DNA of 30,952 bases from IMG/VR virus record IMGVR_UViG_3300011337_000246, positions 1 to 30,952 of that record; one strand, given 5' to 3'. Positions 1 to 30,952 of the stretch are shown here, one piece after another; position 1 is the stretch's first letter; each line of letters begins with the position of its first letter. Below the pieces are notes generated by a model. It ran no database searches. It saw nothing but the letters and a program-made list of their open reading frames with translations, and had not been told where the DNA came from. This stretch comes from a virus. Taxonomy: Duplodnaviria; Caudoviricetes. The position numbers and the translations under genes are program-made.

Positions 1-318
1 GATATCTCATATTCTATTTTGTTTGGAGATAGTAGTGAGTTCAAAGAAAGGTATAATGCCTTTTTTGTTTTTTTAGATACAAATAATGCAAATAAAGGGT
101 TAGAACATAATTTATATTTGCCTTATAGTGGATTCTATACTTATGTTATCTTTGAAACTAATCTAACAGAAGAAACATATAATGATTTGCAAAGTGCAGA
201 TGAAGCACAAGGAACTACTCAATTAGAAACTGGCTTACTTTGGTACATACCAACTGCACAAAACAACACAGAATATAACCCGACTGATTCGACAACTTAC
301 GTTTACACACCGCAATAA
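1..318 (+). CDS. hypothetical virion-region protein, 5'-truncated
   Basis: Frame is open from base 1; its stop overlaps the portal ATG (TAATG). Confidence 0.6.
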   Translation, partial: DISYSILFGDSSEFKERYNAFFVFLDTNNANKGLEHNLYLPYSGFYTYVIFETNLTEETYNDLQSADEAQGTTQLETGLLWYIPTAQNNTEYNPTDSTTYVYTPQ

Positions 319-2324
319 TGACAGATAAAAAAGAATATAATTCAAGTGTAATGGTGCTTAAATTTACGAATGATAAAGTGCCTACATTTGTTGAGCCTAA
401 GTCTTCGCAAAGATTAAAGTATGTGAAGTATGGAGAGAATAATAACTATCCAAATTTTCTACTCACTTTATTCAATCGAAGTGCCAAGCATAACGCAATC
501 TTAACAAGTAAACAGCAATACATAACTGGGCAAGGTTGGATGTTTGATGAGGTAGGCATGGAAGGTGACCAAGTAATCGCATTAAAAGCATTTATAGATA
601 CACCAAATCCTTACGAAACATTAAAAGATTTACTTAATAAAACCGACTTAGATTGTGAAATATTTGGAGGTTGTTACATTAAAGTTATTAGCGACAAGAA
701 AGGTGCAATATCAGAAATTTATCACGTTAATTATTGTGATGTACGAAGCACAGAGGATAACAGCGAATTTTATATTAGTGATAAGTGGTTAAATAATGAA
801 GGTGGCGAAAACACTAATATCAAAGAAGATGAATACACCACACTTCCACCATTTGACCCAACGCAAAACAAGCTGCCAAAAGAAAGTATTTACTATTACA
901 AGTCGTATAGACCTAACATCAATACTTATACATTACCCGAGTACATTGGGGCAATACCTGCAATTATTACTGATGCTGAAATAGCCAATTTTCACAGAGC
1001 CGAAATTCAAAATAGTTTCAAAGGTTCTAAAATGATTGTATTCAAGAATGGTGTACCTTCAGATGAAGAAATGAAGTCAACTGAACGTAAGTTAAAAGCT
1101 AAGTTCACACCAACAGACAACGCAGGCAGTATAGTAATTGATTTCGTAGATGACCCGAATAGAGTTCCCGAGATTTTAGACCTTGCAGCAGGAGATTTTG
1201 ATAAGAAATACGAAGCGTTAAACGACACGATACAACAAGAGATTTTCACTGGGCATAAAATTACATCTCCGCTTTTATTTGGAATAAGAGAAAATGCAGG
1301 ATTAGGTAATAACGCAAATGAATTAGTGAGTGCATATAACCTATTCGCTAATACTTACGTTAACCCGAAACAAAGAGTACAAGAAGAAATTTATAATCTA
1401 TTCTCACCAGTTAAAGGCAAGCTAAAAATAAAAGCATTAGAACCTATCATGCCAAGTTTTAGTGAGCAGACTTTGATGACTATTTTAACAAAGGATGAGA
1501 TGCGAGAAATTATAGGTCGCAAACCACTAGACATTCAAACCAATGTTAATTCAACTATTAGTGATGCCTTAAATTCTTTGAGTCCATTAGTAGCCAACAA
1601 GGTTTTATCTTCATTAAGTCAAGATGAGATAAGGGGAATAGTAAACAAGCCACCATTAGCAGCCGATGCAATTATACCAACTGATACACCTAATCAATTT
1701 TCTAAATGTTCACATGATTCAATCGCAGATGATGATTTGGATTTTAGTGTGTTTTTAAAATATGGTGAGCCTGTTGAGAATTTTGTAAGTGTAAAGCATA
1801 AGAAATTTATGTTTAGTTCGCAGCAATTTGCATTGACAAAACAAGATAATGCGGTATTAGATTTGATTCAGAAAACACCTAATATTTTAATTGAAGATTT
1901 AACCAAGATTTTAAAGACAGATAAGACATCAATTATTGAAAGTTTGACAGCATTAGGTGATGAAGGTTTGATTGATTTGGATAGTGAAGGCAAGATAAGT
2001 TTAACAAGGTCGGGTTCAAATAAAGTAGTACCAAGTTTTCAAGACTTATACATACGTTACAGATACGTTTTAAGACCCGATGCGCCACCATTAGTTAAAG
2101 GTGGAACAAGTAGACCTTTCTGCGAATCAATGATGGCAAATCCACGTTATTTCTCAAAGGATGACATAGACAAAATTGGGCAAGAATTAGGTGCTATTTA
2201 TGGAATACCTAATTACGATGCTTTTCGTAGGCGAGGTGGATGGTATCATGACCCAAAACAAGATGTAAATTTGCCTTTTTGCAGGCATATTTTTGTTCAA
2301 GAATTAGTTAAGAAAATAAGATAA
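318..2324 (+). CDS. portal protein with C-terminal winged-HTH-like and Cys/His (MuF-like) extension
   Basis: 668 aa; motifs YGENNNYP..L..L...S..H.AI, Y.LPEYIGA and IFTGHKITSP.LFGI resemble portals of Bacteroidota phages; the C-terminus has SRPFC...RGGWY...CRH. Confidence 0.75.
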   Translation: MTDKKEYNSSVMVLKFTNDKVPTFVEPKSSQRLKYVKYGENNNYPNFLLTLFNRSAKHNAILTSKQQYITGQGWMFDEVGMEGDQVIALKAFIDTPNPYETLKDLLNKTDLDCEIFGGCYIKVISDKKGAISEIYHVNYCDVRSTEDNSEFYISDKWLNNEGGENTNIKEDEYTTLPPFDPTQNKLPKESIYYYKSYRPNINTYTLPEYIGAIPAIITDAEIANFHRAEIQNSFKGSKMIVFKNGVPSDEEMKSTERKLKAKFTPTDNAGSIVIDFVDDPNRVPEILDLAAGDFDKKYEALNDTIQQEIFTGHKITSPLLFGIRENAGLGNNANELVSAYNLFANTYVNPKQRVQEEIYNLFSPVKGKLKIKALEPIMPSFSEQTLMTILTKDEMREIIGRKPLDIQTNVNSTISDALNSLSPLVANKVLSSLSQDEIRGIVNKPPLAADAIIPTDTPNQFSKCSHDSIADDDLDFSVFLKYGEPVENFVSVKHKKFMFSSQQFALTKQDNAVLDLIQKTPNILIEDLTKILKTDKTSIIESLTALGDEGLIDLDSEGKISLTRSGSNKVVPSFQDLYIRYRYVLRPDAPPLVKGGTSRPFCESMMANPRYFSKDDIDKIGQELGAIYGIPNYDAFRRRGGWYHDPKQDVNLPFCRHIFVQELVKKIR

Positions 2325-2920
2325 TGGCAAAGGCAATTTTTTTAAGCGAAGCAACATTAAAGCAAGAGTCAATCTTGCAAGATAATGTAGACATGAAGGT
2401 AGTAACACCGACAATAATTGATGTGCAATCGTTTTATATTTTACCGATATTAGGAACAGCATTGTATAATGATTTTGTAACAAAGATTATAGCAGGCACG
2501 TTAAGTAATTCGTACAAATTATTACTTGATACTTACATCACTCCTGCGATGATTTGGTATGTGCGTTATGAGTTACCTTTGAATATTAATTACAAGTATT
2601 TCAACAAGGCGGTGGGTGTTCAGAATGCTGATAATATGCAGCCTGCAAGCATTGATGAACTTACGATAGTTATGGATAGGGCAAAGAATAAAGCGGAATG
2701 GTATGCGGAGAGATTAACCAAGTATCTATACGCAAACGAAACAACATACCCATTGTTTTTAAATCAACCTAATTCAGACTTGGCTACTATCTATGCAAAG
2801 CAATCTAATTATACAAGTGGTATGCTGTTAGATGATAACTCATGCTGCATGGGAAAACAAAATTTTACAGACCTTGAAACAAGTCCAAGTGTAACTGGCA
2901 GAGGTTGCACATTCTGCTAA
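2324..2920 (+). CDS. head-tail adaptor/connector-like protein
   Basis: Directly follows the portal; Q..YILPILGTALY motif; 198 aa. Confidence 0.55.
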   Translation: MAKAIFLSEATLKQESILQDNVDMKVVTPTIIDVQSFYILPILGTALYNDFVTKIIAGTLSNSYKLLLDTYITPAMIWYVRYELPLNINYKYFNKAVGVQNADNMQPASIDELTIVMDRAKNKAEWYAERLTKYLYANETTYPLFLNQPNSDLATIYAKQSNYTSGMLLDDNSCCMGKQNFTDLETSPSVTGRGCTFC

Positions 2921-3054
2921 TGAACAAAGGAATAAATAAAACAAATATCGAAAAGCTACAAGCGTTTATTAAACAACAAAATGAAATTCATAACACTAAA
3001 CCAAGTCCTAAACATACTAAGAACAATCTGCAACAACCACGCACAAATAAATAG
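2920..3054 (+). CDS. small hypothetical ORF (44 aa, MNKGINKTNIEKLQAFIK...)
   Basis: ATG overlaps the upstream stop (TAATG); the ORF overlaps the start of the next gene; below the ORF-track cutoff. Confidence 0.3.
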   Translation: MNKGINKTNIEKLQAFIKQQNEIHNTKPSPKHTKNNLQQPRTNK

Positions 3055-3424
3055 TTTTGTGTTTGGGCATATTTCAGAGATTAGTGCAAGTGAGCAAGAG
3101 CAATATCCATTGGTTTGGTGTGACATAAACGACAGCCAAATGAGTGAACGAATGTTTACTATGAATTTATCATTGCACGTTTTAGACATTCAAAGAGCAG
3201 ATGGAAGTAATGAAGTAGATGTATTAAGTGATACGTTAAGCATAGGTAGAGACTTAGTCGCAGCGTTGAATAATCCAATTTATCAAGATTATTTTAATGT
3301 TCAATTTGATATAAACTTTGGGCAAGTTAGAGAGGGCTTTCCCGATGTAGTAGATGGATGGAAATTAGACATAGGATTAGACTTGATGGAGTTAAACGAT
3401 AGATGTCAAATCCCAACTCAATAA
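2981..3424 (+). CDS. tail terminator/completion-like protein
   Basis: 147 aa with YPLVW and VLSDTLSI..D motifs; position after the adaptor. Confidence 0.5.
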   Translation: MKFITLNQVLNILRTICNNHAQINSFVFGHISEISASEQEQYPLVWCDINDSQMSERMFTMNLSLHVLDIQRADGSNEVDVLSDTLSIGRDLVAALNNPIYQDYFNVQFDINFGQVREGFPDVVDGWKLDIGLDLMELNDRCQIPTQ

Positions 3425-3455
3425 ACAATTTAAACAAAAATTTATATATAATATT

Positions 3456-3722
3456 ATGAGTACAGCATTAGAGAAAATAAGCGGAATGGGTGGCTTCTAT
3501 GCCAACGCAGGAACAGCAGCAAGAACAGGGATAGCAGTTGAGAGCATAGTTGTAATGACTGATTGTGTTTTCACAGCATTCGCAATCAATGGAGTTAATC
3601 AAATGACTTTGAAAAATTTGACTGGAGTAACGATTAAAGCAGGCACATATTTACCAACTAATCCTGGCTTTCAAATTACTGCTTATACATTGGCAAGTGG
3701 TTCAGTAATCGAGTATAATTAA
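3456..3722 (+). CDS. small structural protein
   Basis: 88 aa, beta-rich, ends in TLASGSVIEY; structural context. Confidence 0.45.
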   Translation: MSTALEKISGMGGFYANAGTAARTGIAVESIVVMTDCVFTAFAINGVNQMTLKNLTGVTIKAGTYLPTNPGFQITAYTLASGSVIEYN

Positions 3723-4531
3723 TGGCTAATTTTCCAACGATAGCGATAGGTTTACCATTTGTTCATAGCAGCGGATTAAGTGCGCAAGCTCAAGCGTGGA
3801 AAGCAAGCATAGTAGCTAATGGTGGCAGTATTACAGATGCTGAACTTGCAGCGATTGATGATAATTTCTTTAAACCTGCGGTTGCTAATGGTTCTATTTT
3901 AACTCAATTAGATAGGCTAAATATCTACGCAGGATTAAGCAATAGTATTGCTCAAAGAACTTGTATTATAAGAGGTAGTTTGATTACACCTGTTAGTAGT
4001 CCAACATTTGACATTAATGGTGTTAAGTCAAGTGGTACAAGTTATTTAAACTTGAATTACAACCCATCGGTGAATGCAGTTAAATTAACTTTAAATTCAT
4101 TAAGTCATGGTTATTTTGTAAAAAATCCAATGTTCTCATCAACTATAAGAGCAATGGGTAGCAGACAAGCTTCTGTTGTCAGGTTATCATTATTGAGATA
4201 TATAAACATTTCAACTGCATATAACAATGAGACCGATGGTGCAGCAAATACAAGTGTGGTAACAAGTGGATGGGTATGTTGCGAAGGTCAAAGACTTAAT
4301 TCGACTACTCAAAATTACAGCATAATAAATGGTTCTTATAATAGTGTAACAAGAACTTCAATAGGATTGCCTAATAGTCCAACTGCCGAGTTAACAGAGT
4401 TCAATGAAACTGGACCTGTTGGGGCTTATGATACGATGTATCATGGTGCTTCATGGCATGGTTCAGGAGGAATTGATAATACAGCTTTAGTAACATTCAT
4501 TAGAAACACATTTACAGCCTTAGGAGTATAA
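3722..4531 (+). CDS. putative fibre/decoration protein (lectin-like beta fold)
   Basis: 269 aa rich in Ser/Thr/Gly/Asn; lies at the end of the structural block. Confidence 0.4.
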   Translation: MANFPTIAIGLPFVHSSGLSAQAQAWKASIVANGGSITDAELAAIDDNFFKPAVANGSILTQLDRLNIYAGLSNSIAQRTCIIRGSLITPVSSPTFDINGVKSSGTSYLNLNYNPSVNAVKLTLNSLSHGYFVKNPMFSSTIRAMGSRQASVVRLSLLRYINISTAYNNETDGAANTSVVTSGWVCCEGQRLNSTTQNYSIINGSYNSVTRTSIGLPNSPTAELTEFNETGPVGAYDTMYHGASWHGSGGIDNTALVTFIRNTFTALGV

Positions 4532-4533
4532 TT

Positions 4534-4746
4534 ATGAAAGTAATATCAGCAACATTAAAACAAAAAAAAGAACTTGAAGGAACTTATTTAAATGGTTCTA
4601 TTTTAGAGTTTATATTAGATTCAAATAATAAGTATGTATGCAATATTGCAGTAATTGATGATGCAGATTTCATTGAGATTAAAGACAAACTAATTGCACT
4701 GCCACAAATAGATTTTAAACCAATTATAGAAGAAAATGCACTTTAG
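4534..4746 (+). CDS. hypothetical protein
   Basis: 70 aa ORF in a tightly packed operon. Confidence 0.55.
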   Translation: MKVISATLKQKKELEGTYLNGSILEFILDSNNKYVCNIAVIDDADFIEIKDKLIALPQIDFKPIIEENAL

Positions 4747-4930
4747 ATTTCTTGACATATTAGTCTCATTAGTTGGCTTTGTAGCCTTACTTGAGAAACA
4801 CAATTTTTTATTCGCTTCCATTGCTTCGATTTGTACGATTATATATTGGATATACAGATTTTGTAATTGGATTATCAAAATGATTTTAGACAAATCTATT
4901 GATGACTTTGAAAAGGGACTAAAAAAATGA
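4736..4930 (+). CDS. small membrane protein, holin candidate
   Basis: Two hydrophobic segments and a charged C-terminus; upstream of the endolysin. Confidence 0.45.
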   Translation: MHFRFLDILVSLVGFVALLEKHNFLFASIASICTIIYWIYRFCNWIIKMILDKSIDDFEKGLKK

Positions 4931-5292
4931 TTGAGTTTGACTACATGATATTGGGAATAATATTCGCTTTGATTGCAGGCTATTGCCGAGCATTGTTTGA
5001 ATGTATTATTTTGTTCGATTCTTTATTCGAGAAACATGGATATAGTGAGTGGTGGAGTTATGCGAGATTTACAAGAAACAAACATGGATATTTAGAAAAC
5101 ACATTCCCAAATGATGGTGGTCATCGTATTAAATTAATAGAGTTATTATTTGATAGTTTAGCGTGTGTATGCTTGAGTTATTCATACGATGAGATACTAC
5201 ATAGCTTTATATCAACTATGATGGCTGTGGTGTTAACTTATGCACTTGTAAAATCATTTGGTTTTGAGCAAACATTTAAGGAATTGAGATGA
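4927..5292 (+). CDS. hypothetical membrane protein
   Basis: About 3 hydrophobic segments; ATGA overlaps at both ends. Confidence 0.55.
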   Translation: MIEFDYMILGIIFALIAGYCRALFECIILFDSLFEKHGYSEWWSYARFTRNKHGYLENTFPNDGGHRIKLIELLFDSLACVCLSYSYDEILHSFISTMMAVVLTYALVKSFGFEQTFKELR

Positions 5293-5492
5293 AGAAAATA
5301 TCACTTAGAAACTATTTTGAGCCTACACCTAAGAATGTCAAAAGATGGCTATTAGCTATCAAGTCAATATTAGCGACCATCTCGGTTTCTGCTTATGTTA
5401 ATGGCAATGAGAAAATAGCATTTTGGATATTGGTAGGCGGTGCTTGTATAGATGAACTAACTAATTTAATTAGCAATGAAGATAGGACTTAA
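5289..5492 (+). CDS. holin candidate
   Basis: 67 aa with a basic N-terminus (YFEPTPK) and two TM segments; overlaps the remnant endolysin start. Confidence 0.55.
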   Translation: MKKISLRNYFEPTPKNVKRWLLAIKSILATISVSAYVNGNEKIAFWILVGGACIDELTNLISNEDRT

Positions 5493-5517
5493 AGGCTTAG
5501 GATTAATCAAGAAATAA
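5476..5517 (+). pseudogene. remnant 5' end of endolysin (MKIGLKGLGLIKK*)
   Basis: The 13 codons align without gaps to the first 13 aa of the endolysin at 6146 (MKTSINGINLIKK-FEG), followed by TAA. Confidence 0.75.
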
Positions 5518-5519
5518 TG

Positions 5520-5527
5520 TATATTTG
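5520..5527 (+). promoter_or_regulatory. Bacteroidota -7 promoter element (TATATTTG) for the HNH cassette
   Basis: Matches TAnnTTTG; intergenic, at the left edge of the insertion. Confidence 0.6.
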
Positions 5528-5531
5528 TATT

Positions 5532-5616
5532 GGGATAGGTTGGATTAATTAACCAATTGATAAAGTCGAAGCGTTTACGATTTTCCCTTTTATTTTTAAA
5601 CGCTAAATTAAACGCT
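5532..5616 (+). promoter_or_regulatory. structured 5' leader with predicted pseudoknot
   Basis: GGGA/TCCC closes two hairpins; loop AGCGTTTA (5570-5577) is complementary to TAAACGCT at 5597-5604 and 5609-5616. Confidence 0.5.
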
Positions 5617-5624
5617 AAAAAAAA

Positions 5625-6149
5625 ATGCAAAAAGAAATTTGGAAAGATATACCTAATTATATTGGGATATATCAAGTAAGCAACTTAGGAAATGTTAAAA
5701 GTTTATCAAGAGTTATTAAAAGAGAAACAAGTAATTTTTCTGTAAAAGAAAAGATTTTAACACCTAAAGTTTGTGGCGGTGGGTATTATCAAGTCTGTTT
5801 ATGTAAAGAAAATGAAAAACATAAATATATTAAAATACATCAATTAGTTGCAACTTGTTTTTTAAATCATATACAAGATGGGACACAAAAAATAGTTGTA
5901 GACCATATTGATAATAATACCAAAAATAATAAAGTAGAAAACTTACAACTAATTTCACAAAGAGAAAATAGTTCAAAAGATAAAAAGAAAAACAAAGTAA
6001 GAACATCTATTTATACTGGTGTTAGTAAAAGTAAAAATAATAAGTGGAGAGCATCTATAACAATAGGTAAAAAAAATTATAATTTAGGTGAATACAAATG
6101 TGAGTTAAAAGCATTTTATATTTACAATAAAAAAGTAATCTCATTATGA
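5625..6149 (+). CDS. NUMOD4-HNH homing endonuclease with AP2-like C-terminal domain
   Basis: EIWKDIPNY.G.YQVSNLGNVKS (NUMOD4); HQLVA..F...VDHIDN...NN...NL (HNH); YTGVSK...KWRASI...LG.Y (AP2-like). Confidence 0.9.
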   Translation: MQKEIWKDIPNYIGIYQVSNLGNVKSLSRVIKRETSNFSVKEKILTPKVCGGGYYQVCLCKENEKHKYIKIHQLVATCFLNHIQDGTQKIVVDHIDNNTKNNKVENLQLISQRENSSKDKKKNKVRTSIYTGVSKSKNNKWRASITIGKKNYNLGEYKCELKAFYIYNKKVISL

Positions 6150-6574
6150 AAACATCAATAAATGGAATAAATCTCATAAAGAAATTTGAAGGGTGCAAAC
6201 TGCAAGCATATCTTTGCCCATCAGGCATACCTACAATTGGAATGGGAAACACCTTTTATAAAAACGGATCTAAAATAAAGTTAGGCGATAAGATTACACA
6301 ACAACAAGCGGAAGAATTATTGATGGATTTGCTGCCACAATTTGAGGCGATAGTAAATAAGAATATTAAAATAGATTTAACCCAATATCAATTCGATGCC
6401 TTAGTTTCATTTGTGTGGAATTGTGGAAAGTCAGAAACATTATTTAAGTTAGTTAATAATCAATCTAAAGACCTCAAACAATGGTGGGAAACACATTACA
6501 CAACGGGAGGCGGTAAGGTATTACAAGGTTTAGTTAATCGTAGAAAAGCAGAGGCACAATTATTCCACTTATAA
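6146..6574 (+). CDS. endolysin, GH24 lysozyme
   Basis: IKKFEGC.L.AY.CPSG.PTIG.G, QFDALVSF..N.G and GLVNRR.AE motifs. Confidence 0.92.
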   Translation: MKTSINGINLIKKFEGCKLQAYLCPSGIPTIGMGNTFYKNGSKIKLGDKITQQQAEELLMDLLPQFEAIVNKNIKIDLTQYQFDALVSFVWNCGKSETLFKLVNNQSKDLKQWWETHYTTGGGKVLQGLVNRRKAEAQLFHL

Positions 6575-7570
6575 ATGGCAGGTCAAACAAGTATTAAATC
6601 CGACATTGCAAAAGAGTATTTATTAAAGTTTCCAAATACTGCGAATTTAACTTTGGCTAAAAAAATTTATGCTGAAAACAAAAGCGTATATAAAGACATT
6701 GAAGAAGTGAGAAGTCACATAAGGGCTTTGAAAGGTGTTCATGGTGTTAGAAACAAACAAGAAAGGCACGTTGAATTTAGAAAACAATTTGAAGCACTAA
6801 AGAAAGATTTACCAAAAGGCGAGAGTGAAAGAATACAACCGTACACACTACCAAAAGCAAGCAAGAAGATTTTAATTATAAGTGATTTACACATTCCTTA
6901 TCACAATGATGATGCAGTATTCGCAGCATTAGAATATGGATTAGAGCAACAAGTTGATACTATTATAATCAATGGTGATTTGATTGATTTTGCGACCATT
7001 TCCCGACATGAAAAGGACATGAGAAAGAGGTCAGTCAAATACGAGATGGATTGTACTCGTATATTCTTGAAAGGTTTGAGGGCTATGTTCCCAAAAGCAC
7101 TAATAGTGTGGAGTTATGGCAATCATTGTATAAGATATGACAAGTACATTATGCAGAAAGCACCTGAGATATTCGATATTGAATTAATACAACTGCATGA
7201 ACTTTTAAAACTTAGAGATTTAAATATTATCAAAGTAGATAGCACTCAATATATCTATGCAGGTAAGTTGGCAATATTTCATGGTCACGAAACTGGACTA
7301 ACTTCAGGAGGTGTAAATCCTGCACGTTCATTAAGGTTAAAGTTAAATAAAAGCGCAGTAACATCACACTTTCACAGGGAAACAAAAGACATGGGAAAGA
7401 ACTTAGATGAACACCCTTATTCATGCTTTTCAATAGCTTGTTTGTGCGACTTGCACCCTGCTTATATGCCTATCAATATGTGGACACATGGATTTGGGTA
7501 TTTAGAATTAAGTCAAAATGGGGATTATAAATTTTATCAAAAATCAATAATTGAAGGAAAAATTTTTTAG
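6575..7570 (+). CDS. calcineurin-like metallophosphoesterase with N-terminal helical domain
   Basis: SDLHIPYH, NGDLID, GNH, HGH and SHFH motifs. Confidence 0.85.
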   Translation: MAGQTSIKSDIAKEYLLKFPNTANLTLAKKIYAENKSVYKDIEEVRSHIRALKGVHGVRNKQERHVEFRKQFEALKKDLPKGESERIQPYTLPKASKKILIISDLHIPYHNDDAVFAALEYGLEQQVDTIIINGDLIDFATISRHEKDMRKRSVKYEMDCTRIFLKGLRAMFPKALIVWSYGNHCIRYDKYIMQKAPEIFDIELIQLHELLKLRDLNIIKVDSTQYIYAGKLAIFHGHETGLTSGGVNPARSLRLKLNKSAVTSHFHRETKDMGKNLDEHPYSCFSIACLCDLHPAYMPINMWTHGFGYLELSQNGDYKFYQKSIIEGKIF

Positions 7571-7584
7571 GTTTAAAAGTTTAG

Positions 7585-7592
7585 TATATTTG
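7585..7592 (+). promoter_or_regulatory. Bacteroidota -7 promoter element (TATATTTG)
   Basis: TAnnTTTG in an intergenic region, about 40 nt before a terminator hairpin. Confidence 0.6.
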
Positions 7593-7596
7593 CACC

Positions 7597-7662
7597 AGTA
7601 GTTTTTTGTAGATTCGTTTCATTAATTTGGTTAAGAGCCCTGACATAGTTGGGGCTTTTTTT
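7597..7662 (+). ncRNA. candidate ~65-nt small RNA
   Basis: Promoter, then a U-rich ORF-less stretch, then an intrinsic terminator; 17-nt perfect complement to 11188-11204. Confidence 0.45.
7633..7662 (+). terminator. intrinsic terminator
   Basis: AAGAGCCCTGAC-ATA-GTTGGGGCTTTT stem followed by a T tract. Confidence 0.8.
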
Positions 7663-7664
7663 AT

Positions 7665-7672
7665 TACATTTG
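7665..7672 (+). promoter_or_regulatory. -7 promoter element (TACATTTG), probably giving a leaderless spanin mRNA
   Basis: TAnnTTTG ending 4 nt before the ATG at 7677. Confidence 0.5.
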
Positions 7673-7676
7673 CTGA

Positions 7677-8096
7677 ATGAAAAAACTAATAACAATACTT
7701 TGCTTCACTTACTTATTATCGGGTTGCTTATACACTAAGAAACGAGCAATAGAAAAGTTCTGCACCACAGATAGTATTCCTTATTCAATAATCGTACATG
7801 ATACAATAGTTATAAAGGCAATACAAGTAGATACATTCTTTAATGCTAAATTAGATTCATTCACAATCATTAAAGATAGACTTGAGATTCGTTACAAGAA
7901 AGTAGGCGAAAAAATATTCATACAAGGTGAATGCAAATCAGATACTATATATAAGACTAAATTGGTCCAGGTGAAAATCCCAATGGTGAAACCTAAGAAT
8001 AGATGGTGGGTTGAATACTATTGGCTGCCCTACTTGATCTTGTTAGTATTACTCATTAGGTATTTTGTAATCAAGAAAATAGAGAAAATGAGTTAA
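7677..8096 (+). CDS. unimolecular spanin-like lipoprotein
   Basis: Signal peptide with lipobox LSGC, beta-rich middle, C-terminal TM (YWLPYLILLVLLIRYFVI) and basic tail; last gene of the lysis region. Confidence 0.65.
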   Translation: MKKLITILCFTYLLSGCLYTKKRAIEKFCTTDSIPYSIIVHDTIVIKAIQVDTFFNAKLDSFTIIKDRLEIRYKKVGEKIFIQGECKSDTIYKTKLVQVKIPMVKPKNRWWVEYYWLPYLILLVLLIRYFVIKKIEKMS

Positions 8097-8124
8097 GTAG
8101 TTCGGGATTTCCGAATAAGTTGAT

Positions 8125-8156
8125 AGCCTTAAAAGTAACATTTTAGGGCTTTTTTT
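8125..8156 (+). terminator. intrinsic terminator ending the late/lysis block
   Basis: AGCCTTAAAA-GTAACA-TTTTAGGGCT followed by TTTTTT. Confidence 0.8.
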
Positions 8157-8272
8157 ACTTTTGCACTAAAAAATATTGTATTGATTTATAGCAAGTTACG
8201 ATTTATTTTTAATGATTATTTTGTAATGTCGTATAATTGTACGACCATTGTACTCAGATAAACGAAACAAAT

Positions 8273-8545
8273 ATGACAATCCAAGACTTAAAAGACAACA
8301 GAAATTTAATTATCGAAAAAATTATCGAATTAGGCTGCGAAGAAAACATGAAAGAATTTATGGAACTAATGGTAGAAGAAGTTAAATTCGGGTTTAAATT
8401 TGATTTAGACTACCTAATATCAACAATACACAATACTAATTTTAGAGAAAGAGCAAAGAGAAGCGGTCACAAATTAGCAGAATTTGCAGGCAATAACGAC
8501 AAAAGAACTTTCAATCATTTAACTAAAGAATACCAATATAACTAA
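8273..8545 (+). CDS. hypothetical early protein
   Basis: ATG at 8273 with A-rich upstream is preferred over TTG at 8237. Confidence 0.6.
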   Translation: MTIQDLKDNRNLIIEKIIELGCEENMKEFMELMVEEVKFGFKFDLDYLISTIHNTNFRERAKRSGHKLAEFAGNNDKRTFNHLTKEYQYN

Positions 8546-8549
8546 AATT

Positions 8550-8750
8550 ATGAAAACTTACATAGCAACAATTACCAAAGCATTAGGCAAACAAGAAAAA
8601 GTACAAGTTTATGCTTCATCAAAAAAACAAGTAGTATCAATTTTGAGCAATGATTTCAAACTTGGTATAGCACCAATAACTACAAAACAAGTAATATTGT
8701 TTTCATCATTGCCAACAAGTGAACAATCATTCTACTATCCACAATACTAA
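8550..8750 (+). CDS. hypothetical protein
   Basis: 66 aa ORF in the operon. Confidence 0.55.
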   Translation: MKTYIATITKALGKQEKVQVYASSKKQVVSILSNDFKLGIAPITTKQVILFSSLPTSEQSFYYPQY

Positions 8751-8751
8751 T

Positions 8752-8985
8752 ATGACAAGAACAGAAATGACAAAACAGAACCGAGACCAATTAGCCACAG
8801 ACTATAACTTACGAATAAAGTTAAGTTTAGATTTGGGCTGCAACGAAAGAACTATCCAGCGATGGGCGGTTAATAACTCACCTAAGTTGACAACAGATTC
8901 ATTCCTAAGTTACTTCAAAAAGCACACTAACTGGACAGAACCATTAACCAAAGAAATCAAAATCAAACAATTAATCGAACACTAA
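8752..8985 (+). CDS. Cro-like HTH protein
   Basis: RIKLSLDLGCNERTIQRW helix-turn-helix; likely start at ATG 8752. Confidence 0.55.
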   Translation: MTRTEMTKQNRDQLATDYNLRIKLSLDLGCNERTIQRWAVNNSPKLTTDSFLSYFKKHTNWTEPLTKEIKIKQLIEH

Positions 8986-8989
8986 CAAA

Positions 8990-9217
8990 ATGGAAAAACT
9001 ACTAAAAAAACTATTGTATGGTGAAGATGTGAAACCTATCACCAACAAGTCAAGACCAAACACTATTCTATCACGATACGAAAGGGTACAAAGACTGCGA
9101 AACATTGCGATTGATGATAACACCTTCTGCAAAGTATACCAAGCTAATAGGCTGCTAAAAGACCTTACAATTCAATTAAATCAAATTAATTCTTACCAAA
9201 TACTAAACTTTAACTAA
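8990..9217 (+). CDS. hypothetical protein
   Basis: 75 aa ORF. Confidence 0.55.
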   Translation: MEKLLKKLLYGEDVKPITNKSRPNTILSRYERVQRLRNIAIDDNTFCKVYQANRLLKDLTIQLNQINSYQILNFN

Positions 9218-9218
9218 A

Positions 9219-9539
9219 ATGGAAAATCCTTTTGAAGAACTTAATCAAAAATTAGAAAATGTAGAAAAAATGCTTTTAGCTGTTTTAGATGTTTTGTCAA
9301 ATCAAGAAAAACAAAAATTACAATCTGAGCAATCCGAGTTATTAACTCGAAATGAAGTTTGCGACCTTCTAAACATTACACTCCCAACCTTGCACCAATG
9401 GGGTAAAAATGGAACATTAGTGGGAACAAAAATAGGCACTAGAATTAGATATAGTAGGTCTGAAATTAATGAAATTCTTTTACAAGGTAGGTTTAAATAT
9501 AAACACAATAGAAATGACAACACCACACCAAACAACTAA
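9219..9539 (+). CDS. excisionase/MerR-like HTH protein
   Basis: LLTRNEVCDLLNITLPTLHQW.K.G.L...KIG.RIRY, the HTH_17 pattern. Confidence 0.85.
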   Translation: MENPFEELNQKLENVEKMLLAVLDVLSNQEKQKLQSEQSELLTRNEVCDLLNITLPTLHQWGKNGTLVGTKIGTRIRYSRSEINEILLQGRFKYKHNRNDNTTPNN

Positions 9540-10119
9540 AGAATGTCTTATCCGCAACTTTCAAGAGGAATTAGACATCGAAGAAACATTTACCACACCA
9601 AACTATCGTTCACTATTCAACATAGCAACCGACATGATTATTGTGCTATATGAAGTTGAAACCGCACGAAAGATGTATTCTGATATTTACGCAAGTCTAT
9701 TGAAACATTCACCTGATAAAATGGACTGGTTTATTCGCAAAATGTGGAATCACAACTTTGAGTTAAAATTAGATAACAGTGATTTTGACAAGTTATTAGC
9801 TGCGATAAACATTAGCCGAACTTATGGTTTTAAGGTAATAGATGCACGCTCAATCCTGCACGATACATTAGGACACATCATTGAGGTACAATACACACCA
9901 AAGCAATCTAATTTTATCTTCAATTCAATCCTAAACTATGACCAAGTATTGACCGCAGTTAGTGAATACAAAGACACCGCATTAATTGACACTTGTGACT
10001 TCGGAGTACCTGAACATAGAGAAATACCAGTAATGTATGACTTGAACGATATGAGTTTAGAAGATATCTGTGAGGCATATTTTAACATTGGTGGCAAACC
10101 TTTAATAATAGAACCATAA
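9514..10119 (+). CDS. hypothetical protein
   Basis: Long ORF; ATG 9514 minimises the overlap with the upstream gene. Confidence 0.6.
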   Translation: MTTPHQTTKECLIRNFQEELDIEETFTTPNYRSLFNIATDMIIVLYEVETARKMYSDIYASLLKHSPDKMDWFIRKMWNHNFELKLDNSDFDKLLAAINISRTYGFKVIDARSILHDTLGHIIEVQYTPKQSNFIFNSILNYDQVLTAVSEYKDTALIDTCDFGVPEHREIPVMYDLNDMSLEDICEAYFNIGGKPLIIEP

Positions 10120-10301
10120 TGGAAAGAGCATTAGCAACCCGAAAAGAAAAAGAATATCTTGAAAAGATTATGCCCGAGATGATTGATTACTGCAGGTGGG
10201 GAGATACAACATGGGGATTTTCAGTACCTGATTACTGGGTGATTTATTTCAAAAGAGGTTTTACAATTACAAGATTTATTTCAGCACTAAACATAAAATA
10301 A
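10119..10301 (+). CDS. hypothetical protein
   Basis: TAATG coupling; 60 aa. Confidence 0.5.
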   Translation: MERALATRKEKEYLEKIMPEMIDYCRWGDTTWGFSVPDYWVIYFKRGFTITRFISALNIK

Positions 10302-10302
10302 A

Positions 10303-10566
10303 ATGCCAAGAACAAGACACATAACAACACTCGAGCAGACATCAATAGGTGCTAATGGATTTAGACTGCAATACTTATATGAAAAGAAACTATTTGAAGT
10401 ATGCCATTCACATCACAATGGTAAATCAGATGTAATAGATAGGACATTATTCATAGAGGAACACGATGCACGAAAGTATTTAGAACAGCTAATGGCTGAA
10501 ACGCAAGAGCGAATTAACGAATTTAAAGTAAACGAATCATTCCCTTTAATCACTAAAATAATATGA
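10303..10566 (+). CDS. hypothetical protein
   Basis: 87 aa; operon packing. Confidence 0.55.
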   Translation: MPRTRHITTLEQTSIGANGFRLQYLYEKKLFEVCHSHHNGKSDVIDRTLFIEEHDARKYLEQLMAETQERINEFKVNESFPLITKII

Positions 10567-10796
10567 GAAATATAAGCGAACAATATAAGACATTACAGCG
10601 AGAAAGGTTGAGACTTTTCGAGTGCCAAAGAAACCATACAGCAGCGTTAAATAGACGCTACCTATATGAGACTGATGAAGCATACAGAGAATGCACAGAT
10701 GCACTAATTGAGTGGGACAAACAAACAGAATTAGTCGCAAGATTGCAGATTGAATATACCAATTTAACAACATCAAAAGCCTTAAGTTATGAGTAG
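10563..10796 (+). CDS. hypothetical coiled-coil protein
   Basis: ATGA overlap; 77 aa. Confidence 0.55.
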   Translation: MRNISEQYKTLQRERLRLFECQRNHTAALNRRYLYETDEAYRECTDALIEWDKQTELVARLQIEYTNLTTSKALSYE

Positions 10797-10989
10797 AGAA
10801 AAACCATCACACAAAAGAATAGATTACAAGTCAGGTAAAACCGAATCAGTAGTCATGGAAAGAGACCTGCACAATGCTAACTATCGAATTATCTTGTATA
10901 AAAAGGGCGGTGTAGGAATAGTCCAGTATAGAAATAGTACAAAAGAGGCAACAGAATTATTTAACGAACTTTTAAAAGAACTGAAATGA
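10789..10989 (+). CDS. hypothetical protein
   Basis: 66 aa; overlaps both neighbours. Confidence 0.5.
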   Translation: MSREKPSHKRIDYKSGKTESVVMERDLHNANYRIILYKKGGVGIVQYRNSTKEATELFNELLKELK

Positions 10990-11216
10990 ACTACCAACTA
11001 TTAGAAGATTTAACAACTAATTTAAGACAAATTTTGAATTTGATTAGGGATTATAAAGAACAGATTATATACTTGCAGGAGAAATGGGCAGAGGTGCAAG
11101 ATACACATAGCAGCAAGTTATTCTTAACACAAATTACGAACTGCGAAGCCCAAATCAAACACAACGAAAAGCAATACAAACAAACCATTAACCAAATTAA
11201 TGAACTACTACAATGA
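10986..11216 (+). CDS. hypothetical coiled-coil protein
   Basis: ATGA overlaps at both ends. Confidence 0.55.
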   Translation: MNYQLLEDLTTNLRQILNLIRDYKEQIIYLQEKWAEVQDTHSSKLFLTQITNCEAQIKHNEKQYKQTINQINELLQ

Positions 11217-11764
11217 AAACACAAGAACAATTAAAACAAGAATTATCAGCACCTCTACCAAGTGAGGCAGTAAGTCAACATCCAACTAAAACCTACTTAA
11301 GCAGCATTAAAGCAATCTATGTAACCGAAAGATTAAATGATGTTTTTGGAATAGGAAAATGGCAAACTAAAGTCGAAAAAATAGCAGATGGAGATAAAGG
11401 AATGGTTGTGGTTAAACTTACTTTTTTAGTACCTGACTATCAAATATCTTATGAATGTTATGGTGGCAATGATAACGGAGGTTATGATAGTAAAAACTTT
11501 GATTTAGGAGATGCCTATAAAGGTGCTACTACCGATGCAATAACTAAAGTATGTTCATTCTTAGGAATAGGAATTGAAGTATTTAAAGGTAATAAAAATC
11601 CAACTCCAAAAACTTATCCTGACAATGATTTACCTTGGATAAACGATAAACAAGTTGCTGACCTGGTACAACGAATTAAAGGTGGCGAACAAGGATTAGT
11701 TGAAAAGGCTAAAAAATCATTTAAAATAAGTAAAGCAAATTTAGAAAAATTAACTACTGCATAA
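11213..11764 (+). CDS. sak: Rad52/Sak-family single-strand annealing protein
   Basis: L.APLP...V...YV.ERLNDVFG.G.W and AYKGA.TDA.TK....LGIG motifs. Confidence 0.8.
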   Translation: MKTQEQLKQELSAPLPSEAVSQHPTKTYLSSIKAIYVTERLNDVFGIGKWQTKVEKIADGDKGMVVVKLTFLVPDYQISYECYGGNDNGGYDSKNFDLGDAYKGATTDAITKVCSFLGIGIEVFKGNKNPTPKTYPDNDLPWINDKQVADLVQRIKGGEQGLVEKAKKSFKISKANLEKLTTA

Positions 11765-11765
11765 A

Positions 11766-12233
11766 ATGGAAACTACAATTAATACATTATCAATTTTACC
11801 ATCTACTAAAGATGAAATTCAAAATTTTAGTATTAAAATTATTTCAGAATTAGAATCTGGAAGAATCAACCCACTTGATTTATTAAAGCAAATTAAATGC
11901 TTTGAAAAAGTAATTGAACAAACAAAAGATACTCTTTCAAAAATGGCAAGGGAAGAAGCAGAAAAGTATGGTGCTAAAAACTTTGATTTTAAAGGGGTAA
12001 AAATAGAATTAGCGGAAGTAGGTACTAAATATGATTATAGCAAATGTAATGACTTTGTAATGGCTAAAGTAAGCGAAGACTTAGCTAAGTTGAATGAAAC
12101 AAAAAAGCAACGTGAAACATTTTTAAAATCACTAAAAGACCCTATTAGCTTGATTGATGAAGAAAGTGGCGATGTATTTCAAATATTGCCACCAGTAAAA
12201 TCAAGTTCATCAAGTTTAAAGGTAACTATCTAA
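11766..12233 (+). CDS. hypothetical recombination-module protein
   Basis: 155 aa directly after Sak; G.KYDYS.C.D motif. Confidence 0.6.
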   Translation: METTINTLSILPSTKDEIQNFSIKIISELESGRINPLDLLKQIKCFEKVIEQTKDTLSKMAREEAEKYGAKNFDFKGVKIELAEVGTKYDYSKCNDFVMAKVSEDLAKLNETKKQRETFLKSLKDPISLIDEESGDVFQILPPVKSSSSSLKVTI

Positions 12234-12598
12234 TGGCTACAATCGTAAAATTAACCCTTGCTGCTTGTTTGGAAAGCTACCGACCACGCAAGGATAAATC
12301 ATTCACATTAACATTCTCAACATCTGAATTACGAGAACATGAAATTATCACTATTAATCAATTAATGAGTAAAATAGGCGCATTGCATTTTACCGAAAGT
12401 GATAAGATTGAGGATGAAGATTTGGCTAAAATGGATGTAATTGATAAAGAAATAAACAACAAAAGTCAGAGTACAAGACTAAGGAATACATTGTTTGTTT
12501 TACATCAACAAAATGGTGGTAATAATGCAAGTTTTAAAGACTTTTATACAACTGAAACTGAAAAGATTATTAATCATTATAAGGCTAAATTAGGCTAA
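12233..12598 (+). CDS. hypothetical protein
   Basis: 121 aa with KSQSTRLRN.L...F..FY....EKII; upstream of NinG. Confidence 0.6.
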   Translation: MATIVKLTLAACLESYRPRKDKSFTLTFSTSELREHEIITINQLMSKIGALHFTESDKIEDEDLAKMDVIDKEINNKSQSTRLRNTLFVLHQQNGGNNASFKDFYTTETEKIINHYKAKLG

Positions 12599-13116
12599 TG
12601 GCTAAGTGTGCATTTTGCAAAAAACAATTTACTCAATTCAATAGCTTAAACAAGGTATGTTCTATCATGTGTGCTATTGAGTTGGGCAAATTGAAGCCAG
12701 TCAAAGTAAACGAAAAGAGAGTTAATTCACAGCTAAAGAAAGAAGCTAAACAGAAACTTGAAACGTATTCACAAAAGGTAAATAAGGTCAAAGTAATATT
12801 CCAAAAGTGGATAAGAGAAAGGGACAAAGACTTGCCTTGTATCTCATGTGGAACAACTAAAGCAAGTATGTGGCACGCATCACATTTCAAGAAAGCAGAA
12901 ACATTCAGCGGTGTTATATTCAATGAGTTGAACACTTGGAAATCGTGCAGTAAATGCAACGTATTTCTAAATGGCAATGAGTTAAAATATCGTGAAAACT
13001 TAGTAAAGAAAATCGGAGTTGAAGCAGTTGAAGCACTGGAGCAGTTAGCGAATGAAACACGCACAAAGAAATGGACAATAGAAGAATTACAAGAAATTAA
13101 AAGAAAGTACAAATGA
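12598..13116 (+). CDS. ninG: NinG/Rap-family junction endonuclease
   Basis: C..C...F......CS..CA N-terminus; WIR.RD...PCISCG, W.ASHF, C..CN.FL.GN...YR..L..KIG. Confidence 0.9.
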   Translation: MAKCAFCKKQFTQFNSLNKVCSIMCAIELGKLKPVKVNEKRVNSQLKKEAKQKLETYSQKVNKVKVIFQKWIRERDKDLPCISCGTTKASMWHASHFKKAETFSGVIFNELNTWKSCSKCNVFLNGNELKYRENLVKKIGVEAVEALEQLANETRTKKWTIEELQEIKRKYK

Positions 13117-13475
13117 AAACAATAACAATAGAATACGATGGATTAGAGACCTCAATTAAATGGTCAGACAATGTTACACCAATCGAAGCATTAGGTATGC
13201 TTAGATATCATGAAAAGAATGTCTTTGTAGGTTTATTAAACTATAATGATAGTCGAAAAAAAGATGAAGTAACATTGAAGAAAGATGAAATCTACATACA
13301 AGATTTAGGACTATCAGAAAGGACTATAAATTGTCTAAGAGGCGAAGGTATTAAAACACTTACCGACCTATGTAAATACGATTTTAGAGACCTTATAAGG
13401 ATTAGAAATTTTGGGAACAAATCACTACATGAAATCAAAGTAATATCAGATAAGTACAACTTAAATTTAAAATAA
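13113..13475 (+). CDS. protein with RNA polymerase alpha-subunit C-terminal domain
   Basis: IQDLGLSERTINCLRGEGIKTLTDL......L.RIRNFGNKSL.EI matches the alpha-CTD signature. Confidence 0.85.
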   Translation: MKTITIEYDGLETSIKWSDNVTPIEALGMLRYHEKNVFVGLLNYNDSRKKDEVTLKKDEIYIQDLGLSERTINCLRGEGIKTLTDLCKYDFRDLIRIRNFGNKSLHEIKVISDKYNLNLK

Positions 13476-13491
13476 CCAAACCAATAAAACC

Positions 13492-13758
13492 ATGAAAAAA
13501 CCAAAAACACAAACCGAAGCTATTATAAACTACTTAATAGCAGGAAACAAAATCACCTCAATCCAAGCGACACAAAGGCAATTTGGATATTGTACTAAGT
13601 TACCGCAGCGAATAGCAGAAATTATTGAACTGGGATTCTCAATCAAGAAAGAACGAGTGAATAAACTATCCATATTTGGAAATAACTGCTCATTTGTTGA
13701 GTATAGTTTAGACATAAAAAAGACATCAAAAAAACTTATAAAAAATTATACAAATTAA
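13492..13758 (+). CDS. winged-helix DNA-binding protein
   Basis: TQ.EAI..YL..G.KITS.QA...FG...L..RI.E. Confidence 0.7.
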   Translation: MKKPKTQTEAIINYLIAGNKITSIQATQRQFGYCTKLPQRIAEIIELGFSIKKERVNKLSIFGNNCSFVEYSLDIKKTSKKLIKNYTN

Positions 13759-13779
13759 TGTTTGTTTATTTTAAAAAGT

Positions 13780-13787
13780 TATCTTTG
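13780..13787 (+). promoter_or_regulatory. -7 promoter element (TATCTTTG) upstream of the replication gene
   Basis: TAnnTTTG, intergenic, with a TTTG upstream at 13761. Confidence 0.55.
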
Positions 13788-13806
13788 TAAAAGAAAATTG
13801 GAGCAA

Positions 13807-13926
13807 CAAGTTTGACCACTTGCCAAAAAATAAGATATGAAAATATTTAAACTAAGCATCGTTATAAGTATCTGTAATCCTTCATTCGGGATTTGGTCAA
13901 ACAGAGAAAGTAGCGATGCTTTTTTT
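13807..13926 (+). promoter_or_regulatory. structured leader of the replication gene (kissing loop/attenuator-like)
   Basis: GTTTGACCA (13810-13818) is complementary to TGGTCAAAC (13894-13902); AAGCATCGTTA/TAGCGATGCTT stem followed by a T tract. Confidence 0.5.
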
Positions 13927-13936
13927 ATGCAGGAAA

Positions 13937-14659
13937 ATGAAGGTTAAAAAGGAATATTGTAAAATCACAAAACAAGATATTGAGATTGCAGAAGTATTTT
14001 TTGAGAATGATAAGCACTTAGATGAATTTATTTCTAATGTTTTTAGATATTATTTGAAAAAAGATTTAACAATTAAAACAAAAATTGTAAAAAAGTATTT
14101 CGAGACCTACAAAAAGACTATGGACTATGTATTAGAAGCAAAAGAATTTGGATTAAAAGGTTATGAGGTAAAAGCTAATAATCAAGAAGATACAGAAGAT
14201 ACCCTTGAAGGGGTCTTAGATACCCCTCAAATACCCCTTAAAGATACCCTTGAAGCAAATAGTATAAAGGATAATAATATAAATAATAATAGTATAATAG
14301 TAAATGATATAAGTAAAAGTGAATCATTAATATTAAAACCAAAGAAAAAATCAAAACGTGAACTTGTAATACCAACTGAAAATGAATTTGTAGTATTTGG
14401 ATTAGCTTGTATTGAAAAAGCAGAAATGATAGGTAACTATGAATATGCTTTAAAAGCTAAATACTTTGCATATAACGAATCGGATTGGCATGATGGTAAT
14501 GGTAATAAGATTATTAATTGGAAGACTAAATTAGCTAATGTTATTCCATTCTTACCACCAATGATGAAAGGACAAAATTTGTCAACTGGTCAACCATCGA
14601 AAATGGAAAGCATGGTTAATTCAGCAAAAGAGGCACTTAATATGTTGCAGGATGAATAA
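13937..14659 (+). CDS. putative replication initiator
   Basis: Helical N-terminus, low-complexity linker with DNA repeats, and a C-terminal PT..EF....Y....W.DGNG.KI.NWK domain typical of phage replisome organisers; ATG 13937 preferred. Confidence 0.6.
14185..14320. repeat. iteron-like repeats plus AT-rich tract (putative origin)
   Basis: Four (A/G)ATACCC(C/T)T copies including AAGATACCCTTGAAG twice, one inverted copy, then an AT-rich run. Confidence 0.55.
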
Positions 14660-14674
14660 CTATTGTATAGCAGA

Positions 14675-14732
14675 TAACGGTTCGCAAATAGGCGAAGCGT
14701 AGCGATAGCGGAGTTTTGCTTATTTGCTGTTA
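14675..14732. repeat. attC-like hairpin 1
   Basis: TAACG-GTTC-GCAAATAGGCGAAGC...GTTTTGCTTATTTGC-TGTTA. Confidence 0.8.
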
Positions 14733-14762
14733 CCACTTCGTTGCTATAAACAATAAAAATTA

Positions 14763-14966
14763 ATGAAAAAAGAAAAAATAAAATATACAGGTTGGTCATT
14801 TCACAATAGATGGAAAGCCACAAAGACATTCAGAAATGACAAGTGGTTAGTTTTTGGGTTATACACTTGGTGGGCTTCACCAACTGCGCTATACTATAAA
14901 TTAGGCCTATTTGGATTCGACATTCTTTTTCGTTTTGAAAGAGTGTCTAATGAAAACGCCACTTAG
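14763..14966 (+). CDS. cassette 1 hypothetical protein
   Basis: 67 aa, aromatic-rich; the stop lies in the right inverted repeat. Confidence 0.55.
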   Translation: MKKEKIKYTGWSFHNRWKATKTFRNDKWLVFGLYTWWASPTALYYKLGLFGFDILFRFERVSNENAT

Positions 14967-14976
14967 CAATGAGTGG

Positions 14977-15063
14977 TAACGTTTTGTGGCTTGGCGAAGG
15001 CTGCCTAACGGATGCTTATTTTTCGCACAAAACTTTATGGCAGCTTTTGCCAAACCGCTGTTA
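14977..15063. repeat. attC-like hairpin 2
   Basis: TAACG-TTTT-GTGGCTTGGCGAAGGCTGCC...GGCAGCTTTTGCCAAACCGC-TGTTA. Confidence 0.8.
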
Positions 15064-15106
15064 CCTGCTGGGCGGTTTATCAGTAGGAAATTAATTTAAA
15101 AAACAA

Positions 15107-15484
15107 ATGCAAACACAAATTTTAATCGGACTATTTATCTGCCATTTTTTAGCAGATTACACACACTTATCAACTGCTTGGATGCTTAATGCAAAGCGAT
15201 TAGGGAAACCGCTTTATCCAATTTTCACACACGCCTTTATTCATGCTTCACTTATGCTCGTATTACTTGCATTGGTGTTTGGATTTAGCGGTTTAAAATT
15301 GACTGCATTGTTCGGTTTTCAGTTGATTACACACTTTCTAATTGATGTGTGGAAAGGTAAAATGAATGGTTGGTTTCCTTCACTACAATCACCCGCTAAT
15401 AAATGGCATTGGATTGTGTTTGGATTTGACCAATTATTACACGCTTTAGTTATTATCGGAATGTCGTTATATGCAGTATCATAG
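15107..15484 (+). CDS. cassette 2 DUF3307-like membrane protein
   Basis: HFLADY, H..IH, HFLID..K and GFDQLLH motifs; four hydrophobic segments. Confidence 0.75.
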   Translation: MQTQILIGLFICHFLADYTHLSTAWMLNAKRLGKPLYPIFTHAFIHASLMLVLLALVFGFSGLKLTALFGFQLITHFLIDVWKGKMNGWFPSLQSPANKWHWIVFGFDQLLHALVIIGMSLYAVS

Positions 15485-15493
15485 CCTTGCAGG

Positions 15494-15620
15494 TAACGTT
15501 TTGCAGCTACCAGAAGGGCGGGATTTTAACCACAAAATAAACTTAGAAAGATGAATGATAATTTAACCACAAATGCTTCTAACGAAGCCGAAAGCCCCGC
15601 CTTTTTGGTAGGTGCTGTTA
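15494..15620. repeat. attC-like hairpin 3 (contains the start codon of the cassette 3 gene)
   Basis: TAACG-TTTT-GCAGCTACCAGAAGGGCGGG...CCCGCCTTTTTGGTAGGTGC-TGTTA. Confidence 0.8.
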
Positions 15621-15763
15621 TAGGTAGTGCTTGTTCACGGCATAAACCTAAACAGCTTGGGTACTTACAATGGTTTGATTGGGCAGATAAGAAAACAAAA
15701 CGAGGTGCAAAGCAAAAGCAATGTCCGAAATGTGGCAGGTGGTATTTTCGGGAGGAGTTTTAG
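15551..15763 (+). CDS. cassette 3 small Zn-ribbon-like protein
   Basis: C..H...QCPKCGRW; the N-terminus is encoded by the hairpin. Confidence 0.55.
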   Translation: MNDNLTTNASNEAESPAFLVGAVIGSACSRHKPKQLGYLQWFDWADKKTKRGAKQKQCPKCGRWYFREEF

Positions 15764-15772
15764 CATTACCTA

Positions 15773-15857
15773 TAACGTTCAGGCGGCTTTATGCTGTGGC
15801 AAGCAGTAAGCCTGAACTATAAATAAGTGTCCAGCCATAGCATAAAACCGCTTGTTA
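15773..15857. repeat. attC-like hairpin 4
   Basis: TAAC-GTTC-AGGCGGCTTTATGCTGTGGC...GCCATAGCATAAAACCGCTT-GTTA. Confidence 0.8.
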
Positions 15858-15879
15858 TAAGCCGTTAAAACTTATTCAA

Positions 15880-16182
15880 ATGCCGATTAAAGAAGAAAAT
15901 AAAAAACGTTATCCGAAAAACTGGAAGCAGATTTCAGAACGAATAAGATTTGAACGTGCAAATAACAAGTGCGAAGTATGTGGCTGCGAAAATTATCAAC
16001 CACACCCAATAACTGGAAGCAAAGTCATTTTAACAGTTGCACATTTAGACCATCAGCCAGAAAATTGCCAAGACGATAATTTAAAAGCGATGTGTCAAAA
16101 GTGTCATAATAATTATGATAGGCAGCATAGAAATCAAACTGTCCGTCAAAGCCGATTAAAAAACCAAATGTCGATGTTTTAA
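15880..16182 (+). CDS. cassette 4 HNH-family endonuclease-like protein
   Basis: YP.NW..IS..IR..RA..KCE.CG, LTVAHLDH.PEN....NL.A.CQ.CH..YD. Confidence 0.8.
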   Translation: MPIKEENKKRYPKNWKQISERIRFERANNKCEVCGCENYQPHPITGSKVILTVAHLDHQPENCQDDNLKAMCQKCHNNYDRQHRNQTVRQSRLKNQMSMF

Positions 16183-16189
16183 TGGCTTA

Positions 16190-16309
16190 TAACGTTTCGG
16201 GGGTTGGCGAAGGATGGCTTCCACTAAACTTAAAACGAAGAACAAATGACAAAAATTAAAACAGAACTTTCAAATGAAGCACAGCCAGCTTTTGCCCAAC
16301 CCCTTGTTA
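16190..16309. repeat. attC-like hairpin 5 (contains the start codon of the cassette 5 gene)
   Basis: TAACG-TTTC-GGGGGTTGGCGAAGGATGGCT...AGCCAGCTTTTGCCCAACCCCT-TGTTA. Confidence 0.8.
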
Positions 16310-16512
16310 GCGGTTCGGGCATTGATTGGAAATATTTTTTCGGTGGTAGTAGTGGTAGAACTTTTGACAGATACTATAAAGCCGAAATTAACGGAAAAAG
16401 AGTAGAGAAACACGCTTCAAATCGTGGTGTTAAATACGCTATAGGAAATATTGACGAAGCAAAGAAAAAATATAAAACCGAAAAGGAATTGTCGGAGGCG
16501 TGTTTTGCCTGA
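16246..16512 (+). CDS. cassette 5 hypothetical protein
   Basis: 88 aa; starts in the hairpin 5 loop and stops in the right inverted repeat. Confidence 0.55.
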   Translation: MTKIKTELSNEAQPAFAQPLVSGSGIDWKYFFGGSSGRTFDRYYKAEINGKRVEKHASNRGVKYAIGNIDEAKKKYKTEKELSEACFA

Positions 16513-16559
16513 CCGCTAACTAATAGATAGGAGAAAATAATTTCTAAATAAAAAACTGA

Positions 16560-16790
16560 ATGTCAAATAAAAAATTAGATATTGATGAGAAAATTATTGC
16601 TTATAAATTCATTAACTTTGAAGGATTAATATTTCATTCAAATAAATTTTGGTTACATGAAAAACCTTGCAAAATAGTTTATAACAATGGAAGCAAATCA
16701 GTATTAATAAATGGCCGAAAATTTGGAATAATAAAATTAAGAAAACAAGCAAAAAAAATAGAAATAACAAAAATTAAACTACCATTTTAA
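16560..16790 (+). CDS. hypothetical protein
   Basis: 76 aa basic ORF. Confidence 0.5.
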   Translation: MSNKKLDIDEKIIAYKFINFEGLIFHSNKFWLHEKPCKIVYNNGSKSVLINGRKFGIIKLRKQAKKIEITKIKLPF

Positions 16791-16791
16791 A

Positions 16792-17508
16792 ATGAATCTA
16801 ATCAAACAAAACAACCACTACTTAACTGCACTCAATTCAAAACTAATAGTTGATATGCAGCAAACAGAATTAAAAGACCGAGTGATAAAAACACTTGCAA
16901 AGACTTACATTGACTGCGGAAAGGTAATCGAATCTAAGGAGTTGATGAGCCTAAGCAATGGGGTGATAAACGAAATTAAGCGATACTTTATTAACCTAAA
17001 AATTGATGAACTTGATTTATGCTTCCAAAACGGAGTTAGAAAACAATATGGCGAATACTTCGGTTTAAACATCGTAACATTTCATCAGTGGATTAAGTCT
17101 TATATGAGTGAAGATAAGCGAGCAGAAGCGTTAAAAATACGTTCTACACCAAGAATTGAGCCTATAAAGGAATACACCGCAGAAGATAAGTTAAGGATAA
17201 GAGATGAATTTATGAATCATGCTAAATCTACCTATATGAAATCGGGTACATTTGGATTGTATGAGCCAAGTATTGCAGACATCTACAAAATTTTAGTTGA
17301 TACTAATGAGTTAATTGACATTGAATATACATACAATATTGATGAAGCATTTGATTATGTCATCGAAGACTTAGAATATCGCTCAAAAACAAACGACATC
17401 TTACTAAGGCGAAAGCTAATCGCACAAAAAGAAACGCTAACACACGATAGCAAAGAAGTAATTAACATGGCAAAACAAATAACAATAGAAGATTTATGGA
17501 ACAAGTAA
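16792..17508 (+). CDS. hypothetical replication-associated protein (helicase-loader-like position)
   Basis: 238 aa with L...E....F.NG....YGEY.GLN..TF..W...Y; function inferred from position only. Confidence 0.45.
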   Translation: MNLIKQNNHYLTALNSKLIVDMQQTELKDRVIKTLAKTYIDCGKVIESKELMSLSNGVINEIKRYFINLKIDELDLCFQNGVRKQYGEYFGLNIVTFHQWIKSYMSEDKRAEALKIRSTPRIEPIKEYTAEDKLRIRDEFMNHAKSTYMKSGTFGLYEPSIADIYKILVDTNELIDIEYTYNIDEAFDYVIEDLEYRSKTNDILLRRKLIAQKETLTHDSKEVINMAKQITIEDLWNK

Positions 17509-17867
17509 AAAAACACAATCGGTATATAGTACCCTTCGACATACCAAGTGAAAGCCTAAAGAAAGGCGATATTTTAAGACATAAGAATGGACTTGATGAT
17601 GATATGTTTGAGAATATAGTAATCTTAAATTCATCTTATTGCCTGCCTCCCGAATGGGTAGAAACATGGGAGAAATACTACCAAGAAACCAACGAAGCAA
17701 CTGCACCCGATTATAGTAAAATAATTGAGTTGATAGAGGGTGAAATAAGTAGCATAAGGGTTGCAATTCAAGATAGTATTGATAATGATGATCTAATGGA
17801 TAAGGCTTACTATTCTAAAAGTAAAAGAGATTTTGAACGATTATTAACTAAAATAAAAGCCCTATGA
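17496..17867 (+). CDS. hypothetical protein
   Basis: 123 aa ORF. Confidence 0.55.
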   Translation: MEQVKKHNRYIVPFDIPSESLKKGDILRHKNGLDDDMFENIVILNSSYCLPPEWVETWEKYYQETNEATAPDYSKIIELIEGEISSIRVAIQDSIDNDDLMDKAYYSKSKRDFERLLTKIKAL

Positions 17868-18034
17868 AAGCAACAATAGACATAAGCGAATACGATTTGA
17901 CATCAATAATACTCACTAATGACGAAGATGAAGTCATTGAGTGGGGTGATTTGTCAAGCAATCAACAAATAAAGCTACTTAATAGCTTTTCAGAATTTCA
18001 CTCACTTTTTAGCAGATTTATTAAAGAAGATTAG
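17864..18034 (+). CDS. hypothetical protein (56 aa, MKATIDISEYDL...)
   Basis: ATGA overlap; fills the gap exactly; below the ORF-track cutoff. Confidence 0.55.
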   Translation: MKATIDISEYDLTSIILTNDEDEVIEWGDLSSNQQIKLLNSFSEFHSLFSRFIKED

Positions 18035-18036
18035 TT

Positions 18037-18282
18037 ATGGAACAAGTAAAACAAACCGCAGTTGAATGGTTAGCAGATAAAATTAAATGGAATTGGCAAG
18101 ACATTGAATACGGAGAAATTAGCATGAGTAATTTAGTGGAACAAGCCAAAGCAATGGAAAAGGAGCAGATAATTGATGCTTGGGACAATGGATTTGCTAA
18201 TGGTTACGATTTAGGTAAATACGATGACGATTGTAATCCTGATGATGCCGAACAATACTACAACGAAACTTATGGAGAATAA
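18037..18282 (+). CDS. small phage protein (KQTAVEWL...AK.MEKEQI.DA...AEQYYNETY type)
   Basis: Motif pattern I recognise from small proteins of Bacteroidota phages. Confidence 0.65.
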   Translation: MEQVKQTAVEWLADKIKWNWQDIEYGEISMSNLVEQAKAMEKEQIIDAWDNGFANGYDLGKYDDDCNPDDAEQYYNETYGE

Positions 18283-18287
18283 ATAAT

Positions 18288-18590
18288 ATGTCAAAATTAA
18301 TAGTAGCACAAGTAAGAGATTTGTTAAATCAAGTAATAAATGAGAAAATATCATTCTCAAGGTTTGTCGAAATTTTAAACGAAAGCAAAGAACCAAAAGA
18401 ACCAATTAAAAAAAATAAAATGATACACGTTTATCCAACAAATGATTTAGAACAACATGATTTAGAAGGAACTCAATGTAATTGTAATCCTAAAGTAATT
18501 ATAGAGCCTAATGCTGAAATTATCATTGTTCATAATTCATTTGATGGTCGAGAAGGTGTTGAATTGGCTAATGAAATCTTAAAAAATTAA
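18288..18590 (+). CDS. hypothetical protein with a His/Cys C-terminal domain
   Basis: HVYP.ND...H......C.C.P......VHNSFDGRE; possible internal start at 18420. Confidence 0.55.
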   Translation: MSKLIVAQVRDLLNQVINEKISFSRFVEILNESKEPKEPIKKNKMIHVYPTNDLEQHDLEGTQCNCNPKVIIEPNAEIIIVHNSFDGREGVELANEILKN

Positions 18591-18599
18591 CACAAAGAA

Positions 18600-18926
18600 A
18601 TGAAAAAAACTACAATAGATATACCAATTTATCAATGTAAGTTAACTATAATATTAGATAAAGACTTGTCTTATCTTGAGAAAAAATATAAAACAAAATC
18701 TTTGTCTAATTATGGAGCAGTTACAATGAGAGTTCCTGATAAGTTTAATGAATATATTATGGCTTTTGAGTATAATGAAGGAACTATAATAGCACACGAA
18801 ATAGTGCATTTAAAGAATTATATCTGTCAAGACAAATGTATTGAATTAGATAAATTTAATGATGAACATGAAGCATATTTAACAGGTTGGTTATTCAAAC
18901 AAGTAGAAACATTTTTAAAAAAATAA
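18600..18926 (+). CDS. HExxH zincin-like protein
   Basis: IAHEIVH...DEHEAYL.GW. Confidence 0.65.
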   Translation: MKKTTIDIPIYQCKLTIILDKDLSYLEKKYKTKSLSNYGAVTMRVPDKFNEYIMAFEYNEGTIIAHEIVHLKNYICQDKCIELDKFNDEHEAYLTGWLFKQVETFLKK

Positions 18927-18931
18927 AACCT

Positions 18932-19216
18932 ATGGAAAATAAAACCGACATTCAACAACTAATAGATCGCAACTATGCTGCTCAAATAAAACGTGGCCAG
19001 ATTACACCTGACACCGATTTAAGTGATTGTATTGATAAGATAAAGGAAGAATTAAAAGAATTAGTTGATAGCTATATAGAGACAAATAAAGACTTTGACA
19101 CAAAAGAACTAATAGACATTATGCTTGTATGCTTTTCAATGGCAAAACACTTTAAAATTGATTGGCAGCAAGTAATGACCGAGAAAGTAGAATTTAACGA
19201 AAAAAGACTTGATTAA
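18932..19216 (+). CDS. MazG-like nucleotide pyrophosphohydrolase
   Basis: KIKEELKEL...KELIDI......A....ID......KV..N..R. Confidence 0.7.
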   Translation: MENKTDIQQLIDRNYAAQIKRGQITPDTDLSDCIDKIKEELKELVDSYIETNKDFDTKELIDIMLVCFSMAKHFKIDWQQVMTEKVEFNEKRLD

Positions 19217-19235
19217 TTTATTTAGAATTTATAAC

Positions 19236-19243
19236 TATTTTTG
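19236..19243 (+). promoter_or_regulatory. -7 promoter element (TATTTTTG)
   Basis: TAnnTTTG ending 4 nt before the ATG at 19248. Confidence 0.5.
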
Positions 19244-19247
19244 CAGC

Positions 19248-19295
19248 ATGGAACGAGAAGACGAAATATTTGCATTACTTAACCCTGATGAATGA
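19248..19295 (+). CDS. 15-aa leader ORF (MEREDEIFALLNPDE)
   Basis: Starts just after the promoter; its stop overlaps the sigma-like gene ATG (ATGA). Confidence 0.4.
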   Translation: MEREDEIFALLNPDE

Positions 19296-19753
19296 AGCCT
19301 GATAGACTTTACTTAGTGGATATAATTGTAAGCGACAAGTCATTTAAAGAAATGTGCTACAAGATAAATACACACTATGCTGAAGACATTTATCAAGAAA
19401 CTATATGTGAAATTTTAACCATAGCAGATGAACGATTGCCCGACCTTAACTACTTAAAGTTTTGGTTTTACCGAGTTGCTTTTAACGTAATGTCACGCAA
19501 TGGTAAGTTGGGAAAGATAGTACTAAGAGAGGTGATTGAATTTGACATCTATACACCAAGTGAAATAACTAAGGAAATAATGACAAGGGAAGCCGAGCAA
19601 TTCATGCTTTCCTTAAATGAGTTCGAGAATAGAATTATACTTTTGTATAATCAATTTGGGGACATGAAGAAAGTTCAACGATTAACTGGGATTAGCTATT
19701 CGGCACTTAGGGCAGTCAAAGAAAAAATAAAACAAAAAGCTAAAGAAATATGA
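19292..19753 (+). CDS. ECF/sigma-70-like transcription factor
   Basis: AEDIYQE....I and WFYRVA.N (region 2-like); L...E..I..LY......KV..LTGISY..L (region 4 HTH). Confidence 0.7.
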   Translation: MKPDRLYLVDIIVSDKSFKEMCYKINTHYAEDIYQETICEILTIADERLPDLNYLKFWFYRVAFNVMSRNGKLGKIVLREVIEFDIYTPSEITKEIMTREAEQFMLSLNEFENRIILLYNQFGDMKKVQRLTGISYSALRAVKEKIKQKAKEI

Positions 19754-20823
19754 TTAAATTACTAATAGTAGTTCCCAGTTACCCAAAGACAAGCGGAGTT
19801 GATTATCATAGGTTGCTAATGCCTCACCAGGTGATGTCAGACCTATTTAAAGATGAGATTGAAATAAGTCTAATAAATGAAGTGGACAGCGCAACAGATG
19901 AGTTTTTAAAGGACTTTGATTTAGTAGTAATGAATAGGTTTGCATCAAAAACAAATGAGCCTGAACTATTGATTGAGAAACTAAAAAGAGTTGGGCTACC
20001 TTATGTTATGGATTTGGATGATGACTATATCCTTCCTAAAAATCATATCTTATACTATGTAGCGAATGATGGCAACCACACTAAACAAATAGGCTTAGCA
20101 GTTAAGCACGCAACCGCCTGCACCGTCACTCATGAACTATTAGGTAACACATTGAACAAAGAATTAGGGCAAAAAAATATTTACATAGTCCCAAATGGAA
20201 TTTATCCTGATGGACATTTTGCGCTAAAAGAAGTACAAAAGAGTAATAAGTTGAATTTCGGATGGAGTGGTTCAATCACACACTTAGAAGATGTTATTCT
20301 AATGCACGATGGTTTGTATTCGTTATACACCGCAGATGATTACAAAGAAAAGTTCAGAGTAGTTTATGGTGGGTTTGCAAGTCAATCCGAAACAAGTCAA
20401 GCTATACTTAGCGTGTTGAGTGCAAGGGGTAAAGCAAGTGAATCTCAATTTGGAATCTTTAAAGAAACAAGTGTAGGCGAATATGGAAACTTTTATGACC
20501 TTATAGATGTTTCTCTAATACCACTAAGAAATAATCGTTTCAATAATAATAAATCAAACCTTAAACTTTTAGAATCAGGATTTAAAATGAAAGCGGTTAT
20601 TTGTAGTGATGTTTACCCTTATTCACCTGACCTTAAACATGGGGTTAACTGCTTAAAAGTTAAACACAAGAACGACTGGTACAAACATATGACCAAACTA
20701 ATAGACAATCCGAACTTAGTTGAAGACTTAAGGGCGCAGTTGTATATTGATGTGCAACGATATCACATGGCTAATGTGGCAACAGAACGATTTGAAGCAT
20801 ATAAGGAGATTTTAGGATGTTAG
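19750..20823 (+). CDS. GT-B (GT4-like) glycosyltransferase
   Basis: GVDYHRL..P, DLDD, VPNGI, GWSGS.TH..D, D.SLIPL....FN..KSNLKLLE, VICSDV.PY. Confidence 0.85.
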   Translation: MIKLLIVVPSYPKTSGVDYHRLLMPHQVMSDLFKDEIEISLINEVDSATDEFLKDFDLVVMNRFASKTNEPELLIEKLKRVGLPYVMDLDDDYILPKNHILYYVANDGNHTKQIGLAVKHATACTVTHELLGNTLNKELGQKNIYIVPNGIYPDGHFALKEVQKSNKLNFGWSGSITHLEDVILMHDGLYSLYTADDYKEKFRVVYGGFASQSETSQAILSVLSARGKASESQFGIFKETSVGEYGNFYDLIDVSLIPLRNNRFNNNKSNLKLLESGFKMKAVICSDVYPYSPDLKHGVNCLKVKHKNDWYKHMTKLIDNPNLVEDLRAQLYIDVQRYHMANVATERFEAYKEILGC

Positions 20824-21062
20824 AATTATTAGGAATACCTTTTTTACTTATTTCATTTTTTACAATGACAAGTTTACCAAGTTGGTTAGACTTCAAACCT
20901 TTTAACTGCATTGTGTGCCTTTCTTTTTGGTGTACATTATTTGCATCATTATTATTTATCTTTGCACCAACATTGCAACCTTATTTGATTGCATTAGGTT
21001 ATGGTGGCTATGCAAGCTACTTAGCTATGATTATGAAACGTATTTTAATTAAATTATACTGA
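20817..21062 (+). CDS. small membrane protein with CxxC
   Basis: KPFNC.VCLSFW; three hydrophobic segments. Confidence 0.6.
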   Translation: MLELLGIPFLLISFFTMTSLPSWLDFKPFNCIVCLSFWCTLFASLLFIFAPTLQPYLIALGYGGYASYLAMIMKRILIKLY

Positions 21063-21358
21063 TGAAAACTTTTGACGAAATTTACCAAGAAATAATTTTT
21101 AAGGATGACACGATTCGTTATTCAATGCGAGAACTCCTGCACGTTTTTCAGACAGAGAATAGTTGGATAGGACAAACACATCAACTTTTGAGCCTAAAAG
21201 AATTTCAACATGAATTAACTGGAATAAGACCAGGCGGTTGTTCAGGATGTAACATTGAGGTATTGCAGAATATGATTCGATGGGTGAACAAATACGAAGC
21301 GGATAAGGCAGCACAAGACACAATTAAGAAAGCAGGGAGACCAAAACGCAATGGATAA
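21062..21358 (+). CDS. hypothetical protein with CxxC
   Basis: CSGC motif; C-terminal KKAGRPKR. Confidence 0.6.
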   Translation: MKTFDEIYQEIIFKDDTIRYSMRELLHVFQTENSWIGQTHQLLSLKEFQHELTGIRPGGCSGCNIEVLQNMIRWVNKYEADKAAQDTIKKAGRPKRNG

Positions 21359-22019
21359 AATAGTTTATTCTCATAGCGGTGGACATGGTGACATGATTTA
21401 TTCTTTAGCAGTTTGCAAAAGGATAGGTGCAGGTTTTTACAGAACAAATTTTGATGATGTGTATTATCGCAATATAAAACCATTGCTTGAAGAACAGCCT
21501 TACATCATTGAAGTATTATCACGAAATTCAAACGAAAGTATAACACATAATCTTGATGACTTTAGAAACATGGGTGGACTTGGAGACATTCCTTTGGTTA
21601 GAAACCATTTAAAAGCATTTAATTTAAGTGAAGATAATTGGAATGAGAATTGGTTAACCATAACACCTAAGAGCTTAATTGAGGGCGAATATGCACTCGT
21701 AAATGTTACACCAAGATATCCTGCAAGTGGTTTTGATTGGCAGTCTGAAATAGACTATTTGAAATCAAAGTACAAACAAGTATTTTATGTAGGCTATCAA
21801 GATGACATGACACCACCATTTAATTCATTAGAATACTTTAAAACAAACGATGCACTCGAACTTGCCCAGTTGATAAACGAAGCAGAAATTATAAGTTGCA
21901 ATCAATCATTTGCTTTAACGATAGCGCAAGGATTAGGAAAGAATTATAGATTAATGGTTGCAGATAACCACACTAACTGCATACATAATGTACCAAACGA
22001 AACACTTTTAAATAGATGA
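21351..22019 (+). CDS. GT9/heptosyltransferase-like glycosyltransferase
   Basis: HSGGHGDMIYSL, PLLE.QPYI.EV, LELAQLI..A.....NQS....IA.GLGK. Confidence 0.65.
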   Translation: MDKIVYSHSGGHGDMIYSLAVCKRIGAGFYRTNFDDVYYRNIKPLLEEQPYIIEVLSRNSNESITHNLDDFRNMGGLGDIPLVRNHLKAFNLSEDNWNENWLTITPKSLIEGEYALVNVTPRYPASGFDWQSEIDYLKSKYKQVFYVGYQDDMTPPFNSLEYFKTNDALELAQLINEAEIISCNQSFALTIAQGLGKNYRLMVADNHTNCIHNVPNETLLNR

Positions 22020-22657
22020 TAATAGACCAACACGAATATAAAATAAACGAACAAGGGGTGCTTCAACAAGTAAACCCTAATATTATAACTTATGACTCTG
22101 ATTATGTAACATCAAGATATGGTGCAATAATTGAATTAAGAAAACAAATGAGTATGTTGAGATTTGGCTACTTATTGGGATGTATTGGCAAACCTACTAA
22201 GATACTTGAAATCGGTTATGGTGCAGGTGACTTTATCGAATTATGTGCAGAGCAAGGCATTGAATGTTTTGGCAATGACATAACTGGAATACCAACACCG
22301 CCAAAAGTAACACCAACACAGAATTTATATGAGCAAGTTGATGTAGTTTGTATGTTTGATGTATTGGAACACTTTGAAGACATTAATTTTATCAAAGACC
22401 TTAACACTAAGTATGTTTACGTTTCAGTTCCTAACTGCGACCAACCAAATAACATTGATTACCTAATGAGACATTACATACATTTAAGACCAAATGAACA
22501 TCTACACCACTTTAATAAGTCTTCACTAATAGAACACTTTAAGTTAAATGGCTATAAACTAATAACCATCTCAAACTGCGAAGATACTATAAGGAAAAGA
22601 CCAAATACACCGATTAATATTTTATCTGCTATCTTTGAAAAAGAAAATTTAAGCTAA
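22016..22657 (+). CDS. class I SAM-dependent methyltransferase
   Basis: ILEIGYGAGDF, DVVCMFDVLEH, SVP and P.EHLHHF motifs. Confidence 0.85.
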   Translation: MIIDQHEYKINEQGVLQQVNPNIITYDSDYVTSRYGAIIELRKQMSMLRFGYLLGCIGKPTKILEIGYGAGDFIELCAEQGIECFGNDITGIPTPPKVTPTQNLYEQVDVVCMFDVLEHFEDINFIKDLNTKYVYVSVPNCDQPNNIDYLMRHYIHLRPNEHLHHFNKSSLIEHFKLNGYKLITISNCEDTIRKRPNTPINILSAIFEKENLS

Positions 22658-23061
22658 TGGGAAAAAATAAATTTATTGAAACACCCGAAAAGATGTGGGA
22701 ATACTTTGAAGCATATCGCATTAAAGTAAAAAGCAACCCTATTTTAGTTCAAGACTTTGTTGGTAAGGATGGCGATGAGGTAAACAGAAAGAAAGAAAGA
22801 CCATTGACATTGGAAGGTTTTGAACTCTATTGTTACGATAACGACATTATAAGCGATTTAAGCCACTATTTTGCAAATTTAGATAATAGGTACAGCAATT
22901 ATGTAGCTATCTGTTCACGTATAAGGAAAACTATCAAGGATGACCAAATACAAGGAGGTATGGCAGGAATCTACAATCCAAGCATAACACAGCGATTAAA
23001 TGGGTTAACTGATAAGAGTGAAATTAAGCATATCGAACAACCACTTTTCCCCGATAAATAA
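22657..23061 (+). CDS. terS: terminase small subunit (P22 gp3-like DNA-packaging protein)
   Basis: ETPE.MW..F..Y, RPLT.EGF, I..DQI.GGM.G.YN.SITQRLNGL; upstream of TerL. Confidence 0.8.
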   Translation: MGKNKFIETPEKMWEYFEAYRIKVKSNPILVQDFVGKDGDEVNRKKERPLTLEGFELYCYDNDIISDLSHYFANLDNRYSNYVAICSRIRKTIKDDQIQGGMAGIYNPSITQRLNGLTDKSEIKHIEQPLFPDK

Positions 23062-23138
23062 AACCATTCACATAAAATTTACGTTAAAAAGTATAGCGTA
23101 TAACGATGTTTTAATAAATTCAAATAGAAAATCCGTAA

Positions 23139-24353
23139 ATGTTCAAACGTACCACAGCTATAAATAGATTATTGGAGTTATCCGCCCGAAAGAAAATCAT
23201 TCAGGGTGGGACTTCCTAATATCCCCTTATGAGTAATTGTAAGGGGGACTAATCAGCAGGAAAGACATTTGGAATACTTCCTATACTAATTGATAGGGCA
23301 GCAAAGACACCACATCTTGAAATAAGTGTAGTGAGTGAAACCATCCCACATTTGCGCAGGGGTGCAATGAAAGACTTTTTAAAAATAATGGAATGGACTG
23401 GAAGGTACAATGATAATAATTGGAATCGTTCATTACTTACTTATCGTTTCTCAAATGGTTCTTATATAGAGTTCTTTAGCGCAGAAATGGAATCTAAGTT
23501 AAGGGGTGCAAGAAGAAACATCTTATACATTAATGAGGCGAATAATATAACCTTTGAATCTTACCATCAATTAGCAGTCCGAACAAGTGGAGAAATATGG
23601 TTAGACTTTAATCCAACAAATGAATTTTGGGCGCATACCGAGTTGATGAATGACCAGGACACTGAACACATCATTCTAACTTATAAAGACAATGAGGCAC
23701 TACCCGATACTATTATACACGACATTGAGGCTGCGGAACTAAAAGCTAAGACATCAACATATTGGGCGAATTGGTGGCAAGTTTATGGACTTGGGCAAGT
23801 GGGAAGTTTACAAGATGTAATATTTGACCAATGGAAGCAGATTGACACGATACCTGAGAAAGCAGAACTTGTAGGACATGGAATGGATTTTGGATTTACA
23901 AATGACCCGAGCACACTTGTAGCAATTTATAAGTATGAAGGCAAACTAATTATAGATGAGTTACTATACCGAACGAATATGACCAACAACGATTTGGGTA
24001 ACTTTTTAAAGTCAATCCAATTTGGGCGCAAAGAATTGATATGTGATAGTGCCGAGCCTAAGTCAATAGAAGAGTTAAGGCTGCAAGGTTTCAATGTCAG
24101 ACCTGCGGTTAAAGGTGCAGATTCAATCAAGATAGGAATAGACATTTTAAAGAGATACGAAATTCAAGTGACAAAGAACTCTACTAATTTAATCAAAGAA
24201 TTGAGAGGTTACACTTGGGAAAAAGACAACGAAGGCAAACTAACTGGAAAGCCAATAGATAGTTTGAACAATTGCGTTGACCCTATGAGATATGTCGCAC
24301 TAATTAAATTAAACAATCGCCCGAGTGGTAAATATTCAACAATTTCAATTTAA
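23139..24353 (+). CDS. terL: terminase large subunit (PBSX-like), interrupted by a 39-nt insert in Walker A
   Basis: MFKRTTAI...IIQGGTS|stop-insert-stop|SAGKTFGIL, all in one frame; Walker B LYINEAN, LDFNP, GMDFGFTNDP, DSAEPKSI, D.MRY. Confidence 0.9.
23217..23255 (+). other. coding gap with hairpin (candidate translational-bypass element)
   Basis: TCC-TAA-TA-TCCCCTTATGA-GTAA-TTGTAAGGGGG-AC-TAA-TCA; skipping 39 nt restores GGTSAGKT. Confidence 0.65.
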
Positions 24354-24370
24354 ACTTATATTTATAAAAG

Positions 24371-24994
24371 ATGATAGGCAATTACAACCAACTTACGATT
24401 AAGCAGTTTTTAAAGATTAAACTAATTAGCGAATTAGAACAAGACCCACTTCACAGAAAGGTTTTAATCTTGAGTGAGATTAGTGGGCAGTCAGTTGATG
24501 ATATCGAAAGTATGCCAATAGGGGATATGATTGAGGCATTGAAAGGATTGGATAAAATTGAGAATCTACAAACTGATGAAAAGATTAAATTGAAGTTCAA
24601 AGTAGGTGGCAGGAGATTCATTGTTAAGTGGAAAGAACAAGAGTTAACGAGTGAACAGTTCATTGATGTAAGTCACTTTTGTAAAGACCCTGACAAGATA
24701 TTGAGCAACATACATAATATACTTGCTTCGGTTTGTGTGGAACGTAATTGGTATGGAAAGGAATTAGGGTACAAAGGCGAAAAGCACAAAGAGGTAGCAG
24801 ACTTGTTTTATAACGAAATGAAAATATCAACTGCATATCCAATCATGCTTTTTTTTTGCAAATATTACGAGGCATTGCATCGAAATATCCTAACCTTTTT
24901 GGAATCGGAAGCGAACCAGGCGATGAAGAACACGAAGGAACTAATGGAGAAATTCAAGGATTTAGAGAAAAGTGGGGATGGATTGCAAGCATAA
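24371..24994 (+). CDS. tail assembly chaperone-like protein (G form)
   Basis: LTIKQF..I, LT.EQFID and A.....FF motifs; T9 slippery run at 24849-24857. Confidence 0.55.
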   Translation: MIGNYNQLTIKQFLKIKLISELEQDPLHRKVLILSEISGQSVDDIESMPIGDMIEALKGLDKIENLQTDEKIKLKFKVGGRRFIVKWKEQELTSEQFIDVSHFCKDPDKILSNIHNILASVCVERNWYGKELGYKGEKHKEVADLFYNEMKISTAYPIMLFFCKYYEALHRNILTFLESEANQAMKNTKELMEKFKDLEKSGDGLQA

Positions 24995-25137
24995 ATGAGA
25001 TATGCAAAGATGACCGAACAAAATGGGATTACTTTTTTAAGATGAATGTAATTGAGTTCTTGAACACGATGACATTTTATAAAGACAAAAGCGAACACGA
25101 TAAAGAAATATGGACAAGGCAGCAGCAGCAGCAATAG
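24849..25137 (+). CDS. -1 frameshift extension (GT form) of the chaperone
   Basis: The -1 frame at the T run reads ...KYPNLFG...FREKWGW...FLN...F.KDK and has no strong start of its own. Confidence 0.6.
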
Positions 25138-25736
25138 GCGCAAAGTTTGGGGAATCAATTAAGGATTACACTAAAGCAAGTGAGAATGTAATTGAGGCTA
25201 TTTTACTTGACCATTGTAACGAAGGTATAAAGCTAATGTCTAAACAAATTAAATCAAAGGCAAGGACAGCACAAGCAAGCACATTGGCAGCGAGTATGAG
25301 TAATGTTCCTATTCAAGTGAGTGCAACTAAATTTCAAGTGAACACGATTACCACCGAGTATTATGCTGATTTTGTAGATAAGGGAGTGAAAGGTGTTAAG
25401 AACAAAGGCAAAGCACCACGAAGTCCATATAGCTTTAAAAACTTAGGAACACCAAAGGCAATGATTGAAAGTTTCAAGGACTATATCGCAAGGACTGGCA
25501 GCAAGTCAATGAATAAGAAAACATTGATAAGAAAGAACAAAAAGAAACAATCTGATTTAATAACTAAGGAAGCTAAACAGATGGCAGTAGCAACTAAGAT
25601 AGGAGGTATCAAACCAATGAACTTTATAAGTAAAGCAGATAACGAACAACGAACAAAACAACTTGCTCGAAGTTTAGCAGCAGGATTAGGCAAGGCAATG
25701 GCAAAGAATTTAAAATTATCAATCAATGGCAATTAA
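25110..25736 (+). CDS. tail completion/neck protein (HK97 gp10-like)
   Basis: Basic protein with L..S, Y..FVDKGV.G and GIKP.NF motifs. Confidence 0.55.
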   Translation: MDKAAAAAIGAKFGESIKDYTKASENVIEAILLDHCNEGIKLMSKQIKSKARTAQASTLAASMSNVPIQVSATKFQVNTITTEYYADFVDKGVKGVKNKGKAPRSPYSFKNLGTPKAMIESFKDYIARTGSKSMNKKTLIRKNKKKQSDLITKEAKQMAVATKIGGIKPMNFISKADNEQRTKQLARSLAAGLGKAMAKNLKLSINGN

Positions 25737-26877
25737 CATAATATCAAATCCGAATAGCGTAGTGAGTGCATTCAATCAAATGGCATTCAATGTGAGTAGT
25801 ACGCAAGCAGGACAAACGAATTTTAACTTTTTAGCGGATGTATATGTAAGTGGAATAACCAATGCAGTAAGTCGTATCGCAATACCTAAACAACCGAGTG
25901 TTAATACTTGTTTGATTGATGCAAGTCCTATATTAAAGAACTATGTTAAAAATGATTTCTTTAATGTGAATAGTAGCTTTAATTATTGCGAGCCGAACAT
26001 CAATAGTAGGGTAAAATATTACGTTCAATTCGGTGAGTTATATGATGTAAGTGGAGTGCCAACTATTTATCCTGACCTTAGAAGATTTCCAACAAGTGGA
26101 AGTAACACCGCAGTTAATGCTATATTTGATTTTGAGGATTTCAACACTAATGTTTGGAATGGATATGATGTAAGTGGATTTGGATTTTTAACAGAGATAC
26201 CTGAAAGAATAACGATTGAGCAAGGGCAAGAATTAAGATTAAGTTTTTATGACCCAAGTAACTTGATAAGGTATCTATATGTCGATGGTATTTATGAGGA
26301 TGCAATTATAGCAAACAAAATTAGTGGAGAGTTTTTGTATAACGTAAATGTAAAAAGTTTACTTGGACAAGCTGCACCTTATCAAACAATAGGAACACAC
26401 ACTATAACACTTGCAAATAGTTTTGTTGCAGCAGTTAAGACCATAACCATTGAGATAGTCGCAGCGTGTTCTAAGTTTGATACAATACGATTACATTGGT
26501 TAAATAACTTAGGTGGATGGGATAGTTACAACTTCACAAAACAATCTCTTAAATCAATGGATATCGACCGCAAACAATTCAAAAAGATGCAGTCAATTAA
26601 CTACTCAAAGAGTGATAGGTTAAAGACTAACTATAACACAACCATAACTGATAAATTACAGATTAATTCAGATTGGATAAGTGATGAAATGGCTGATTGG
26701 TTTCAAGGGTTGCTTACAAGTCCGATAGTGTACTTAGAAAGGGGTGCAGATAACTTCATAGCAGTTAACATAACTAACTCAAACTATCTAATCCAACAAT
26801 ATTTGAACGCTCGTAAGCTTCATAATTTGCAGTTAGATATTGAATACTCATACAATCGTTATACTCAATCTCAATAA
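25726..26877 (+). CDS. tail structural protein
   Basis: 383 aa; WLN.LGGWDSY.F and NSDWI......W...L.TSP.VY motifs. Confidence 0.6.
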   Translation: MAINIISNPNSVVSAFNQMAFNVSSTQAGQTNFNFLADVYVSGITNAVSRIAIPKQPSVNTCLIDASPILKNYVKNDFFNVNSSFNYCEPNINSRVKYYVQFGELYDVSGVPTIYPDLRRFPTSGSNTAVNAIFDFEDFNTNVWNGYDVSGFGFLTEIPERITIEQGQELRLSFYDPSNLIRYLYVDGIYEDAIIANKISGEFLYNVNVKSLLGQAAPYQTIGTHTITLANSFVAAVKTITIEIVAACSKFDTIRLHWLNNLGGWDSYNFTKQSLKSMDIDRKQFKKMQSINYSKSDRLKTNYNTTITDKLQINSDWISDEMADWFQGLLTSPIVYLERGADNFIAVNITNSNYLIQQYLNARKLHNLQLDIEYSYNRYTQSQ

Positions 26878-29477
26878 TGCAGAAAACAGAACTAAAAATA
26901 TACGCTGATTCGAAATATTACAATGTTGACTTGTTCGACAATGAACCTATTGAGTTGACTAAGTCTATTATTGAATTGACCGAGCCTGAACAAAGGAAGT
27001 CAGACTATACAAAGACAATCAACATACCAGGCACAGCAAACAATAATTCAATATTTAGTAACATATTTGATGTAAACCACTCAATATTGAATGGAGATAA
27101 CGCTAACTTTTATGTTGACTTTGATCCGAGAAAAAAAGCTAATTGTATTTTATACAGAGAAGGCATTCCACAGATAAGAGGTTACTTGCAGATGACTTCA
27201 ATCAACATACTTGATGAGCAAAATATCACTTATGAATTAGTGGTTTATGGTAGGGTTGCTAATTTATTTCAAGATGTCGGCGATAAGTTATTGACCGATT
27301 ACGACTTTAGCGAATACACTCATTTGTGGACTGAAACCAATGTAATTAATTCAATCAATACTTCGATTATTATCAATGGTGTAACAGCAGCATTCCAATT
27401 AGGTAGGGGTTATGTTTATCCTTTGATTGATTATGGATTTGACAATAATGCACAACAGACTTATAATGTTGACCAACTTTACCCAGCTATATATGTCAAG
27501 ACTATTTTAGATAAGATATTAAAAACTCATGGTTACAGATACGAAAGTACAATTCAATCAAACACATTTTTAAATTCAACAGAGTTTAAGCGGTTAATAG
27601 TACCTGCAAGTGGGAATGCGTTAAGACTAACAGATGACCAAATAATAGACAAGACATTTGTAGTTGATAGGACAACAGATGACAATTTAGGAGCATCAAC
27701 AAATAATATTTTTAAGTTGATGTTTAATCATAAAGTACAAGACACTGACCCAGTAGGGGTGGCAGCAAATAATTCATCATGGGTAGTACCAACTAATGGA
27801 GGTGGAACTTATAATTTTGTTTTAAAATTAAATTTAAATGCAGAATATACTGGTTCTCCTTTTACATTACCACGTTATATATTTATTACATTAAATGTAT
27901 ATTTTGTAACTACAAGTGGAAGGGTTTTAAATCCTGGTGGAACAAAACAAGAATTTGCTATTAATGAAGGTTCATATAGTCAAGACTTTTCATTAATTTA
28001 TCAATCAGATAATAGATTGATTTATGATGGTGATGAGATTTTTGTTAACTTACAAGTAACAAATATTTTTTCATTTAGTAGTTCTTTCGGTTCAGTTGGA
28101 ATTCCTATATCTCAATTAACTTTAACAATCAAAACTGGCACTGAATTTTACGACATACCAAAACCTGAACTATCGGAGTTTTCAAATGTCAATCCAACAA
28201 GCGCACTACCTGAATTAAAGGCTAAAGACTTTTTAACTGCTTTAATTAAAATGTTCAATTTATACATAGAGCCAAATCAACTTGATGATAGGTTGTTAGC
28301 GATTGAGCCTCGAGATGTTTATTATAACACTAATGTAGTTGACTTAACTAACAACTTAGATGTAAGCAAAGACTTCATTCAGAAACCGATGGGCGCATTG
28401 GACTTCAAAAGACTTGAATTTAGCTATGCAATGGATGATGACTATTGGAACAAAGACTACACAGACAAGTATAGCTATAATCATGGTTTCAAAAGATTAG
28501 AGGTTGATAATGATTTTTTAGTAGAAACAAAAAAGATAGAACTACCATTTGCACCAACACCATTAGGAAGGCCAACAAGTGATAGAATCATTCCGCAGAT
28601 AGTATGGTGGAAAGACCAAAACTCAAATAATGGTAGAGTGAATAAAACAGCAAAGCCTCGTATCTTATATTATGGTGGATTAAAGTATACTGGCAAACCT
28701 TTGATAATAAATTCAAATGGAACACCACCAACAACTACAACATATACAAACTATGGTTATGCAGGTCATGTTGATGACCCAGTTAATCCTAACTATGACT
28801 TGAATTGGGCAGTATCGCAAGAAATCTATTATACGATAGGAGGTCAAACACCGATTACTATAAACAACCTTTATAAAAGATATTGGGAGAAATACATCAA
28901 AGAAATAACGGATAAGGACAGCAAGATAATAGACTGCTATATGTACTTCAATAATGTGGAATTGCAGAACTTATCCTTCAGAAATTTGTATAAAATAGAC
29001 CGCCAATATTATAGACTATATAAAGTTGAGACAGACTTGAATAGTAATGAGCCTGCACATTGTCAGTTCTTAAAATTAAAGAATGTAAATGTCCCATTAG
29101 CAGACCAAGTATTAATTAATGGAGGTTCGCAAACAATAGAGGGAGAAAGATACACACCAATAATAAATCAAACACCAAATAGGATTGATGTAATAAATCA
29201 AAGGGAGAATTACAGCATAGAAATTAAAAGCGCAATGGGAATAACTGGATATAGGATTGAGCCTAAATCTCAATTCATCAAAGTTGATAGTGATGTTTAC
29301 TTACCACCTGCGAATGCTTCGTACGATACGGATAATAACAAGTCAATAGAAATCAAAATTTACAACAATCATACGGGTAACATCAAAGTATATACAACGG
29401 CTGACACTCATCATAGCGTAAGCAGCAAATCGGGAATCGTATTTTATTCAGATGGCACTAATTGGTATCATTTATAA
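26877..29477 (+). CDS. tail tip/baseplate hub-like protein
   Basis: 866 aa; DL...EPI.LT.SI......R.S.YTKT..IPGT.NN, YPLIDYG, KDFL..LIKMFNLY motifs. Confidence 0.6.
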   Translation: MQKTELKIYADSKYYNVDLFDNEPIELTKSIIELTEPEQRKSDYTKTINIPGTANNNSIFSNIFDVNHSILNGDNANFYVDFDPRKKANCILYREGIPQIRGYLQMTSINILDEQNITYELVVYGRVANLFQDVGDKLLTDYDFSEYTHLWTETNVINSINTSIIINGVTAAFQLGRGYVYPLIDYGFDNNAQQTYNVDQLYPAIYVKTILDKILKTHGYRYESTIQSNTFLNSTEFKRLIVPASGNALRLTDDQIIDKTFVVDRTTDDNLGASTNNIFKLMFNHKVQDTDPVGVAANNSSWVVPTNGGGTYNFVLKLNLNAEYTGSPFTLPRYIFITLNVYFVTTSGRVLNPGGTKQEFAINEGSYSQDFSLIYQSDNRLIYDGDEIFVNLQVTNIFSFSSSFGSVGIPISQLTLTIKTGTEFYDIPKPELSEFSNVNPTSALPELKAKDFLTALIKMFNLYIEPNQLDDRLLAIEPRDVYYNTNVVDLTNNLDVSKDFIQKPMGALDFKRLEFSYAMDDDYWNKDYTDKYSYNHGFKRLEVDNDFLVETKKIELPFAPTPLGRPTSDRIIPQIVWWKDQNSNNGRVNKTAKPRILYYGGLKYTGKPLIINSNGTPPTTTTYTNYGYAGHVDDPVNPNYDLNWAVSQEIYYTIGGQTPITINNLYKRYWEKYIKEITDKDSKIIDCYMYFNNVELQNLSFRNLYKIDRQYYRLYKVETDLNSNEPAHCQFLKLKNVNVPLADQVLINGGSQTIEGERYTPIINQTPNRIDVINQRENYSIEIKSAMGITGYRIEPKSQFIKVDSDVYLPPANASYDTDNNKSIEIKIYNNHTGNIKVYTTADTHHSVSSKSGIVFYSDGTNWYHL

Positions 29478-29480
29478 ATC

Positions 29481-30952
29481 ATGGCAGAAGAAACAATAAT
29501 ATTAAAAACAGAGGTTGAACTCGGTAATTCGACTAACTCGGTAAAGAGTTTAAAGGCAGAGTTAAGGGCAGTAACAAATGAACTTGCAACACTTGAAGAA
29601 GGGAGTGCAGCGTTTGTAAATGCAGCTAAAAAAGCAGGGGAATTAAAAGACAGAATCGGGGACATAAAAGATACGGTTAATGCATTTAATCCTGAAAAGA
29701 AATTCCAAGCAATAGCAGATAGTGTAGGAATAGCAGCTAATGGATTTGCAGCGATGCAAGGGGCAATGGCTTTGTTCGGTAGTGAAAGTGAAGACCTTAA
29801 TAAAATCATGGTTAAAACGCAAGGGGCAATAGCATTAGCGACTGGATTGAATGGTTTAATGGGGATGGGTGATGCTTTCAAGAATTTGCGTTTAACTACA
29901 TTAGAAGCTATTAGTGGATTGAGTAGCATGGCAACTGGAATGGGTGGGTTGAGTGGTGCATTAAATGCAATTAAAACCGCTTTATTAACTAATCCATTAT
30001 TTGTGTTAGCGAGTGTAATTGCTGGAATAGTAGTTGTGTTGAAATCGTTTTATGATGGATTAAGTAGTGGTGTTGAGATTTATAAAGCAAGTGCAAAGGC
30101 TGTCGGAGATTTAAGGAAAACATATACAAGTTTAATTGATGAAATTAAAGATTTACAAATTGAGAATGATTTAGCAAATGGTAAAATTACAGAAAAAGAT
30201 GCTGCGTTATTAAAAGATAAAAATAACTTTAAAAAAGAGTATTTAAAAATCTTAAATGAAGCAAATACAAAAGAAACTGAAATACGAGAACAAGCAGCCA
30301 AAGAAAGAGATAACGATGGATTTAAAGCTACTAAAAATATTTTAGACAAAATAGGTTTTGAAACAGCAACAACAAAAGCAGCTAAACAATCTATTGAAGA
30401 TATTGAACGACAAAAGCAAGAAAATATTGCAGCATTACGAAAGAAATATTCATTAGTAAGTTCAAACACAATTATTGAGGAAACAAAAAAAGAAGTTGAT
30501 GAAAAAACTCAAAAAGATGCAAAATTAAAAGCTATAAATGACAAAAGAGAAGCAGAGGAAAAAAAGAAAGCAGACGATAAAAAGAAAAAGGATAAAAAAG
30601 ATTTAGATGATATTGGCGATGCATTAATAAAAGATTTAGAAAAACAACAAGCAAGAAAAGAAGAATACAAACAACAAGAAGCAGATAATAGACAATATAA
30701 TTTTGAGCAAAAATTATTAGATGATAAAGAAGAAATAGAAAAAGAAAATGAAAAAAATCAACAGATTGCGGATGATGAAAAGGCAACAGCAGAGGAAAGA
30801 TACGCAGCGATAAAAAAATTAAATGAAGCAGGTGTAATATCTGACAAGGAGGCAAGTGATGCAAAAATAGCAATAGCACAAGCAGAGAAAGACGCTAAAT
30901 TAAATTTATTAGCTGCTTATGGGCAAACACTTGGTCAAGTTGCAAACTTATT
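29481..30952 (+). CDS. tape measure protein, 3'-truncated
   Basis: Absent from the ORF track because it runs off the window; MAEETIILKTEVELGNSTNSVKSLKAELR..., Ala/Gly-rich hydrophobic segment (AMQGAMALFGSESEDL, NPLFVLA), then a long K/E coiled coil. Confidence 0.8.
   Translation, partial: MAEETIILKTEVELGNSTNSVKSLKAELRAVTNELATLEEGSAAFVNAAKKAGELKDRIGDIKDTVNAFNPEKKFQAIADSVGIAANGFAAMQGAMALFGSESEDLNKIMVKTQGAIALATGLNGLMGMGDAFKNLRLTTLEAISGLSSMATGMGGLSGALNAIKTALLTNPLFVLASVIAGIVVVLKSFYDGLSSGVEIYKASAKAVGDLRKTYTSLIDEIKDLQIENDLANGKITEKDAALLKDKNNFKKEYLKILNEANTKETEIREQAAKERDNDGFKATKNILDKIGFETATTKAAKQSIEDIERQKQENIAALRKKYSLVSSNTIIEETKKEVDEKTQKDAKLKAINDKREAEEKKKADDKKKKDKKDLDDIGDALIKDLEKQQARKEEYKQQEADNRQYNFEQKLLDDKEEIEKENEKNQQIADDEKATAEERYAAIKKLNEAGVISDKEASDAKIAIAQAEKDAKLNLLAAYGQTLGQVANL

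Follow-up and report, generated by a model that had tools for sequence, protein, structure and literature searches.

The locus analysed here raises the question of how five short genes, each preceded by a hairpin, come to form what resembles an array of integron cassettes in a phage with no integrase of its own, and whether these cassettes move. The window, i.e., the whole stretch of 30,952 nt, belongs to a freshwater phage whose genome (G000) is 91% complete. A Bacteroidota-type host had been proposed in a sequence-only reading and is supported by the terminase (53% to Flavobacterium phages) and by the portal protein, which matches Nonlabens phages only. The features of the array are listed in Table 1; its left flanking gene is probably replication-initiator-like, judging from its position and internal repeats.

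Table 1. Map of the cassette array and its flanks (positions in the window).
Feature	Positions	Strand	Remarks
Left flanking gene, 247 aa, no family match	13916–14659	+	TAA of the left attI-like site serves as stop codon; relatives conserve the 3' end
Left attI-like non-hairpin site, TAAC-6 nt-ATA	14657–14669	+	Also in L001; matches the terminal-site consensus
Hairpin site 1, 58 nt	14675–14732	+	86% to L095, with a different body; joined to a different body in runs X2 and X5
Cassette 1 ORF, 67 aa, no assigned function	14763–14966	+	
Hairpin site 2, 87 nt	14977–15063	+	90–92% to L005 and L071, which carry other genes
Cassette 2 ORF, 125 aa, DUF3307 membrane protein	15107–15484	+	Body 93% in L326, GTTA to TAAC, with a different hairpin
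Hairpin site 3, 127 nt	15494–15620	+	Loop contains the ORF 3 start codon
Cassette 3 ORF, 70 aa, C-terminal zinc ribbon	15551–15763	+	Reads through the GTTA core
Hairpin site 4, 85 nt	15773–15857	+	Pattern finder and covariance model
Cassette 4 ORF, 100 aa, HNH endonuclease	15880–16182	+	phrog_1571, E 3.5e-29
Hairpin site 5, 120 nt	16190–16309	+	Loop contains the ORF 5 start codon
Cassette 5 ORF, 88 aa, no assigned function	16246–16512	+	Reads through the GTTA core; body 88–89% in L344 and L345 with other leaders
Right attI-like docking site, TAAC-6 nt-ATA, non-hairpin	16517–16529	+	Contig records in X13 and X14 begin exactly at 16517
76-aa gene, no family match	16560–16790	+	Other phages have the recombinase in this slot
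Right flanking core gene, 238 aa, no assigned function	16792–17508	+	

Hairpin sites

All five hairpins were found where the sequence-only reading had placed them, each composed of TAAC-G, a one-sided 4-nt bulge, a stem, and TGTTA, and its unit lengths of 302, 517, 279, 417, and 327 bp proved exact. The same reading had claimed that the bases 3' of each GTTA can pair with the end of the next gene and not with the left flank of their own hairpin; we counted 6, 8, 9, 9, and 7 of 10 ungapped pairs for units 1–5 (the pairing of unit 1 includes a 1-nt bulge), versus 2, 2, 4, 4, and 1 of 10 for the own left flank. Among 186 cassettes, the ends were complementary at 7.4 of 10 positions, compared with 3.5 and 3.3 in controls.

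The hairpin sites are not due to chance. A pattern finder detected 389 sites in 781,713 nt of loci, a set enriched by design since 140 of its 162 sequences had been fetched by hairpin-arm patterns, versus 2 sites in 440,524 nt of shuffled loci. A covariance model of the kind suggested earlier, trained on 34 hairpins (from the window only hairpins 2 and 4, the latter misaligned), matched exactly the five hairpins when run over the whole window, all on the + strand, with E-values from 3e-12 to 2e-5. Single folds are modest (z-scores from +0.45 to −2.8 on the + strand), and the signal resides in repetition and covariation: double changes were present in 13 of 15 inner pairs, and neither the covariation score nor the percentage of paired positions was reached by any of 500 shuffles. 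An Rfam scan of 13500–17500 at E ≤ 5 returned chance miRNA and snoRNA matches alone, nothing relevant.

The folded site consists of two symmetric arms (a TW triplet, 6 bp, and a conserved G:T wobble) flanking a 6-bp spacer. As in attC, AAC/GTT cores close an imperfect hairpin in the window sites, and one strand, here the + strand, folds better and carries G:T pairs. The central spacer, unpaired on both arms in attC, is paired here save for a bulge on the 5' arm (4 nt in 269 and 3 nt in 89 of the 389 sites). The extrahelical bases near the L'' box that PMC5027507 gives as an attC feature are absent, as an ungapped register (bulge 3 or 4) pairs continuously through the inner stem in 585 of 617 hairpins and in 96% of the cells of alignment A3. 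The G:T pair at outer position 7 occurs in 90% of 493 viral units and 71% of 28 bacterial units, and that at inner position 14 in 82–85%. Window sites have two to three G:T versus zero to one A:C pairs on the + strand, whose energy is lower in all five circle and array models and in four of five single-hairpin folds; because the G:T wobbles mark the + strand, we take it to be the folded substrate. The earlier idea that the full stem forms only upon circularisation holds for the outer arm, which needs the two ends of one unit, but the inner stem folds without a circle. With long loops shortened, modelled energies were −22 to −30 kcal/mol for circles versus −12 to −21 kcal/mol in the array, and the outer-arm ends could meet either in a circle or through fold-back of the gene body in single-stranded DNA.

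Strand and orientation

The position of the hairpins upstream of their genes had been described as an inverted attC architecture. The sites themselves are not inverted, and the appearance is an effect of strand: the strand reading TAAC-G...TGTTA is the G:T-rich folded ('bottom') strand, while the other reads as ordinary GTT...AAC cassettes. It is the ORFs that are reversed. All five window ORFs lie on the folded strand, as do 176 of 186 viral ORFs and, at recombinase loci, 270 of 275. In bacterial arrays, 17 of 19 ORFs lie on the non-folded strand and the sites are downstream of the recombinase. The integron arrangement, with the ORF on the top (non-folded) strand and the site 3' of it, is therefore found in bacterial but not in phage arrays. 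Body inversion was rejected as the cause of this flip, since none of 28 body pairs was inverted and the outer G:T polarity is the same whichever way the ORF runs.

Docking site and recombinase

The bare TAAC at 16517, earlier proposed as an attI-like end, belongs to a non-folding TAAC-N6-ATA site, and the corresponding site at the left end had been overlooked. The consensus TAAC-T-N5-ATA was present at array ends, 134 of them viral and 20 bacterial; it immediately precedes the viral recombinases and immediately follows the bacterial ones, just as attI is a non-folding site beside the integrase at the array end. The docking site is the probable insertion point. As for the 76-aa gene, a role as a universal part of enzyme-less platforms was rejected: among 113 downstream ORFs plus one added, its iterated profile was confined to six relatives of this phage, and Atlas gave no match.

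In agreement with the reported lack of an integrase, G000 gave no PF00589 match and the 47 ORFs scanned gave none by PHROG, the remaining 9% of the genome being able to hold one; this supports a recombinase acting in trans. The co-occurring tyrosine recombinase that had been postulated adjoins such arrays in other phages and belongs to an IntI-related family without the I2 insertion. Hairpins lie upstream at 61 of the 62 viral recombinase loci having at least 1 kb upstream; downstream sites occur at 22 of 51 bacterial recombinase loci, with none detected by the finder at the other 29. Such co-location suggests that enzyme and sites are paired. One genome (G003) has 15 sites, with two cassettes duplicated adjoining the recombinase. 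In the family of a Flavobacterium host, 61 genomes were sampled (centre included), and 22 had a recombinase match at E ≤ 1e-100. Cellulophaga phage Ingeline encodes a 40% relative of the enzyme with TAAC upstream, where the finder gave no clear hairpin array. A pattern survey of the phylum was too noisy for counting (81 of 201 versus, for a control phylum, 19 of 101), and controls with the pattern reversed gave similar numbers. Many of the survey matches listed were, by eye, clustered sites of 124–129 nt, and the control phylum had a few of these as well. A genome search with the RNA model scored 150 candidates only and missed known sites (2/5 genomes).

Integron integrases are recognised by the I2 insertion, according to PMC4792948. 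Across the I2 region, the array-linked enzyme lacks about 48 residues relative to VchIntIA, its alignment to 2a3v breaks (query 180–210 versus chain 181–259), and its matches to TIGR02249 reach 151–168 bits in two stretches, versus a cut-off of 265. Judged by its sequence, it is not an IntI. The best profile was NF040815 XerA_Arch (169–207 bits, under the cut-off of 220) and the best PDB sequence match 4a8e, while the best fold match for the model of the chromosomal enzyme was VchIntIA 2a3v. The N-terminal domain of the chromosomal enzyme may be a HARP domain: a motif was present in 44 of 76 bacterial and 0 of 70 viral enzymes, Pfam HARP gave E 0.04–0.1 in two of eight, SMARCAL1 chain 4o66 gave E 0.018, and a fold search gave a best Z of 4.5, with UvsW at Z 3.7 (rmsd 2.1, 45 aligned).

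Comparison with relatives

The gene at 16792 led to 18 loci, comprising ten hairpin arrays with cargo unlike that of the window, three loci with no platform, three with other inserts, and two cut off. Relatives with the same flanks differ by whole cassettes, TAAC to TAAC, in line with the mobility proposed earlier. One common left flank directly precedes many different first hairpins, and the cargo similarity in L326, L344, and L345 spans GTTA to TAAC and then stops. Likewise, joints fall at 4–5-nt cores with unlike sequence on both sides, so that, as in integrons, units move at the core. Record 11 of run X14 contains 16189–16520 without a single difference; on its 39-nt side this segment adjoins the left flank, at 14673, and after it come 421 letters of unlike sequence, which makes cassette 5 position 1 of another array. 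In X13, cassettes 3 and 5 are unchanged; these contigs may derive from related phages, and one joint rests on one contig. The comparison shows that cassettes are gained, lost, and reordered, with exchange at TAAC cores in the interval from the constant left flank to the docking site.

The related phages expected to carry other or reordered cassettes were therefore found, but an exact empty site was absent from the 18 viral loci and 16 metagenome stretches, the three 'empty' relatives missing the entire platform. The predicted circle junctions were not found in four runs, where contigs only were covered, with no power for rare forms. As to the proposed crossover at TAA|C, the data place it within TAAC, but the exact base follows only by analogy to IntI. 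Small shares of the array words (0.06–0.12) occurred in RNA runs.

Hairpin heads and gene bodies

The hairpin-plus-gene unit of the sequence-only reading keeps its lengths and its release as a circle in our proposal, but it is not rigid. Near-identical gene bodies lie under different upstream hairpins in 15 of 28 pairs, and hairpins at least 90% alike are common (760 pairs), although neither count is of independent pairs. For instance, hairpin 3 is 98% identical in L076 and 96% in L286, both with other bodies, and 77–79% in the bacterial loci L171 and L220. By comparison, heads and bodies reassort at the GTTA side too. An in-frame ATG through GTT was present in 46% of 352 long viral heads versus 11% of 44 bacterial ones, and one body with different heads has different in-frame leaders of 19–20 residues (L009/L011 versus L164; window cassette 5 versus L344/L345). 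Head swaps kept the 5-nt spacer in 10 of 18 cases versus 6% expected, as second-strand exchange would give. No case of a body taking the hairpin of its downstream neighbour was seen in 14 pairs, most of which have no right hairpin for comparison.

Proposed mechanism and alternatives

With a probability of roughly 80%, the window array is a recombinase-less satellite of a system of integron-like cassettes in Bacteroidota and their phages. This system works like an integron, yet neither its enzyme nor its sites belong with IntI and attC. The enzyme would cut the folded single strand within TAAC, and the hairpin and gene would be released as a circle, the outer arm being completed by the cassette's own ends. 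Circles would be inserted at the docking site, in which case the newest cassette would be the one adjoining 16517, and for the enzyme this phage would depend on its host or on another phage infecting the same cell. As the system has neither I2 nor extrahelical bases, nothing may block exchange at the second arm or the other strand, which would explain head swapping. Tentatively, and at somewhat below even odds, we propose further that an I2-less recombinase acting on folded single-stranded DNA exchanges bodies (GTTA...TAAC) and heads (TAAC...GTTA) separately, in a second, independently tuned integron-like platform; that phage heads double as portable translation starts; and that small phages keep docking sites alone, drawing on a cassette pool common to hosts and phages.

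An improbable alternative is that phage functions exchange the modules through homologous or micro-homologous recombination of similar hairpins, which would serve as RNA structures or translation leaders. The phage does encode a NinG/Rap nuclease and an exonuclease, hairpins at least 90% alike abound, nearly half of the long viral hairpins supply an in-frame start, and the inserts at the array locus in L003, L010, and L014 are flanked by a duplicated gene end, so that homologous recombination also acts there. However, the joints lie on very short cores with both flanks unlike, the outer arm pairs ends hundreds of bases apart with polarised G:T, and arrays end in a separate consensus site adjoining a tyrosine recombinase. 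The bacterial copies use the non-coding strand for folding, which excludes RNA folding as the common constraint.

Little probability attaches to a frozen remnant, i.e., an array acquired en bloc from a recombinase-bearing phage and now immobile, with relatives differing by independent block acquisitions. None of the five sites is damaged, cassette 5 recurs letter for letter as the first cassette of another array, and the relatives differ by whole cassettes between the same flanks; on the other side stand the lack of a recombinase in G000, four runs (river or other) containing the window array at 0.94–0.97 of its words, and the decayed, hairpin-less cassettes in L325. An ordinary CALIN, of classical attC cassettes from a host integron served by a classical IntI, would account for the AAC/GTT cores and the G:T-rich folded strand, both as in the attC described in PMC5027507, and in Qi 2023 (PMC9892861) HattCI assigned a site of the family to attC. 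This explanation is very improbable given the missing extrahelical bases, the one-sided bulge, the 11-bp outer arm, and the low TIGR02249 score and I2-region shortening of the neighbouring enzyme; in the text of Qi 2023, moreover, that site is the only one of six without verified IntI1 recombinants.

Relation to known systems and significance

Like class 1 and Vibrio sedentary chromosomal integrons, the satellite's parent system has mostly one-gene cassettes, AAC/GTT cores, strand-polarised G:T-skewed hairpins, a docking site that does not fold and that adjoins a tyrosine recombinase (in relatives), chromosomal sites of about 126 nt, and cassettes duplicated beside the docking site. Unlike integrons, it has an enzyme without I2, sites with a one-sided 3–4-nt bulge and no extrahelical bases, two symmetric arms each with a G:T, cassette ends that pair over about 11 bp instead of 3–4, phage ORFs on the folded strand, enzyme and ORFs co-oriented, and heads and bodies that reassort. 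With Xer recombinases (archaeal XerA, XerC/D) and dif sites or pdif modules it shares the XerA_Arch profile match, symmetric arms, and a short spacer, but here the arms exist only after single-strand folding, sequence change is compensatory, and arrays hold many cassettes. As with phage morons and repeat-mediated modules, small accessory genes in the early/replication region vary between relatives; in contrast to morons, the boundaries are 4-nt cores in folded sites rather than long direct repeats, and host chromosomes have the same sites, next to a recombinase.

Polaribacter phage P12002L is among the phage CALINs of Qi 2023 (PMC9892861). Its site P12002L_attC1 belongs to this family and precedes a methyltransferase gene, lying on that gene's coding strand, and the phage has several such arrays with no adjacent integrase. 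In the text of that paper, attC1 is treated as a classical attC and 'divergent' sites are noted, but the site family, docking site, enzyme, and breadth are not described; attC2, recombined with IntI1 there, is the reverse complement of an array-terminal element. P12002L_attC1 is the one site of the family found in the literature, and the figures and data of that paper may annotate more.

Integron finders report almost nothing in Bacteroidetes, according to the text of PMC9024848. Bacteroidota and their phages would carry a parallel cassette system that such finders would largely miss, offering a site-specific route for phage mosaicism and host–phage gene traffic. Methyltransferase cassettes occupy the array locus in L001, L006, and L015 and also occur in cultured phages. 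Array-bearing phage–host pairs are in culture (Flavobacterium phage hemulen6-1, Polaribacter phage P12002L), which makes the claim directly testable, and the system opens to experiment the standing question of whether the I2 helix and extrahelical bases are required for recombination of folded single strands. If the separate exchange of heads and bodies is true, recombination would build proteins with interchangeable N-termini and could switch on captured start-less gene fragments.

Cassette Structure and attI-like Sites

The sequence-only reading, which had described integron-like [hairpin+gene] cassettes, held for all five hairpins, for each of their end pairs, and for unit lengths of 302, 517, 279, 417, and 327 bp, and a covariance-model check recovered exactly these five window sites, three of which lay outside its training set. 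Across loci totalling 781,713 nt, the majority of them fetched with arm patterns, a purpose-built finder returned 389 sites, compared to 2 in 440,524 nt of shuffled sequence. On the folded strand, each site consists of TAAC, a G:T pair, a 3–4 nt bulge confined to the 5' arm, a short paired spacer, a TW triplet, and six pairs, after which the inner arm continues with a G:T wobble (82–85%), more stem, and a variable loop. The outer arm, in which a cassette's two ends pair with each other, mirrors the inner arm, with six pairs past GTTA, a G:T at position 7, and four further pairs. The cassette ends were complementary at 7.4 of 10 positions (186 distinct cassettes); the value fell to 3.5 when the left flank of the hairpin itself was used and to 3.3 when pairs were random. 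The position-7 G:T occurred in 90% of 493 viral units picked by at least 7/10 Watson–Crick pairs, a criterion that does not favour wobble. No conserved extrahelical base interrupting the stem was found. Since wobble pairs function on one strand only, it is the plus strand that folds and acts as substrate, as the bottom strand does in attC (PMC5027507). The earlier proposal of a TAA|C crossover with inverted sites is therefore retained in its first half, as TAA|C would be an ordinary bottom-strand cut, and dropped in its second, the sites not being inverted.

Arrays terminate in a non-folding attI-like site, TAAC-T-N5-ATA (134 viral and 20 bacterial ends). The window contains a second such site, also found at positions 625–646 of the compared locus L001, so that its empty platform would consist of two docking sites in tandem. 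Non-folding attI-like sites, each heading a single gene, were also observed within arrays (L085, L327, L328, and L329), so sites of the docking type may themselves move about, as a second class of site. Where no enzyme is present, the array end is often a 60–70 aa gene (L035, L037, L049, L109, L116, and L352) that, by eye, looks like a ribbon-helix-helix regulator.

Features flanking and delimiting the cassette array in the window
Feature	Position	Remark
Left flank gene	13916-14659	247 aa
Second attI-like site	14657-14678	overlaps left gene's stop codon, 18 nt before hairpin 1
attI-like docking site	16517	array end
Right flank gene	16792-17508	238 aa

Mobility of the Cassettes

The right flank gene was used to retrieve 18 loci, two of which (L016 and L017) look identical at the locus. 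Ten of the 18 bore arrays of 1–5 cassettes with cargo differing from that of the window, three had no platform, three had other inserts bounded by a duplicated gene end, and two were cut off. In L003, L010, L014, and L011, non-cassette inserts lie between the 13916-like and 16792-like genes, flanked by ~30 nt duplicated from the 3' end of the left gene; such inserts appear to represent a second module system at this hot spot, one based on repeats. Sixteen metagenome stretches, some from the same contigs or strains, showed other cassettes in first position next to this left flank. An exact empty site was found neither among the 18 viral loci nor in these sixteen stretches.

Four public sequencing runs were compared as contigs, with the possible source run left out. 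In run X14, a 792-nt contig carries cassette 5, letter-identical, fused at 14673 to the left flank, with 421 unlike letters after it. Cassettes 3 and 5 were unchanged in run X13, and records in both runs have 16517 as their very first position. The contigs of the four runs, an assembly form that drops rare molecules, showed no circle joint. By comparison of loci and contigs, the window holds a real, mobile cassette array.

Among 19 loci with relatives of ORF 2 (a DUF3307 membrane protein), L326 matched at 93% over the whole stretch between GTTA and TAAC, several others were cassette-bounded, and about six lacked such bounds; of four loci with relatives of ORF 5 (88 aa), two matched from GTTA to TAAC at 88–89% and two were unbounded. 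The TAAC/GTTA boundaries anticipated around cargo homologues were thus present only in part, so these gene families also live outside cassettes. L325 (2228–2675) holds the body of cassette 2 (95%) with a short direct repeat at its flanks and no hairpins, probably a cassette that left the system.

Reassortment of Hairpins and Genes

Heads (hairpins) and bodies (gene parts) reassort. Among 540 distinct units, 28 non-independent pairs had bodies at least 85% alike; 15 of these differed in the upstream hairpin (one borderline), 13 shared it, and none was inverted. Conversely, bodies differed in 747/760 hairpin pairs at least 90% alike, which are likewise not independent. Window hairpin 3, for example, recurs at 98% identity in L076 and 96% in L286 with other bodies. 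Under a looser threshold, the 5-nt spacer was retained in 10/18 head swaps (6% expected), and the change fell right at TGTTA in 8.

A 30-nt leader was common to 45 pairs whose genes are unrelated, and the same body occurred under different 19–20 residue leaders. A start codon in frame through GTT was present in 46% of 352 long viral heads versus 11% of 44 bacterial ones, and in the heads of window cassettes 3 and 5. ORF stops are trimmed to the cassette ends, the stop being the TAA of TAAC in 120/570 ORFs and lying thirteen bases earlier in 133/570. The motif TAnnTTTG, the Bacteroidota -7 promoter element, occurred in hairpin loops on the non-folded strand in 84/534 viral and 8/39 bacterial cases and on the folded strand in 20 viral and 0 bacterial cases (counts uncorrected for base composition). 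It is possibly a promoter for bacterial cassettes and antisense in phages.

The Phage and Its Likely Host

The window is an entire virus record of 30,952 nt, 91% complete (CheckV), with portal, terminase, endolysin, and NinG genes. Because the terminase shares 53% identity with Flavobacterium phages and the portal matches Nonlabens phages only, the host is likely a member of the Bacteroidota. Inside the 247-aa gene, an AT-rich tract comes after four 13-nt repeats (14197–14254), an arrangement that may resemble iterons inside a replication-initiator gene; among relatives, the middle of this gene is exchanged and its 3' end retained. Three minus-strand ORFs without a PHROG match occupy 29468–30879, at the end of the window, and the rest of the gene order is all plus. 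Two cultured phages carry related arrays: Flavobacterium phage hemulen6-1 (L352, 174–4275), with seven hairpins and three methyltransferase genes, and Polaribacter phage P12002L (L161, 29200–39000), with several arrays of the window's site family.

Array-Linked Recombinases and Relation to Integrons

No tyrosine recombinase was found in the window record (91% complete). As the sequence-only reading had anticipated, one co-occurs with arrays elsewhere, encoded by 264–277 aa genes directly after the terminal sites. These proteins match PF00589 and PF13495, fall under the TIGR02249 and XerA model cut-offs, and lack the I2 region of VchIntIA in alignment. Viral relatives numbered 201; among the best 80, hairpins lay upstream in 61 of the 62 loci with at least 1 kb upstream, and 270/275 ORFs were on the folded strand. 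Genome relatives, mostly from Bacteroidota, numbered at least 552; among the best 80, 22/51 had downstream sites on the opposite strand, and 17/19 ORFs were on the non-folded strand. The bacterial sites belong to the same family as the window sites, with 77–79% identity to window hairpin 3 (L171 and L220), and some share the cassette-5 end pair. Genome G003 has 15 sites, with two cassettes repeated beside the enzyme, and the enzyme profile was matched (E ≤ 1e-100) in 22/61 genomes of its family. Most chromosomal enzymes bear an extra N-terminal domain, which may resemble a HARP domain.

The window array works like an integron, being a cassette array mobile at its cores with a folded strand like the attC bottom strand, but enzyme, site shape, and ORF orientation all place it outside the integrons. 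Unlike IntI, the array-linked enzyme of relatives is below the TIGR02249 cut-off and without I2; unlike attC, the sites have no extrahelical bases and a one-sided 3–4 nt bulge in the 5' arm; and phage ORFs, in contrast to integron cassettes, are on the folded strand (in bacterial arrays, the non-folded). No description of this system was found in a literature search that covered few subscription papers. Integrons are few in Bacteroidetes, and an integron-like recombinase subgroup has an insertion 'not fully conserved', according to PMC9024848, PMC8138268, PMC8618304, and PMC4889954. Qi et al. 2023 list a CALIN in P12002L (PMC9892861). By sequence comparison, its attC1 is a site of the window's family; of the six sites in that study, it alone gave no verified IntI1 recombinants. 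The attC2 of this phage, which recombined with IntI1, corresponds to an array-terminal element read as its reverse complement.

We consider it probable (about 0.8) that folded single strands are recombined site-specifically by the I2-less enzyme family, which either the host or a co-infecting phage would provide, a reading built on the unit boundaries, polarity, co-location, and exchange established by comparing sequences. The enzyme would cleave within TAAC, presumably at TAA|C; cassettes would form circles and be inserted at the docking site; and co-location points to the hairpin sites as the family's substrate. IntI systems use extrahelical bases and I2 to prevent the second strand exchange (PMC4792948), and attC sites that have lost extrahelical bases favour top-strand recombination (PMC5027507). 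The absence of both features could explain head swapping, as the second exchange would be unblocked.

A control phylum sample contained site-like matches of 125–126 nt (G286:C10:20171-20296 and G244:C26:43365-43489), and the system may reach beyond Bacteroidota. At the window's own locus, relatives L004, L011, and L007 carry a few host-type cassettes with the ORF reversed, which suggests cassette traffic between host and phage pools.

Follow-up and report, generated by a model that had tools for sequence, protein, structure and literature searches.

To our knowledge, ribosome hopping is very rare in nature, and knowledge of long programmed bypassing in bacteria derives from a single studied element, gene 60 of phage T4 with its homologues. 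The T4 MobA element was reportedly the subject of work by Bonocora in 2011.

In the available part of the account by Manning and Atkins (bioRxiv 10.1101/2022.08.31.505936), gene 60 has a 50-nt bypass with a MobA HNH cassette, and homologues occur in myovirus topoisomerase genes. The logic described for the topoisomerase genes comprises a nuclease, an element-borne 5' piece and a bypass insert that protects the target, the nuclease being swapped or lost. In the terminase of the Streptomyces phage phiHau3, gaps of 7–10 nt begin with the rare codon UUA; such gaps were given for 3 of 100 genes and proposed to be regulatory, and the junction peptide was found by mass spectrometry in E. coli with a UAA variant (PMC10732093). 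The byps of Magnusiomyces mitochondria are mobile inserts of 27–55 nt with imperfect codon matches that are ascribed to two-of-three pairing; a 29-nt hop in Prevotella loescheii appears in the same source and was left unfollowed (PMC5009743). The stem of dnaX, which acts in frameshifting, has 11 bp, stands 5 nt past the slippery site and slows translocation and A-site binding at a distance of 11–12 nt from the first base of the P site (PMC8861025). A list of bypass cases in a 2024 preprint, in its available part, names gene 60, terminase candidates and Magnusiomyces only, and our own literature search, with thin coverage of subscription papers and supplements, found no published hairpin insert in a Walker A motif.

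Here, we describe such an insert in the large terminase gene (terL) of a viral genome. On the strength of sequence comparison, we estimate at about 80% the probability that it is a programmed ribosomal bypass that would shield a nuclease target, like T4 mobA/gene 60 and without homology to it.

Results

A 39-nt gap interrupts the Walker A motif of terL

The window, that is, the whole stretch of 30,952 nt analyzed here, had been annotated initially from its letters alone. That annotation read terL as an ATG at 23139, TCC, TAA, a hairpin, a second TAA and then TCA GCA GGA AAG ACA, and it was right to the base (Table 1). The spacer between terS and terL is 77 nt and holds no nuclease gene in this genome. 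Past the gap, the frame stays open up to the terminal TAA, and Terminase_3 and Terminase_3C are found in the 3' block; the rest of the gene is intact, as had been claimed. Skipping the gap restores Walker A, again as annotated, and gives a predicted 391-aa TerL with the loop GGTSAGKT, which intact relatives have more often than any other loop (67 of 111 distinct intact alleles). Among ORFs with a start codon of their own, the longest begins at GTG 23331 and lacks Walker A. We conclude that removal of the gap is essential for TerL and that the insert is real, conserved and mobile.

Table 1. Features of the terminase region in the window
Feature	Position	Strand	Remark
terS (small terminase, GP3_package)	22657..23061	+	Pfam PF16677, E 4e-9
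terL 5' coding block, 26 codons, ending ...QGGTS	23139..23216	+	
Recoded tract, ~24 nt, homR-like	23193..23216	+	silent, co-travelling with the insert
Proposed take-off codon TCC (Ser26)	23214..23216	+	putative role
39-nt coding gap inside Walker A of terL	23217..23255	+	
TAA right after take-off	23217..23219	+	not needed family-wide
C-rich/G-rich hairpin, 10 bp, GUAA loop	23223..23246	+	6 nt past the take-off codon
SD-like purine run AAGGGGG	23241..23247	+	doubles as the stem's 3' arm; stops 5 nt upstream of TCA
Second in-frame TAA	23250..23252	+	
Proposed landing codon TCA (TCG in L137)	23253..23255	+	
terL 3' coding block, AGKT to TAA (24351-24353), 365 codons	23256..24353	+	Terminase_3, Terminase_3C

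The hairpin had been annotated with 11 bp and a GTAA loop. The loop stands, and the stem has 10 bp, the eleventh pair being a terminal U·G that is unpaired in the fold. Its minimum-energy fold reaches −13.7 kcal/mol (z −2.4; 3 of 200 shuffles equal it), and among 10306 windows of 36 nt along the genome, 16 fold equally well. The stem alone is unexceptional, so the case against chance rests on comparison with relatives. No second element of the same design was found in this window.

Other features of the window were observed in passing. A run of genes at 19750-22657, glycosyltransferase-like and methyltransferase, precedes terS (Methyltransf_23 at 22016-22657, the rest by eye). In the gene after terL (region 24371-25137), a T-run at about 24848-24856 would allow a −1 shift into an overlapping ORF (24856-25137), which by its look we take to be a tail-assembly-chaperone frameshift. 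The window's strongest hairpin, followed by a T-run, lies past a metallophosphoesterase gene (7624-7670) and is probably an intrinsic terminator.

The insert recurs in close relatives, with compensatory changes in its stem

Relatives were taken as the best 80 of 338 viral loci. Among these 80, 14 carry an identical-type 39-nt insert, one carries a 40-nt variant and 49 are intact; the other 16 fell outside the motif and comprise 14 intact genes with GGTSASKT and two contigs that begin inside the gene. Within the same best 80 of 338, a visible 5' end and an identity of 95% or more are shared by 18 loci, 14 with the insert and four without. An assembly artefact, which the initial annotation had raised, is not borne out, as the insert occurs in 14 other IMG/VR contigs and in contigs of four public runs. 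The latter, from two studies, span the insert without a gap; they come from relatives, at depth 3–5, and have no power to show or exclude splicing.

Alignment of relatives had been proposed as a check, and it yielded inserts at the same site with compensatory stem changes. Across the eight variants of the window's subfamily, 80 of 80 stem cells are paired, with one A-U/G-C pair swap (4:4) and two wobble changes (U·G to C-G and G·U to A-U). This conservation of pairing was reached by 7 of 500 shuffles, a figure inflated by relatedness. The loop is GNRA in seven of the eight variants.

Close pairs of insert-bearing and intact alleles also differ by a silent tract directly 5' of the site. Between L008 (insert) and L011 (intact), we counted nine differences in the last 24 nt and one in the preceding ~50 coding nt; the 5' end of the window's terL carries the insert-type codons of this tract.

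A codon is copied at both ends of the insert in three registers

We collected a wider family by pattern and protein scans, the patterns covering gaps from 25 to 55 nt and certain wordings of Walker A. After L479 (an 18-nt "gap") and L421 had been dropped as chance matches outside terL, the family comprised 56 distinct inserts in 75 distinct alleles, set against 111 distinct intact alleles; the inserts are related by descent and do not represent 56 independent events. Scans that specified the Walker A flanks and the gap, leaving hairpin and partner codon free, returned terL inserts at 58 of 59 loci (39 distinct). Their flank patterns leave both codon copies free in the Ala register and fix one of them in the Ser and Gly registers. 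A looser pattern, with at least 120 matches, met mostly chance sites and sites that we take for P5/Q motifs of group I introns; the overlap with the latter goes back to the codons for S-A-G in the exon, and we discounted it as a coincidence.

The inserts are 31–50 nt long, and all hold a stop or a frameshift. At their two ends a codon is copied in one of three registers, Ser4 in 12, Ala/Ser5 in 37 and Gly6 in 7 (n = 56). The take-off and landing codons agree at positions 1 and 2 in 49 of 56 inserts, with the third base free, and the landing triplet ends in A in 45 of 56. The initial annotation had entered as a caveat that TCC and TCA are synonymous and not identical; such pairs turn out to be the rule, identical codons occurring in 3 of 56, and the caveat becomes support. 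Among the 39 inserts of the flank-only scans, 34 show the codon match and five are GCY..GUN. The mismatches in the family (7 of 56) are likewise all GCY..GUN, with GUA or GUU, a C-to-U change at position 2. Val stands at the landing position in 0 of 111 intact alleles; the upstream Ala codon therefore appears to be the one decoded, and the downstream GUN triplet is probably undecoded. In the Ala register, the landing triplet begins with G in 35 of 35 and continues with C or U in 35 of 35, and the preceding four bases vary. Such a G-(C/U)-N constraint is what re-pairing of a tRNA would predict, since a G in the anticodon accepts either C or U, and is not what splicing or template jumping would.

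Could the gap instead be skipped at the level of DNA or transcription, by recombinase excision or by a polymerase jump between 2-nt repeats? The codon copies do amount to 2-nt direct repeats around an inverted repeat in 49 of 56 inserts, and intact alleles are known at 97–98% protein identity. Those near-identical alleles, however, use different codons (AGT for Ser) and are not excision products; a precisely excised form was found at 0 of 545 loci. The repeats always occupy codon positions 1 and 2, and the seven C-to-U mismatches, which fit G·U pairing by a tRNA, would be C·A mispairs in a transcript. We regard this explanation as very improbable.

Each insert of the family forms a C-rich/G-rich hairpin that keeps its place relative to the take-off codon whichever codon is used: from take-off to the C-run the distance is 6 nt in 40 inserts, 7 nt in 15 others and 5 nt in the remaining one (n = 56). 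Compared with base shuffles, the inserts of the family fold with a median z of −5.1 and a weakest z of −3.4. A minor second stem that encloses the take-off codon is predicted only in the Ala register (mean −4.3 vs −1.2 kcal/mol in intact alleles). The shortest insert, of 31 nt with GGA at both ends, is that of L427, whose TerL loop is GGTWAGKT.

Two elements of the initial annotation are present in the window and vary in the family. A TAA does follow the take-off codon here, but a stop stands directly past take-off in only 7 of 56 inserts, all in the window's subfamily, of which L354 has AAA at this place, so it is not the family-wide trigger. In 20 of 56, a stop stands one codon further on, after a codon that is free to vary. 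The codon after take-off is most commonly TTT or CTT, is TTA in 5 of 56 and is a common sense codon in 49 of 56. The SD-like run before the landing codon is likewise present, but it doubles as the 3' arm of the stem and lies 4–14 nt from landing family-wide (5–7 nt in 29 of 56).

A mini-intron, cut from the mRNA by a protein nuclease and a ligase or by a trans-acting ribozyme, with the hairpin bringing the ends together, would also be served by a hairpin conserved with covariation and a GNRA loop, and nucleases are generally linked to introns too. One cut in the window has a U ahead of the 5' site and a G as the 3'-terminal base, and it yields GGTSSGKT, a loop predicted for L452, L438 and L451 as well; such group-I-like ends in the window's subfamily count against bypassing. 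Yet U/G ends are available to just 11 of the 56 inserts, no pair of end dinucleotides occurs in more than 14, and the ends track the reading frame in three registers, a pattern not expected from splicing. A contig from an RNA library is unspliced across the insert, with no 39-nt joint, a weak point given that it comes from contigs at depth 3.5 that may be DNA. The Rfam scan of the window gave no family below E 0.11 and no intron family. We therefore hold a mini-intron to be unlikely. A group I intron with its own core was rejected outright, 39 nt leaving no P3-P7 core and Rfam being blank, in agreement with the initial view that the insert is too short to splice itself.

Both coding blocks of insert-bearing terL evolve under purifying selection

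In nine Ser-type alleles, pN/pS was 0.20 for the 5' block and 0.15 for the 3' block; in 17 Ala-type alleles, the values were 0.24 and 0.19. These are uncorrected ratios, since JC-corrected dS saturates for the Ala-type 3' block. The 5' block opens from a Met in 74 of 74 cases, and none of the 64 complete 3' blocks falls short of 350 codons. Insert-bearing terL is under purifying selection on either side of the gap, and the gene is alive. On a TerL tree of 164 sequences with deep branches, the insert state has undergone at least 18 gains or losses.

These data bear on the idea that nothing is removed, the gene being dead, its stops being read through or its product working as two pieces once translation restarts. 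At 39 nt, the insert of the window keeps the frame, and it has an in-frame ATG; the record has a single terL match and is 91% complete (CheckV), so a second terL is conceivable. That ATG, however, runs into TAA before the 3' block, and the next start, at 23331, lies beyond GKT. Read-through is contradicted by the 24 of 56 inserts whose length is not a multiple of three, including the 40-nt frame-shifting sisters of the window's insert (L034, L159 and L354), and by TAA being also terL's own terminal stop; ARAGORN found no tRNA in the window and hence no suppressor tRNA candidate. A dead gene does not fit the selection on both blocks, with 0 broken among the 64 complete 3' blocks, or the persistence of the insert across the tree. 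We find this idea scarcely credible in any of its three forms.

The insert is linked to homing nucleases upstream of terL

A nuclease gene of the NUMOD4-HNH or GIY-YIG-like kind lies directly upstream of terL in 29 of 64 insert alleles vs 1 of 98 intact alleles, counted where 700 nt of flank were present, with profiles built from the insert-linked nucleases and with intact alleles, unlike insert alleles, sampled by protein similarity. The nuclease gene overlaps or abuts the start of terL. Pfam agrees, with 51 insert-side ORFs and, from the 75 distinct upstream ORFs of 96 intact alleles, only that of L318. In 13 independent tree pairs, a mean of 6.3 pointed in the same direction and 0 in the opposite one (sign test, median p 0.03, range 0.004–0.25). 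L009 and L014 combine the window's insert type with an intact-looking 182-aa NUMOD4-HNH gene; the window and most of its sisters have no nuclease upstream of terL.

Given this linkage, origin from a mobile cassette explains the insert better than regulation of TerL level. A limit on TerL level had been suggested in the initial annotation and found no support; the link to homing nucleases explains the insert as target protection.

The locus L233 (73-990) has a terL stub that ends in TCC TAA and the start of a hairpin like that of the window. Next comes an HNH-like ORF (Pfam E 0.05); terL then starts a second time, and an Ala-type insert of 50 nt follows. The Rfam scan of L233 gave no intron family. 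With its Ser-type stub and Ala-type insert, this locus may represent one cassette that landed on another.

Several variations on the upstream slot were noted. In L318 (1960-2427), the sole intact allele with an upstream NUMOD4-HNH gene, that gene is shortened as in L034; the insert may have been lost, or the nuclease may be dead. The slot before terL is otherwise filled by a DNA methylase (L447:1297-1941) or an unassigned 136-aa ORF (L005:451-858). At L007:1064-1561, a NUMOD4-HNH gene with a terS-like N-terminus lies ahead of a different terS, another case of a nuclease together with duplication of a 5' end.

The window itself has a free-standing NUMOD4-HNH gene at 5625-6149, between putative holin and endolysin genes. 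It was rejected as the partner of the insert, being only 28% identical to the terL-linked nuclease. A further ORF (15880-16182) has an HNH-like motif by eye and no Pfam match below E 0.09.

The nearest cultured relatives have an uninterrupted terL

The best cultured relatives are Flavobacterium phages, with 53% identity and an uninterrupted terL, followed by Bacteroides phages. Five of 1223 cultured-phage records, two of them with an alignment length suggestive of an insert, were checked, and in all terL is annotated as a single CDS of normal length. A blastn search with the insert region returned three chance matches only. The nearest cultured phages and the rarity of SD motifs point to a host among the Bacteroidota. 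No host carrier of the insert was found: 52 of 52 genome-scan matches are unrelated to terL, and among 401 Flavobacteriaceae-level genomes 32 fit a loose pattern, about as many as in the reversed control, with no hairpin among the matches listed.

A model for the origin and expression of the insert

The initial annotation had proposed bypassing with take-off at TCC and landing at TCA, and the inserts and codon pairs of relatives make this the best-supported reading, for which we propose the following mechanism. We infer that the insert forms the bypass part of a homing cassette. At its origin, a free-standing NUMOD4-HNH or GIY-YIG nuclease would cut intact terL at the Walker A codons, and repair would copy the nuclease together with a recoded 5' piece of terL and the insert; the copied insert would destroy the nuclease target. 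Loss of the nuclease would frequently follow, as in this window.

On expression, the 26 codons would be translated, with the Ser codon decoded and passing into the P site. On reaching the mRNA entry channel, the GC-rich stem, located 6 nt further on, would stall translocation. With the codon before take-off in the P site, stems stand 11–12 nt from its first base, the same as the stalling distance of dnaX, which suggests hairpin-stalled translocation as the trigger. Peptidyl-tRNA-Ser would release TCC, the ribosome would pass the hairpin, and the peptidyl-tRNA would re-pair at TCA by two-of-three pairing, with decoding resumed at GCA to give the 391-aa TerL. The stops in the gap may be traps that end ribosomes which miss take-off, and low efficiency may suffice for a terminase.

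Several findings weigh against bypassing. The set of T4 triggers is mostly missing (stop, take-off codon in the main stem, UUCG loop). There is no element-specific nascent peptide, the 26 residues being near-identical in the intact alleles L011-L013. Pairs such as TCC/TCA and GCT/GCA demand relaxed wobble of the host tRNAs. SD motifs are rare in this phage (4 of 49 starts), which makes a mini-SD step doubtful.

Discussion

The family described here is independent of gene 60 and sits in a different essential gene, and its 56 natural variants differ in codon, length, frame, loop and stop. With such variants, the requirements of a hop signal become directly testable; the minimal module, below 50 nt plus 26 codons, is of reporter size. 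Bypass inserts would offer homing nucleases a third route, besides introns and inteins, into those codons that a gene conserves most. A practical consequence is that these terminases are truncated by gene callers before Walker A.

Somewhat beyond even odds, in our judgment, is the broader proposal that these inserts form a second class of programmed bypass, distinct in mechanism, on ordinary bacterial ribosomes. The class would consist of a portable module of 31–50 nt from which a peptidyl-tRNA for Ser, Ala or Gly lifts off and lands by two-of-three or G·U pairing, with a hairpin 5–7 nt downstream and neither a stop nor a special nascent peptide; three kinds of nuclease gene would use it, within the Walker A codons of terL, in place of an intron and with no ribozyme involved.

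The described systems are compared here as far as the available parts of their accounts go. The stem-loops of dnaX and HIV cause a −1 slip on a slippery heptamer and not a hop of 31–50 nt, so the likeness is one of geometry only (PMC8861025). Like the gaps of phiHau3, the inserts are non-coding blocks at conserved motifs of a large terminase (PMC10732093); unlike them, they are 31–50 nt long, contain a hairpin and are linked to nucleases, and a start on UUA with a gap of 7–10 nt is not their pattern. Byps depend on relaxed mitochondrial ribosomes, an unused codon in the A site and many sites, whereas here there is one site and a bacterial host, and the codon after take-off is in most inserts an ordinary sense codon.

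The closest likeness is to MobA/gene 60. In both, a short insert in an essential phage gene has paired codons whose position shifts by a codon between clades; the third base may differ, the stop is sometimes absent and GNRA loops occur. In both, an upstream free-standing nuclease (HNH or GIY-YIG) is swapped or lost, a recoded piece of the host gene (homR) is carried along, and near-identical phages exist with and without the element; the layout of L233 is that of a MobA element. Of the features of the T4 set, paired codons are present, a linked nuclease is present in the family (L009, L014) and absent from the window, a stop follows take-off in the window and is otherwise the exception, and the mini-SD stands at the T4-like spacing in the window and varies in the family. 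Insertion into a topoisomerase gene with CTE/NTE extensions is absent, as is a take-off codon within the stem.

The differences begin with the host gene, which is terL at Walker A and not a topoisomerase gene. The codons are Ser, Ala and Gly vs Gly and Asp, with third-base pairs past ordinary wobble (C or U to A) and seven second-position G·U cases. The main stem starts 5–7 nt after the take-off codon and does not enclose it, and there is no UUCG loop. With a 5' block of only ~26 codons, the gene is not divided into two. Overall, the insert works like the T4 mobA/gene 60 family and is not a member of that family.
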